IMG/VR virus record: IMGVR_UViG_3300048912_000061
Span: 1 to 39,948 of that record
Length of the DNA stretch: 39,948 nt
Reading direction: 5' to 3' (one strand)
Source of the DNA: a virus
Within the stretch, counting starts at the first letter, position 1. Every line of letters starts with the position of its first letter. A model generated the notes under the pieces. The model searched no databases, had not been told where the DNA came from, and saw nothing but the letters and a program-made list of their open reading frames with translations. Of this stretch, positions 1-39,948 are shown piece after piece. Made by a program: the position numbers and the translations under genes.

Positions 1-127
1 CGCCATGTCCACCGCCCCCGCATCCGAGCCGGTGACGGCGAAGTGCGAGGTGTGCAATGGCGACCGCTACGTGCCGCGCATGGTTGACGCATGGGAGGAA
101 AAGATGGTGCCTTGCCCTGACTGCACC
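1..127. repeat. Terminal overlap identical to 39822-39948, so the window is a circularly closed or permuted 39,821-bp unit
   Basis: Read base by base: 1-127 (cgccatgtccaccgcccccgcatccgag...ccttgccctgactgcacc) equals 39822-39948 with no mismatch. Confidence 0.9.
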
Positions 128-556
128 GGCACCGCTCCCACCAAGGCCGAGCCGGTGACGGAGCAGCCCGCAGGCGCAGGGGCGGGGAGCGATGATGCTT
201 GGACGATGACGCTCAACACGCTGCTGTACAGCTACCGGCATTGCGGCCACTCGGCAATGGAGCGTGTCAAGGCCCGGTTCATCGTCCACATCGACGCCAC
301 CATCAAGGCCCGCGAGGAAGCGGCACGGCAGGAGGGGCGGGCAGCGGCGATGCTGGTTGTGGCTGAGAAGGCTGCGCGCGCGAACCCCGGAAAGCTGCTG
401 AATGCTATCAGCGCCGCTCAAGCGGGTCTGCCAGATTGTGGGCACGGGCACGTGCACAAGCGCACTGACGGCGTAAAAGCGCGCTGCGGCGGACCTGGGA
501 TGTGCAGGCTGTGCGCGCATGATGCAGCCGCCCTTGCCCAGCGAGGTGGCGAATGA
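5..556 (+). CDS. C-terminal part of an early-left protein whose gene starts at 39340 and crosses the circular junction (345 aa in total). It carries a DnaJ-like CxxCxG...CPxCxGTG zinc-finger module.
   Basis: Track ORF. 5+39821=39826 is in phase with the stop-free frame that opens at ATG 39340. Motif KCEVCNGDR...CPDCTGTG. Its stop overlaps the next start (ATGA, 553-556). Confidence 0.7.
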   Translation: MSTAPASEPVTAKCEVCNGDRYVPRMVDAWEEKMVPCPDCTGTAPTKAEPVTEQPAGAGAGSDDAWTMTLNTLLYSYRHCGHSAMERVKARFIVHIDATIKAREEAARQEGRAAAMLVVAEKAARANPGKLLNAISAAQAGLPDCGHGHVHKRTDGVKARCGGPGMCRLCAHDAAALAQRGGE

Positions 557-723
557 GCGCCAAGACCTACCTCGACAGGTGGACATGTCCGAAGGGCCAC
601 GCCAACAGCACCATCCGCCGAGTCGCCAGCGCGGGCCGCAAAGTCAGCACGACTTGCACGCACCGCGACTGCCAGTGGAAGAAATATCCGGTCATCGCTG
701 GGCCAGTGAAGGAGTCCGCATGA
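553..723 (+). CDS. Small zinc-ribbon-like protein, 56 aa (MSAKTYLDRWTCPKGH...TCTHRDCQWKKYP...), absent from the ORF track because it is under 60 aa
   Basis: ATG 553 overlaps the upstream stop (ATGA) and its TGA 721-723 overlaps the downstream ATG 720 (ATGA). Hand-counted GC3 is about 82%, versus about 66% for the competing track frame 519-719. Cys/His pairs are C12/H16 and C35/H37/C40. Confidence 0.55.
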   Translation: MSAKTYLDRWTCPKGHANSTIRRVASAGRKVSTTCTHRDCQWKKYPVIAGPVKESA

Positions 724-1094
724 GCACCAATGACCAGATGCCGCCGCTGCCGGAAGCGGACCATGTAATCCATGTTACCGATAGCGAAACGATGGATTGC
801 TTTCGCTCCGACCAGATGCACGCCTACGCCCGCACCTACGCCGCCGACCTTCGCGCTCGCGTAGTGGAGCTGGAGGAAAAGCTGGCGCAGTCCGAGGCCC
901 GCAACAGCACGCTTTCCGCAACGGTCGATGTCTCCACACGGACGCTTGAACTCTGCGCGAAGACTGATCGCACTCTCGCCGCCCGCCGCTCTCCTGGTGG
1001 AGAAGGGGCAGAGGCGGTGGGCCGCTGCGTCGGCTGCCAGGCCGAGCAGGGCGCGCCGCACGCGAGCGGGTGTAAATTCGCGCCGTACGTATAG
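720..1094 (+). CDS. Hypothetical early protein (124 aa, coiled-coil-like centre). It is the real part of track ORF 519..1094.
   Basis: Internal ATG at 720 is preceded by gtgAAGGAGtccgc (Shine-Dalgarno). The upstream part of the track ORF has poor GC3 and is better explained by the 553..723 ORF. Confidence 0.6.
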   Translation: MSTNDQMPPLPEADHVIHVTDSETMDCFRSDQMHAYARTYAADLRARVVELEEKLAQSEARNSTLSATVDVSTRTLELCAKTDRTLAARRSPGGEGAEAVGRCVGCQAEQGAPHASGCKFAPYV

Positions 1095-1124
1095 CTGCAC
1101 AAACTTTAAGCACCAGCGGTCCCC

Positions 1125-1403
1125 ATGCTACGCTATTTGACCATTCCCAAGTTCTCGGCCGAATCGGGCTACACCGAGGACGCGATCCGCACGAAGATCC
1201 GAGACGGGATCTGGGCGGAGGGGGTGGTGTGGATCAAGGCGCCGGACGGGCGCAATCTGATAGACGTGAAGGGGTATGAAGCATGGGTCGAGACGGGCGA
1301 GGGGTTAAAGGTGCATCGGAAACCAGCATCGAAATCTCTTTCATGTACCAGGGCAAGCGCTGTCGGGAGCGCATCCCGCTCAAGCCCACTCCCGCTAACC
1401 TGA
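1125..1403 (+). CDS. xis: Excisionase (DUF1233 / putative-excisionase type)
   Basis: MLRYLTIPKFSAESGYTEDAIRTKIRDGIWAEGVVWIKAPDGRNLIDVKGYEAWVE matches the excisionase pattern recalled from memory (GY..dAIr.Ki..G.W.EG..W.KAPDGR). It lies immediately upstream of int. The 3-prime 121 nt overlap int in another frame. Confidence 0.75.
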   Translation: MLRYLTIPKFSAESGYTEDAIRTKIRDGIWAEGVVWIKAPDGRNLIDVKGYEAWVETGEGLKVHRKPASKSLSCTRASAVGSASRSSPLPLT

Positions 1404-2461
1404 AGCGGGCCGAGCAGCACCGCGCAGCCATCCTGGTCGCCATCGCCAACGGCACGTTCGACTACGCGACCACCTTCCCCAATTCCAAGCAGGCCGCCAC
1501 CTTCGCGCGCGTGCCCGGCGACGTCGAGTCCGTGGCCGCCTATCTCGACAAGTGGCTGGACTCCAAGAAGAAGCAGCTGAAGGCCAGCACGTACGCCAGC
1601 TACAGGAAGATCGTCATCGGCTACCTTGATCCGTGGTTCGGCACAATGAAGCTGTCCGGCCTGAAGCGCCGGGACGTGCGTGCCAAGCTCGAACAGCTGG
1701 AAGCCACAAACAAGACCCTGGCCAACATCCAGAGCGTGCTGCGCGCCGCTATGACGGACGCAGAGGAGGATGAGCTGATCGACGCCAACCCGCTGACCGG
1801 CTGGACGTACGCCAAGCAGGAGGCGCCGAAGGAAACCGACGACATCGACCCGTTCAGCCGGGATGAGCAGCAAGCCATCCTGACCGCGCTGGAAGGGCAG
1901 GGCCGCAACTTGGTGCAGTTCGCATTCTGGACCGGGCTACGCACGTCCGAGCTGGTGGCTCTGAACTGGGCCGACGTCGACTGGATCCGCGGGGTCGTGC
2001 GGGTGCAGCGCGCGCAGACCCAGCATGCCGAGGAAGCCGAGACGACGAAGACCGCCGCGGGCAAGCGCGACGTGAAGCTGCTGCAGGGGGCCATGGATGC
2101 GCTGGTCGCCCAGAAGGCGCACACCTATCTGCGCGGGCAGGAGGTGTTCCAGAACCCGCAGACCGGCGAGCGGTGGGCAGGTGACCAGCCGATCCGGAAG
2201 ACCCTGTGGACCTGGGCCCTTAAAAAGGCCGGGGTGCGCTACCGCTACCCGTACCAGACCCGGCACACCTACGCCAGCATGATGCTGTCGGCGGGTGAGC
2301 ATCCAATGTGGGTGGCCGGGCAGATGGGGCACCGGGATTGGACCATGATCGCGCGCCGGTACGGCCGTTGGATGCCCGACGCCGACAAGCAGGCCGGCAG
2401 CCGGGCGGAAGCGGTCTACGGCGCGGGCGCCCCAAATGAAAACAGCCGCAAAAGCGGCTGA
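1283..2461 (+). CDS. int: Tyrosine integrase, lambda/P22-like, with an N-terminal arm-binding domain (DUF3596 type)
   Basis: N-terminus GVKGASETSIEISFMYQGKRCRERIPLKPTPANLKRAE...GTFDYATTFPNS. Catalytic signatures LRTSEL (Arg), RHTYAS (H-x-x-R) and GHRDWTMIARRYGRW (His, Tyr). ATG 1283 has GAAGGGG upstream. Confidence 0.93.
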   Translation: MGRDGRGVKGASETSIEISFMYQGKRCRERIPLKPTPANLKRAEQHRAAILVAIANGTFDYATTFPNSKQAATFARVPGDVESVAAYLDKWLDSKKKQLKASTYASYRKIVIGYLDPWFGTMKLSGLKRRDVRAKLEQLEATNKTLANIQSVLRAAMTDAEEDELIDANPLTGWTYAKQEAPKETDDIDPFSRDEQQAILTALEGQGRNLVQFAFWTGLRTSELVALNWADVDWIRGVVRVQRAQTQHAEEAETTKTAAGKRDVKLLQGAMDALVAQKAHTYLRGQEVFQNPQTGERWAGDQPIRKTLWTWALKKAGVRYRYPYQTRHTYASMMLSAGEHPMWVAGQMGHRDWTMIARRYGRWMPDADKQAGSRAEAVYGAGAPNENSRKSG

Positions 2462-2466
2462 TCCAT

Positions 2467-2650
2467 GCTGTCATTTTGTTGGCATTCCGTAGCCTAAACA
2501 GCCCCAAAATACCCCAAATTTTCGACAGCCTGAAAATCTAAGTGACTGATTTTCAGAGGTTTTATGGTGGAGGCGGCGGGAATTGAACCTACGGAATTTG
2601 AGCGCCCATGCGGGTTTCGGCGGCTTGGTTGGCAAAAAGCTGTCATTCCG
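2467..2650. promoter_or_regulatory. attP arms: short repeated motifs flanking the core that could be Int arm-type sites
   Basis: GCTGTCATT at 2467-2475 and 2639-2647. ATTCCG at 2484-2489 and 2645-2650, and inverted (CGGAAT) at 2592-2597. TTGGCA occurs on both sides. A 9-bp inverted repeat CTGAAAATC/GATTTTCAG lies at 2530-2538/2548-2556. Confidence 0.35.
2565..2589 (-). other. attP core: 25-nt copy of a tRNA 3-prime end (T-loop, T-stem, acceptor strand, CCA)
   Basis: The reverse complement reads GGTTCAATTCCCGCCGCCTCCACCA, which parses as T-loop TTCAATT, T-stem CCCGC, acceptor CGCCTCC, discriminator A and CCA. Upstream of this block the T-stem partner is missing (GTAGG instead of GCGGG), so only the 3-prime end is present. 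It lies 104 nt after int. Confidence 0.7.
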
Positions 2651-2704
2651 GCGCGGGGAGCCTTTGGCAATCGAACGCCGGTTTGATGGCGTTCTACCGC
2701 CGGT

Positions 2705-2986
2705 TCAATCCTCGTCCCTATCCATGTTTCCGAAGAGGCGCTTCGGCTCGGGCGGCGCCCCGGCTCGGCCTTCCTCGCGCACGACCGGTTCCACGCTGGT
2801 CTCGCGCAGCAGCTCGTTTCGTCCCTCAGTGGAATCCGTCACCAAGTGCTGGCGCACCCGGCGCGCGAACTGGCGCAGGCGGTGCACCTCCCACAGCAGT
2901 GCCACGACATCAGAATTGCCGGGGTTTCGTTCGCGGATGGCGGCAAGCTGGTCTTTCGTGAGCGGTGGTGGTTGGCGCTTTGGCAT
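2705..2986 (-). CDS. Hypothetical 93-aa protein (moron-like position between attP and the lysis genes)
   Basis: Track ORF MPKRQPPPLTKDQLAAIRERNPGNSDVVALLWEVHRLRQFARRVRQ.... Hand-counted GC3 is about 76%. It is divergent from the small ORF at 3065. Confidence 0.5.
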   Translation of the reverse strand: MPKRQPPPLTKDQLAAIRERNPGNSDVVALLWEVHRLRQFARRVRQHLVTDSTEGRNELLRETSVEPVVREEGRAGAPPEPKRLFGNMDRDED

Positions 2987-3064
2987 CGCGTCAGTATAGC
3001 GCTCGGTTGATCCTGGTCAGGCAACGCGGCGGCGGCGCGGGCATGCTGGCGGCGGAGGTGGCCC

Positions 3065-3235
3065 ATGGAGCACCCAGAGAAGCGGCAGGACCGCGAAACC
3101 GCGGCGGTGTTGTGGGAAGGGGAGAGGATGCGCCGGGCGTTCGGCGCGGAGGCGGCGCGCACGTTCCTCGAGCGGAGGGCCGTGCGGCCGGATCTGGTGG
3201 AGAGGGTTATTGCTGGGCGGGTGGTGCAGCGCTGA
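3065..3235 (+). CDS. Hypothetical 56-aa protein (MEHPEKRQDRETAAVLWEGERMRRAFGAEAARTFLERRAVRPDLVERVIAGRVVQR), not in the track
   Basis: ATG 3065 is preceded by GGAGG 7 nt upstream. Hand-counted GC3 is about 87%. There is no in-frame stop until TGA 3233-3235. It converges on Rz and overlaps its 3-prime end by 29 nt. Confidence 0.5.
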   Translation: MEHPEKRQDRETAAVLWEGERMRRAFGAEAARTFLERRAVRPDLVERVIAGRVVQR

Positions 3236-3800
3236 TCGCGTCGGCTGCAGCCTTCACCGCGTCGTAGGAGCGGACGCAGGCGTCAAGCCGGTCAATGGCT
3301 TCGTTCCGCGTAGATCGGAGCCATTCAAGATTTGCTGCAACTGTTCCGTCGAGATCCGCGAGAGCGGCGGCTGGGTGATCCACGGTTCCAGCGGGTCCAC
3401 CTTCAATCGATCGGACTGGATCAGAACCTGCCTGGTCGGCTGCTCGGACAAGGACTTGCAGCCGCTGACGGCCAACAGCAAGGTCAGATTGAAGGCGAGC
3501 AGAATCAGCTTTTTCATGGTCAAGCTCCTGTTGGATAGCGATGAGTCTGGCGCGCGCGACGGCAAGATCCGCCTGCGCGGCGGCCACCAGACGATTGAGA
3601 CGATTGCGCTCGTCTTGCGCGGCGCGGGACAGCTCCGCGTCCTCTGCTGCGTGGCGTGCGTCGGAGAGCGATTCCCCGTGGTGGATCAAGTGAACGCTGT
3701 AGGCGTAGAAAGCACCGACTGTGGTGGCGGCCAGCAGCGCGGCGAGCACCCAGCGAGGCGGGATGAGGCTGAACGGGTTCATCCTTGCGGCCCCTTCCAC
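3207..3800 (-). CDS. Rz: i-spanin (Rz-like): N-terminal transmembrane helix plus a long coiled coil
   Basis: MNPFSLIPPRWVLAALLAATTVGAFYAY is followed by Ala/Arg/Gln-rich helical sequence. It is the last gene of the holin-endolysin cassette and hosts an embedded lipoprotein ORF. An alternative start is ATG 3782. Confidence 0.8.
   Translation of the reverse strand: MEGAARMNPFSLIPPRWVLAALLAATTVGAFYAYSVHLIHHGESLSDARHAAEDAELSRAAQDERNRLNRLVAAAQADLAVARARLIAIQQELDHEKADSARLQSDLAVGRQRLQVLVRAADQAGSDPVRSIEGGPAGTVDHPAAALADLDGTVAANLEWLRSTRNEAIDRLDACVRSYDAVKAAADAISAAPPAQQ
3254..3517 (-). CDS. Rz1: o-spanin (Rz1-like) lipoprotein, entirely embedded in Rz in another frame
   Basis: Internal ATG 3517 of track ORF 3254..3565 gives MKKLILLAFNLTLLLAVSGC, with lipobox LAVSGC. 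The mature part is Pro-rich. The position is the classic embedded one inside the i-spanin gene. Confidence 0.8.
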   Translation of the reverse strand: MKKLILLAFNLTLLLAVSGCKSLSEQPTRQVLIQSDRLKVDPLEPWITQPPLSRISTEQLQQILNGSDLRGTKPLTGLTPASAPTTR

Positions 3801-3855
3801 CCGAGAAGGCGCAGAAAGGCCATCAGAACGACCCAGGCGCAGCGTTTGATGGCGG

Positions 3856-4377
3856 TCAGCATCCCAGCACCTCCTTGGCGGTCACGTACAGCTTCTGCCG
3901 CTCGGCCAGCCCGTTGGTGCCGCCGTTGATGATCTTCGTGATGCGCACGAAGTCGCCAGCGTCGGCCAGCCGGTTGAGCCCATGCTCGCGCCAGAACCAG
4001 GCGGCCGAGCGGCAAGCGTTCCCGGCTTGCTCCAATAGCTCCGGCTGCGCGATCAGGTCGAGATGCAAACCTTGGCCGCACAGCTCGTAGTTGTGGCGGC
4101 CGGTGATCTGGATGAGGCCGCGGCCCCGGAAGCGGGGGCCGTCACCCGGGCGGACGTTGCCGAGGTCTTGGCGGCCCTCGTAGGCCTGCCCGCTGGCGAT
4201 CTCGCGCACGTAAGCGAGCTGGCCGGACTCGTGGCCCACTTGGGCGAGGAATGCGGCCTGCTGAAGCGGCGTGGAGATGCCGAATTCGCGCATGGCGTCA
4301 TCCAGCGGGGGCGCGAACAGGGCCACGCGCTTGCGCCCGGCAAAGGGCATGATGCGAAGCAGCTGTTCCGCGTTCAC
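3856..4377 (-). CDS. Endolysin, glycoside hydrolase family 19 (chitinase-like)
   Basis: AAFLAQVGHESGQLAYVRE...GRGLIQITGRHNY...NACRSAAWFW...ITKIINGG is the GH19 phage-lysin pattern. The GTG start overlaps the holin stop (GTGA at 4374-4377). Confidence 0.9.
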   Translation of the reverse strand: MNAEQLLRIMPFAGRKRVALFAPPLDDAMREFGISTPLQQAAFLAQVGHESGQLAYVREIASGQAYEGRQDLGNVRPGDGPRFRGRGLIQITGRHNYELCGQGLHLDLIAQPELLEQAGNACRSAAWFWREHGLNRLADAGDFVRITKIINGGTNGLAERQKLYVTAKEVLGC

Positions 4378-4769
4378 AGTGCCCCCTTGCCTTCCTTGAC
4401 CACCTCAACGATGTCCGCGTCGCGGCGCTTGTTGATGTAGTTGAAGGCCCAGCGGACGACTGCCCAGGCTGGCAGGCCGCACGTGAACGCCAGGGCCAGC
4501 ATCGCCATCATGCCGAACGGGTCTTGCACCCAGTGCTGGATGCCGAGGTACCGCACGAGCGCCGAGCCGCCGCCGATGGAGCCGACGAGCGTACAGGCCA
4601 GCGCCACGCGCCATTCCGTCTCGTCCTTGGGTTTGGTCAGGGCCATGACCACGAAGGCCGCGAGGCCCGCGCCCAGCGCCCCGAGCGTGGCCAGGCCGCC
4701 GATGATCTTCCAGCCTGCTACGCCAGCCGCTGCGCCCGAAATAGGTTCGCTCATTGTGTTTGCCTTCAT
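4374..4769 (-). CDS. Holin (multi-pass membrane protein), with a possible dual start MKANTM
   Basis: Hydrophobic segments GAAAGVAGWKIIGGLATLGALGAGLAAFVVMAL, VALACTLVGSIGGGSAL and FGMMAMLALAFTCGLPAWAVV are followed by a charged C-terminus. It sits directly upstream of the endolysin. ATGs at 4769 and 4754 lie 5 codons apart. The track start at 4829 adds a non-membrane leader and looks less likely. Confidence 0.7.
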   Translation of the reverse strand: MKANTMSEPISGAAAGVAGWKIIGGLATLGALGAGLAAFVVMALTKPKDETEWRVALACTLVGSIGGGSALVRYLGIQHWVQDPFGMMAMLALAFTCGLPAWAVVRWAFNYINKRRDADIVEVVKEGKGAL

Positions 4770-4881
4770 GGTGGGGATTGCGTTTACCTGCGGGGATTGG
4801 GCAGGGCGTTGGTCATGCAGCGCACGCATGGCGCGCGGCCGGGGATGCCGGCGAGAGGTTGAACTTCATGAGTGCGACTCC

Positions 4882-5379
4882 TTACAAAGAAAAACCCGCC
4901 GGAGCGGGTTGGTTGGGGGAAAGCTTGAAGTAGTTGCAGAGCTCGAGGTCGACCGGCCGCACCCGCGTTCGCGCCACCGGGTCGAGCATCCAGGTGCCGC
5001 CGGCGCCGATGGCCGCGAACACCAGTTCCGAGCACCACCAGCGGGACGTGTCGGCCCAGTCGGTCGAGTACAGCAGCGGGATGCCCAGAGCGCCCAAGTA
5101 GTCGTATTTGGCGCCAACCTGCTGACTTAGGAACTCGATGACCGCGCCCACGTCCTGCACCGGCACGATCATGTCGCGGAAGCTGACCACGCCCGACATC
5201 GCCTGCGACAGCAGCGCCTCGCGCACGCCGTGCTGCATCGTGGCTTCGAACACCCGACCGCGCACGATGATCATGCAGTGCGACCAGTCGCGCGAGCCTC
5301 CCAGGCGCGCCACAGCCAGGCTGCCGACGTTCCACGGCCAGCGGCTGGTGAACCGGATGCAGACGGTGCCGGCGGCCAT
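4882..5379 (-). CDS. Permuted papain-fold (NlpC/P60-like, YiiX/C92-type) peptidase, a candidate cell-wall amidase/endopeptidase
   Basis: The order His (WSHCMIIV), then Glu (VFEA), then Cys in WWCSELVFAA fits the permuted NlpC/P60 (CSELV) pattern recalled from memory. The assignment is motif-level only. Confidence 0.55.
   Translation of the reverse strand: MAAGTVCIRFTSRWPWNVGSLAVARLGGSRDWSHCMIIVRGRVFEATMQHGVREALLSQAMSGVVSFRDMIVPVQDVGAVIEFLSQQVGAKYDYLGALGIPLLYSTDWADTSRWWCSELVFAAIGAGGTWMLDPVARTRVRPVDLELCNYFKLSPNQPAPAGFSL
4883..4909 (-). terminator. Intrinsic terminator at the end of the virion-gene block, before the lysis cassette
   Basis: The minus strand reads AACCCGC-TCCG-GCGGGTT followed by TTTTCTTTG. 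It overlaps the last codons and stop of the 4882..5379 gene. Confidence 0.6.
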
Positions 5380-5381
5380 GA

Positions 5382-5837
5382 TCAGGCCTTCGGGATCTCG
5401 TGCGGCTGCACGGGGGCGTCCAGAATCTCGAGCGCGCGGCCGGCACCGAGGATGCCCCCAGCCTCCAGCGCGGTCACGCCGGCCCGCGTATCCTCGCGGT
5501 CCAGGTCGATGTACGTGGCCGCGGCTGCGTCAGCCTGGCTTGCGCGGATCGCGGCGGACTTCTGGCGGTCAGCCATCGGCGCGGCCGGGTTGTCGGCGGC
5601 GGCCAGCTCGATCGCCACCTTCTCCGCCTGCGTGAAGCGGTTGCGGAAAGCCAGCACCGTGATGTGGCGCGCGACCGGGGCCGGGGGCTCGGGCGGCGGG
5701 TTGGTGAAGTCGCCCGTGTCGGGGTCATAGGTCGACCCGATCACCGAGTCCTTCGGGTCCACGAACGGGTAGCCGAACCCGGCCACCTCGGCGTAGTTGA
5801 TCACCACGTTCTGGTCGTTCAGTTGTGCTGCTCGCAT
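5382..5837 (-). CDS. Hypothetical protein (151 aa)
   Basis: Track ORF with ATG at 5837. Its stop lies 2 nt before the next start. High GC3. No motif recognised. Confidence 0.7.
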   Translation of the reverse strand: MRAAQLNDQNVVINYAEVAGFGYPFVDPKDSVIGSTYDPDTGDFTNPPPEPPAPVARHITVLAFRNRFTQAEKVAIELAAADNPAAPMADRQKSAAIRASQADAAAATYIDLDREDTRAGVTALEAGGILGAGRALEILDAPVQPHEIPKA

Positions 5838-5844
5838 GTGTGCT

Positions 5845-5877
5845 CCAGAAAAAGGAAGGCCACCGCGCGGGTGGCCT
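5845..5877 (-). terminator. Intrinsic terminator downstream of the 565-aa virion protein gene
   Basis: The minus strand reads AGGCCAC-CCGCGCG-GTGGCCT followed by TCCTTTTTCTGG (stem 5857-5863 / 5871-5877). Confidence 0.55.
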
Positions 5878-5913
5878 ATAATTGTTGAGATACAAATAAC
5901 CTCGGAGACGGTG

Positions 5914-6021
5914 ATGAGCGCCTATCTGACTTACAAGATCGTGAAGGGCTGCATCATTGTGGCTGTTGCTGGCGCGATCGCGTTCTGGCGGGGATTAACT
6001 GGCCGCGACGGCGATCACTGA
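5914..6021 (+). CDS. Possible 35-aa membrane peptide on the opposite strand (MSAYLTYKIVKGCIIVAVAGAIAFWRGLTGRDGDH)
   Basis: ATG 5914 has GGAG 7 nt upstream, and TATAAT at 5877-5882 lies about 30 nt upstream. It fills an otherwise non-coding, lower-GC gap. There is one hydrophobic helix. Evidence is weak. Confidence 0.3.
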   Translation: MSAYLTYKIVKGCIIVAVAGAIAFWRGLTGRDGDH

Positions 6022-7712
6022 GTTCCTACGACTGGAGCCGTTCGGAGCAGCAGCTGAAGCTCTGGAGACATTGGGCCAATGCGAGCCGGGTCCAAAACCA
6101 TCTGCTTCGCCTTCTGGCTCTTCAACACCGCATCCAGTGCGCGCCCGGCCGCGATAGTTCCGCCGAGGGTCGGCAGCCCAGCCGAGGCGGTGACACCGGT
6201 ACCGATGGCTGCCCGCTGCCACGCTCCGTGATTACCTTCCCGTGACTTCAAGAACTGGGCCGCTATGTCCGCCAGCTCCTGCAAGTCCTTGTTGCCGATG
6301 TTCTTCATGTTCGCCAGGCGGCCGATGCTGATGTCACCTTCAGCGCCATTTTGCGCCAGCCCTTCCAGGCTCAGCATGTTCCCGTACTGCTGGCGGGTCT
6401 GTGCAAAGGCCTGCGCTTCCTCAGGGCTGAGCGAGCGATCCAGGGCGCCCATCAGGCTTTTTTTGAGCTGGGTGGCGTAGTAGGCCTCCGGCGTGCTGCG
6501 CTTGCCGATGCGGTCCAGCACACGCTTGATGTTGTACGCGGCCTGGCCATCTATTTCGCCGGTGGCTCCAGCGTTCAGGATTTCGTCGATCTGCCGCTTG
6601 ATGACGCCGGCCTGCTCGGTGGGCAGCTCGCGCAGGGCCATCGCTTCATGCTCGCCCAGGTCGCTCAGGAACTGCTGATCGATGCGTACCTTGTTCGAGC
6701 TGAGCACCTGGTCGAACTTCTGGCCGAGGTCGCCACCTGCTTGCCGAAGGGCCATTGTCACATTGTCCGAGTCCTGACCGAACGTGCGGCTGAGAGCGCG
6801 ATTGAGCTGGGTCTGCATGTTATGTTCGGTCGCGGCCCGACCGCTGAACGGAACGTAGTTCAGGCTCGAGGCCAGTGCATTGAGCGGCTTGCTGTTGGTG
6901 ATCCGGTCGACCGGCACGTTGATCCCAAGTTCTTCCGCTCGCTGCGCCAGCGCCTTAACCTGATCAGACACGTTCCCGCGGAGCGCGCGACCAGTCGCCC
7001 CCAGTGCAGCTGTGACACCTTTCGCAGCCACTGGCACAGCCGCTCCAATCACGCCCCCGGCTGCAGCCTCTTTCGGGTCCACCATGCCAGCCGAGACGGT
7101 GCCGTTGACGGCACCGCCCAGCGCGCGCACGCCCAGGCCCGGCAAGCCGGTGAGTCCGCCTGCGCGGAGGCCGCCCGAGGCGATGGCTTCCAGCGCTGCG
7201 GCACCGGCCGGGGAGGCCGAGAGGGCTGGCAGAGCAGCTGCGGCGCCGCGCGCCACCAGCCCGCCCGCGCCGGCGGTTCCTGCGATTTCGCCTGCCACCT
7301 TCCCTCCGCGATAAAGCAGGCTGTCCGTCTGCGCGCCAAGGTTACGCAGGCCGTCATCGATGGCCGCGCGGCGTTCCTCGTTCCGCGACAGCTTCTGCTT
7401 GCCTGTGATGAGGGATGCCACATCGGGTCCGCGGTCGCCGGCGATGATGTCGGAGAGCTTGTCAGCGGGCCACAGCAGGGTAGCGCCTATGCTACCAGCG
7501 CCGCGGAGGCCCCCCGCCAGGAGGTTGCCGGCACCTTGCAGTGCACTGCCGATGAGGCTTATGTGTCTCTCAGCTGCGTTCGGTGCTGAAGCGGCCGGCG
7601 CAGCAGCGGGCATCGTTTTGATGTACGAGGCCAGCTTGCGAGCCCCCTCCACGTCGCCAGAGGCATCTGCGTTGCGCAGTGCTGTGTACAGCTCTTCGCG
7701 GGTGGGCATCAC
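6015..7712 (-). CDS. Large internal virion / ejection-type protein (565 aa) with a Gly/Ala-rich N-terminal half
   Basis: Track ORF. It is third in a run of three large coupled genes after the tail genes and has long GxxAGG low-complexity stretches. Function is inferred from position and composition only. Confidence 0.6.
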   Translation of the reverse strand: MMPTREELYTALRNADASGDVEGARKLASYIKTMPAAAPAASAPNAAERHISLIGSALQGAGNLLAGGLRGAGSIGATLLWPADKLSDIIAGDRGPDVASLITGKQKLSRNEERRAAIDDGLRNLGAQTDSLLYRGGKVAGEIAGTAGAGGLVARGAAAALPALSASPAGAAALEAIASGGLRAGGLTGLPGLGVRALGGAVNGTVSAGMVDPKEAAAGGVIGAAVPVAAKGVTAALGATGRALRGNVSDQVKALAQRAEELGINVPVDRITNSKPLNALASSLNYVPFSGRAATEHNMQTQLNRALSRTFGQDSDNVTMALRQAGGDLGQKFDQVLSSNKVRIDQQFLSDLGEHEAMALRELPTEQAGVIKRQIDEILNAGATGEIDGQAAYNIKRVLDRIGKRSTPEAYYATQLKKSLMGALDRSLSPEEAQAFAQTRQQYGNMLSLEGLAQNGAEGDISIGRLANMKNIGNKDLQELADIAAQFLKSREGNHGAWQRAAIGTGVTASAGLPTLGGTIAAGRALDAVLKSQKAKQMVLDPARIGPMSPELQLLLRTAPVVGTQ

Positions 7713-9058
7713 TTACCTCCGTGTTTTTGAAGCAGAGCGGCGATGTCATCTGGAACGCCTAGTACGCCAGCTGCTGGCTGGTTCGCAAGCACGCCGGCCG
7801 CGAGGTTGGCGCCCGGCCCAGCGCGAACCTTCAGTGACTCGATGTAGAGGGGGATGGCTGCATACTTCTGTTTGGTCACTTCCGGCGCCTCCCCAAACTG
7901 CGGCGTGAGCTCCGCAACTTTCTGTGCGGCTTCGTCGCGGTTGACGCCCGCGCCCGTTGCCGCGCGCAGCAGGGCTTCGCTGAGAGAGGACGACGCCTGC
8001 ATGAACTTCTGTCGATCTGCCGTGCGGAACGTATTTGCCAAGCCGCCGAGCCCAGGCACCGACGCCAGGGCATCATTGAAGCCTGGCCGGGCGGCGCCGG
8101 TCGGGTTGCCGTTCTTGTCGGCGCCCACCGCCATCATGTTCTTGAAAGCGTTCTCGGCCTGCACCAGCCATCCGGTCGCCTTGCCTTGATCCTCGGACAT
8201 CTTCGGCACCCGGCTTGCGCCGCCGACAGGGAGCACTCGTCCGTTGGGATTCACCGCATCCGGGCGCGTCACCCATCCACCGAGTTCCGAATTCAGCACC
8301 GGCTGCTTGTCCTTCTCTTTTTCGTAGTTCAGCCGTGCCCACTGCACAGCGCTGGAAGATTCGGCATCAGGAGATACAGTGTTCTTGACGCTGGTCTTTA
8401 CCTCGCCCGTGTACGGATCGATCATGTCCGTGGTGCCACCGGTGTTCCGCGCTTCCAGCTTGCGGGCCACCTCGTACGCCACCGGACTGCCGGAGCTCCC
8501 GTCCTCGAACAGGGGGACGTACTTGACCTGCCCGTCGACGTTCAGGGGCTGCCAGTCCTTCACTTTCTTCTGCGACATTTTGGCGAACTGCTGGGCGTAT
8601 TCCAGTGCTTTGAGCGGCGACACCTGCCCCACGCCGCTGAGGAACCGCTGCTGATCGAACCCGCCCTTCATCTGCGGGATCATGGCCGCGTTGGCGATGG
8701 TGGGTCCGCCGGGTAGGCTGGCGGCCTGCTGCTCGGGCGTCTGCCACGCGTTGCGTGCCGCGTCCTCGATACTCCGGTCCACCTGGCGCTGGTGCGCGCG
8801 ATCGGCCAGATCCGCCTCAGTCCCTTTGATCTGAAGGCCCAGCATCTGCGAGTGCAGCGCCCGCTGCGCCTGCTCGGCCTCGCGGTCCTGAGCGGAGTTC
8901 ATGCCGGTCTGGAACGCCTGCAGACCACCGCCCAGCGCCTGACCGAGGCTGACCGGCATGCGGGAAGGGCCGCCGGCCTGCAGCAGCGCGGCGGCGGCGG
9001 CCAGCAGGCCTTGGTTCTGCGCTGGCGACATGCCGGTAAGTGCGTCGAAGAATCCCAT
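7709..9058 (-). CDS. Internal virion / ejection-type protein (449 aa)
   Basis: Track ORF. There is a 4-nt overlap with the downstream gene. The N-terminus is MGFFDALTGMSPAQNQGLLAAAAALLQAGG. No enzymatic motif recognised. Confidence 0.6.
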   Translation of the reverse strand: MGFFDALTGMSPAQNQGLLAAAAALLQAGGPSRMPVSLGQALGGGLQAFQTGMNSAQDREAEQAQRALHSQMLGLQIKGTEADLADRAHQRQVDRSIEDAARNAWQTPEQQAASLPGGPTIANAAMIPQMKGGFDQQRFLSGVGQVSPLKALEYAQQFAKMSQKKVKDWQPLNVDGQVKYVPLFEDGSSGSPVAYEVARKLEARNTGGTTDMIDPYTGEVKTSVKNTVSPDAESSSAVQWARLNYEKEKDKQPVLNSELGGWVTRPDAVNPNGRVLPVGGASRVPKMSEDQGKATGWLVQAENAFKNMMAVGADKNGNPTGAARPGFNDALASVPGLGGLANTFRTADRQKFMQASSSLSEALLRAATGAGVNRDEAAQKVAELTPQFGEAPEVTKQKYAAIPLYIESLKVRAGPGANLAAGVLANQPAAGVLGVPDDIAALLQKHGGK

Positions 9059-9067
9059 GGTCGCTCC

Positions 9068-10429
9068 TTAGAAAACGTAGCTGCCGGACTGGCTGCCGAA
9101 CAGATCGGCCAGCGAGCCCCAGTTCGTGCCGCCCGAGTTGCCAGACTTGCCGCCGCTGAGCGAGTTGTACAGGCCCAGCGCGCCGCCAGCCATGCCCAGC
9201 GCATTGGCCGCAGGGTTCGTGTAGAGCGGGTTCGATGTCGTGCTGCTGGCGTTCGCGCCGATGAACGGGGCCAGCGTGCTGGCAACCTTTTGAGCACGGG
9301 TTACGCCTGCATCTGTGGACCCCTGATCGAAGCCCTGCAGCTGGCCCAGCAGAGCCGACAGCGTGCCCGCGCCCGCCGTCTTCGCTGCGTTGTTCTGCTG
9401 GTTCGCCGCCAGCAGGTTCGACGAGTTGAGGGCGTCGGTGGACATCTTGGCGCCCAGGTTCGTCTTCGCGTAGTCCATGGTCGCGTTCTGGTTCGCGAAC
9501 TGGGATGCCATGTCGTTGCTCGCGCTCGCCAGCCGGGCCTGCTGCTCCAGCTGCGCCTGCTGCGCGGCGGTGGCGTACTGCTGGCCGGACAGTCCCATGG
9601 TGGCGGACAGTGAGCGGTCTTGGCCCCGGTCGAACGCGCCCGCATACGCGCCAGTCGTGGCCGCGGTGTTGGCAAGGCCCAGCTGCTCGGCCGCATTGGT
9701 AGCCTGCTTGGTGAAATCGGACATGGCCAGGCCTTCAGCGATGCCCTGTCGCGAGCCCCCGTACATGCCCGACGCGATTGCGCCACCGCGGATGCCCGGC
9801 AGGATCTGGCGCTGCAGCGTGTCCGTCAGGTTGCCGATGTTCGTCTTGAACGCCTGGTTGCTCTGGTCGATCCCGGCCTGCAGCGACTGCTTGAGGTACG
9901 GGTTTTCCGCCGGGTTGCCGTTGACGAAGCGGTCAAACGCGCCGGACAGGTTCAGCGAATTCTGCGCCGGAGCGTTGATCTGCGCGGCGGTCACGTCGTG
10001 GCCGTGTGTCTGCGCGGCGCCGCCGGAGAGCTGCGGCGCGGGCAGTTGCGGTGCGGCGAGCGGGTTGTCGATCAGCGACTTGCCGGCCGCTCCTACGTGG
10101 CCCACGAGATCCGGCGCGGCGCCGGTAAGCCAGTTCGAGGACAGCTGGCCCAGCGCCTGGCTGCCGCTGCTCTGCGGGTTGTTCATGAAGCCCTGAAACT
10201 GGTTGAGCAGACCGTTGTCGCCGTTCTCCCCGAACAGCATCTTGCCGATACGCGGGTCTAGCTGCTGCTGCGTGGTCGTGGTCTGCGTGCCGGACTGCTC
10301 CGCGCCGCCACCACCAGCCAGGCCGCCCAGCGCGCCACCGAGGGCTGTACCCAGCGCGGTGCCGACGCCAGGAATGAAGCTGCCCGCCACGCCACCGATG
10401 ACCGGCGCGAGTTTCGAAAACCATCCCAT
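9068..10429 (-). CDS. Internal virion / ejection-type protein (453 aa) with a Gly-rich hydrophobic N-terminus
   Basis: Internal ATG 10429 of track ORF 9068..10510 is preceded by AAGGAG (gataAAGGAGaaacacATG). The N-terminus is MGWFSKLAPVIGGVAGSFIPGVGTALGTALGGALGG. Confidence 0.65.
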   Translation of the reverse strand: MGWFSKLAPVIGGVAGSFIPGVGTALGTALGGALGGLAGGGGAEQSGTQTTTTQQQLDPRIGKMLFGENGDNGLLNQFQGFMNNPQSSGSQALGQLSSNWLTGAAPDLVGHVGAAGKSLIDNPLAAPQLPAPQLSGGAAQTHGHDVTAAQINAPAQNSLNLSGAFDRFVNGNPAENPYLKQSLQAGIDQSNQAFKTNIGNLTDTLQRQILPGIRGGAIASGMYGGSRQGIAEGLAMSDFTKQATNAAEQLGLANTAATTGAYAGAFDRGQDRSLSATMGLSGQQYATAAQQAQLEQQARLASASNDMASQFANQNATMDYAKTNLGAKMSTDALNSSNLLAANQQNNAAKTAGAGTLSALLGQLQGFDQGSTDAGVTRAQKVASTLAPFIGANASSTTSNPLYTNPAANALGMAGGALGLYNSLSGGKSGNSGGTNWGSLADLFGSQSGSYVF

Positions 10430-10440
10430 GTGTTTCTCCT

Positions 10441-10719
10441 TTATCCCAAAAATGCCCAGGTGCCGGTGCTCTTGAAGAGGTACGCGCCCTCTCCGCTGCC
10501 GGGGTTCCACTGCGTGCCGTCGGCATACCGGATATCGCCCCGCCGCGGCTTCGCCGGCGCCTTGTAGGTCGGGTCCAGATGGCCGGCCGCCAGCAGGGCG
10601 AACGTGGCCGCAATGCGCTCCTGCATCTCCTGCAGGTAGCGGCGCAGCGCCGGGTCCGTGATGTCGGCCGGGACCGGCGCCGGGTCGTAGTGGACGCTGG
10701 CAATCGATGTGACTCGCAT
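10441..10719 (-). CDS. Small virion-module protein (92 aa) ending ...GDIRYADGTQWNPGSGEGAYLFKSTGTWAFLG
   Basis: Internal ATG 10719 of track ORF 10441..11175 shares one base with the upstream stop (TGATG). The upstream 150 codons of the track ORF overlap the 524-aa gene and look non-protein-like. Confidence 0.65.
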   Translation of the reverse strand: MRVTSIASVHYDPAPVPADITDPALRRYLQEMQERIAATFALLAAGHLDPTYKAPAKPRRGDIRYADGTQWNPGSGEGAYLFKSTGTWAFLG

Positions 10720-12293
10720 CAGAATTCCCCCATCGGTTCGAGCTCGACGTCGTAGGAATCGAGCCGCCAGAGGTATGCCGTCCCGTCCGAGAACTTGATA
10801 GCGAAGTACCGGCCGGTGACCATGCAGTCCACCTTCACGCTCTGGCCGATCACGTGCGCCATCACGGCGGTGTAGTTCGGCGTCTCGTACGGGTCGAGCA
10901 TGCCGGCCACCGAGATCGTCACGGTCTCGCCCACGTTGCCGGTCATGCGCGCGCGCACGCTCTTGAGGAGCTTGATGCTCTCGGGCGCGTCGTAAGACAG
11001 GCCCACGCGCTCCAGGAAGGACGTCGGCTTCACGCCGTCGAAGCTGGCCGAGGCGTCGAGCAGGTAGAGCTTCTGGCTGTTCGAGGCCATCAGCACGCGC
11101 GTGGTGGCGGGCGTGAAGCCGGGCCCGTTCCACAGCGTGAGGTCCGCGTTCCACGGGTCGCCGTCCGAGTCCCACGACTGGCTCAGCTGGTCGTCCACAG
11201 AGCCGAACGCCGCATGATGCACGTTCGGCATATCCCGGTAGGTGACCGTCTTGTTGCGGTAGTTGTAGACCAGAGCCTTGTTCGGGATGCTGTTGCCCAC
11301 GGAGGCGTAGCAGACGAATACCTCGTTGAGGAACGGGTTCTGCACCACAAAGGCGCGGTCGGTCGCGCTGGCGTCCATGTCCTGAAACAGCGCCTGGCGG
11401 GCCACGTCATCGAGGACGGAGGTGGCCTGCTGGCCGTCGTGAATCACGATGTCGGAGCCGGTCAGCACGAAGTGCACGCCGTCCAGGTCAACCACGCAGT
11501 TCCGGTTCAGTGCGCCGGACATGCCCAGCACTTTCTGCGCGGCCATCACGAAGATGCCCCCGGTGTAGGTCAGGCGCCAGACCGAGTGCTCCTTGTAGAT
11601 CATCAGGTAGTCGCGCAGCTGGAGGCCGTCAATGATCGGGTCGCCGCCCTCGGCGCAATCGAACTCGCCCGCGTCCTGCGTGGCGTCAGCCGGGTCCCAG
11701 GTCGCGGGTACGCCGCCGGGGTCGGCTGGGCTCGACCACTTCACCATGTAGGGGTAGTAGACGCCCCCCTTCGTCACGCCCAGCGCCACGAGGAAGTTCT
11801 TGAACGCCCGCAGCGACTTGCAGTAGGTGTTGGCGGGCCAGTTGTCCAGCTTGACCATGCGCTGCGCCGTGTCCAGGTTCCAGCGCTGCGGCGGATCGAC
11901 CGTGTTCCCAGGGTTCAGAATCGGGATGCCGGACAGCACCGTGGACGTCCACTGGTTCGGTACACCGGTATAGTCCACGTCCACGCCGGCCGTCTGCCGC
12001 GTCAGGTTCGTGTGTACCGGCAGGCCGCCGGTGATCGCGGTGGCGTAGACCTTGCTCGCGCCCGCATAGAGCCAGTAGCGCGCTGCGCCGACGTTGACCG
12101 GCACGACGTGGTAGGGAACCACCGGCAAATCCCCGTAGGCGCTGCCGTGGCCCAGGAACTGCTGCGCGTAGCCGCCGAGGAAGCGCACGTTGCGCGCGTC
12201 GGTCCAGACATTGCGCGGCAGCTCGTGCACGGACAGGTCTTTGACGACCCCTGCGGCGCCAGCGTTGGGAGTGCGAACGAGCATGCTTACCAC
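10719..12293 (-). CDS. Tail structural protein (524 aa; nozzle/tubular-tail-like by size and position)
   Basis: Long high-GC3 track ORF inside the tail block. The start is GTG 12293 or ATG 12284. The function is not identified by any motif. Confidence 0.6.
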   Translation of the reverse strand: MVSMLVRTPNAGAAGVVKDLSVHELPRNVWTDARNVRFLGGYAQQFLGHGSAYGDLPVVPYHVVPVNVGAARYWLYAGASKVYATAITGGLPVHTNLTRQTAGVDVDYTGVPNQWTSTVLSGIPILNPGNTVDPPQRWNLDTAQRMVKLDNWPANTYCKSLRAFKNFLVALGVTKGGVYYPYMVKWSSPADPGGVPATWDPADATQDAGEFDCAEGGDPIIDGLQLRDYLMIYKEHSVWRLTYTGGIFVMAAQKVLGMSGALNRNCVVDLDGVHFVLTGSDIVIHDGQQATSVLDDVARQALFQDMDASATDRAFVVQNPFLNEVFVCYASVGNSIPNKALVYNYRNKTVTYRDMPNVHHAAFGSVDDQLSQSWDSDGDPWNADLTLWNGPGFTPATTRVLMASNSQKLYLLDASASFDGVKPTSFLERVGLSYDAPESIKLLKSVRARMTGNVGETVTISVAGMLDPYETPNYTAVMAHVIGQSVKVDCMVTGRYFAIKFSDGTAYLWRLDSYDVELEPMGEF

Positions 12294-13159
12294 CAGTACA
12301 CGATGACTTCACCGCGCCCGCCATTGCCGCCGGTAGCCGTGCCAGGTGATGCCGCAGCGGCACCGCCGCCGCCGCCGCCAGGCAGACCACCATTGCCTCC
12401 GGTTGCTACCTTGGAAGCCGAGACCGTGGCCGCACCGCCGCCACCTTGGCCGTTGGTGTGCGTAGTCAGGCTGCCATCCGCTCCGTTGCCGCCGGTGACG
12501 TTCGCCGAGGAGCTGGTAGCGGCAGTGCCACCGCCACCGCCGAACTGGCTGTATGCGAGCGTGCCGCCTCCGTTTCCTGCGGTCGCTGTCCCGCTCGAAT
12601 TAGCACCGCCGCCGCCGCCACCACCGCGAACGGCTGTGCCACCTGGCTGCCCAGAATTGCTGCCTGCACCGGAGCCACCGCCCCATTCGGAAGGCAAGCC
12701 CACGCCAACCGGACCAGGAGCACCGATGGAGCCGAAGGTATTTGTGGATCCGCTGCCGTACCGCGCGGTGCCACCGCCACTGCCGCCCGTGTTGGTCCCG
12801 TTATTGCCTGCCTGCCCGCCCAAGACTGTCAGGAAGCTGCCGAACGACGAATCACCGCCATTCGTGCCGTTGGCAGAGCCGCTGGTCGTGGTGCCGCCGA
12901 CGCCTCCAGCGCCGATTACCACGGGCACGTTCGCCGTGAGCAGCCCAGCGGGGATCAGCATCCAGTCGCGTCCTCCTCCGCCGCCACCAACGCCCGATGC
13001 CGCCAGGGCGGCCCCGCCACCTGCGCCAGCACTTGCCACCTCGACCAAGTACATCGTGGCGCCGTCCTGCGGGGTGAAGGTGCCGCTGACAGTGAATCGT
13101 TGCGTCTTGGCGCCCGGCGGCAGAAGCCCCTGCGGGAATCCGTTGAGACCCGCGTTCAT
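12287..13159 (-). CDS. Glycine-rich tail-associated protein (290 aa) with GGxGG-type repeats, ending GGNGGRGEVIVYWW
   Basis: Internal ATG 13159 (MNAGLNGFPQG...) shares one base with the upstream stop (TGATG). More than a third of residues are Gly, in runs such as GGGGGGG, GGNGG and GGSGGG. Confidence 0.7.
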   Translation of the reverse strand: MNAGLNGFPQGLLPPGAKTQRFTVSGTFTPQDGATMYLVEVASAGAGGGAALAASGVGGGGGGRDWMLIPAGLLTANVPVVIGAGGVGGTTTSGSANGTNGGDSSFGSFLTVLGGQAGNNGTNTGGSGGGTARYGSGSTNTFGSIGAPGPVGVGLPSEWGGGSGAGSNSGQPGGTAVRGGGGGGGANSSGTATAGNGGGTLAYSQFGGGGGTAATSSSANVTGGNGADGSLTTHTNGQGGGGAATVSASKVATGGNGGLPGGGGGGAAAASPGTATGGNGGRGEVIVYWW

Positions 13160-13800
13160 CAGAAGTCCCCGCCCATAGCCATGACGTTGAAGGTTTCCGC
13201 GTTGTGCGTCGAGGCGCGCAGCGAGTACCCGGCAGGGAGCATCAACGGCAGCCACGGTGCGTTGATGGGGTTCAAAACCGACGAGAAGGCGGCCACGGAG
13301 CCGGATGGCGTGATGGCGCTCACCGGGACTTCGCCAATCAGACGGATAACTGCAGATCCGGCGGGAGTGGTCGCGTAGTTGCCCACGGTGCTGGCGTTCA
13401 TCGTCGGGGCCGTGCCCATCGCGTAGGTGAACGTGGTTGGGGTCAGCACAGTAACGGCCGTGTCTTGCACGTTGTATTCGCGCGGGAACGCGCCCTGCAG
13501 CGTCACCTTGGCGCCCGTGGACAGGCCGTGCGGCGTGGCCGTGGTGACGGTCGCGGTCGTGCCGCTAAACGAAATCGAGGTGATCACAGGACCGGGTATG
13601 CCATCGGTCACGAACAGGCGGACCATGCCCGCAGTCGTCACGCCCTGGGCTTCCACCGCAATGCGGTCCAGGCGCGTGCCGCTGGGGCCCGCGTTCAATA
13701 CGAACCCGAGCGTGCCGGTTCCGTCGCGGTTCGTGTTCGCGGTGTTAATGACGGCGCTGCCGAAGCGGGGCGTGCTGGCGTATTGGGCGTTATTGGACAT
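13159..13800 (-). CDS. Virion structural protein (213 aa), beta-rich
   Basis: Track ORF MSNNAQYASTPRFGSAVINTANTNRDGTGTLGF.... It is tightly coupled to both neighbours. Confidence 0.65.
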   Translation of the reverse strand: MSNNAQYASTPRFGSAVINTANTNRDGTGTLGFVLNAGPSGTRLDRIAVEAQGVTTAGMVRLFVTDGIPGPVITSISFSGTTATVTTATPHGLSTGAKVTLQGAFPREYNVQDTAVTVLTPTTFTYAMGTAPTMNASTVGNYATTPAGSAVIRLIGEVPVSAITPSGSVAAFSSVLNPINAPWLPLMLPAGYSLRASTHNAETFNVMAMGGDF

Positions 13801-13801
13801 G

Positions 13802-14362
13802 TCAGATGACTCCTTGATTCATGAGAAGGAAATCGGGGGTGGGGTTGCCGCCCCACGAGGCCACCCCGTTGAGCGTTTGCAGGAACTGCGTGATAGCGCC
13901 GCCGGGCTGCGCGGGCAGGGCGGCGTTGAAGGCCAGCGCCTGGATTTGCTGCTGCGTCATGGCCGTGAGGCGAAATTCAGTCCCGTTGTAGACGGCGAGG
14001 TAGAGCTGACCGACAGCCAGGTCACCCGCTGCGAGCGGCGCGCCGGACACCGAGCGCAAGTCCTTGGGGCCGAGGCTCGAAATGTTGATCGTCACCGCCC
14101 CGGTGTTCGTCGCGATCGGCGAGAACAGGATCATCATGCGCGGCGAGTACGCCAGCGCGGGCGTGGCCGGGGTCAGGGTGTAGGCGTTGACCAGGCCGCC
14201 GTCGGTGCCGGTGCCGAAGATCAGGCCGGTGAAGCCGAAGAGGCAGTTCTTCAGCACGGTCTTGAGCAGGCGCAGGTGGTCGTCGCCTTGCGCCTTCGGA
14301 TCGTTGCCCGGCGGGTTGGCCGGCACGAGGTCGGCCACGTAGAGTGCGGTTTCGAGGCTCAT
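13802..14362 (-). CDS. Tail fibre-like protein (186 aa)
   Basis: The N-terminus ALYVADLVPANPPGNDPKAQGDDHLRLLKTVLKN matches the conserved phage tail-fibre N-terminal motif (GDDH[IL]R.[IL]K) recalled from memory. Confidence 0.65.
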   Translation of the reverse strand: MSLETALYVADLVPANPPGNDPKAQGDDHLRLLKTVLKNCLFGFTGLIFGTGTDGGLVNAYTLTPATPALAYSPRMMILFSPIATNTGAVTINISSLGPKDLRSVSGAPLAAGDLAVGQLYLAVYNGTEFRLTAMTQQQIQALAFNAALPAQPGGAITQFLQTLNGVASWGGNPTPDFLLMNQGVI

Positions 14363-14369
14363 GGTCGTC

Positions 14370-14582
14370 CTATCGGGTGCGGGTGATGGTGTAGCCGCCG
14401 ATCTTCTGGCCGGCCGGGGTGTCCTTCCAGACGGTCTCCACCGAGAACAGCACCTGGCCGGCGGACTGCACGGTGTAGTCCTGCGCGGCTTGGAACGCCT
14501 GGCAGTTGTCGGGGTGTTCCCATTCGGTCTTATCCGAGAGCGGCAGGGTCTGGCCTACCTGCATGGATGCGAAATCGATCAT
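14370..14582 (-). CDS. Small virion-module protein (70 aa)
   Basis: Internal ATG 14582 (MIDFASMQVGQ...) is preceded by GAGGAG. The track start at 14609 would overlap the upstream gene by 17 nt. Confidence 0.6.
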   Translation of the reverse strand: MIDFASMQVGQTLPLSDKTEWEHPDNCQAFQAAQDYTVQSAGQVLFSVETVWKDTPAGQKIGGYTITRTR

Positions 14583-14592
14583 TCGGGGCTCC

Positions 14593-15219
14593 TCAACGGC
14601 AGCGGCCAATCAGGCCGGCCAGCTCGGTGCGCAGCGGCGCGGCGGCGCGTGCGCGGGATGCGTCGTGCGCGTTCAGGCGCAGCAGCGACTTGAATTTCGC
14701 GTCCCAGGCGGGCCAGCGCGCGTCGTCGCGCATGTACGGCGCGGCCTGCGCCAGCGCGCCCCACAGGTACATGGCCGGGTAGCGCTTGAACGTCGCGTGC
14801 GTCTGCACGGCGTCGGACAGGTAGATGGCCTGCTCATAGCGCAGTACGGCGGTGTAGTTCTGGTCGGCCAGCGCCTGCAGCGCCACGTTGGCGCCGTCGA
14901 CAGCCCACAGACTCGGGCGCTGCTTGCAGGCGGTGTCCACGGCCATCTGCTCGGGCACGCAGTAGCTGACCTGTTGGCGCGGGTTCACGTCGGTGAGGTA
15001 GAGACCGATCGGCTGGCCGAAGTCGGCGGGCAGGGCGAACAGGCGCGCGCCAGCAGTGATCGCCAGCGAAGCCTCGACCTCCTGCGGGAAGACGTGGAGG
15101 CGAGCGTTGATCTCCTGCTCGGCCTCCTTGATGAAGTCCGGCACCAGCGCCGAGAGGTCCGTGCGGATCAGGCGCGTGGCCACCGCCGTCTTCAGGTCGG
15201 CGTAGGTGTCGTAGGCCAT
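14593..15219 (-). CDS. Head-tail adaptor / head completion-type protein (208 aa)
   Basis: The N-terminus MAYDTYADLKTAVATRLIRTDLSALVPDFIKEAEQEINARL matches the adaptor-family pattern recalled from memory (TYA.LK..IA.WL.R.DL...IPDFI..AE.RI). It lies just downstream of the coat gene. Confidence 0.6.
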   Translation of the reverse strand: MAYDTYADLKTAVATRLIRTDLSALVPDFIKEAEQEINARLHVFPQEVEASLAITAGARLFALPADFGQPIGLYLTDVNPRQQVSYCVPEQMAVDTACKQRPSLWAVDGANVALQALADQNYTAVLRYEQAIYLSDAVQTHATFKRYPAMYLWGALAQAAPYMRDDARWPAWDAKFKSLLRLNAHDASRARAAAPLRTELAGLIGRCR

Positions 15220-15222
15220 GGA

Positions 15223-15414
15223 TCAGGCCTCGGGGTTCGGCGCGTCAGTGGCTGCCTCAGCCAAGCGCTGCATCCGCTCTTGATCTTCCGTCCAGTCGCG
15301 CCAGCCTTTCTTACGAGCAGCCTTCTCGGCTTCCGCGTCTTCGACCTGGGAGTACGCGCCGTCCTTGTACAGCGCCTTCGGGTATTCCTGGATTTCGTCC
15401 ATCGTGTTCTCCAA
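15223..15414 (-). CDS. Small acidic protein (63 aa)
   Basis: Track ORF with ATG at 15414. It is the first gene after the coat-gene terminator. Confidence 0.6.
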   Translation of the reverse strand: MENTMDEIQEYPKALYKDGAYSQVEDAEAEKAARKKGWRDWTEDQERMQRLAEAATDAPNPEA

Positions 15415-15416
15415 TG

Positions 15417-15448
15417 AAAAAGCCCCACCGGCTTGCGCTGGCGGGGCT
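15417..15448 (-). terminator. Weak intrinsic terminator just after the major capsid gene
   Basis: The minus strand reads AGCCCCGCC-AGCGCAAGCC-GGTGGGGCT (9 bp, one G-U) followed by TTTTCATTGG. The U-tract runs into the next start codon. Confidence 0.5.
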
Positions 15449-15467
15449 GTCGGTTGGCCGTCTCCGA

Positions 15468-16679
15468 TTACTCGGTGATGCGGCAGGCGTGGTCGTTGCG
15501 CACGGTGGCGAAGCCGTACAGCACGTCGATACGGGTGGACTCGGTATCGGTCTGGCCGTTACCGAAGGTCATCACGCGCACCGAGAAGCCGTTCACCGAG
15601 GCGGTGTAGCCCTCGCACGAGGCCAGGATCGGCAGCGGTGCGAACGCGGCCGTGAAGGCGTTCTTGTGGAACGCCAGGTGCTGGCGGTAGCCGGTCGAGG
15701 CCGAGCCGGTGATGGACGCCGAGGCGCCGTTGGCCGGCAGAGCCGAGACGGTACCGACGACCGAGGACGACGAGACCGACAGGGCCGGGTAGATGCTGAT
15801 CGAGCCCGTGGCGCCGCCGGCGGTGAAGTCCGCAGTGACGACGAACTGGCGCAGCTTGCCATTCGAGACGCCCAGGATCGGGTGCACGGCGAACACGTTC
15901 GGGATCGTGAAGGTGGTGCCCTTCAGGATCGTCCAGCCGCCGGTCAGGCCGCCGATGTTCAGCGTGGAGCCGGTCTGGCCCGCACCGTTGATCGTGAAGC
16001 CGGTCGCGGTGCCGTTCACGAAGAACGGCAGCGACTGGTTCTCGAACATATCGAAGCCCTGGGCCTTGGTGATGTAGCCCTGCAGCATGGACTTGCTCAC
16101 GGTGTCGCTCGGGTTCTGCTGGTTCTTGATCGAGTCCGCCAGTTCGTTGCTCGCGTCGGAGCTGAGCAGAACGGTGCGGTCATCTTCCGGCGCCATGAAG
16201 CGCTCCAGCACGCCGCGCGCCTGGCCGTAGGTCTTGAAGGTGTTCGGGACGGTGCCCGGTGCGCCCACGACGTTCGGCACGGACAGCACCGCGCGTTGGA
16301 TCAGGTCCGACTGCACCACCGAGCCCAGCGAGTTGATGGCCGGCTTCAGGAAGCGGTCGCGGAACTCGGTGATCGACAGCGCCTTCTCCTTGGCGGTGAA
16401 GGTCAGCGGCACGTGCTTCTGGGTGGCCAGCTGCAGGCGAACCTTGGCTTCGGCCATGTCCGGAGCGCTGCCGCCGCCGGCGAAGTTCGTGCCGTCGAAC
16501 ACGGTCGGGACCGGCGGGATGCCGATGTCCACGAAGTCGCCCTTCTTGTATCCGTTGGGCGAGTCCTTGAACTCGCTCTCGCGGCCGCGGTTGATGTTGG
16601 AGAGGAAGTTCATTTCCTCGGACAGCATGGCCGCAGCTTCGCGGGCCAGCATTTGGTGGGTCAGGATGGTGTTTGCCAT
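15468..16679 (-). CDS. Major capsid protein, P22 coat-like
   Basis: MANTILTHQMLAREAAAMLSEEMNFLSNINRGRESEFK... is the P22-coat-family N-terminus. It is 403 aa, follows the scaffold gene, and has the highest GC3 in the window (about 90% by hand count). Confidence 0.9.
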   Translation of the reverse strand: MANTILTHQMLAREAAAMLSEEMNFLSNINRGRESEFKDSPNGYKKGDFVDIGIPPVPTVFDGTNFAGGGSAPDMAEAKVRLQLATQKHVPLTFTAKEKALSITEFRDRFLKPAINSLGSVVQSDLIQRAVLSVPNVVGAPGTVPNTFKTYGQARGVLERFMAPEDDRTVLLSSDASNELADSIKNQQNPSDTVSKSMLQGYITKAQGFDMFENQSLPFFVNGTATGFTINGAGQTGSTLNIGGLTGGWTILKGTTFTIPNVFAVHPILGVSNGKLRQFVVTADFTAGGATGSISIYPALSVSSSSVVGTVSALPANGASASITGSASTGYRQHLAFHKNAFTAAFAPLPILASCEGYTASVNGFSVRVMTFGNGQTDTESTRIDVLYGFATVRNDHACRITE

Positions 16680-16690
16680 TTTTCAAGCTC

Positions 16691-16722
16691 CAGAAAAAGA
16701 AAACCCGCCTCATGGGCGGGTT
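16691..16722 (-). terminator. Intrinsic terminator between the scaffold and capsid genes
   Basis: The minus strand reads AACCCGCC-CATGA-GGCGGGTT followed by TTCTTTTTCTGGAG. The capsid Shine-Dalgarno (GGAG) follows. Confidence 0.6.
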
Positions 16723-16741
16723 GCGTTGCGGTGGTGTGGGA

Positions 16742-17623
16742 TCAGCGTTTGCGCTGGCGCTCCTGGCGCTCGCGGTACCACTCCTGATCGCTCATCTTCG
16801 TGGGGTCTTTCCGCACGGTTGCGCGTGCGGCGCCCACTCGGGTGACCGGTGCAGGAGGAGGCGCGGGCGTTTTGGGCTTGGCGCTCTGCTTCTTCTCCAG
16901 CTGGTCGAACATCGCAGCCTTGTGCATGATCTTCAGGAAGGCCGGTTGCTCGATCAGAGTCCGGGCGACTTTCTCGTTCATGACAACGCCTTCGGCAACT
17001 GCGTACTGCTGCAGCTGCGCGCCGCGTTCGGCGGTCCAGCTTGGAATCTCACGCGTCACGTACGCCTCGGCTTCCTGGATCAGCTTGGCAGTTTCCTGCT
17101 GCTCAGCCAGACCGCGCTGCTGGTGCTTTTGCGCGAGGGACTGCTCCAGCTGCGTCTTTTCGGACATCAGCTGCTGCAGCTGGGCCTGGGCTTTGCCCGC
17201 GGCTGCTGCGTCGGTGTCGTAGGCTTCCGCCCAGTTCACCTTCTGGTACTGCGAAATCAGGTCGGAGACGTGGTGCAGCTTGGCGCGCTCCTCGAACTCC
17301 TGTTCGATCACCTGCTTGAGCTGCTTGGCCCGGTCGCGCTCGGACTCTGCTGCCTTGCGCACCTCGGCTACTTCCTGCGTCTTCTTGGTGTAGTCCGCGT
17401 GCATCAGCCGCTCGGCCTTCAGCTTCTCGGCCTTGGACTTGGGCAGCGCGAACTTCTCACCGTCGATTTCGATTTCTTCCTCCTCCTCGCCGGTTTGCTC
17501 TTGCGAGTCCGGATCGGTGGTGGTCGAGGTATCGTCTTCGACTTGCTGCTCACCAGCCTCTTGCGTGGTCTGGTCTTCGGTTTCGGAGTTCTGCGTTTCC
17601 ACAGATTGTTCCTGGTCTGCCAT
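16742..17623 (-). CDS. Scaffolding protein
   Basis: 293 aa, with a very acidic N-terminus (MADQEQSVETQNSETEDQTTQEAGEQQVEDD), a long coiled-coil-like Glu/Lys/Gln-rich body and a basic C-terminus. It lies immediately upstream of the coat gene. Confidence 0.8.
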   Translation of the reverse strand: MADQEQSVETQNSETEDQTTQEAGEQQVEDDTSTTTDPDSQEQTGEEEEEIEIDGEKFALPKSKAEKLKAERLMHADYTKKTQEVAEVRKAAESERDRAKQLKQVIEQEFEERAKLHHVSDLISQYQKVNWAEAYDTDAAAAGKAQAQLQQLMSEKTQLEQSLAQKHQQRGLAEQQETAKLIQEAEAYVTREIPSWTAERGAQLQQYAVAEGVVMNEKVARTLIEQPAFLKIMHKAAMFDQLEKKQSAKPKTPAPPPAPVTRVGAARATVRKDPTKMSDQEWYRERQERQRKR

Positions 17624-17644
17624 GTGTAGCTCCTGTTGTGCCGC

Positions 17645-18814
17645 TCAGCGGCTGGTGGGTAAAACCCGTGGGCGCGCGCGGCGTCGCATGATCGCGAAGA
17701 GCTGCGGCACGATGCCCGAATTGGTGTAACCGGCTGAACCCCCGAAGGTGACCCCGCCGACAGGCTGATATCGCATGCTGCGCACTACCTGCGCGGCGCC
17801 GGAGAACACGATTCCCCCGGTCGGCGTCACGGTGCGCGACTGGTTGCTGCTGTTCTGCTGCACTGGCGCGGTCCCGGCCAGCAGCAGACCACCCTGCGGC
17901 GCGCGTACAGCCCCTCTGGACGACGAAGCCGAGCCGCCGAGTACCAAGCCGCCAGACGTAGCGCGCGAGGCGCTACGGGCTGTTGGCGCAGTTCCGCCCA
18001 AAGTCAGGCCGCCGGATGCTACGCGCGCGGTCGAACGGACCACCGCCGCCGCGCCACTGAAGCTGATACCGCCGGTCGGGGTGACGGTCAATGACTGAGG
18101 GCCACCCGCGCTCGCGGAAGGTAACACCAGGCGCTGGATCCTGAACAACTGCCAGGGGTTCGCCGCCAGCGCGGCATGTTCTGCTGCTGAAAGTGACCGA
18201 TTCCAGAGGCAAATCAGTGGCGTGCACGCATCGTTGAACGCGCCAGCACCTGCGTGCATCAGCAGGTTGAAGTTCGGCGATGTCATGGACGGGTATGTCG
18301 TCCCGGACACCGTTGTTGTTACCGCTGCACCGTCCACGTACAGCTGACCGGCGCTGCTGGACGTGAGCGAGTAGCCATACACCGACGTTTTGCCGGTAAT
18401 GACTCCTGGCGCCGTCAGTGCCACAGCCCCGTTGGTGGACATCGTCAACCGTCCTGCCGAAGCCGTGAAGGCGGCGTCCATGTTGGCGCCGAACGTGTAC
18501 TGCCCGCCGCCCCCTGCTGGACGCTGCGAGAAGAATGGCTTGATGACGCTGCTCGCAGGCGGTGCCGAGATGACGAGTGCTGCGCTCGGGTTTGCCTTCA
18601 GCAGCGTTGCCGTGCCATCGGCGGTTGCGGCTGAAACCCGCTGGAGACCGATCCCCGAAGTAGACATCGAGCGCGTGTAGGGCGCAACCCCTTTGTACCC
18701 GGTGATCAGATCGACCGGGTAGGAACCGGTCATATCGAAGACTGCGGCCAGCCCTCGGGTGATTGGATTGCTCCAATCGATTGCCATTCCGCTCTGCGGT
18801 TGCAGGTACCGCAT
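17645..18814 (-). CDS. LamG/concanavalin-like domain protein with six C-terminal ~20-aa repeats
   Basis: ...FNLLMHAGAGAFNDACTPLICLWNRSLSAAEHAALAANPWQLF is the typical end of phage LamG-jellyroll domains (from memory). It is followed by repeats of the form P/A-x-GG-[ILV]-x-[FL]-[SGA]-G-[AST]-A. Confidence 0.7.
   Translation of the reverse strand: MRYLQPQSGMAIDWSNPITRGLAAVFDMTGSYPVDLITGYKGVAPYTRSMSTSGIGLQRVSAATADGTATLLKANPSAALVISAPPASSVIKPFFSQRPAGGGGQYTFGANMDAAFTASAGRLTMSTNGAVALTAPGVITGKTSVYGYSLTSSSAGQLYVDGAAVTTTVSGTTYPSMTSPNFNLLMHAGAGAFNDACTPLICLWNRSLSAAEHAALAANPWQLFRIQRLVLPSASAGGPQSLTVTPTGGISFSGAAAVVRSTARVASGGLTLGGTAPTARSASRATSGGLVLGGSASSSRGAVRAPQGGLLLAGTAPVQQNSSNQSRTVTPTGGIVFSGAAQVVRSMRYQPVGGVTFGGSAGYTNSGIVPQLFAIMRRRARPRVLPTSR
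17698..18118 (-). repeat. Six degenerate tandem coding repeats (about 57-75 nt each) in the LamG protein C-terminus
   Basis: The units are VTPTGGISFSGAAAVVRS, RVASGGLTLGGTAPTARS, RATSGGLVLGGSASSSRG, RAPQGGLLLAGTAPVQQ, VTPTGGIVFSGAAQVVRS and YQPVGGVTFGGSAGYTNS. Confidence 0.6.
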
Positions 18815-18817
18815 AGC

Positions 18818-19177
18818 TTAAATCCCTGTCAGTTCTTGGCCGTAAGCCTCCACGGTGATGCCGTTCGTTGCCCCGTTGGTGATCGTGATATTGGCGAACA
18901 TGGCGCTCGGCGGAAGTTCGCACACGAAATCCATCGGGTAGTCGCCAGAAGTGGTGCTTGCGCTCGCCGTGTAGAACTTTCGCTTGGTCCCGGTAGATTC
19001 GCCCACGTAGAAAGTCACGGTCGGCGCGGTCGTCGGCGCGCTACCGGGCAATGACAGCTTTACCGCTGCCAGGCCACCGTAGGCCGTGCTCATGTTCCAT
19101 TCGGTTGCGCTGACACTGCCAGCAGCGGCCAGCGATTGCGAGGCAAGCAGAGTCTTTGCGGTTTTCGATGCGGCCAT
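18818..19177 (-). CDS. Hypothetical beta-rich protein (119 aa)
   Basis: Track ORF. ATG 19177 shares one base with the upstream stop (TAATG). Confidence 0.65.
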   Translation of the reverse strand: MAASKTAKTLLASQSLAAAGSVSATEWNMSTAYGGLAAVKLSLPGSAPTTAPTVTFYVGESTGTKRKFYTASASTTSGDYPMDFVCELPPSAMFANITITNGATNGITVEAYGQELTGI

Positions 19178-19584
19178 TACTTCAGACTCCCATCAGGATT
19201 GAACAGCGCCTCTGCGACTTCCTGGGGCGTGTACGGGTAATCTTCCAGGCCGAGCGCTTGCAGGGCAGCCCCCTGGGCGACGGTCAGCAGTTCCGCGTTC
19301 ACGAAGCCGTCGAGAGCGTCCTGGACCAGCTGCGACCCGATCTTCAGGCGGCCTTGGTCGAGCAGCATCTTCACGTAGCGGAAGTCCGGCGTTGCGTTGA
19401 TCGCGTCCAGCAGCGCATTGCCCGTGGCTAGGCCCAGCACCTCCAGGATCGTGCCGTTGCCGATCTCGCGTGCGTTGCCACGCTTGCGGCCGGCAGACAT
19501 GACCGCGGCGATGGCTTCGCAGTCCTTCTCGGCCACAGCAGCGGCACATGCCGGGTTGGTCAGGATGTCTTCGCGCAGGCCCAT
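19177..19584 (-). CDS. Hypothetical helical protein (135 aa)
   Basis: Internal ATG 19584 (MGLREDILTNPACAAAVAEKD...) lies 2 nt after the upstream stop. The 72-codon track extension overlaps the upstream gene and is Arg/Pro/Asp-rich junk. Confidence 0.65.
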   Translation of the reverse strand: MGLREDILTNPACAAAVAEKDCEAIAAVMSAGRKRGNAREIGNGTILEVLGLATGNALLDAINATPDFRYVKMLLDQGRLKIGSQLVQDALDGFVNAELLTVAQGAALQALGLEDYPYTPQEVAEALFNPDGSLK

Positions 19585-19586
19585 GA

Positions 19587-19994
19587 TCAGTCCGCCGTGA
19601 TGGTCGGGGTCAGCAGGATGTTGTCGCCGTTGGTCGCCGGGGTGAAGCTGGGGAAAGTCTCGGCGCAGAACAGGTCGCCCGCGGTGGCGCGAGTAACGCG
19701 GTAGCCGTAGATCGTCGGGTTGGTCGTCAGGGCGCCCGTGAATGTCCAGGTCTGCTGCGCGTAAGTGGCGGACGACGGGGCGCCGCCGGTCACGGTCCAC
19801 GAAGAGCCGGTCATGGTCTTGCTTGCGTAGCCGCCGCCGGTGGCGATGGTGTACGTGGCCGCCGTGTCAGTCTCGGACGGCGTGATGTTGTTGGTGAAGA
19901 AATCGTACTTCAGATCTTGCGTGTTGCCGTTCTTGTTGACCACGTATTCCAGCGTGATCACCTCGCCAGTGTTCGGGACAAGGATCGTCATCAC
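19587..19994 (-). CDS. Hypothetical beta-rich virion-module protein (135 aa)
   Basis: Track ORF MMTILVPNTGEVITLEYVVNKNGNTQDLKYDFFTNNITPSETD.... There is a 4-nt overlap with the upstream gene. Confidence 0.7.
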   Translation of the reverse strand: MMTILVPNTGEVITLEYVVNKNGNTQDLKYDFFTNNITPSETDTAATYTIATGGGYASKTMTGSSWTVTGGAPSSATYAQQTWTFTGALTTNPTIYGYRVTRATAGDLFCAETFPSFTPATNGDNILLTPTITAD

Positions 19995-20383
19995 GCACCC
20001 CCATTGCTGTAGCCGAAGGCGGCCAGGCGGTCGGGATCACCGCGGCGCGATTCGGGGATTTCGAAGATGTAGGCGGTGCGCAGGCGGCCCAGCTCGCAGA
20101 CCACCGTGGCCGGAACAGCCTGGTCGTTCGCGTCCAGGGTCATGCGCGTGCCGCCGTCGGGCTTTGCCAGCGTGACCACGGCCAAGCCGTCGACGCGGCA
20201 GCCGGTGAGGATGCCGACCCCTTCAGCGGTCATCACCCACATGCCGATGCGGCGGCTCGCGGCGTCCAGCGCAGGCTGGTTGACGAACTCGCGCGCAGGC
20301 GGCACGACGAGAGATTGCGGCGCGGCTGCGAGCTGCTCACCCGGCGCGATGCCGAGCATGTTCAAGATGCGCTTCATGATCAC
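19991..20383 (-). CDS. Hypothetical protein (130 aa)
   Basis: Track ORF, coupled by 4-nt overlaps on both sides. Confidence 0.65.
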   Translation of the reverse strand: MIMKRILNMLGIAPGEQLAAAPQSLVVPPAREFVNQPALDAASRRIGMWVMTAEGVGILTGCRVDGLAVVTLAKPDGGTRMTLDANDQAVPATVVCELGRLRTAYIFEIPESRRGDPDRLAAFGYSNGGA

Positions 20384-20703
20384 ATTCCCGTGGAGACGTA
20401 GACATCGAGGGTCGCGGTGCCGGTTTCGGTCTTCGCGGCGAATTGGAGGGGGGTCACGCCGGACTGAATGCCCATCGTGATGTCGGAGTTGGCCAGCACG
20501 GCGGTGCAGCCGTTGCCCAGGCTTCCGGTGGGCAGCGCGGCGGCCTGCGCGCCCTCACCGACGGCGAAGAAGGCAGTGTTCGGGCCTTCGTTGACGACGC
20601 GGATTGTGGTGCCGACGCGCTCCAATGAAACGGAGGTGCCGCCCGAGCCGGTGGTCGCGCTCACGCGCTTACCCGGCGCCTGGGCGCTGAAAAGCTTGTC
20701 CAT
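20380..20703 (-). CDS. Hypothetical beta-rich protein (107 aa)
   Basis: Internal ATG 20703 (MDKLFSAQAPGKRV...) is preceded by AAGGAA and lies 8 nt after the portal stop. The long track version (to 21258) overlaps the portal gene out of frame. Confidence 0.65.
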   Translation of the reverse strand: MDKLFSAQAPGKRVSATTGSGGTSVSLERVGTTIRVVNEGPNTAFFAVGEGAQAAALPTGSLGNGCTAVLANSDITMGIQSGVTPLQFAAKTETGTATLDVYVSTGM

Positions 20704-20711
20704 GGGGTTCC

Positions 20712-22820
20712 TTACTGAATCGGTTGCTGTGCGGCGCCGGGAGCGGGCGGCTCCATCGGCTGGGGTGCGGGCATCGGGGGCATCGGCGCGGCCGGGCCAG
20801 CACCTGGCAGCGGCGGCTCGGTGAACACCTGCTGCAGGGTCTGCATGATCAGTGCCTGCACCTGCTCGGGGCTCATGCCGGCTCCCACGGCCTTGATGCG
20901 ATCGGTGTCGGCGCGGTGTGCCTCGATCATCAGCTTGCCGACGTCCAGCTGCTTGTCCGTGTCCTTGGCCTTCAGCTGCTCCTGTGCCTGCGCCAGCGCC
21001 TGCTGCAGGTGCTGAATGGCCTGGGCCATCTGCTCCATATGCTGCTGCGCCTGCTGAAGCTGCGGATTCTGGCCCTGCAGTGCCGGTGGCAGCAGAAGCT
21101 TCAGGCGCTCCGCGATCTCGTCCGCGCCCGGCCAGTCCAGATTCTTCGCCAGCAGGTCGCCCATGACCTGGCCAGCGCCGGGCACCGCGCGCATGAACTC
21201 GGTCATTTGCGCCGCGGCTTCCTCGCGCTTCGTGGTGTAGCTCGGTCCGCTCTCGCACGTCACGTCGTACTTGCCCGTGGTGAGGTCGTACACGTGCGCG
21301 ATGCCCTCGGCCTGCTCGCCCATCTGCTTCGCGTGGTCCGGCAGCGGCTGCGTGGGCTGGTTCACCGGCACGTTCTGCGGGGTACCGTCCTCGCCGATGA
21401 TCCGAAGAATCCGCGCGGTGGTGTACACCTTGGGAATCAGGTCGGCAAGGATGCGGCCGGCGTGACGAATGGCGCGCGAGGTGTTGTCCGCGAAGTTGAA
21501 CGTGCTGACGTCGCCTTCGCGCTGGCGGGCCAGGATGGCGCGGCCGCTCGTCTCGTTCGACTTGGCGCCCAGAGATGCATCGTAGATACCGATGATCGAC
21601 TTCATGTCATCTGAGGCGTTCAGCGCCTCCTGCAGAGCGCCAGCGGGCGGCCCGGCGAACGGTTGCCGCTGCGGCGGCGGTGCGGGTTGGCCGTTCACGT
21701 CCACCGTGTCGTATTCGAGGAACTGGTGGTTGTCAGTGTTCGCGCTGGCCCAGTTCGGGTCCGTCGAAAACTGACCGACCGCCCCCACCCATGGAGCCTT
21801 CGGCGCCAGCGCCACCAGCTCGGTTGACGTCGTGCGCCAGTAGTTGAACATGCGCTGCGCGTCCTTCGCGTCGCGGATCAGCGACTTGAGGTAGCGCTTG
21901 CCATCGATGATGACTTCGGAGCCATACACCGGGATGATCGGAATGTACTTGCCGGCCCACTCGTTCGTTTCGAGGATCTCGCAGCCGTTCATCAGGTGCT
22001 GTGTGACCTTCATCGTGCGCGTCGGGCGTTCCTTGACGATGGTTACGCCTTGCGCGTCCAGCACATCGACTGCCTTCAGGTACTCGTCCTCGAACATCAC
22101 CTCGCCGTTGGACAGTAGGAGCAGAGTCGCATCGACCTCGCGCCGGGTCCACCACTCGGCCACCAGGATATCGTCGCCGTCCAGCCATTCGGCTTCCACG
22201 CCACTGCCGCCGGCCTCGAAGCTGCTTGTGTCAGCGTCCGGCCACTTCTTTTTGAAGGCCTTCAGCGAGTACGTTTCGGTCACCCATGCGTCGTTCCAGC
22301 CCGCCGAGTCGGCCCCCAGGTCGTACGGATCGGGCACCACGGACAGCGAGTTCGCGATGCGCTCGATCTTGATGTCCTGGTCGAAAGCATCATCGGCTGC
22401 ATAGTCGGTGATGATGCGGAAGTAGCCGACGTTGCCGGCCACCGCGTTCTCGTTGGCCGTGTCATAGGCCACGTCAGCATTGCTGCTCACCTCAATGTTG
22501 CGGGCCACACCGTCCAGAACCTTCGCGGTCCACTGGTCGGAGCCGTCGCCCACCGGGTGGAACTTAATCGAGGGCTTGTTCTGGCGCGCGTCGTTCGTGA
22601 CCTGGCGAATGAACGACGTCATGCGGTTCAGGGTAAGGCACGGGCGGCCGTCCTTCTCGCGCTGCTTGCGGATGGCGTCCGGCCACTGGTAGCCCTGATC
22701 GGCCAGCAGGCCGAACTTGATGTCTTCCTCGTAGGCCTCGCGGTTGTGCTGGTCCCGCTCCAGGGCGAGCTTGTACAGCTCCAGCCCTTCCGAGTGGAGA
22801 TCGTCGTCTTTGTCAGCCAT
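20712..22820 (-). CDS. Portal protein, P22-like, with a long C-terminal helical (barrel-type) extension
   Basis: 702 aa, immediately after terL. The N-terminus is ...ALERDQHNREAYEEDIKFGLLADQGYQWPDAIRKQREKDGRPCLTLNRM. The C-terminal Gln-rich helix is QLQQAQQHMEQMAQAIQHLQQALAQAQEQLKAK. Confidence 0.9.
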   Translation of the reverse strand: MADKDDDLHSEGLELYKLALERDQHNREAYEEDIKFGLLADQGYQWPDAIRKQREKDGRPCLTLNRMTSFIRQVTNDARQNKPSIKFHPVGDGSDQWTAKVLDGVARNIEVSSNADVAYDTANENAVAGNVGYFRIITDYAADDAFDQDIKIERIANSLSVVPDPYDLGADSAGWNDAWVTETYSLKAFKKKWPDADTSSFEAGGSGVEAEWLDGDDILVAEWWTRREVDATLLLLSNGEVMFEDEYLKAVDVLDAQGVTIVKERPTRTMKVTQHLMNGCEILETNEWAGKYIPIIPVYGSEVIIDGKRYLKSLIRDAKDAQRMFNYWRTTSTELVALAPKAPWVGAVGQFSTDPNWASANTDNHQFLEYDTVDVNGQPAPPPQRQPFAGPPAGALQEALNASDDMKSIIGIYDASLGAKSNETSGRAILARQREGDVSTFNFADNTSRAIRHAGRILADLIPKVYTTARILRIIGEDGTPQNVPVNQPTQPLPDHAKQMGEQAEGIAHVYDLTTGKYDVTCESGPSYTTKREEAAAQMTEFMRAVPGAGQVMGDLLAKNLDWPGADEIAERLKLLLPPALQGQNPQLQQAQQHMEQMAQAIQHLQQALAQAQEQLKAKDTDKQLDVGKLMIEAHRADTDRIKAVGAGMSPEQVQALIMQTLQQVFTEPPLPGAGPAAPMPPMPAPQPMEPPAPGAAQQPIQ

Positions 22821-22823
22821 GGG

Positions 22824-24194
22824 TCAGTTCATCCAACCGCCGGGGGCGGCATGTGCTCGTGGTTTCGCCTCGCGCTTCTGCGTGGCGGGTTTCGTGATGG
22901 CCGGGAACAGCTCGGCCAGCGCCCAAATCAGTGCGTCGGCGCGGTTCGGTGACCGGGCGCCGGTGTAGCCGCTGGTGCTGAATGCACACAGCTCGTCTTC
23001 CAGTTTCGGGAACAGGCCCACGTGGCGGACCTTGCCCTGCTCGTATAGCGCGGAGAACGGTTCGGCGCGCTGCACCTTGCCGCGGCTGGCCGTGACCATG
23101 CGGAAGTTCACGCGCGTCTCAGCTTTCGCCGCGGCGGCCTGCAGCACGAACTTGACCATGCCGCCGCCGAAGTTCGTCTCGCCCACCACTGCATCGGCCG
23201 CGTGCCGCTGGTATGCCGTGACTGCGATCGCGCCCCAGGTGGCCGGGCCAGCCTTCACCGTCAGGTCTTCCAGCAGGTAGGCGTTGCCGTCGGTGCCGAT
23301 GCCAGCCACCGTGATGCCGATCTCGTCGTTGTCCGCGTTCTGCTCGTCATCGCTCGCGCCGCTCGGGTCCACCGACACGACCACGCGCACCATATCGGGC
23401 ACGTCCTCGCTCTCGGCGCGCCACCGATCGATTACCGCTTCATCGAACAGCGCGTTTGGCGTGGCCTCCGCGAACTCGCCGCGCAGGAACCGCCGTTTCA
23501 TCCGCTCGGACAGGCCTTCCAGCGTGGCCAGGTACTCCGGCGACAGGTTGGCCGCGTTGTCCGTCGGGTTCATCTGGAACGAGTCGTAGTTCTCGGGGTT
23601 CTTCAGCTTCTCGCCCGACTCGGGGTCGGTCTTCTGCTTGAACACCTTGAACGTCCAGTGCGCTTTGCTCGGCGGGTTGCAGTCGAACAGGAAGCGCAGC
23701 TTGAGAGGCACCTCAGCGCCGTTGATCAGCTGCATGCACCGCTGCGCGAGACGCGTCAGCAGGATCTGCACGCCGGCCCAGGCCACCTGCGAGGCCTCGT
23801 TGATGTAGATCGTGGCGAACTCCAAGCCGAGGATTTTCTCCATCCGCTCCTTGTCGTCCAGGCCCAGGAACCACACCTGCGAATCTCCCGGCAGCTTGGC
23901 GTAGCCGTCGGTCATGTTGATGTCCCAGTCGGTGCCGCGCTCCAGCTGCGGGAAGCACGTGCGCATCACCTTCGGGAAGGTGTCCATCATCACGGACGCC
24001 TTCAGGTGGTTGAAGCGCGATCGCGTGATCAGGTGGCGCGAGCCCGGCGCCTTCAGTGCGCGGGTGACGATGTTTCGCACGATCAGGAACGTCTTGCCCG
24101 AGCGGCCGCCGCCGAACAGCATCAGCCAGGTGGCGAGGCCGCCCAGCACCTCCTGCGCCTGCAGCTGGCGCGGGGTTGGAGCGAAACCGGTCAC
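22824..24194 (-). CDS. terL: Terminase large subunit
   Basis: Walker A is LFGGGRSGKT and Walker B-like is FATIYINEAS. The C-terminal nuclease region is VVSVDPSG...ITVAG. The GTG start overlaps the terS stop (GTGA). Confidence 0.92.
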   Translation of the reverse strand: MTGFAPTPRQLQAQEVLGGLATWLMLFGGGRSGKTFLIVRNIVTRALKAPGSRHLITRSRFNHLKASVMMDTFPKVMRTCFPQLERGTDWDINMTDGYAKLPGDSQVWFLGLDDKERMEKILGLEFATIYINEASQVAWAGVQILLTRLAQRCMQLINGAEVPLKLRFLFDCNPPSKAHWTFKVFKQKTDPESGEKLKNPENYDSFQMNPTDNAANLSPEYLATLEGLSERMKRRFLRGEFAEATPNALFDEAVIDRWRAESEDVPDMVRVVVSVDPSGASDDEQNADNDEIGITVAGIGTDGNAYLLEDLTVKAGPATWGAIAVTAYQRHAADAVVGETNFGGGMVKFVLQAAAAKAETRVNFRMVTASRGKVQRAEPFSALYEQGKVRHVGLFPKLEDELCAFSTSGYTGARSPNRADALIWALAELFPAITKPATQKREAKPRAHAAPGGWMN

Positions 24195-24577
24195 AGGTTC
24201 GCGTCCGTGCTGGCGAACGTGATCTGCACCGGCCCGCCGCCGTCGCCCATGTGCTGCACCTTGTCGCCGAACTCCTTGGGCTTCAGGCGCTGCGCAACCT
24301 TGATCCGGGTGTCGATGCGGAGCTTGGCCTTGGCGATGCCCTCATTGGTCGCCGGCGCCGCGTCCGCAATCTCCGTGCACTCCTCGATGCCGCAGTACAG
24401 CTGCTCGGTCTTGGCCGCTTCGTACATCTTGGCGAAGTCCTCGTGCTCAGCCTTCCAGCGGAACACGGTGGCCTTGCTCGGCATGCCTTCGCGCTGGCAG
24501 ATGGTCGCGATGCTGTCCGTGGTGGAGGCCATCGCGGCGCAGAATGCAGCGCCTTTTTCGGGATCGTAGGTGCTCAT
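24191..24577 (-). CDS. terS: Terminase small subunit (HTH-type)
   Basis: Internal ATG 24577 (MSTYDPEKGAAFCAAMASTTDSIATICQREGMPSKATVFRWKAEHEDFAKMYEAAK...) fits the small-terminase HTH pattern and the position. There is no Shine-Dalgarno: the terminator U-tract ends 4 nt before the ATG. Confidence 0.75.
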   Translation of the reverse strand: MSTYDPEKGAAFCAAMASTTDSIATICQREGMPSKATVFRWKAEHEDFAKMYEAAKTEQLYCGIEECTEIADAAPATNEGIAKAKLRIDTRIKVAQRLKPKEFGDKVQHMGDGGGPVQITFASTDANL

Positions 24578-24581
24578 GGTC

Positions 24582-24616
24582 AAAAAAATGCCCCGGCGCC
24601 GTGTGGCAGCCGGGGC
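24582..24616 (-). terminator. Strong intrinsic terminator abutting the terS start (tR-prime analogue)
   Basis: The minus strand reads GCCCCGGC-TGCCACACGGC-GCCGGGGC followed by ATTTTTTTGACC-ATG. Confidence 0.7.
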
Positions 24617-24839
24617 TGAAGGGGAACCGCCGCTCAACGGTTCTCGGAGACTCGGAAGGGCCATCCCAGCTCACGGCGGGCTTGCTCGTGCTGCTGCTGG
24701 GTCATGCTGGCCTCGGAAACGACAAAGCCCCGCATGCTTTCGCACCGGGGCTTCGGGGTCTGGAGACGCCGGGGGCTCCCTTTGGGAACCCGGTCGCGTC
24801 GTAATGCCAGACGGAATCAAATTGTTGGACGGCATTCTG
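24617..24839 (-). promoter_or_regulatory. Late-operon leader between the Q-like gene and terS. It contains a second hairpin and presumably the late promoter.
   Basis: It is non-coding apart from a 23-codon ORF. A hairpin AAGCCCCG(24725-24732)/CGGGGCTT(24746-24753) is present. The AT-richer patch caacaatTTGATTcc just after the Q stop is the only promoter-like spot, and no convincing -10 was found. Confidence 0.4.
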
Positions 24840-25220
24840 CTACCGGTTTTGCGCGTCGTCAACAACTTTCTCGATTGCAGTTTGTGCGTCACGGAAAGCC
24901 GAGACAAACAGGCTGATGGGCCGCACAGGCAGCTTGAGCATGCGGCAGACCACCTCCGGCCGCGCCTGCTCGATGTACGTCCAGTGGAGCATCAGGCGCT
25001 GCTGCAGGGTAATGTGCGCCATGCCGCGCTGGATGGCCACAGCGTCCCGTTCGTCCAGTTCGTCGCGCACCTCGTGGCCGCTCCAGACGTCGCCCAGGGC
25101 CGCGCGCCGCATGCGCTCGCACACAGCTCCGGTCATGCTGTCGGCGCCGCGGGCCTGCCGAGCAGTCGCCCAGCGTGCCCACGCTTCCAGCCGCGCGCCG
25201 ATGTCCTTCCGTTCCGTCAC
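24840..25220 (-). CDS. Q-like late-gene antiterminator (126 aa)
   Basis: ...IGARLEAWARWATAR...DERDAVAIQRGMAHITLQQRLMLHWTYIEQARPEVVCRMLKLPVRPISLFVSAFRDAQTAIEKVV fits the phage antitermination-Q family pattern from memory. GTG 25220 has GGAGG 7 nt upstream and overlaps the upstream stop (GTGA). It is the last early gene before the terminator and terS. Confidence 0.6.
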   Translation of the reverse strand: MTERKDIGARLEAWARWATARQARGADSMTGAVCERMRRAALGDVWSGHEVRDELDERDAVAIQRGMAHITLQQRLMLHWTYIEQARPEVVCRMLKLPVRPISLFVSAFRDAQTAIEKVVDDAQNR

Positions 25221-25438
25221 CCGGCCTCCGGTTTGTTCTGCCGCACGCTGAGGCGCCGGCCGTCGAGCACCAGCCATTCGCCGCTGAACGCGACCTTGGA
25301 GCGGCCGGGCCAGCGGACCTCTACCGATTCGGGCTGCTGGGTGTTGAACACCACGGCCTCGGCGCCTGCCTGTTCGGCCATGCGCATCACAAGGTGCGCG
25401 CACTCGGCGCCGTGGGTGAACTTGAGGGTGCTGGTCAT
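25217..25438 (-). CDS. Hypothetical protein (73 aa)
   Basis: Track ORF, coupled by 4-nt overlaps on both sides. Confidence 0.6.
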   Translation of the reverse strand: MTSTLKFTHGAECAHLVMRMAEQAGAEAVVFNTQQPESVEVRWPGRSKVAFSGEWLVLDGRRLSVRQNKPEAG

Positions 25439-25647
25439 CGGTGCGCCTCCTTCAACGCGGCCAAGTAGAGGGCGCAGCTTTCCTCAATGGAGTCGATGTC
25501 TCGAATCGAGAGCCCGGTCTCGGCATTGAGGCGCAGTCGCACCTGGCCGAGAACCATCGGGCCCAGCTCGGCATCGAGCGCTGGCATGTGCTCCGCGATC
25601 CAAGCTTGGAGAGCGTGGGCGTTGGGGCCGCCGTAGAAGCTGGTCAC
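25435..25647 (-). CDS. Hypothetical protein (70 aa)
   Basis: Track ORF. GTG start 25647 overlaps the stop of the small membrane ORF (GTGA). Confidence 0.6.
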   Translation of the reverse strand: MTSFYGGPNAHALQAWIAEHMPALDAELGPMVLGQVRLRLNAETGLSIRDIDSIEESCALYLAALKEAHR

Positions 25648-25808
25648 CGCTCCAGCTCCTCATCGTCCAGTCCGTTGGCGCGGGCGAAGATCGCCGACAG
25701 GGCCAGCACCGCACCAGCGAGCAGCGCGGCAGCCATGAGCAGCGCGCATACGGCGCCGACAGCCTGCGGCCAGTCCACGGCCTGGTAGATCGAGATCATG
25801 GTTTCCAT
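25644..25808 (-). CDS. Small membrane protein, 54 aa (METMISIYQAVDWPQAVGAVCALLMAAALLAGAVLALSAIFARANGLDDEELER), not in the track
   Basis: ATG 25808 is preceded by GAGGA, which overlaps the RusA stop (TGAGGACCCACCATG). It ends in a GTGA overlap with the next gene. There is one clear transmembrane helix. Confidence 0.5.
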   Translation of the reverse strand: METMISIYQAVDWPQAVGAVCALLMAAALLAGAVLALSAIFARANGLDDEELER

Positions 25809-25817
25809 GGTGGGTCC

Positions 25818-26264
25818 TCAGATGAGCGCGCCCTGCGGCTGCGCGGTTTCGATGGGGGTGATGGTCACGACCACGCGGGCCTCGCCATCTGGCTCCATGC
25901 GAGCTGCGTGGATCTGGCGCACCCACACATCATCGTCAAACGCGAGGCCCTTCATGGCGTCCAGCGTGACCTTGATCGCGTTGTCCAGGTCGATCGAGCG
26001 CACGCTGTCGTCCCACGCCGCGCCGGCCTGCCGCTGACGCCTCTGCCAGTCCAGCGGTCGGTGCGGGTACATGAACAGGGTCACCGCCACCCGACCGCTG
26101 ATCGGCGCTGTCAGGCCGACGGCACGCAGGCGCTGCTGCACCTCGGCCTTGAACGCCTTGGCTTCGGCGCTGACGTAGGTCATGGCGCGCTTGCCGGCCA
26201 CGCGGGTGCGCCAGTAGACGTTCGCGCTGACGGCTGGGGGCAGGGTGACGGTGATGGCGCGCAT
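25818..26264 (-). CDS. rusA: RusA-type Holliday junction resolvase
   Basis: MRAITVTLPPAVSANVYWRTRVAGKRAMTYVSAEAKAFK...IDLDNAIKVTLDAMKGLAFDDDVWV is the RusA pattern (LP.PpS.N.YWR; D.DN..K...D). The internal ATG 26264 is used. Confidence 0.8.
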   Translation of the reverse strand: MRAITVTLPPAVSANVYWRTRVAGKRAMTYVSAEAKAFKAEVQQRLRAVGLTAPISGRVAVTLFMYPHRPLDWQRRQRQAGAAWDDSVRSIDLDNAIKVTLDAMKGLAFDDDVWVRQIHAARMEPDGEARVVVTITPIETAQPQGALI

Positions 26265-26266
26265 GG

Positions 26267-26599
26267 TCAGATCCGCAGTTGGTCGCGGGCGTCGTTGAGG
26301 ATTTGAGCCAGCACTTCGATGCGGCGTGTGGCTGCCATGATGCGGTCCTCGACCTCGCACAATGCCGTTGGTGCCGTTTGCCCCGAGGCCTTCTCGGCCA
26401 ACGGCTGCTGCGCGCTCACCGGGCCCAGGCGAGAAAGCAGGCGACCCGCCGCGCTCTCCACGCTTTCGAGCCGACCGCGTAGTTCGTCCAGTGCCGACTC
26501 GATCCCGGACTTTTTGATCTCGGCGGACTTCAGCTGCTCGCCGTAGCCGGCGTTGTGCTGCTGCTGTTTCAGGATGCGTTGCAGGTCTTCAGGTCCCAT
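26267..26599 (-). CDS. Hypothetical coiled-coil protein (110 aa)
   Basis: Internal ATG 26599 (MGPEDLQRILKQQQ...) is preceded by AAGGAG. The long track version overlaps the helicase gene out of frame. Confidence 0.6.
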   Translation of the reverse strand: MGPEDLQRILKQQQHNAGYGEQLKSAEIKKSGIESALDELRGRLESVESAAGRLLSRLGPVSAQQPLAEKASGQTAPTALCEVEDRIMAATRRIEVLAQILNDARDQLRI

Positions 26600-26640
26600 C
26601 GTTTTCTCCTTGGGGTTAAGCGCTCGCGCGCGACTTGGTC

Positions 26641-27525
26641 TCAGGCGAGGCGCAGGCTGTACCGCTGCGGCACCTGCCCGGCCTTCTCGAGGTACTGGTT
26701 GCTGTCGAGGTCGAACCAGAAGCCGAGCTTCCCTTCGAACTCCCCGTTGCGCTGCTTCACGATGTCCACGACGCAGTTGTGCTCGTCGGTCTTCGGGTTC
26801 GCGTTCTTCCACACGATCGCGATGTTGTGCGACAGGTCGGTGATGGAGCTGGCGCCCTTGATGTCGAACTTGCCGGGGCACTTGTGTTCGGACTCGCCCT
26901 TGCGAATGTGGTGGACCAAGTGAACGTGCACCTCGTTGGCGTGAGCGAAGACCGTCAGGCCGTTCACGAAGTCCTTCTGCGCGTTGTAGTCGTCCTCGCC
27001 GCGCACGCACTTGGTCAGGCTGTCAACGATGAACTGCGTGATGCCGAACTTCTCGCGGGCGTAGCGCATGACCGCGATCACCTTCTTCCATTCGATGTCG
27101 CCCATGTGGTCGTAGATCCACAGGCGGTTGTCGGTCCAGCGCGCGAACTCGTTGATGCGTTCAGCCGGTGGCATTGCGCCAGCCCAGGCCTGCCGGTTCC
27201 AGCGCTTCATCTGCTGGCGCGCAGGCATCTCGAACGACAGGGACAGCACCCGCTCGGCCTGGTAGCACAGGTCCAGCGCCACCTGCGAGGTGAACATGGA
27301 CTTGCCGTGACCGTTCACGCCAGCCCACAGGGTCAGCTCACCCGGGCGGAACTGCAGGCGCGTGCGCATCTTCTCCCACAGCGGCGCGGGCATCTTCGGC
27401 GTGGCCGCGGTCGGGTAGAACAGCTCAATCACCTCCTTGGTGAACGAGGAGGCAGGCAGCACGCGGTGCTGCTCGGTGTCCTGCATGTAGGCCTCGAAAG
27501 GGATATCGTCGGGGATCAGTTCCAC
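26641..27525 (-). CDS. DnaB-like replicative helicase (RecA-fold C-terminal domain only)
   Basis: Walker A is LWAGVNGHGKSMF and Walker B is QFIVDSLTK. The HLVHHIRKG and IVWKN...VKQRNGEFEG motifs are typical of DnaB C-terminal domains. The start is GTG 27525 or ATG 27486 (GAGG upstream). Confidence 0.8.
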   Translation of the reverse strand: MELIPDDIPFEAYMQDTEQHRVLPASSFTKEVIELFYPTAATPKMPAPLWEKMRTRLQFRPGELTLWAGVNGHGKSMFTSQVALDLCYQAERVLSLSFEMPARQQMKRWNRQAWAGAMPPAERINEFARWTDNRLWIYDHMGDIEWKKVIAVMRYAREKFGITQFIVDSLTKCVRGEDDYNAQKDFVNGLTVFAHANEVHVHLVHHIRKGESEHKCPGKFDIKGASSITDLSHNIAIVWKNANPKTDEHNCVVDIVKQRNGEFEGKLGFWFDLDSNQYLEKAGQVPQRYSLRLA

Positions 27526-27944
27526 GTGGTGCTCCGGTTGTCGCGGGCCAGAAACCCAGCCGCGAAGTGTTCGTTTTGGAAGTCGAGCCAGGCCAGGAAG
27601 TCCAGCTCGTATTGCCACTGCGCCGGCGGCAACAGCACGTCGTCGGCAGTCGGGATCAGGTAGACCTTGGCGCCCCAGTTGCCGACGCGATGCCAGACGC
27701 ACAGGTAGTCCGGCCGGTGCATGGCAACGTCCTTGAGCAGCAGAGGCCAGTCCACGGAGTCGTCCACGACCAGGGCCACGTCGAGCCCGTGCACCCAGCG
27801 CCAGTCGTAGTCGGTGCCAGCCTTGGCATGCACCACGTGGTTCGGGGTCGGCACTTCGCCGACGAGCGAGACCAGGATCATGCCGCTGGGCTTCATGCCC
27901 TTGAGGCGTGCATCGAGGATGGGTTGGGCACCGGTAGCGATCAC
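27516..27944 (-). CDS. Hypothetical replication-module protein (142 aa)
   Basis: GTG 27944 overlaps the stop of the initiator gene (GTGA). The protein-like sequence ...MKPSGMILVSLVGEVPTPNHVVHAKAGTDYDWRWVHGLDVALVVDD... lies between the initiator and the helicase, in the loader position. That role is inferred only. Confidence 0.55.
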   Translation of the reverse strand: MIATGAQPILDARLKGMKPSGMILVSLVGEVPTPNHVVHAKAGTDYDWRWVHGLDVALVVDDSVDWPLLLKDVAMHRPDYLCVWHRVGNWGAKVYLIPTADDVLLPPAQWQYELDFLAWLDFQNEHFAAGFLARDNRSTTWN

Positions 27945-28666
27945 AGGATTTGCTCCTTGGGGCTGGCGGGTTTCGCGTTGGATCGCAGCTCGGCGGCTTG
28001 CAGCAGCTGGCGTCGCAGGATGCCGATCACGTAGTCGGCAGAGATGGCCTCGTTGGGCTTCGAGGCTTTCGCCTTGTCGCAGGCAGCGGAAACCTCCTCG
28101 GGCGTCACCCCAGCCTCGACCAGAGCTCGCATGGCCATGGTGCCGGGGTTGGACGCGATGCCCTTCCTGCGCATGGCGATGCTGAGAGCACCGACGGCCG
28201 ACAGGTTGCGTTCGTCCGTCCAGTCCAGCTGTTCTGGGGGTAGGGGGGTATGGTGTTTGGTGTCTGGTGTCTGGTGAGCATTGCCTTCGGAATGCGTTCG
28301 CATTGCGTCCGGTGATGCGTTCGCATTGCCAACGGATTGCGACGGAGCTTTGCTCCAGCGTGCCTCCGCACTGCGTTTGGCTTTCGCTTGCTTGTCCTGA
28401 TACCGCGCCACTTCGGCATCGCACCGTGCGTTGTGCCAGCCGTCGCCCTGCAGCTCGAAGAACTCGGCCAGGATGGTTTCGACAGCCTCCCGTTCATCCT
28501 TGGTGCGCGCGCCGATCAGCCGCTGGACCGCCTTGATGTCGGCCGGCAGCGGCTTCTCCTGGGCGTAGTACTTGCGGATCATGCGCGAGTACACGCCGTC
28601 CTCCAGGCACGACAGGTGCGCTGTGGCCTCGGCGTAGTCCCCGATGTGGTGCTCGTAGTAGTTCAT
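27941..28666 (-). CDS. Replication initiator-type protein, DUF1376 (YdaU) family
   Basis: MNYYEHHIGDYAEATAHLSCLEDGVYSRMIRKYY is the DUF1376 signature. ATG 28666 overlaps the methyltransferase stop (ATGA). The central linker carries DNA repeats (next feature). Confidence 0.8.
   Translation of the reverse strand: MNYYEHHIGDYAEATAHLSCLEDGVYSRMIRKYYAQEKPLPADIKAVQRLIGARTKDEREAVETILAEFFELQGDGWHNARCDAEVARYQDKQAKAKRSAEARWSKAPSQSVGNANASPDAMRTHSEGNAHQTPDTKHHTPLPPEQLDWTDERNLSAVGALSIAMRRKGIASNPGTMAMRALVEAGVTPEEVSAACDKAKASKPNEAISADYVIGILRRQLLQAAELRSNAKPASPKEQIL
28251..28340. repeat. Iteron-like repeats inside the initiator gene (candidate origin)
   Basis: Four tandem 7-mers TGGTGTY lie at 28251-28278. 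The 15-mer ATGCGTTCGCATTGC occurs at 28292-28306 and again at 28315-28329, each containing the palindrome ATGCG-TT-CGCAT. GCATTGC-like cores recur about every 22-23 nt (28278, 28300, 28323, and a variant at 28334). Confidence 0.5.
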
Positions 28667-29562
28667 GCCGCGGCTCCCATCACGGCTTCGATGAAGACCC
28701 GCGCCGCTTCGGCGTTGATCGCGTTGCCATAGGCGCGCAGGCGTCCCACTCGGGCGGGAGCCCCATGAGCCAGCGGGAATGTGCCGGGTTGTACTGGCCG
28801 CCAATAACCATCGCGGCATCCGAGCCAGTCAGCAGAACTCCAGTAGCCGTTAGTCGGGCCGGGCCGCAGATCGCAGCCGCCTGCGCTAAGTCCTGCGGGG
28901 TTCCCTTCCGCTGGATTTCGCGGAGTGACCCCTCCAGCGTCCGCACGTTCTTCTCGACGTCCGCTGCGAGCGGTGTCGGCCAGCCGGCCAGTGGCGCTAC
29001 TCTCGGCAGATCGCGCGGATTCGATCCGTCGCCGGCGCTGGTGCGGTGATCGCGTGCCAGTGGTGTGGGCCACCCAGTAAGCGCGCTCTCTTGGGTGCGG
29101 CGCACCGACGCCCGCAGCCGGGAACGGGACCGCCCCGAAGGCGTAATCCAGGGCTTCCAGGTCAGTGTGTACAAGGTCGATCCAAGGGCCTGCGTTGCTG
29201 CTCGCAACCTGCTCTCCAAGGACTGCTGCAGGGCGGCACTCGCTGATGAGGTGGTGGAAGGCTGGCCACAGGTGCCGCTCGTCAGCAAACCCAGCGCCTT
29301 GGCCTGCCGCGCTGAAAGGTTGGCACGGACAGGAACCGGTCCAAACAGGTCGATCATCGCCCCATCCGGCACGCCGAAGAGCATGCGACCAGACGCCGAT
29401 GCCGGCGAAGAAGTGGCACTGCTTGAAGCCGCGCAAATCGCTTGGGTGGACATCCTCTATGCTCCGGGTATCGACCACGCCGTCTGCGATGTGGCCGGCC
29501 GAGATCAACTCCTGCAGCCATTCGGCGCAATAGGTGTCGATCTCGTTGTAGTAGACGGTCAT
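28663..29562 (-). CDS. DNA (cytosine-5) methyltransferase, frame A (299 aa)
   Basis: MTVYYNEIDTYCAEWL...QCHFFAGIGVWS...TGSCPCQPFSAAG (motif IV PCQ), LGEQV (motif VI-like), GAPHPRERAYWVA (motif VIII-like) and C-terminal RLRAYGNAINAEAARVFI (motif X-like). ATG 29562 overlaps the upstream stop (ATGA). The central 70 codons are Arg/Gly/Ala junk-like. Confidence 0.8.
   Translation of the reverse strand: MTVYYNEIDTYCAEWLQELISAGHIADGVVDTRSIEDVHPSDLRGFKQCHFFAGIGVWSHALRRAGWGDDRPVWTGSCPCQPFSAAGQGAGFADERHLWPAFHHLISECRPAAVLGEQVASSNAGPWIDLVHTDLEALDYAFGAVPFPAAGVGAPHPRERAYWVAHTTGTRSPHQRRRRIESARSAESSATGRLADTARSGRREERADAGGVTPRNPAEGNPAGLSAGGCDLRPGPTNGYWSSADWLGCRDGYWRPVQPGTFPLAHGAPARVGRLRAYGNAINAEAARVFIEAVMGAAA
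28680..29384 (-). CDS. Second long ORF (frame B, 234 aa from M24; up to 257 aa from ATG 29453) fully inside the methyltransferase gene. It carries WPTP and WLMGxPxxW motifs.
   Basis: MLFGVPDGAMIDLFGP...GSTLYTLTWKPWITPSGRSRSRLRAS...GWPTPLARD...GWPTPLAAD...NPAHSRWLMGLPPEW. These resemble target-recognition and motif-IX elements of C5-MTases. GC3 in frame B exceeds frame A over much of 29384-28745 by hand counts. Confidence 0.45.
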   Translation of the reverse strand: MLFGVPDGAMIDLFGPVPVRANLSARQAKALGLLTSGTCGQPSTTSSASAALQQSLESRLRAATQALGSTLYTLTWKPWITPSGRSRSRLRASVRRTQESALTGWPTPLARDHRTSAGDGSNPRDLPRVAPLAGWPTPLAADVEKNVRTLEGSLREIQRKGTPQDLAQAAAICGPARLTATGVLLTGSDAAMVIGGQYNPAHSRWLMGLPPEWDACAPMATRSTPKRRGSSSKP

Positions 29563-29741
29563 GCCGCGGCCCGCTCCTGCAGGTGCTTGCTCTGCTTCTC
29601 GCACCGATCCCACTCCGCCTGCCAGGTCTCGATAGCTGCGGTGCTGTGCCAGTTGAAGCCGTGGTCGTCGCGGTGGGCGCCGCGGTGGAAGGCTGCGCGC
29701 GCTTTGGCGCGGATCATGTCCTTGGAGACGATCGGGGTCAT
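29559..29741 (-). CDS. Hypothetical protein (60 aa)
   Basis: Internal ATG 29741 (MTPIVSKDMIRAKARAAFHRG...) overlaps the upstream stop (ATGA), and its own stop overlaps the MTase start. Confidence 0.55.
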   Translation of the reverse strand: MTPIVSKDMIRAKARAAFHRGAHRDDHGFNWHSTAAIETWQAEWDRCEKQSKHLQERAAA

Positions 29742-30112
29742 GCTGGGCTCCGCAGTGCAGCCAGCAGGGCCGCGTTCTGTTCCCGCAGCAGGCGGTTCTG
29801 GCGCTGCAGCTCGTTCTCGCGCTGGCGCATGCTGTTCAGGTCGTAGCCGCACTGGTGGGCCATCCAGAGCACCGGGGCATGGTTGCCGCAGGTGTCCATC
29901 AGCTTGACCAGCTTCGGCCAGATCACGCCCTCCTGACCGGACAGCCAGCGCGAGAACTGCGCCTTGTCCACGCCCAGCACCTGCTGCAGCGACTTGTCCA
30001 GCTCGAAGCCAGCCGCCTCAGCGCACAGCTCGATGGCGCCGCCGAGGGTCTTTTTACGGATGACCTCTTCGGGCCGGAGATCGATCGGCAGGCCAATTTG
30101 GCTCTGTTCCAT
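29738..30112 (-). CDS. CII-like early regulator (CP76/CII family pattern), 124 aa
   Basis: ...LGVDKAQFSRWLSGQEGVIWPKLVKLMDTCGNHAPVLWMAHQCGY fits the phage regulatory protein CII (CP76) pattern from memory, with a C-terminal coiled coil. ATG 30112 has GAGGA 7 nt upstream. It is the second gene after cro. Confidence 0.5.
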   Translation of the reverse strand: MEQSQIGLPIDLRPEEVIRKKTLGGAIELCAEAAGFELDKSLQQVLGVDKAQFSRWLSGQEGVIWPKLVKLMDTCGNHAPVLWMAHQCGYDLNSMRQRENELQRQNRLLREQNAALLAALRSPA

Positions 30113-30150
30113 GGTGGTCCTCAACAATGTTGTGAGCGGTTGTGTGGCTC

Positions 30151-30239
30151 AAAAAGGCAAAAAAAAGCAGAATCTGTTTCCACGGTGCAGCTTTTCGGCC
30201 GCGCGGAAGCACCCGCATGGCGGGCACCTCCGGCCGTGG
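30151..30239 (-). promoter_or_regulatory. Structured cro-cII intergenic element with U8 and U5 tracts (tR1-like attenuator candidate)
   Basis: Nested inverted repeats are CCACGG(30180-30185)/CCGTGG(30234-30239) and CGGCC(30196-30200)/GGCCG(30232-36), plus an inner hairpin around 30210-30227. On the minus strand these are followed by T8 (30159-30166) and T5 (30151-30155). Confidence 0.35.
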
Positions 30240-30240
30240 A

Positions 30241-30462
30241 TCAGGATGAAATGGCGCTCGGGGCTTGGCCGAACACGTCGGGGTTGAGCTCGTAGACCGT
30301 GACCTGGCCGTCCAGCTTCTCCACCAGATCACGGCAACGCGGTGCAGGCACGAGACCTTTGGCAGCCCACTTCTGGACGGCCTGAGGCTTCAGGCCCAGC
30401 AGATCACCGAGGGCGGTTTGACTGCCAGCGATGCGGATTGCTTTTGCGATACCGGTTTCCAT
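30241..30462 (-). CDS. cro: Cro-like HTH repressor (YdaS/Cro family)
   Basis: METGIAKAIRIAGSQTALGDLLGLKPQAVQKWAAKGLVPAPRCRDLVEKLDGQVTVYELNPDVF. It is divergent from the cI-like gene across the operator region. Confidence 0.8.
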   Translation of the reverse strand: METGIAKAIRIAGSQTALGDLLGLKPQAVQKWAAKGLVPAPRCRDLVEKLDGQVTVYELNPDVFGQAPSAISS

Positions 30463-30484
30463 GTGGTCGAGGGGGTTGGTTAAT

Positions 30485-30501
30485 TACAACCGTAGGTTAC
30501 A
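30485..30501. promoter_or_regulatory. Operator-like site OR-a (TACAACCGTAGGTTACA)
   Basis: It is a near-palindrome of the form TACAACC-N3-GGTTGTA and covers the proposed PR -10. The same element, inverted, recurs at 32427-32443. Confidence 0.5.
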
Positions 30502-30522
30502 TCATGGCAGGCTCAACTACAA
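30494..30522 (-). promoter_or_regulatory. Candidate PR (cro promoter): -35 TTGTAG, 17-nt spacer, -10 TAACCT
   Basis: Read on the minus strand, TTGTAG is at 30522-30517 and TAACCT at 30499-30494. The same -10 hexamer and spacing are seen at the candidate PL. An alternative -10, TGTAAT, lies at 30488-30483. Confidence 0.4.
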
Positions 30523-30542
30523 CTATTTTTTGCAGTGACCTT

Positions 30543-30559
30543 TACAACCGGAGCTTGTA
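30543..30559. promoter_or_regulatory. Operator-like site OR-c (TACAACCGGAGCTTGTA)
   Basis: It has one mismatch to a perfect TACAACC-N3-GGTTGTA palindrome and lies 11 nt upstream of the cI start. An extra half-site AACTACAAC at 30515-30523 overlaps the PR -35. Confidence 0.5.
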
Positions 30560-30569
30560 CCATCCGCGC

Positions 30570-31289
30570 ATGGAAAATATGGCAACCAGGCTGACCCGCC
30601 TGCTCGACATCAAAAATGGGGGCAATCAGTCCGAATTGGCGCGCTTCTGCGGGGTCACGCCGCAGGCCGTGCAGAAATGGATTGCCGGCCAGACCGAGCC
30701 GCGCGGCGCAAACTTAGAGCGCGCCGCCGAGTTCCTCGGGGTCTCGCAGAGTGAGTTGAAATTCGGTACTGCTGTTGCGCCGAGCCAACGGGTTGAGGCC
30801 GGGCCGTTCTTCCTGGCTGAGCCGACAGACTACGCCTACGGGATGAGCGTTGCCGAAGGCGAGGGCAACAGCATCCAGATTCGCAAGGTGAAGCTGCGGC
30901 TGCGCGCCGGCTACCCGGGCTTCCAGACCGAGCCGGATATGGCCGGCGCCGGCGAGGTGTCCGTGCCGCGCGAACTGATCGCGGCCCTGCGCCTGGACCC
31001 GGCGAACCTGCTGGCCATGGCGGTGCGCGGCGACAGCATGGAGCCGATGATGTTCGAGGACGACGTGGTGATCATCGACAAGTCGGATACCAAGCCGATC
31101 AGCCGCGAGCTGTACGCGGTCAACTTCGACGGTGAGCCGCTTATCAAGCAGCTGCTGTACCGCGGCGGCCAGTGGTACCTCCACTCGCTGAATGGAGAAT
31201 ACGAGGACACCAACGTGCGCAGCGGGCAGACCAGCATCGTGGGCCGTGTGGTCATCCAGCCAACGCGCGTGCTGACCGGCCGCCTGTAG
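30570..31289 (+). CDS. cI: cI-type repressor: XRE HTH plus S24 (LexA-like) autopeptidase domain
   Basis: The HTH is NQSELARFCGVTPQAVQKWIAGQ. An Ala-Gly site occurs in LRLRAGYPG. The Ser motif is GDSMEP and the Lys lies in PLIKQL. The start is ATG 30570 or 30579. The 76-codon track extension would cover cro and the operators. Confidence 0.9.
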   Translation: MENMATRLTRLLDIKNGGNQSELARFCGVTPQAVQKWIAGQTEPRGANLERAAEFLGVSQSELKFGTAVAPSQRVEAGPFFLAEPTDYAYGMSVAEGEGNSIQIRKVKLRLRAGYPGFQTEPDMAGAGEVSVPRELIAALRLDPANLLAMAVRGDSMEPMMFEDDVVIIDKSDTKPISRELYAVNFDGEPLIKQLLYRGGQWYLHSLNGEYEDTNVRSGQTSIVGRVVIQPTRVLTGRL

Positions 31290-31365
31290 ATACACCTTGA
31301 AGCACTTCGCCGGTTGAGCCTGGCTCACCCGACGGCATCTACTCCGCACACACGCGGAGGGATGC

Positions 31366-31713
31366 ATGGACAAGCAGTTAATGACGAAAAGCGGCGCTTT
31401 TCTATTCGAAGGGCGGTGCGTGCAGTTGAACGAAGAGGGCGTTGGCGTGCCCCGGCAGGGCCAGCTGGTGCGGATACTCTCGGATGACGAGATCGAGGTC
31501 TCGTGCGACGGCGTGGCCGAAGTGTGGTCAGTGGCCGAGGTGTCGGTGGTGCTGGGGTGGTCGAGCAAGCCAGCCGCCGCGCCAGCTGAACCGGCGCCCA
31601 AAACTGAGCGCCAGATGCTGCGCGAGTACGGAGCGCGCCAGCGGCTGCGCCAGCGTAGCAGTGATGTGGCCCGGCGGGACTACCTAGACGACCAAGCCAC
31701 GCGGACGAAGTGA
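31366..31713 (+). CDS. Hypothetical protein (115 aa) co-transcribed with cI
   Basis: Track ORF with GGAGGG 5 nt upstream of ATG 31366. It occupies the rexA-like position. Confidence 0.65.
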   Translation: MDKQLMTKSGAFLFEGRCVQLNEEGVGVPRQGQLVRILSDDEIEVSCDGVAEVWSVAEVSVVLGWSSKPAAAPAEPAPKTERQMLREYGARQRLRQRSSDVARRDYLDDQATRTK

Positions 31714-31749
31714 TGGGGACCGGCTCCCCTTGAAGCCGATGGGGGACGG

Positions 31750-32340
31750 ATGAAAACGATTTACGCTCTGATCGTGGCCGCGCTGGTGGCCGGGTGTGCC
31801 ACATCGGCACCCATGGTGCCACCGGGCCAACAGGAACTGCTCTCATACGTTCAAGCCAACAGGGCCAAGGCTGAGGCCGGCCAGCTGCCGTGGTCCGTGT
31901 ACTACAAGGGCGTCTACCAGCGCCTTTCCGCGGCCAATGCCCCAGGCGATATGCTTGGGAGGGCGAATCAGCTGATCCTTGATGCCGAGCGCTACGAGGC
32001 TGGCAACATGACGAAAGCAGAGTTCGAATACCGCCAGCGGCAAGCCAACTCGGAACAGCGCACCTCCGTACAGGCTGCCCAGCAGGCGGCAGCTGAGCAG
32101 CAGCGGCGCGACAGCGCAGCTCAAATGGCAGTGGCGGCGCAACTACTGCAAGCCGGGGCGCCACATTCGTATGCTCCTGCTCCGGCCCCGATTCACCCGG
32201 TAGCCGCCACGCCATCGGGATCTATCATGGGATTTCTGCAGAGCCAGTCCACCAGCGGCCAACTCCGGTACTGCCGATACAGCAACGGTGTCGTGACTAC
32301 CCTCAACATCATGGATCTGTGCCCGCTCAATACGCAGTAG
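31750..32340 (+). CDS. Lipoprotein (196 aa) in the immunity operon
   Basis: MKTIYALIVAALVAGC carries lipobox LVAGC. A Gln/Ala-rich middle is followed by a Cys-containing C-terminus. A strong terminator follows the gene. Confidence 0.8.
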   Translation: MKTIYALIVAALVAGCATSAPMVPPGQQELLSYVQANRAKAEAGQLPWSVYYKGVYQRLSAANAPGDMLGRANQLILDAERYEAGNMTKAEFEYRQRQANSEQRTSVQAAQQAAAEQQRRDSAAQMAVAAQLLQAGAPHSYAPAPAPIHPVAATPSGSIMGFLQSQSTSGQLRYCRYSNGVVTTLNIMDLCPLNTQ

Positions 32341-32357
32341 AGCGATCCTGACGATCG

Positions 32358-32383
32358 GCCCCGCCGAGGTGGGGCTTTTTTTT
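32358..32383 (+). terminator. Intrinsic terminator of the cI-orf115-lipoprotein operon (timm analogue)
   Basis: GCCCC(32358-32362)-gccgaggt-GGGGC(32371-32375) is followed by T8 (32376-32383). Confidence 0.8.
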
Positions 32384-32393
32384 CGCCATCGCT

Positions 32394-32410
32394 TACAACT
32401 TTCTCTTGCA
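32394..32410. promoter_or_regulatory. Degenerate operator-like site OL-b (TACAACTTTCTCTTGCA)
   Basis: The left half matches TACAAC(C/T) and the right half matches 4 of 7. It overlaps the candidate PL -35. Confidence 0.35.
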
Positions 32411-32434
32411 ATGCTGAGTTCGTTGCTGTAACCT
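32406..32434 (+). promoter_or_regulatory. Candidate PL (early-left promoter): -35 TTGCAA, 17-nt spacer, -10 TAACCT
   Basis: TTGCAA is at 32406-32411 and TAACCT at 32429-32434. It lies 23 nt after the immunity terminator and 39 nt before ATG 32473, which has AGGAG upstream. Confidence 0.45.
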
Positions 32435-32443
32435 GAGGTTGTA
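32427..32443. promoter_or_regulatory. Operator-like site OL-a (TGTAACCTGAGGTTGTA)
   Basis: Its reverse complement TACAACCTCAGGTTACA differs from OR-a only in the 3-nt spacer. It covers the candidate PL -10. GTTGTAGTT is shared with the OR region. Confidence 0.5.
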
Positions 32444-32472
32444 GTTAGTTGAAACGAACCCAGGAGCAGTAG

Positions 32473-32859
32473 ATGACCCGCCTCGAACACATCACCCTTC
32501 CGGCCCTTGCCTTCGAAGCCGTCTTCGCCTCGGCCGGCTACCAGATGACCGCCGCGCGCGTGTCCCTGGAGTGCTTCATGCCCGCCAGCCCGAGCAACAA
32601 GCCGCTGCGCGTGGTGCTGGAGCACGACACCGAGTTCAAGGGCGTGCCGACGCTGGTGGTGCCACGCAGCCGCGCCGTGCTGGACTGCGAGCGCCCGAAG
32701 ATCACGCTGCCGTCTGCCTTCGATGTGACCGAGCTGGTGGACATCGAGCAGGTGACCGAGCTGGTGCGCGAGTGGCGCGCGGACAAGGCCGAGGACGAGC
32801 TGCACATGCTGGCGCGGCGCGCGGGCCTCGATATCTCGTTTGCCAAGGTGATGGCATGA
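32473..32859 (+). CDS. First early-left gene, hypothetical (128 aa)
   Basis: Track ORF with AGGAG upstream and good GC3. No motif recognised; it is not Arg-rich or N-like. Confidence 0.65.
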   Translation: MTRLEHITLPALAFEAVFASAGYQMTAARVSLECFMPASPSNKPLRVVLEHDTEFKGVPTLVVPRSRAVLDCERPKITLPSAFDVTELVDIEQVTELVREWRADKAEDELHMLARRAGLDISFAKVMA

Positions 32860-33047
32860 GCTGCCCGGTCTGCGCCGATACCGGCTCGATCCTCAAGACC
32901 CTATACGCCGACAAGGACTGCGTTCACTGCGAGGTCGCCATTGAGCGCGTCGAGCTGGAGCAGTGGCTGTCCGCCGAACACATCAAGGTCGACCCGGCGG
33001 AAGCCTGGCTGATCTACCGGCGCGGCGCCGAGAAGGTGACCGCCTGA
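32856..33047 (+). CDS. Small zinc-ribbon protein (63 aa): CPVC...CVHC
   Basis: ATG 32856 overlaps the upstream stop (ATGA). The sequence is MSCPVCADTGSILKTLYADKDCVHCEVAIERVELEQW.... It is the tail of track ORF 32571..33047. Confidence 0.6.
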   Translation: MSCPVCADTGSILKTLYADKDCVHCEVAIERVELEQWLSAEHIKVDPAEAWLIYRRGAEKVTA

Positions 33048-33490
33048 CCCTCGTAAGGGGTCACCACAGGAGGGGCGATTGTGGCTGACGACCGAACGCA
33101 TGTGTCTAGTCAACGCGTGCGGCAGTCGCTCCTCCTGTGGTGAATGCGCAGGCTGATGCGCGTGGGCTGACCACCCTGCTACTCACTTTGTGGCGTACAG
33201 GTCAATAAGGCAGGAAAGCCAGAGATCAGCACTGGCCCCCACAGGCGCCGTAAGGCGAGCAAGGCAGCGAGGCACGCTTAAAAAGCCCGAGTCGGTGAGA
33301 TGCCGACGCCAACCGGGAGCGGCCTGACCGCGAATAAGGGCGCGGGAAGGTGTGGAGCCATGCACCGCAGGCCGTTCCCGGTTGGCCGGGCTGATCGAGG
33401 GTTAGCTCCTCGAAATCCCCTTCAGCCGCATTACAACGCCGAGGCTTCAATTCAGCGGCCCGGCCAACACCATAACGATACGGAGAACAG
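33048..33490 (+). ncRNA. ORF-free, hairpin-rich 440-nt block inside the early-left operon (candidate structured RNA or processing/regulatory region)
   Basis: No protein-like ORF on either strand, with stops in all plus frames. The block is lower in GC than its flanks. A 21-bp stem pairs 33062-33082 with 33122-33142, and at least eight further 4-5 bp hairpins are present, including a GUAA tetraloop at 33246-33257. Confidence 0.4.
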
Positions 33491-33604
33491 ATGATCCGCT
33501 ACATCGCCCGCCAGCCCGGCAAGCGCCACTGGCTCAACGTCACCCCGGCCTATGTCGAGGCCTTCAAGGCTGCAGGCTTCATCGTGCGCGAGGTGCGGCT
33601 GTGA
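33491..33604 (+). CDS. Small ORF, 37 aa (MIRYIARQPGKRHWLNVTPAYVEAFKAAGFIVREVRL), not in the track
   Basis: GGAG lies 6 nt upstream of ATG 33491. Its stop overlaps the GTG start of the next gene (GTGA). Confidence 0.45.
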   Translation: MIRYIARQPGKRHWLNVTPAYVEAFKAAGFIVREVRL

Positions 33605-33840
33605 GCGCGCGCGACAACGGCGGGGCGGCGTTCCCCGATCCTGGCCGCGCCCAGTCCGCGAAGCAGCGCGAGGTGTTGACCGATACCGGCATGACGCTGC
33701 GCGACTACTTCGCGGCGGCGGCGCTGCAAGGTTTTATCGCCTGCCACTCTGGCATGGACGTGTGCACGCCTGATCCGCAACAAGCAGCAGGCCGTGCTTA
33801 TGAATATGCAGACGCCATGCTCGCGGAGCGTGCCAAGTGA
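33601..33840 (+). CDS. Hypothetical conserved-looking phage protein (79 aa)
   Basis: Track ORF. ...GMTLRDYFAAAALQGFIA...AAGRAYEYADAMLAERAK is a pattern often seen in small phage early proteins (from memory). Confidence 0.65.
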   Translation: MSARDNGGAAFPDPGRAQSAKQREVLTDTGMTLRDYFAAAALQGFIACHSGMDVCTPDPQQAAGRAYEYADAMLAERAK

Positions 33841-33962
33841 TTCGCCGCGCCACCACCACCATCGCCGCCGGCGCCGAATGGCTGTGGGACGACTGCAACC
33901 GCTCGTGCCGCGTGCCGCTGACCGTGCTCGCCCTGGTCGTCATCTTCAACTGGAGCACCTGA
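33837..33962 (+). CDS. Possible 41-aa membrane peptide (…RVPLTVLALVVIFNWST)
   Basis: GTG 33837 overlaps the upstream stop (GTGA), and its stop shares a base with the next ATG (TGATG). High GC3. Confidence 0.35.
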   Translation: MIRRATTTIAAGAEWLWDDCNRSCRVPLTVLALVVIFNWST

Positions 33963-34057
33963 TGCGCCTGATCGCTCTCTATTGCCTCTATCGCCGCGTG
34001 CGTCTCGGCCGCATCAGGGCCGCGCGCATGGCGGTCAATGTCTACCTGACCTTTTAA
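33962..34057 (+). CDS. Possible 31-aa basic peptide (MRLIALYCLYRRVRLGRIRAARMAVNVYLTF)
   Basis: ATG 33962 is in a TGATG coupling. It ends 10 nt before recT. This is the tail of track ORF 33794..34057. Confidence 0.3.
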   Translation: MRLIALYCLYRRVRLGRIRAARMAVNVYLTF

Positions 34058-34067
34058 CGGAGTCCTC

Positions 34068-35066
34068 ATGAGCAACAGTAACGCCCTCGCCATCGTCACC
34101 AAGGACATTCAGGAGGTGCGCGACGATTTCTCGCGCGTCCTGGCTGACCGCTCGATCTCGTTTGAGCGCGAGGCCGGGTTCGCCATCCAGGTCCTGCAGA
34201 ACAACGACTACGCGCTCAGCGTGGCGATGAAGGACCGCATGTCAGTGATGAACGCGGTGAAGAATATTGCGGCCATCGGCATCAGCCTGAACCCGGCGCG
34301 CAAGCAGGCCTATCTGGTGCCGCGCGGCGGGCGCATCTGCTTGGACATCAGCTACATCGGGCTGATCGACATCGCGGTGGCTTCGGGCTCCGTGGTGTGG
34401 GCTCAGGCCGAGGTGGTGCGCGAGAACGACGGCTTCACGCTGAACGGTCTGGACCAGGCGCCCACGCACAACTTCAACCCGTTCGGCAAGGACCGCGGCG
34501 ACCTCGTGGGCGCGTACTGCGTGGCCAAGCTGCACAACGGCGACTTCCTGACCACCACGATGTCGATCGATGACATCTTCTCGATCCGCAACCGGTCCGA
34601 GTCGTGGAAGAAGAAAAGCGGACCGTGGGCGACCGATGAGGGCGAGATGGTCAAGAAGACCGTCATCAAGCGCGCCTACAAGCTCTGGCCGAAGACCGAG
34701 CGCATGGACGATGCGATGCGCCAGCTCAACGACGAGAACGGCGAAGGGCTGGCCGCTGACGTGCCGCCGGACTGGGTGGACGTGGCGCCGATGATCGCCG
34801 AGGCGATGGCGACTCGCACCGACGCCGAGGCCTTGGCCTACTGGCGGCAGAACAACGGCCGCCTGGCCAAGCAGCCTGCCGACCACAAGAAGTTGAAGGA
34901 AGCGGTTGCATCGCACCGGGCCGCGCTGCGCGACCAGCAGGCCGCCGACGACGAGCGCACCATCGATATGCCGCCGCCGGCCGCCGCTGAGCCGCCGCCG
35001 ATCGACACCACGGGCATGACCGCCGAGGAGGCCGACTACCAGCGCAGCATGCAGGGGGGGGTGTGA
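34068..35066 (+). CDS. recT: RecT-family single-strand annealing protein
   Basis: ...AAIGISLNPARKQAYLVPRGGRICLDISYIGLIDIAVASGSV...VGAYCVAKL...EMVKKTVIKRAYKLWP is the RecT pattern. It is followed, after the HNH insert, by a YqaJ-type exonuclease. Confidence 0.9.
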   Translation: MSNSNALAIVTKDIQEVRDDFSRVLADRSISFEREAGFAIQVLQNNDYALSVAMKDRMSVMNAVKNIAAIGISLNPARKQAYLVPRGGRICLDISYIGLIDIAVASGSVVWAQAEVVRENDGFTLNGLDQAPTHNFNPFGKDRGDLVGAYCVAKLHNGDFLTTTMSIDDIFSIRNRSESWKKKSGPWATDEGEMVKKTVIKRAYKLWPKTERMDDAMRQLNDENGEGLAADVPPDWVDVAPMIAEAMATRTDAEALAYWRQNNGRLAKQPADHKKLKEAVASHRAALRDQQAADDERTIDMPPPAAAEPPPIDTTGMTAEEADYQRSMQGGV

Positions 35067-35572
35067 TTCGCCACCCGGCCCTCACGGTTCAGGAGATCGA
35101 GCAGCGACTGCAGGTCGATCTTGCCACCGGTGTCTGCGTCTGGCGCGACGCCACGAAGCATCATCGTCCTTTGGTTGGGAAGGTGGCTGGCCACGCTCGA
35201 CCAAACCACTCCGGCAAATGCTACTGGATCATCAAAATAAATGGGATTCCGTACCGGCGTGCGCAGATCGTTTTGACCATCGCAACCGGGCGGTGGCCCA
35301 CGGACACCGTCGATCACATCGATGGCGACTCGCTGAACGACTGCGCGGCCAATCTCCGGCACGCGACCATCATGCAAAACGCCTGGAATCACAAGCGGCG
35401 CGCCAAGACCGCTTCCACTCCAATGGGCGTTCGGATGCTTCCGTCTGGGCGGTATCAAGTCCGCATTGCGGTGAACAAGAAGCAAATTCATGTCGGGACT
35501 TTTTCAACAGTTGAGGCCGCAAGCGCTGCCTACCAACAAGCTCGAAAGGAGAACTACGGTGCGTTTTGTTGA
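35063..35572 (+). CDS. Free-standing HNH homing endonuclease with an AP2-type DNA-binding domain
   Basis: The HNH_3 pattern is VDHIDGDSLNDCAANLRHATIMQNAWN. The AP2-like part is GVRMLPSGRYQVRIAVNKKQIHVGTFSTVEAASAAYQQA. The gene is locally AT-richer (atcaaaataaatggg). GTG 35063 overlaps the recT stop, and the 3-prime end overlaps the exonuclease start. Confidence 0.85.
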   Translation: MIRHPALTVQEIEQRLQVDLATGVCVWRDATKHHRPLVGKVAGHARPNHSGKCYWIIKINGIPYRRAQIVLTIATGRWPTDTVDHIDGDSLNDCAANLRHATIMQNAWNHKRRAKTASTPMGVRMLPSGRYQVRIAVNKKQIHVGTFSTVEAASAAYQQARKENYGAFC

Positions 35573-36209
35573 ATGCAAACAGGGTGAACCAGGTTGGTTC
35601 GCTGCCCGCTGCGGCAAGATCACCGCGTCCTGCTTCGCTGAGGCGATCAGCACCACCAGCCGCGCCAGTGGCACGCGCAAGGCCGGTGACCCGTCCGCCG
35701 CCGCTGAACGCTACGCCGCCGACCTCGCGCTGGAGCGCATCAGCGGCCAGCCGCACGGCGAGCCGCCGAAGGCCTGGGTGCTCGACCGCGGCCACGAGAT
35801 GGAAGCCATCGCGCGCCGCCTGTACGAGGGCCGCACGGGCGCGTTCGTGACCGAGGCGGGCATCTGCCTGACCGACGACGAAATCTTCGGCTACAGCACC
35901 GATGGCCTCGTGGACGATGACGGCCTCATCGAGATCAAGGCGCCCATCGACAGCACGAAGATCCACCACATCCTGACCACCGGCGATCTTTCCGAATACC
36001 TGCACCAGATGCAGGGCGGCATGTGGATCACCGGCCGCAAGTGGACGGACTTCATCATGTTCGTGCCCGACCTGGAAGCCGTCGGCCGTGACCTGTACGT
36101 GCAGCGCGTGCTGCGCGACGACGAGTTCATCGACCGCATGGTCGGCCAGCTCGTGCGCTTCGATGACATGGTGCGCGCGTACGAACTCGACTTCCGCAAG
36201 GCCGCCTGA
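35559..36209 (+). CDS. YqaJ/lambda-Exo-like recombination exonuclease (PD-(D/E)xK)
   Basis: ...WFAARCGKITASCFAEA...GHEMEAIARRLYE...GYSTDGLV...GLIEIKAP.... GTG 35559 has AGGAG 7 nt upstream. Confidence 0.85.
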   Translation: MRFVECKQGEPGWFAARCGKITASCFAEAISTTSRASGTRKAGDPSAAAERYAADLALERISGQPHGEPPKAWVLDRGHEMEAIARRLYEGRTGAFVTEAGICLTDDEIFGYSTDGLVDDDGLIEIKAPIDSTKIHHILTTGDLSEYLHQMQGGMWITGRKWTDFIMFVPDLEAVGRDLYVQRVLRDDEFIDRMVGQLVRFDDMVRAYELDFRKAA

Positions 36210-36433
36210 TGCGCCAGCAACTGCTCTCCGTCTGGCTGGCCGCGCGCTGCCGCGAAGAGCGGTTCCAGCGCTTCCTCGGCGCTACCGACGAAGCCGAAGC
36301 CGCGGAAGTGGTCCGCCGCGTGTGCGGCGTCACCAGCCGGGCCGAGATCGACCGCGACGAGCAGGCGCGCACCAAGTTCCACAAGATCATCCGCATCCCT
36401 TATTCGCAGTACCACCACAACCAGGAGTCCTGA
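36209..36433 (+). CDS. Hypothetical protein (74 aa)
   Basis: Track ORF. The ATG shares a base with the exonuclease stop (TGATG). Confidence 0.6.
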   Translation: MRQQLLSVWLAARCREERFQRFLGATDEAEAAEVVRRVCGVTSRAEIDRDEQARTKFHKIIRIPYSQYHHNQES

Positions 36434-36434
36434 A

Positions 36435-36950
36435 ATGCTCGAAATCCGCAACCTGAAAACCCAGCTCGCATCCGTCAACGCGCGCGCCGAGTGCCACGGC
36501 GACGAGAAGAAGCCCGCGCTCGACTTGAAGCTGGTGTGCGCCATGCCCAACGACGTGCTGATCGAGCTGCATCCCGAGCTGCGCTCGCTGCTCTACAAGC
36601 GCCCCGACGATCCTGACCTGGCCGACCAGGGCACGCCCGATGCTCTGACCTCGTTGCGCTTCCCCAAGATGTCCGGCTTTAAATGGGACTTCGAGGCCGA
36701 AGGCTACTCGCTGCGCATCGCCTACGGTATCGGCGGCCCGAGCGACATCATCCTGTCCGACTGCAAGGTGCACAAGGTCAGCATCCAGCCGCAGAACGGC
36801 GGCACGGTAAACGTCTCGTGCACGGTGGTCGCGCATCCGGAGAGCGGCGTAGTGGGCAAGCTGTGCGAGATGATCCAGCAGACGGTCGAAATGGATCTGA
36901 TCGCGCCGGAACCGACCACGCTGGGCGAGCTGTTCAAGGAAGCCGCCTGA
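36435..36950 (+). CDS. Hypothetical protein (171 aa)
   Basis: Track ORF starting 1 nt after the upstream stop. Good GC3. No motif recognised. Confidence 0.65.
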   Translation: MLEIRNLKTQLASVNARAECHGDEKKPALDLKLVCAMPNDVLIELHPELRSLLYKRPDDPDLADQGTPDALTSLRFPKMSGFKWDFEAEGYSLRIAYGIGGPSDIILSDCKVHKVSIQPQNGGTVNVSCTVVAHPESGVVGKLCEMIQQTVEMDLIAPEPTTLGELFKEAA

Positions 36951-36952
36951 TC

Positions 36953-37357
36953 ATGGCCACCGAGTACATCAGCAGCAGCAGGACCGCGGTGCACGTGCCG
37001 ACCGCGTGGGAGCGCAAGGACGCCGCGATCAAGCGCGTTCTCGCGCTGCTGGAGCAAAAGCCGCACTCGTGCTTCGACATCTCGGGCGTGCTCAAGATCC
37101 CGGCCGCGACTGTGTACGACTACCTGCACCAACTGGAGGCCGAGGGCGTCGTGTTTGCCATGCAGTCGCTGGACAGGCGCGGTCGCAAGGTCTGGACGTT
37201 GGATAAAACGGCCGACCTGGAGGTGAGCGATCGGGTGATGGCCGAGCATGCGAAGCGGTGCAGCCGCGTGCCGGCGCGGCAGATGGGCATGCAGCGGCAC
37301 TGGATGGACGTGGCGCTGTTCGGACCTGCACCGGCCACCACCAAGGACCACCCATGA
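36953..37357 (+). CDS. Winged-helix-like DNA-binding protein (134 aa)
   Basis: ATG 36953. IKRVLALLEQKPHSCFDISGVLKIPAATVYDYLHQLEAEGVVFAM looks like a MarR/ArsR-type wHTH. This is the tail of track ORF 36683..37357. Confidence 0.55.
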   Translation: MATEYISSSRTAVHVPTAWERKDAAIKRVLALLEQKPHSCFDISGVLKIPAATVYDYLHQLEAEGVVFAMQSLDRRGRKVWTLDKTADLEVSDRVMAEHAKRCSRVPARQMGMQRHWMDVALFGPAPATTKDHP

Positions 37358-38085
37358 ACGACAACCAGAACAAAGAAGCAGCACGCGCCGGATTTGAGGC
37401 TGCATGGCAGAGCGAGATTGAGGCCAACGGCGGTGTCGCTGTCGGCGCCGATTACCGCCATTGGATGGAGAAAGGCTACCTCGCCGCCCTCAGCTCCCAG
37501 CCTTCCGCAGCACCAGCGGGGGGAGTGCCGCGCGAGTGGATCGACATGATGGACCGCGTGACTCGCTATTTTGAGACGCTGCCGCACACGAAGATCGCGA
37601 CCGACACCATCGCCAACGAGGCGCGCAAGCTGCTGTCGCTGATGATGTCCGCCTCCCCTGCTGCGCCTGATGTGCAGGGAGAGAAGCCAGCAGCACAAGG
37701 GGTGGTAAGCGATCGCGCCGAGAACAGGCTGTTCGATGAGTGGCTGGAAAAGCAAACGCGCGGCGTGGACTTGGGCCTGGTGACACAAAACCAGATGTGG
37801 GCAGCATGGAAAGCCCGCGCCGCTCTCGCATCCCAAGCGCCGCAGACTGCCGCAGCAGAGGCGGGGTGGGTGAGCGTGGACGAGCGCCTGCCGGAGGAAC
37901 AGGTGCCGGTCATCATCGCCAGCTACAAGTTCAACGAGCCGAGTGAGGGGCGCTTCGTCACGATTGCTTGCCGCTCTCCCAGTGGCGTCTATTACGACGA
38001 GGACACCGGCGATCACTTCTACCAGCCGACGCACTGGATGCCGCTGCCGAGCGCTCCCGCCACCCACCCCACCAAGGACGCATGA
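37354..38085 (+). CDS. DUF551-domain protein (243 aa)
   Basis: ATG 37354 overlaps the upstream stop (ATGA). The C-terminus WVSVDERLPEEQVPVIIASYK...YYDEDTGDHFYQPTHWMPLPSAP is the DUF551 pattern. Confidence 0.7.
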   Translation: MNDNQNKEAARAGFEAAWQSEIEANGGVAVGADYRHWMEKGYLAALSSQPSAAPAGGVPREWIDMMDRVTRYFETLPHTKIATDTIANEARKLLSLMMSASPAAPDVQGEKPAAQGVVSDRAENRLFDEWLEKQTRGVDLGLVTQNQMWAAWKARAALASQAPQTAAAEAGWVSVDERLPEEQVPVIIASYKFNEPSEGRFVTIACRSPSGVYYDEDTGDHFYQPTHWMPLPSAPATHPTKDA

Positions 38086-38086
38086 G

Positions 38087-39109
38087 ATGAAGACCGAAGA
38101 ACTGAAACCGTGTCCGTTTTGCGGATCGTCCGACCTGCTCGTGGGCATGGTCAGCGTGAAGTGCGCTGATTGTCACGCAGTGGGCCCGACCGCGACTTTT
38201 GATTGGAACCGCCGCGTCCCTGTCGCCGAGGGAGCGCAGGAGGTGAAGTGCGAGAACTGTCTTGGGTTAAAAACGGTGACTGGTGGCAGGCATATGGGCA
38301 TGATGTGCCCGACCTGCCACGGCACCGGCACCGCTCCCACCGTGGATGCGAAAGCAGACACTACCGCCGCCGCTGATGGCGGGGATAAGCTGAGCAACCT
38401 GTTCGAATGGAACGCCGAGCTGAAACGGTTCACTGCTGCTGGCAGTGCGAAGAGGTTGCAGCATGAAGATGAGACTCCTTGTGTCATCACGGAAGAGAAT
38501 GCCGCCGCATACCTGGAGGAAAAACTCTGGGAATTTATCGCGGTTGCGGGCCAGTTCCCCGATAAGCACCCCGACGATAGGACCTGGGGACACGTGCTTG
38601 CCTACAAGCCGCGCCACGTGCCGATCCCCGCTCTCGCCGCCACCCCGAGCGAAGCCGCACCAGCAGACCCGATGGACTGGCCGCTGCCGTGCGATGTGAC
38701 CGTGGGCGCGGGCACGATCAAGAAGGGCTGCAAGCTGCGCACGCTGGTGGCGCGCATGGAAGTCTTGCATGGCATGACGGAGAGCGAAGCCGCACCAGCA
38801 GGGCAGAGCGAAGGCGGGGCGTCCACCGCAGCAGCGCGCGATGTGCTGGCCGAGCGGCAGCGTCAGATGAGCGTGGAAGGCTGGACGCCTGAGCGCGATG
38901 ACGGCTACCGCAACAACGAGCTGGCGCACGCCGCAGCAGCCTACGCCTATCCGGCGCTTACCGCCGTCAGCGGGCTGAAGGTGTGGCCATGGCACGAAAA
39001 CTGGCTGAAGATCAGCGACCACCGCCGCAACATGGTCAAGGCTGGCGCACTGATCCTCGCCGAAATCGAGCGCCTGGACCGCACCGCCCTCGCCGAAGGG
39101 GGCGAGTGA
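38087..39109 (+). CDS. Multi-domain early protein (340 aa): Lar-like zinc ribbon, DnaJ-like zinc finger and a conserved phage C-terminal domain
   Basis: MKTEELKPCPFCGSSDL...VKCADC fits the Lar restriction-alleviation family pattern. VKCENCLG...CPTCHGTGTAP is a CxxCxGxG-type finger. The C-terminus is ERQRQMSVEGWTPERDDGYRNNELAHAAAAYA...WPW...KAGALILAEIERLDR. Confidence 0.6.
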   Translation: MKTEELKPCPFCGSSDLLVGMVSVKCADCHAVGPTATFDWNRRVPVAEGAQEVKCENCLGLKTVTGGRHMGMMCPTCHGTGTAPTVDAKADTTAAADGGDKLSNLFEWNAELKRFTAAGSAKRLQHEDETPCVITEENAAAYLEEKLWEFIAVAGQFPDKHPDDRTWGHVLAYKPRHVPIPALAATPSEAAPADPMDWPLPCDVTVGAGTIKKGCKLRTLVARMEVLHGMTESEAAPAGQSEGGASTAAARDVLAERQRQMSVEGWTPERDDGYRNNELAHAAAAYAYPALTAVSGLKVWPWHENWLKISDHRRNMVKAGALILAEIERLDRTALAEGGE

Positions 39110-39110
39110 T

Positions 39111-39335
39111 ATGGCCTACGAACTTGAAGTTTGCAAGAACGCAGAAGGTTCCACGCTCGCCTATATGTCGAAGAAGGGAGCGGGGGCGGGCTACCGTATC
39201 GCGGGACCGAAAGGATGGGGCGGCACCCGCACGCTGGCGAAACTCGAAATCAGCGAGCGCGACCTGATCGAATTCATCAACTGCTTCGCCCCGGAGATCA
39301 TCCCGAAGCTCAGCCACCCCACCAAGGACGAATAA
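39111..39335 (+). CDS. Hypothetical protein (74 aa)
   Basis: Track ORF starting 1 nt after the upstream stop. It ends ...LSHPTKDE inside the conserved boundary cassette. Confidence 0.6.
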   Translation: MAYELEVCKNAEGSTLAYMSKKGAGAGYRIAGPKGWGGTRTLAKLEISERDLIEFINCFAPEIIPKLSHPTKDE

Positions 39336-39339
39336 CACC

Positions 39340-39948
39340 ATGAAGACCGTAACCTTTGACCCGGCGACGCATGCGTTGGTGCCGCTTGAACCGACCGAGG
39401 AAATGATTGAGGCGACGCGCGGGCCGCGCACCAGCGAACCCACCTGGGAGCATGCCACCAAGCGCACCAACGCCACTGTGTACCGCAAGATGGTCGCCGC
39501 AGCTCCCGCCACCCCGGCAGGCGTTACCGCGACCGAGCAGCAGGAGCCGACGTTCTGGAAGTCGCAGCGCAAGATGATCGAGCGTGCACTGATCGGGCTG
39601 CGCGATGGCTGGGGCACCCGCAAGGACGCGGATGATGCGCTTACGGCCCTCACCACCTCCCCAGAAGTGGGGCAGGACGATGCGCGCGATGCGGCGCGGC
39701 TGGACTGGCTGGAGCAGAACCACGCGAGTGGCTACCGGTTTCAAGTTTCGGGGAACTGGCGCGTCAGCGACGTATTCGGCCCGCAGGGGCAGGCGCCCAC
39801 GCTGCGCGCTGCCATCGACGCCGCCATGTCCACCGCCCCCGCATCCGAGCCGGTGACGGCGAAGTGCGAGGTGTGCAATGGCGACCGCTACGTGCCGCGC
39901 ATGGTTGACGCATGGGAGGAAAAGATGGTGCCTTGCCCTGACTGCACC
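39340..39948 (+). CDS. N-terminal part of the junction-spanning early gene (continues into 5..556 of the circular unit)
   Basis: ATG 39340 (MKTVTFDPATHALVPLEPTEEMIEATRG...DAARLDWLEQNHASGYRF...) was translated by hand to the window end with no stop (203 codons). It is absent from the track because it has no stop inside the window. Confidence 0.75.
   Translation, partial: MKTVTFDPATHALVPLEPTEEMIEATRGPRTSEPTWEHATKRTNATVYRKMVAAAPATPAGVTATEQQEPTFWKSQRKMIERALIGLRDGWGTRKDADDALTALTTSPEVGQDDARDAARLDWLEQNHASGYRFQVSGNWRVSDVFGPQGQAPTLRAAIDAAMSTAPASEPVTAKCEVCNGDRYVPRMVDAWEEKMVPCPDCT
39822..39948. repeat. Second copy of the 127-nt terminal overlap (identical to 1-127)
   Basis: Same as the first feature. 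Confidence 0.9.

Follow-up and report, generated by a model that had tools for sequence, protein, structure and literature searches.

Two overlapping open reading frames, here called A and B, lie on the minus strand of a 39,948-nucleotide viral DNA (IMG/VR record IMGVR_UViG_3300048912_000061), which was analysed at its full length and is referred to below as the window. The smaller frame B is nested within A (Table 1). Both ORFs are present as a preliminary description of the locus had them, and all the motif coordinates given there match the sequence. Since B lies at +1 relative to A, each B codon is built from positions 2 and 3 of one A codon and the first position of the next. The ATG of A shares an ATGA with the stop codon of the upstream ORF and its TGA shares another with the ATG of a downstream primosomal-like gene; an alternative upstream GTG would lengthen A to 29613. 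Frame B terminates 17 nt before the end of A. In this temperate phage the locus forms part of the early operon, and no nuclease gene adjoins it.

Recomputed GC3 values agree with the pattern reported previously, in which frame A starts high, drops with two stretches near 80% and recovers as frame B goes from low to high. GC3 of A is 0.86-0.91 down to 29385 and then 0.47-0.68, with two stretches at 0.80 (29221-29280 and 29101-29160) and a return to 0.78 after 28745, and GC3 of B is 0.56-0.57 before 29385 and 0.66-0.84 after it. The 85-90% formerly taken as usual for ordinary genes of this DNA was too high, three neighbouring genes having values of 0.71-0.84.

Table 1. Features of the nested locus, in window positions
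Feature	Position	Strand	Remarks
Frame A CDS	28663-29562	minus	299 aa, ATG start; proposed alpha, catalytic subunit of C5-cytosine DNA methyltransferase
Frame B CDS	28680-29453	minus	257 aa, +1 relative to A, entirely nested in A; proposed beta subunit
GGAG Shine-Dalgarno for B	29462-29465	minus	From A codons R33 (CGG) and S34 (AGC); 8 nt upstream of B ATG
B start ATG	29451-29453	minus	Spans A D37 (GAT) and V38 (GTC)
FFAGIG, A residues 51-56	29395-29412	minus	Motif I (AdoMet-binding) equivalent; hhalign of A profile to M.HhaI motif I
PCQ, A residues 79-81	29320-29328	minus	Motif IV, catalytic cysteine; aligned to M.HhaI PCQ
Doubly constrained segment 1	29070-29324	minus	A codons 80-165 (motifs IV-VIII) and B residues 44-128 (NLSARQAKALGLL ... 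GSTLYTLTWKPWITPSGRSRSRLRAS ... GW)
A motifs VI (GEQV) to VIII (APHPRERAYWVA)	29068-29217	minus	Aligned to M.HhaI MENV ... QKRERIYMI
GSTLYTLTWK...LRAS, frame B	29106-29183	minus	Coordinates checked against sequence
GAPHPRERAYWVA, frame A	about 29068-29106	minus	Coordinates checked against sequence
B repeat 1, GWPTPLARD	29049-29075	minus	W128, T130 and P131 invariant or nearly so
A linker, residues 166-232	28867-29067	minus	Arg/Gly/Ala/Glu-rich, unconserved; passenger reading of B repeat region
B repeat 2, GWPTPLAAD	28959-28985	minus	Nucleotide entropy tracks B codon phase
B residues 197-236, GPARLTATG...GGQYNPAHSRWLMGLPPEW	28746-28865	minus	Conserved C-terminal module, including motif IX-like segment
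A residues 235-272, PTNGYWSSADWLGCRDGYWRPVQPGTFPLAHGAPARV	28747-28860	minus	Doubly constrained segment 2, overlaps B C-terminal module
Motif IX-like segment NPAHSRWLMGLPPEW, frame B	28746-28790	minus	Coordinates checked against sequence
A residues 274-291, RLRAYGNAINAEAARVFI	28690-28743	minus	Motif X-like helix; only frame A constrained here

Sequence families and motifs of the two frames

Searched separately, each translation obtained its own family support, and the two match different PHROG families. Frame A is matched by the Pfam profile PF00145 (6.7e-14, aa 75-183; 52.5 bits for a cut-off of 22), the match stopping at position 180 of the 324 in the profile, and from aa 1 to 297 by phrog_363 (2.2e-88). 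At least 8000 homologues of A are found in the database, and the top Foldseek matches of its low-confidence model are all C5-methyltransferases. M.HhaI (PDB 1MHT and others) matches aa 71-165, and motifs I, IV, VI and VIII of that enzyme align with A when profiles are compared (hhalign, E 6.6e-12 for the whole alignment): the PCQ triplet is invariant among 57 homologues, GEQV (29206-29217) falls on MENV, and HPRERAYWV falls on QKRERIYMI. The placement of FFAGIG is unusual, as it comes after a motif II/III-like N-terminus (YYNEID ... RSIEDV) and directly before motif IV. The YYNEID stretch aligns to M.HhaI motif II and to TIGR00675 from position 24 onward. While monomeric enzymes such as M.HhaI are single chains with the order I-II-III-IV, the order at the N-terminus of A appears, from these alignments, to be II-III-I-IV, and the small domain does not lie in the same chain.

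The middle of A had been described as Arg/Gly/Ala-rich and devoid of target-recognition features, which holds for residues 166-232: this linker is unconserved (consensus fraction 0.16-0.42, with gaps), varies from 26 to 143 codons across loci and is unstructured in the low-confidence model (pLDDT about 30). Neither a target-recognition domain nor motif IX was found between motifs VIII and X of frame A with the PF00145 profile, conservation or that model. Conservation is high again over residues 235-272 (consensus fraction 0.87-0.95). In the motif X-like segment that follows, third-position entropy is 1.16-1.49 bits and RLRAYGNAINAEAA lies within a predicted helix (residues 269-298); its alignment with ALKILGNGVVPQQAAHAL / ALKILGNGVVPQQAA of Gordonia phage Float294 gp61 is non-significant (E 0.46), and Pfam leaves the segment unscored.

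Frame B is matched by phrog_1008 (7.1e-33) and phrog_31772 (4.1e-33) and has 7162 database homologues, a search that brought up no protein 100% identical to it. No Pfam domain was found in B itself or among the 120 homologues listed of the 7162, and no PDB sequence match was found for B. By tblastn, B has matches in 220 phage records, and of those listed nearly all fall within genes whose annotation reads methyltransferase or methylase, among them N15 gene 58, epsilon15 and BcepC6B gp33. The xPTP motif is present from 0 to 4 times per B protein. The DLFGP element (29337-29351), listed earlier among the elements of B that A lacks, is where it was said to be; it is found in some loci only, in a part of B without amino-acid constraint, and is not an element of the whole family.

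The C-terminal half of B finds its counterpart in a split C5-methyltransferase of Float294, encoded by adjacent genes (gp62/gp61) that overlap by 14 nt; a single frame of gp61 holds the PTP repeats together with motifs IX and X. Repeat 1 of B resembles LLPTPEASDG of gp61, and the B C-terminal module (consensus fraction 0.86-0.92) aligns to VLNPKLSEWMMGLPDGHV with an E of 1.4e-4, blastp values reaching down to 4e-5 in a small set of about 210 proteins. This colinear alignment shows that the C-terminal half of B is a homologue of the second chain in a split methylase from an actinophage. With M.HhaI, the sole alignment of B falls at motif IX (residues 274-291) and is non-significant (E 0.62). 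Pfam recognises motifs IX and X neither in B nor in A, nor in an A-B-A chimera. The AlphaFold2 models of the two chains taken singly are of low confidence (pLDDT 54.8 and 52.4), and B is mostly predicted to be disordered, its best part being a helix (70-89) and a hairpin (95-117).

Conservation of both frames and start signals of B

The locus was compared with related loci of many hosts, 93 in all with GC contents of 47-67%, stops and codons being counted on 90; as these loci are related to one another, they do not amount to independent observations. The two ORFs are present in 93/93, B always at +1, including phages of Vibrio, E. coli and Salmonella with 47-52% GC. Frame B contains no stop in 90 of the 90 loci vs about 3.9 expected per locus when A codons are shuffled synonymously, and the +2 frame holds 13 stops per locus. 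Conversely, A runs through the B-dominated middle without a stop in all 90 vs 1.58 expected per locus under B-synonymous shuffling. Taken by itself, the window has a stop-free +1 frame in 2.3% of shuffles that keep the A protein, and A has a corresponding probability of 0.86 of staying open through the middle.

Nucleotide variation follows the A codon phase at both gene ends and in A codons 240-260, and the B codon phase at the second GWPTP repeat (1.51 bits at B position 3, 0.99 at position 1, 0.78 at position 2), in A codons 260-270 and at NPAHSRWLMGLPP, which corresponds to the NPxxxxWLMGLP motif. Synonymous sites of A are suppressed where B is conserved: third-position entropy at conserved four-fold sites of A is 0.55 bit in segment 1 vs 1.5-1.6 in codons 1-79 (Mann-Whitney p 8e-8), and 0.57 bit in segment 2 (p 1e-6). 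Codons 240-260 combine A-phase entropy with suppressed third positions; since they are in A phase and synonymous sites are suppressed over 235-272, this segment would be translated in frame A. An alignment of relatives had been proposed as the way to see whether both frames stay open and whether the synonymous rate dips, and both prove to be the case. Judged by these patterns, both frames are shown here to be conserved and under purifying selection. The overlap suspected from the window is thereby borne out, but its extent, put at no less than about 320 nt, was underestimated: it covers the whole 774-nt B ORF, with double constraint measurable over about 260 nt and about 115 nt.

Start signals for B are themselves conserved. 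At the conserved A residues R-S-I-E-D-V, biased synonymous codons build a GGAG, a spacing of 8 nt and an ATG. The GGAG is kept in 69/90 loci. For the R residue, 72/90 loci use AGG or CGG, AGG making up 48% here vs 7% in the remainder of A genes, and for the S residue 74/87 use AGY. GAT encodes the D residue in 86/90 loci vs 40% GAT elsewhere, and the ATG is retained in 84/90. Stops in the +1 frame occur upstream of this ATG in 86 of the 90 loci, the window having an in-frame TAG two codons before it, while over the 42 codons that follow they occur in only two of 90 vs about 0.58 expected per locus. The amino acids of B residues 1-43 are unconstrained, yet the frame stays open from the ATG. B has start signals of its own, a Shine-Dalgarno sequence and an ATG, from which independent translation is predicted. 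Comparative evidence of this kind confirms the earlier two-frame observation, and both frames are genuine genes rather than chance ORFs, sequencing errors or a pseudogene.

A probable two-subunit methyltransferase

Among the readings proposed for the locus, a genuinely dual-coded pair is the one supported, and it can be refined. We consider it quite probable that two overlapping genes on the same strand encode here the alpha and beta chains of a heterodimeric C5-methyltransferase, of the kind represented by M.EcoHK31I. Alpha, the frame A product, would supply the catalytic large domain, with the motif II/III-like N-terminus and motifs I (FFAGIG), IV (PCQ), VI (GEQV) and VIII, and would end with the motif X-like C-terminal helix, its halves being joined by the unconserved, probably disordered linker. 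Beta, the frame B product, would be made independently from the Shine-Dalgarno sequence and ATG embedded in the R-S-I-E-D-V codons of alpha. It would begin with a free N-terminal tail (residues 1-43), followed by the conserved residues 44-120, proposed to dock onto alpha, then by the variable xPTPxAxD repeat array, and would end with an NPxxxxWLMGLPxxW segment as the counterpart of motif IX. The repeats and this segment would form the small, DNA-recognition domain. We infer that the chains form a heterodimer, that both are needed for an active enzyme and that target recognition resides in B; the assembled enzyme would methylate phage DNA, and host DNA incidentally, probably as a protection from restriction.

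More tentatively, throughout this very large phage family the DNA-recognition part may be encoded in the alternate frame only, as the variable xPTP array and motif IX of B, inside what is the disordered linker of the catalytic chain. In that case repeats inserted, deleted or exchanged in frame could alter the specificity, the catalytic chain tolerating any linker, and the N-terminal motif order of A may be permuted (II-III-I-IV). If true, the pair would rank among the longest and most widespread overlaps of same-strand genes in dsDNA phages. Annotation would miss it systematically, and it would be a natural case of two chains that interact and are encoded together, base for base.

It is improbable that B is translated separately without being a methyltransferase subunit, whether to regulate A, to act against host restriction or to bind DNA, and merely shares its DNA with A. 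The lack of a Pfam domain and of a PDB sequence match, the disorder predicted for B alone and the non-significant likeness to motif IX of a solved enzyme would fit such a protein. However, its C-terminal half matches, in the same order, the second chain of a split C5-methylase, where the corresponding segments run on in frame into motif X, and in the 93/93 loci B is found only inside A-type genes. Moreover, the A chain has no conserved segment matching motif IX and no structured target-recognition domain, and in the M.EcoHK31I precedent the nested chain is required for activity.

Still less likely is a single enzyme made through two programmed frameshifts, from A to B near 29065-29085 and from B to A near 28745, giving one chain with motifs I-VIII, a target-recognition domain, IX and X, of which the separate ORFs would be by-products. 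Read in the order A, B, A, the conserved motifs do follow the sequence of a canonical C5-methyltransferase; the codon-phase constraint that dominates also passes from A to B to A along the gene, and motif X follows IX in the same frame in Float294 gp61. This colinearity had been pointed out from the window, and it is right as evolutionary history, given the one-frame arrangement of gp61. Yet B has a conserved Shine-Dalgarno sequence and ATG of its own about 380 nt upstream of the first shift, in a frame kept open although its first 43 residues are unconstrained, and residues 44-128, which the frameshifted chain does not require, are under selection over A motifs IV-VIII. Such a chain would also skip A codons 240-260 and the suppressed synonymous sites of 235-272, and A is open through the middle in 90/90 loci. 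Around the A-to-B junction the nucleotides are variable, with about 1.0-1.7 bits at each of the three codon positions, and no slippery X XXY YYZ heptamer was seen by eye at the B-to-A junction of the window sequence.

The converse suggestion, that A is no more than a truncated relic beside a main product encoded by B, is ruled out by the full length of A, its end-to-end phrog_363 and its PF00145 matches, and ordinary purifying selection at both of its ends. Finally, a canonical gene disrupted by two indels that offset each other, whether pseudogene or assembly artefact, with the second frame open through high GC, is a negligible prospect, which the comparison of loci has already refuted: long spurious ORFs abound in the window at its 65% GC, and its shuffle probabilities are just 0.023 (open +1) and 0.86 (open A middle), but the arrangement recurs at 47-52% GC as in all 93 loci, each frame has thousands of homologues and its own selection signature, and the start signals are conserved.

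Comparison with known systems and phage annotation

The two-subunit reading has a precedent in M.EcoHK31I (YGGCCR) of E. coli HK31 (Lee, Kam and Shaw 1995), where, according to the passages on this enzyme in PMC2836561, alpha bears motifs I-VIII and X, beta bears motif IX, both chains are needed, and the coding sequence of beta lies wholly inside that of alpha, in another frame of the same strand. Translation of beta can also begin at internal Met codons, its N-terminal part mediates association with alpha, and the target-recognition domain is assigned to alpha, as stated in those passages and in the corresponding ones of PMC3404938. Compared by description only, the locus studied here likewise has a smaller chain nested in the larger gene, in another frame of the same strand, and the conserved B residues 44-120 would be the equivalent of the associating part of beta. 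As for the split of motifs, I, IV, VI and VIII are in A, the assignment of IX to B is supported through Float294 gp61 (E 1.4e-4) but non-significant with M.HhaI, and a candidate for X is in A with the non-significant E of 0.46. Unlike M.EcoHK31I, which is part of a restriction-modification pair, the nested genes described here belong to a temperate-phage early operon without adjoining nuclease, and it is beta that bears the conserved repeat module, whereas the corresponding region of alpha is an unconserved linker.

M.AquI is another split C5-methyltransferase, encoded by adjacent genes (PMC3404938). M.AquI and Float294 share with the present locus a division after motif VIII and a second chain carrying the variable region and motif IX, the PTP repeats and the NPxxxxW(L/M)MGLP segment of B being homologous to those of gp61. 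In both, however, the second gene lies downstream and carries motif X, whereas here the nesting extends over 774 nt and the first chain keeps the motif X-like segment. Phage lambda offers a smaller +1-frame gene wholly inside a larger one, Rz1 in Rz, whose products form one functional complex; these are lysis proteins rather than an enzyme, with a much shorter overlap and no homology to the pair described here.

The best reading of this layout is that it is a further case of a known but rare kind, under-annotated and common in phages, where annotation mostly shows a single gene. The nested architecture, known from the single enzyme M.EcoHK31I, recurs in phages and prophages from across the Proteobacteria, in sequences that number in the thousands. 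The A/B pairs thus constitute a large natural data set on two proteins sharing about 770 nt, in which 'master' and 'passenger' segments alternate and two stretches have both frames constrained. Methyltransferases that are heterodimeric by nature have also served as scaffolds in targeted methylation (PMC2836561).

Standard pipelines do not allow genes on one strand to overlap at length, and B is left out of annotation. Expressing only the annotated ORF to determine the specificity of a phage methylase may yield an inactive or non-specific enzyme. A protein identical to that of frame A is present in the JGI gene calls (P0121), where B is unannotated in the same contig. The B frame is likewise unannotated in N15 gene 58, epsilon15, BcepC6B gp33 and Haboob. 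In PMG1, B alone is called 'methyltransferase', and in phage K1ind2 both nested CDS are annotated.

Nested frames in an early operon

The locus lies on the minus strand, in the early operon of a temperate phage. Its frame B is +1 relative to frame A, the C5-cytosine methyltransferase ORF, and is entirely contained in it. Frame A could be lengthened to 29613 from an upstream GTG; homologues, however, begin at the ATG. This ATG overlaps the stop of the upstream 97-aa ORF in an ATGA at 29559-29562 (-), and the TGA of frame A overlaps the ATG of the primosomal-like gene in another at 28663-28666 (-), which suggests translational coupling along the operon. No PHROG match was found for the upstream 97-aa and 129-aa ORFs, and no restriction endonuclease adjoins A/B. 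The window is one complete JGI metagenome contig of 39,948 nt, whose JGI annotation contains only A, as 'DNA (cytosine-5)-methyltransferase 1', and leaves B uncalled. The strand opposite the methylase locus also holds several long ORFs (up to 280 aa, e.g., 29065-29907 (+)), as expected by chance in DNA of 65% GC.

Features of the A/B locus and its neighbourhood in the window
Feature	Position	Strand	Remark
Frame A CDS, 299 aa	ATG at 29562, stop at 28663	(-)	ORF call
Frame B CDS, 257 aa	ATG at 29453, stop at 28680	(-)	ORF call
Cro-like gene	30241-30462	(-)	first in early-operon order
Small ORF, 97 aa	29559-29852	(-)	between Cro-like gene and A/B
Small ORF, 129 aa		(-)	between Cro-like gene and A/B
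Primosomal-like protein	27941-28666	(-)	next after A/B
DnaB-like helicase	26641-27567	(-)	next after primosomal-like gene
CI-like repressor	30576-31289	(+)	divergent transcription

The preliminary description had reported methyltransferase motifs split between these two frames, and all of its motifs and coordinates were found in the sequence. A recount essentially reproduced its hand-counted GC3 pattern: frame A stands at 0.86-0.91 to 29385, then at 0.47-0.68 with two islands of 0.80, and at 0.78 past 28745, while frame B starts at 0.56-0.57 and then runs at 0.66-0.84. Its value of about 85-90% for ordinary genes was somewhat high: three neighbours measure 0.71-0.84.

Families and motif content of the two chains

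Searched separately, as had been proposed, the two translations match different families. Chain A matches phrog_363 end to end (2.2e-88), PF00145 over residues 75-183 only (6.7e-14) and M.HhaI, the reference monomeric enzyme, across motifs IV-VIII; at least 8000 candidate homologues were found in a large protein collection. Chain B had no match in Pfam or NCBIfam searches and matches phrog_1008 (7.1e-33, residues 7-247) and phrog_31772 (4.1e-33). Its significant homologues in the same collection, about 260-370 aa long, number 7162; among the 120 listed, none has a Pfam domain and a few carry the NCBI name 'methyltransferase'. When an artificial A-B-A chimera and the two C-terminal alternatives were submitted to Pfam, they scored no better than A by itself, with no C-terminal PF00145 match, a result that speaks neither for nor against such a chain.

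In a profile alignment of A with M.HhaI (E 6.6e-12), FFAGIG corresponds to motif I, PCQ to IV, GEQV to VI and HPRERAYWV to VIII. The N-terminal YYNEID aligns with HhaI motif II (HhaI 36-50; E 0.0099, pairwise), and the N-terminus of A aligns with TIGR00675 from position 24 onward. Residues 1-56 of A (29395-29562 (-)) comprise a motif II-like YYNEID and a motif III-like RSIEDV, followed by FFAGIG directly before PCQ, and an FxGxG after such an N-terminus is common to all A homologues. Given the alignment of YYNEID to motif II, the N-terminal motif order of A appears to be permuted, II-III-I-IV; we know of no description of this order in C5-methyltransferases. A low-confidence AlphaFold2 model of A shows the expected strand/helix alternation as far as residue 166, a pLDDT of about 30 over the unconserved residues 166-232, and a helix near the C-terminus at 269-298. 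A fold search with this model returned only C5-methyltransferases, at low TM-score, which confirms the class alone.

The conserved elements of B are residues 44-120, xPTPxAxD repeats (0-4 per protein) and GPARLTA...GGQLNPAHSRWLMGLPPEW. AlphaFold2 modelled B alone with low confidence, the best-defined part being a helix at 70-89 and a hairpin at 95-117, and PDB sequence searches with B, as single sequence and as profile, gave nothing meaningful. Its sole alignment with M.HhaI, at motif IX (residues 274-291), lacks significance (E 0.62); the M.HhaI sequence used was checked against PDB in this region and agrees with PDB alignments in the rest. A clearer connection comes from Gordonia phage Float294 (MZ322022, 1204-2437), where two neighbouring genes, both annotated 'DNA methylase', stand in different frames and overlap by 14 nt. 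Its gp62 contains motifs I-VIII. In gp61 a single frame holds the variable region and motifs IX and X, in the form of two LLPTPxASDG repeats, NPKLSEWMMGLPDGHV and ALKILGNGVVPQQ. The B profile aligns with motif IX of gp61 (E 1.4e-4), and when gp61 was compared by blastp with a set of about 210 B proteins, many colinear alignments resulted (gp61 12-181 / B 120-310; best E 4e-5 in this small set). RLRAYGNAINA of A also aligns with gp61 motif X, not significantly. The gp62/gp61 arrangement is a split of the AquI type; alternatively, it may hide a frameshift site that has gone unrecognised. At the place homologous to the Float294 pair, Paenibacillus phage records likewise have two methyltransferase features.

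B could be expressed and have a function unrelated to methylation. This is possible but unlikely, since B is homologous to a methylase subunit and strictly confined to A genes. B-like sequence was detected by tblastn in 220 GenBank phage records (A-like sequence in 366), and nearly all B matches listed fall beneath genes annotated as methyltransferase or methylase.

Conservation, initiation and selection across related loci

The comparison covered 93 loci with local GC of 0.47-0.67: 12 from GenBank phages and 80 from IMG/VR with A proteins 52-69% identical to that of the window, and the window itself. An A-like and a B-like ORF are present in 93/93 loci, B always +1 of A, so that both frames stay open in relatives, a check that the preliminary description had called for. 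Shuffling the synonymous codons of each locus, with its A protein fixed, would put about 3.9 stops per locus into the +1 frame over the span of B, and none was observed in 90/90 complete loci; the probability of a stop-free +1 frame under shuffling has a median of 0.003 and is 0.023 for the window. The +2 frame holds 13 stops per locus. Conversely, B-synonymous shuffling predicts 1.58 stops per locus for frame A in the variable middle (26-143 codons), where none was observed; this region was delimited by alignment-based boundaries, an earlier regex definition having covered only 20 loci.

The beginning of B coincides with a motif of A, R-(S/D)-I-x-D-(V/I), that is present in 90 loci with strongly biased codon choice. 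Its Asp codon is GAT in 86/90 (40% elsewhere in the same genes), its Arg codon AGG or CGG in 72/90 (AGG 48%, against 7% elsewhere) and its Ser codon AGY in 74/87 (48% elsewhere). In 84/90 loci, GAT followed by G yields a frame-B ATG, and in 69/90 the Arg and Ser codons of A spell GGAG 8 nt before it. In the window this region reads GGAGcatagaggATG, with GGAG at 29465-29462 and ATG at 29453-29451 (-). The +1 frame contains stops in 86/90 loci over the 36 codons upstream of this ATG and in 2/90 over the 42 codons downstream, where 0.58 per locus are expected; these first 42 codons of B are free to vary, yet almost stop-free. The onset of the open frame is therefore at the conserved Shine-Dalgarno sequence and ATG, as independent initiation predicts; frameshifting does not require it.

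Nucleotide entropy per codon position along frame A in the 90-locus alignment
A codons	Entropy	Constraint
1-79	classic single-frame pattern, with 1.1-1.7 bits at the third positions of A and 0.2-0.5 at the first two	A only, including over the first ~43 codons of B
80-160	A third positions fall to 0.6-0.95 bits	both frames
170-230	all positions vary, except at the second GWPTP repeat, where B third is most variable	largely free; B dominates at the repeat
240-260	low at all positions, phase of A retained	both frames, A dominant
260-270 (NPAHSRWLMGLPP in B)	phase of B, with 0.75 bits at its third, 0.42 at its first and 0.21 at its second position	B dominant
270-299	single-frame pattern resumes	A only

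The conserved four-fold sites of A agree with this pattern: entropy at their third positions stands at 1.5-1.6 bits in codons 1-79 and in 273-299 and falls to 0.55 bits in codons 80-165 (Mann-Whitney p 8e-8) and 0.57 bits in codons 235-272 (p 1e-6), the synonymous-rate dip suggested earlier as a test of overprinting. These data show that B is under purifying selection independently of A, and that A is itself under selection in the segment just before motif X.

The same data bear on the proposal that two programmed frameshifts join A, B and A into one enzyme. The A-B-A colinearity noted in the preliminary description is real and is best read as history, the ancestor having been either single-frame or split in the manner of AquI; as a decoding mechanism it is contradicted by the codon-phase and four-fold-site pattern along both frames, by the conserved start signals of B and by junction nucleotides that are not conserved. 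Indel artefact, pseudogene and GC-driven chance ORF are excluded by the comparative data, the first two by the same layout in 93/93 loci and the last by members of 47-52% GC, which behave alike.

Two-chain model, precedent and unusual relatives

A single model fits the data: A would be the catalytic alpha chain and B a beta chain nested in it, with separate starts. Each chain would be translated from its own start, B supplying small-domain elements to the catalytic A. We infer that the chains form a heterodimer and are both needed, that B recognises the target, and that the enzyme has an anti-restriction role. M.EcoHK31I provides an experimental precedent for this architecture, the comparison being with its published description. 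As described there, it is made up of alpha (motifs I-VIII plus X) together with beta (motif IX), the latter encoded wholly inside the alpha gene in another frame; activity requires both chains, the N-terminal region of beta mediates association with alpha, and beta can also be initiated at internal Met codons (PMC2836561, PMC3404938).

The A/B case is real, clean and useful, and not unprecedented. The nested two-chain kind has been known since M.EcoHK31I in 1995, and both ORFs are already in databases as two PHROG families, under some NCBI 'methyltransferase' names and in the K1ind annotations. In the literature searched, no description was found that treats the nested pair as general to this very large phage family, and 'Mte8' is mentioned only in passing, in a paper on a phage genome. 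Two aspects may be new: the recognition module seems to lie in the nested chain, and the N-terminal motifs of A seem to be permuted in order.

Most phage records annotate just one of the two frames. In phage Haboob, A alone is annotated with a 295-codon B open inside it; phage K1ind2 has both, as 'C-specific methylase' and 'Mte8-like protein'. Pseudomonas phage PMG1 (NC_016765) reads cgatcgatcgatcg just before the ATG of B where Haboob reads cgatcgatcg. The extra CGAT unit shifts the frame of A after about 40 codons, placing the YYNEFD... N-terminus in another frame, and the intact B is the sole annotated gene. The extra unit could mean that alpha has become a pseudogene, could stem from an error in sequencing, or could belong to a tetranucleotide repeat prone to slippage that acts as a switch. 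In Edwardsiella phage eiAU (NC_042029, 844-2268), the B frame is without its usual stop and continues for 474 codons into a downstream 'DNA methyltransferase' gene (1723-2268) with an NPPY amino-methyltransferase motif. The product may be a B-Dam fusion, or the stop may simply have been lost. Komagataeibacter phage phiKX1 (related phage locus L012, 443-2090) has unusually long A-frame (549 aa) and B-frame (376 aa) ORFs with repeated matches to portions of A and B, suggestive of internal duplication; the annotation there gives a 202-aa 'hypothetical protein' and nothing else. Finally, 'Dunaliella viridis virus SI2' (locus L011, 1049-1526) retains both frames only as a short remnant, which bears the annotation 'cytosine methylase' (134 aa).

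Follow-up and report, generated by a model that had tools for sequence, protein, structure and literature searches.

The early-left operon of the phage genome considered here (IMG/VR virus record IMGVR_UViG_3300048912_000061, analysed over its whole length of 39,948 nt and called the window below) contains a stretch at positions 33048-33490 that raises a simple question: if it does not encode a protein, what does it encode? The order of the operon is cI, a terminator, two small genes, the RNA described below, and recT/exo. A sequence-only reading had proposed that these 440 nt form one hairpin-dense structured RNA without a credible open reading frame (ORF). The absence of a credible ORF is borne out: the only ORFs in the stretch have 45-74 aa, the GC content across codon positions in these ORFs is flat (0.59-0.67, compared with a GC3 of 0.68-0.93 and a GC2 of 0.43-0.57 in flanking genes), and gene calling done independently on an identical contig found no gene in it either. 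The 64-aa ORF at 33300-33494, joined to the next ATG by an ATGA overlap, was rejected as coding on account of its flat GC3. As had been noticed, the stretch ends at the Shine-Dalgarno sequence of a 37-codon ORF (GGAG, before the ATG at 33491), while the impression that it is visibly less GC-rich amounts to a marginal difference (0.63-0.65 versus 0.64-0.69 nearby). A decayed pseudogene, the case named at the outset as one that would overturn the structured RNA, is excluded because related phages have the same RNA here and no protein gene.

The block is a genuine non-coding structured RNA on the + strand. Its minimum free energy (MFE) is -219.9 kcal/mol, and against shuffled sequence it reaches z = -5.7 on the + strand versus -3.8 on the - strand; folded separately, 33040-33250 gives z = -4.7, and 33246-33490 gives -5.5 (+) and -2.95 (-). 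No named RNA family had been recognised in it by eye, and Rfam 15 likewise returns no match in the whole window at the gathering score. When 32800-33700 was searched with E up to 10, chance matches only were obtained (miRNA, an FMN fragment, DUF3800-IV). A blastn search with the block against 50,697 phage records, in near and distant modes, gave no match because conservation is limited to short islands. Both flanking proteins, of 63 aa and 128 aa, are orphans; the sole other contig found through them is identical to this one.

Table 1. Coordinates of the RNA features in the window.
Feature	Positions	Strand	Basis or remark
Hairpin hp0 (GACCC UCGUAAG GGGUC)	33046-33062	+	Spans the stop codon of the 63-aa ORF; in the MFE structure
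Rod 1	33062-33142	+	Helix 33062-33081/33123-33142, 20 bp including 2 G-U, with a 41-nt apical part
Conserved core (three-way junction)	33134-33245	+	Covariance model R1; covariation counts
P1, 5' strand	33134-33142	+	Part of core
AAU linker	33143-33145	+	Part of core
Hairpin A (GCGCA/TGCGC), loop GGCUGA 33151-33156	33146-33161	+	Part of core
Variable insert, two hairpins (33162-33174, 33175-33214)	33162-33215	+	Part of core
AA linker	33216-33217	+	Part of core
Hairpin B (GCCAG/CTGGC), loop AGAUCAGCA 33223-33231	33218-33236	+	Part of core
P1, 3' strand	33237-33245	+	Part of core
Kissing pairing GCUGA/UCAGC	33152-33156 with 33226-33230	+	Loop complementarity and covariation
Spacer with hairpins CGCC-GUAA-GGCG (33246-33257) and GUCGG..CCGAC (33291-33307)	33246-33307	+	Sequence and fold; absent from L098
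Rod 2	33309-33385	+	18-bp helix 33309-33326/33368-33385, 1 G-U, branched apical part; MFE and centroid
3' structured tail with CGAGG/CCUCG hairpin (33396-33412)	33386-33482	+	Fold; runs up to the Shine-Dalgarno sequence of the 37-codon ORF

The first half of the block, 33046-33245, consists of a hairpin (hp0), a 20-bp rod (rod 1) and a core of about 112 nt (Table 1). Hairpins hp0, A, B and the GUAA-capped one were placed correctly by the sequence-only reading. Of the stems that it listed as independent items, A and B belong to a single three-way junction, the functional unit of this half, which went unrecognised there. Its rod is found as 20 bp with two G-U pairs, or as 21 bp if T33082-G33122 is counted. 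The pair probability of rod 1 is 1.0. In the closest relative, L098, hp0 is kept as CACCC..GGGTG, its closing pair showing a compensatory change, and rod 1 is retained with three consecutive compensatory base-pair changes.

The core is recognised by a covariance model, R1, which matches 33133-33246 on the + strand with 81.7 bits (E = 5e-21), a score to be read in the knowledge that the window sequence is part of the R1 seed; independent family members score 58-93 bits, and the match is the only copy in the window. In the family consensus, a P1 helix of about 7 bp, whose sequence is free to vary, closes two hairpins with stems of 5 bp each. Hairpin B runs directly into the 3' strand of P1 with 0 junction nt. 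The insert varies from 10 to 165 nt and the core from 68 to 230 nt across the family, the minimal form of 68 nt being that of the L149 type, and P1, the AAU, hairpin A, the AA and hairpin B can all be read directly in the window. The loops of hairpins A and B are complementary and almost invariant family-wide.

P1, both hairpins and the loop-loop pairing are backed by covariation. Over 70 sequences, 89% of cells are paired, versus 28-43% for slid controls, and none of 500 shuffles reached the observed value. Each of the inner seven P1 pairs is 90-100% paired, with 3-6 pair types, and both-side changes are found at five of the five pairs of hairpin A. For the kissing interaction, eight members chosen only by a U-to-C change in loop A carry the matching A-to-G change in loop B; the pair count is 20 UA and 5 CG, with none unpaired. 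It is almost certain that 33134-33245 is a structured RNA that belongs to this family and folds as described.

The support from relatives and covariation is confined to 33046-33245, so that the 440 nt do not stand as one element; for the second half the evidence is thermodynamic. The best reading of 33246-33490 is that of a lineage-specific structured spacer. IMG/VR probes found no relatives of it. The exact 5' strand of rod 2 had no match in IMG/VR and R1 did not recognise the rod (9.4 bits, E = 1.4), while a 17-nt probe from the 3' tail, GGCCGGGCTGATCGAGG, gave 86 IMG/VR matches, all in unrelated coding sequence (peptide AGLIE). The CCCGG-UUGG-CCGGG hairpin proposed earlier competes with rod 2, which the MFE favours. 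The 3' tail holds a fourth GGCUGA (33389-33394) and two further UCAGC motifs. The possibility of another, diverged copy of the core at 33380-33470 was considered, and R1 gives it no support.

The family is large. At least 119 IMG/VR contigs carry an exact match to the 21-nt pattern of hairpin B, and P1, hairpin A and hairpin B are found together in 107 distinct instances. About 65 full-length R1 matches (42-93 bits) lie in alpha-, beta- and gammaproteobacterial genomes; some 30 further genome pattern matches were dropped as coincidences within protein genes. Between 104 and 169 cultured-phage records match, without annotation at the site in any of them, and the carriers, both temperate and virulent, include coliphage HK620, Stx2 phages, Klebsiella phages, Erwinia phiEt88 and Aeromonas ST4. 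Two copies lie close together in the phage genomes L274, L288 and L293. A CRISPR spacer targets the element sequence, an observation that is uninformative on function. The family is apparently unannotated and undescribed, and Rfam 15 is blind to it. Full-text literature searches with the loop sequences and descriptive terms found no description, and a catalogue of 8,495 candidates from IMG/VR (PMC10690425) may include the family.

The element lies in sense orientation in operon leaders, early in operons of both the pL and the pR' type, and adjoins tRNA genes; it also occurs within the tRNA clusters of virulent phages. At about 18 loci there are tRNAs within 1.5 kb, all on the same strand as the element. 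In four loci a tRNA gene begins about 5 nt past P1, and in phiEt88 about 10 nt past the model match. The neighbours vary by locus, among them upstream cI-type repressors (19 loci), downstream lysis genes, recT/ssb and tRNAs; the element is therefore not a gene-specific regulator. Of 170 instances, 36 have a terminator-like site no more than 110 nt downstream, versus 9 of 170 in controls; this enrichment speaks for a discrete RNA, although most copies have no terminator behind them. HK620 has a terminator-like hairpin directly after pR'/qut and the annotated terminator tQ, with the element between the two, which fits a discrete RNA as well. The paralogous rod of L200 overlaps a terminator hairpin.

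The geometry of the core copies the topology and the helix arithmetic of tRNA. The 7-bp P1 stacked on the 5-bp stem of hairpin B makes 12 bp, as in the acceptor/T-stem minihelix of tRNA; 7 bp is the modal P1 length, with pairing falling from 90% to 69% at the eighth pair. Hairpin A occupies the place of the D-arm, the insert that of the anticodon arm, and the loop-loop contact that of the elbow. A closing helix of about 7 bp that is continuous with a 5-bp hairpin stem is common to the family and to tRNA and tRNA-like structures (viral TLS, the tRNA-like domain of the bacterial Y RNA YrlA, mascRNA), as are a short linker to the first hairpin, contact between the first and last loops, and a variable arm between them. 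Unlike tRNA, the family lacks an anticodon arm, a CCA and the consensus of the T-loop and D-loop, and the elbow contact, which is G18/G19-psi55/C56 in tRNA, consists of five Watson-Crick pairs. Loop B, at 9 nt, does not show the T-loop consensus; in L403 a T-arm-like hairpin replaces hairpin B, and canonical GGUUCGAnUCC arms are seen in L011 and several rods. A 3' CCA end was looked for after P1 and rejected, there being no consistent NCCA across the family and CGCC at that place in the window. ARAGORN detects 0 tRNA or tmRNA genes in the window. Rfam gives no tRNA (RF00005), tmRNA or other relevant match in 32800-33700 up to E = 10, and nothing in members L149 and L403 with E up to 1.

In the window, the 5' strand of P1 is contained whole in the 3' strand of rod 1. 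The rod state is calculated at -105.2 kcal/mol and the P1 state at -80.6, so the rod is favoured by about 25 kcal/mol in the intact transcript; when the rod lacks its 5' strand or this strand is blocked, the consensus core fold with P1 becomes the MFE structure. Folding of 33040-33250 also predicts an alternative closing helix, 33041-33046/33243-33248, in place of P1. Given the stability of the rod, P1 of the window may never form without cleavage. The transcript does contain near-perfect double-stranded RNA of about the extent expected of an RNase III site (about 20 bp or more), namely 20 bp in rod 1 and 18 bp in rod 2. The earlier suggestion of an RNase III processing site thus holds as far as the substrate geometry of the long rod goes, while the role itself is putative. 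In 35 of 163 family members (~21%) the 5' strand of P1 is sequestered by a rod of 16 bp or more, versus 1-4 in controls; maturation by RNase III is therefore not general.

A tentative explanation can be offered for these observations, although as a whole it falls somewhat short of an even chance: a member of an RNA family with a tRNA-like fold is excised by RNases from the early-left transcript and, as a stable RNA, acts on a conserved host factor. Every step beyond the fold we infer. The element would be transcribed within the early-left operon and cut out by host RNases. A cut by RNase III in the 20-bp rod could release the P1 strand and so allow the tRNA-like fold to form, and RNase P or 3' trimming might act at P1, as for the adjoining tRNA genes. 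Once released, the RNA (about 110 nt) would persist as a stable species and act in trans, its putative target being a conserved host tRNA or translation component, or a defence nuclease that targets tRNA. We propose that the loops and junctions are near-invariant from Alpha- to Gammaproteobacteria, with covarying stems, because of such action in trans on a conserved part of the host; conservation of this kind in loops usually marks contact with a universal host machine. It is tempting to go further and regard the core as a phage tRNA mimic that acts on host quality control or tRNA surveillance, but this must be considered a long shot. In P22-like and lambdoid coliphages such as HK620 the core would then make up the 3' domain of an RNA of about 600 nt from the late leader, which also has a tmRNA-style tag template (ANEEMYLAVA, ANDDVVLMAA) and would be a non-canonical, virus-encoded analogue or antagonist of tmRNA, and in phages like this one a stand-alone module serving as a decoy for tRNA-targeting defence nucleases. 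Processing site and decoy RNA, both raised by the first reading, count as candidate roles.

On a purely cis-acting interpretation, fold and rods serve as punctuation or stability elements that cut the early-left mRNA into segments with differing half-lives, and the excised RNA has no function of its own, much as in the RNase III sites of T7 and lambda and in tRNA punctuation. The intergenic position of the element in sense orientation inside long operons, the RNase III geometry of its rods and the adjoining tRNA genes, which are themselves processed, all fit. At least 20 loop and junction nucleotides are, however, almost invariant in three proteobacterial classes, which argues against a processing signal because such a signal needs shape and not sequence; many copies also have no rod, and some genomes have two nearby copies. 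We regard this interpretation as unlikely. Still less likely is a conformational switch over transcription or read-through, either a riboswitch-like aptamer or a factor-binding antiterminator, in which the bound core would select rod or P1. These two pairings are mutually exclusive, the three-way junction has kissing loops as in purine riboswitches, the position early in both operon types is suitable, and the L200 rod and the enrichment of terminators just downstream point the same way. Yet the class of the downstream gene is inconsistent, virulent phages carry the element inside tRNA clusters, a rod or nearby terminator is found in only ~21% of copies, the element coexists with Q/qut in HK620, and R1 finds nothing in positions 20000-40751 of HK022, the carrier of the known put antiterminator RNAs.

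Trans-translation offers a more specific interpretation, namely that the core is the tRNA-like part of a phage tmRNA analogue, or a decoy for SmpB or another tmRNA partner, and thus a module of a larger RNA. It draws on ten-codon ORFs (ANDDVVLMAA, ANDDLMLMAA, ANEEMYLAAA, ANEEMYLAVA) located about 220-310 nt upstream of the core in L200, L128, L099, L240 and HK620, each with AUAAAU before it and stop codons after it. These give weak Rfam tmRNA matches (E = 0.004), and the differences between L200 and L240 are all synonymous. Loop A, GGCUGAU, is also identical to nucleotides 3-9 of the 5' end of E. coli tmRNA (ssrA). Against this, the window has no tag-like ORF, the tag is absent from most members, and its place outside P1 is the wrong topology; the core lacks a free CCA end and a G3-U70 pair, ARAGORN detects no tmRNA in any locus, and tag-like ORFs are confined to enterobacterial relatives, which have no detectable tRNA-like domain. 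This makes the interpretation very unlikely. A role at the level of DNA (a second origin, a site of recombination or packaging, or hairpins in single-stranded DNA) had been suggested in part by the first reading and would suit the many hairpins and the lack of genes in a region concerned with recombination and replication. It is disfavoured by G-U pairs that would be A-C mismatches on the opposite strand and so are tolerated on one strand only, by the stronger folding of the + strand, by an orientation that is always that of the neighbouring tRNA genes, and by covariation that keeps pairing and not sequence. No iterons and no AT-rich unwinding region were seen, and this possibility is extremely slight.

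Whatever its role, an RNA of ~70-230 nt with a covariation-backed, tRNA-like fold in hundreds of phages, including model and medically relevant ones, gives annotators a reason against calling spurious 'hypothetical proteins' over such regions. Given the linked tmRNA-like tag templates, phages might also manipulate trans-translation. The carriers are genetically tractable, and the function of the element is therefore directly testable.

Several known RNAs invite comparison with the family. The purine riboswitches share with it a junction in which P1 closes two hairpins with paired loops and conserved junction nucleotides. They show no sequence similarity or Rfam match to it, and the family differs in the long variable insert in its junction, in its lack of a consistent regulated gene and in its presence within tRNA clusters; among riboswitches of any class, Rfam found in 32800-33700 only the chance-level FMN fragment (18.7 bits versus a gathering score of 66). 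The svsR prophage sRNA was set aside as being merely a hairpin at the 3' end of cI. The put RNA of HK022 is, like the family, a cis-encoded structured RNA downstream of early phage promoters; it is about 70 nt long and acts without a dedicated protein. Its architecture is unlike that of the family: two stem-loops form a V with a triplex, and a closing P1 is absent (PMC9378689). R1 has no match in HK022 20000-40751 at E up to 0.1.

The C4 RNA of P1 and P7 (RF01695) and the CI RNA of P4 are closer in setting. They too are small structured leader RNAs near an immunity region, with a closing stem and two conserved-loop hairpins, and they are released by RNase P. Their loops pair with mRNA targets, whereas those of the family pair with each other. 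As candidates for the window, C4/CI RNA and isrK (RF01695, RF01394) were rejected, with no Rfam match and no sequence similarity; in locus L184, Rfam finds genuine C4 and isrK away from the element and nothing at the element itself. ROOL and GOLLD, at 500-800 nt, are far longer than the 68-230-nt core, have another fold and are in Rfam, where the family has no match. What they have in common with it is that they are borne by phages and prophages, often adjoin tRNA genes, show strong covariation and are obscure in function.

The gene order around the gene-free block at 33048-33490 is that of a lambdoid cI/early-left region (see table). The two orphan proteins encoded directly upstream find their sole match, in a collection of 5.8 billion proteins, in their own contig. 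Further downstream, recT and the YqaJ exonuclease gene are separated by an inserted HNH/AP2 homing-endonuclease-like gene (35063-35572), the 3' end of which runs past the start of the exonuclease ORF at 35490.

Features of the block and its neighbourhood, with the core taken as the three-way junction at 33134-33245
Feature	Position	Strand	Remark
CI-type repressor (HTH + S24 peptidase)	30342-31289	+	
Two small genes		+	3' of CI-type repressor, 5' of terminator-like site
Strong terminator-like site	32357-32376	+	between small genes and orphan genes
Two orphan genes, 128 aa and Cys-rich 63 aa (CPVC...CVHC)	32473-33047	+	directly 5' of block
63-codon ORF	32856-33047	+	5' flank of block; gene of the 63-aa orphan protein
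Rod 1	33062-81 / 33123-42	+	5' of core; captures entire P1 5' strand
P1	33134-42 / 33237-45	+	core
AAU	33143-45	+	core
Hairpin A	33146-61	+	core
Kissing pairs	33152-56 / 33226-30	+	loop A / loop B
Insert	33162-33215	+	core
Hairpin B	33218-36	+	core
Two small hairpins	within 33246-33490	+	
Rod 2, 18 bp	33309-26 / 33368-85	+	
Branched 3' tail	within 33246-33490	+	
37-codon ORF	33491-33604	+	3' flank of block
79-aa protein, common phage family phrog_2201		+	3' of block
RecT, HNH endonuclease, YqaJ exonuclease		+	3' of 79-aa protein, in that order

The sequence-only reading had described a hairpin-dense block with no credible ORF, and this description is confirmed. The block's ORFs reach only 45-74 aa, and their GC is equal across the three codon positions (0.59-0.67), in contrast to the ten neighbouring genes (GC3 0.68-0.93, GC2 0.43-0.57). 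Gene calling done independently on a metagenomic contig of identical sequence likewise places no gene in these 444 nt. The hairpins lie where that reading placed them, while the lower GC that it reported is only marginal. Relative to dinucleotide shuffles, the whole block folds with z = -5.7 on the + strand and -3.8 on the - strand, and 33040-33250 with z = -4.7. With Rfam 15, no part of the window matches a family at gathering score; the Rfam search proposed for the block returns chance-level matches only and no named family. ARAGORN finds nothing in the window.

The block has no blastn match among cultured phages. Comparison with 80 viral loci retrieved through the 79-aa protein revealed two short islands, AAUGCGCAGGCUGAUGCGC and AAGCCNGAGAUCAGCACNGGCC, common to the block and otherwise unrelated phages. 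The second island, as an exact 21-nt pattern, is found in at least 119 IMG/VR contigs and in 102 stretches of a species-representative genome set. Read in register, these instances share one architecture: a variable 5' strand, AAU, hairpin A (5-bp stem, loop GGCUGA), a variable insert of 10-165 nt, AA, hairpin B (5-bp stem, loop AGAUCAGCA) and, abutting it, a 3' strand complementary to the 5' strand, the two forming P1. Independent members score 58-93 bits against R1, a covariance model built for this core family.

Covariation supports P1 and hairpin A. In an alignment of 70 distinct members with the insert taken out, 89% of cells are paired, against 28-43% with the partners slid, and none of 500 shuffles attains the observed pairing. 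At the seven inner positions of P1, pairing is 90-100% and 3-6 pair types occur at each, and hairpin A has double changes at all five pairs. This evidence is independent, since neither helix served to find the sequences. The two loops are themselves complementary (GCUGA / UCAGC). Loop B was fixed by the pattern used for sequence collection, and metagenomes were therefore scanned instead for hairpin A with a base other than U at U24, the fourth loop base and third position of the kissing helix. Eight of the hits have the P1 and hairpin B of true members; all have loop A GGCCGA, and loop B carries the compensating G in every one (UCGGC or UCGGU). The formal count over 25 sequences at this kissing pair is UA:20 and CG:5, with none unpaired, and the adjacent pair gives GC:18 and GU:6. 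From the covariation and the compensating loop changes, the core fold is a three-way junction in which two hairpin loops kiss.

The single R1 hit in the window spans 33133-33246 of the + strand, with 81.7 bits and E = 5e-21, the window sequence having been part of the seed. Its insert is similar to that of locus L117, with a compensatory change in the first insert hairpin. The rod state has a computed energy of -105.2 kcal/mol, versus -80.6 kcal/mol for the family-P1 state; when the rod 5' strand is left out, the consensus fold is the computed MFE structure. The closest relative, locus L098 (86% identity over 33041-33161), keeps rod 1 and the stop-codon hairpin with compensatory changes, and its core passes directly into the next gene. 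Across the family, 35 of 163 members have a P1-sequestering rod of at least 16 bp; the controls give 1-4.

The second half of the block, 33246-33490, also has a thermodynamically exceptional fold (z = -5.5 on the + strand, -2.95 on the - strand), and R1 does not recognise it as a core. Its flanking proteins, both orphans, led to no relatives, the rod 2 strand has no match among viral sequences, and a second probe from this half matched unrelated coding sequence only. The 443-nt block holds four copies of GGCTGA (33083, 33151, 33165, 33389), versus 0.26 expected from the window frequency, and three of its complement core TCAGC (33226, 33422, 33452). The copy at the apex of rod 1 is not kept in L098. 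The GGCTGA excess hints at an unproven relationship to the core, and the GGCUGA and UCAGC copies could make alternative or intermolecular kissing contacts.

Family members are carried, without annotation at the site, by HK620, HK633, Stx2 phages, many Klebsiella siphoviruses, Ackermannviridae (UPM 2146, Magnus), Erwinia phiEt88 and Aeromonas ST4; N4-like phages have an unannotated rod only. Among 5,426 complete genomes of E. coli, a Klebsiella-type copy used as query matches 101, at least partially. Two settings recur. One, as in the window, is 3' of a same-strand cI-type repressor (19 loci) and 5' of recT, ssb or the 79-aa family; the other, in lambdoid phages, is the leader that separates Q from the lysis genes. 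The HK620 core follows pR'/qut and a first terminator-like hairpin and precedes the annotated terminator tQ by about 50 nt. A terminator-like site follows within 110 nt in 36 of 170 instances versus 9 of 170 controls. tRNA genes within 1.5 kb always have the same orientation as the family copy (about 18 loci); in four loci one starts about 5 nt past P1, and in phiEt88 about 10 nt past the model match.

Several of these loci have features of their own. Some prophages carry two same-strand cores a few hundred nt apart (L274:5117-5575, L293:294-624, L288:7258-7898). In the second copies, changes in the hairpin B stem are compensatory (GCAGG/CCUGC) or those in loop B are G-U-compatible. In UPM 2146 (L307), a 160-kb member of the Ackermannviridae, about 2.7 kb around the element (record ~88641-91340) has no annotated feature and may hold further RNA genes. 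A CRISPR array of Marinospirillum alkaliphilum DSM 21637 (L208:~3700-3735) has a spacer, AGCGCCGAAAGCCGGAGATCAGCACCGGCCAC, flanked by repeats GATTCCCCGCAGGTGCGGGGATAAACCGC, that matches family hairpin B and the first part of the P1 3' strand. Copies of the rod module (CACAACAGGUAAGAGCAUUG ... CAGUGCUCUUUCCGUUGUG) without a core are seen at L200:2650-2740, upstream in L099 and L128, and in N4-like IME11 and S5. In the L200 copy, a terminator-like hairpin (GUUGUGGCAGCACAAC, then Us) shares sequence with the 3' strand of the rod, giving an attenuator-like layout. In HK620-type enterobacterial phages, the late leader from Q to holin contains a tmRNA-style tag template of 10 codons, placed about 220-310 nt 5' of the core (L306, which is HK620, AF335538 15883-15915; L200:2786-2821; L128; L099; L240). 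The tags read ANEEMYLAVA, ANDDVVLMAA, ANDDLMLMAA and ANEEMYLAAA, each with AUAAAU before it and stop codons after it; those of L200 and L240 differ only synonymously. The templates give weak Rfam tmRNA matches (E = 0.004), and no canonical tRNA-like domain was detected in these leaders.

On the demonstrated fold, strand, family and contexts of the core, a mode of action can tentatively be built. The core RNA would be made as part of the early-left transcript and released by host RNases: RNase III would cut in the rod, where there is one, and RNase P or 3' trimming would act at P1. The stable tRNA-shaped RNA so released would act on a conserved host factor. Action in trans is suggested because the neighbours are heterogeneous, because the element is associated with tRNA genes, and because loops and junctions are near-invariant across three proteobacterial classes while stems covary. 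Taken as a whole, from fold to trans action, this explanation is quite possible, though short of probable.

A purely cis-acting processing signal is rather unlikely. That the core serves as a conformational switch or antiterminator is more doubtful still, and a link to tmRNA is very improbable. An element acting as DNA is scarcely credible: the G-U pairs and the uniform orientation of the tRNA genes argue for RNA, with the + strand as the functional one.

The likeness to tRNA is architectural. P1 has a modal length of 7 bp (pairing is 90% at the seventh pair and 69% at the eighth) and is continuous with the 5-bp hairpin B stem, giving 12 bp as in an acceptor/T minihelix. A 3-nt linker is followed by hairpin A at the D arm position, the variable insert takes the position of the anticodon arm, and the first and last loops are in contact. 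However, the core has no anticodon arm, T-loop or D-loop consensus, or CCA, and no detector recognises it; it is not a tRNA. One variant locus, L403, has a T-arm-like hairpin in place of hairpin B. Canonical GGUUCGAnUCC T-arm hairpins outside any detected tRNA are seen at the rod apices of L081, L117, L121, L160, L184, L185, L189 and L192, and inside a variant core at L011:3745-3770. These embedded arms suggest that such phage RNAs reuse modules derived from tRNA.

None of the known RNAs tested matched when Rfam and R1 were both applied, with C4 and HK022 as controls. A literature search for the loop sequences and descriptive terms found no description of the family; a large catalogue of IMG/VR candidate RNAs lay outside this comparison. 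The core can be classed with the tRNA-like structured RNAs of phages, among which it forms a new family. In position it is similar to P1 C4, P4 CI, HK022 put, and the lambda 6S and StxS leader RNAs, and in fold to tRNA-like structures and purine riboswitches.
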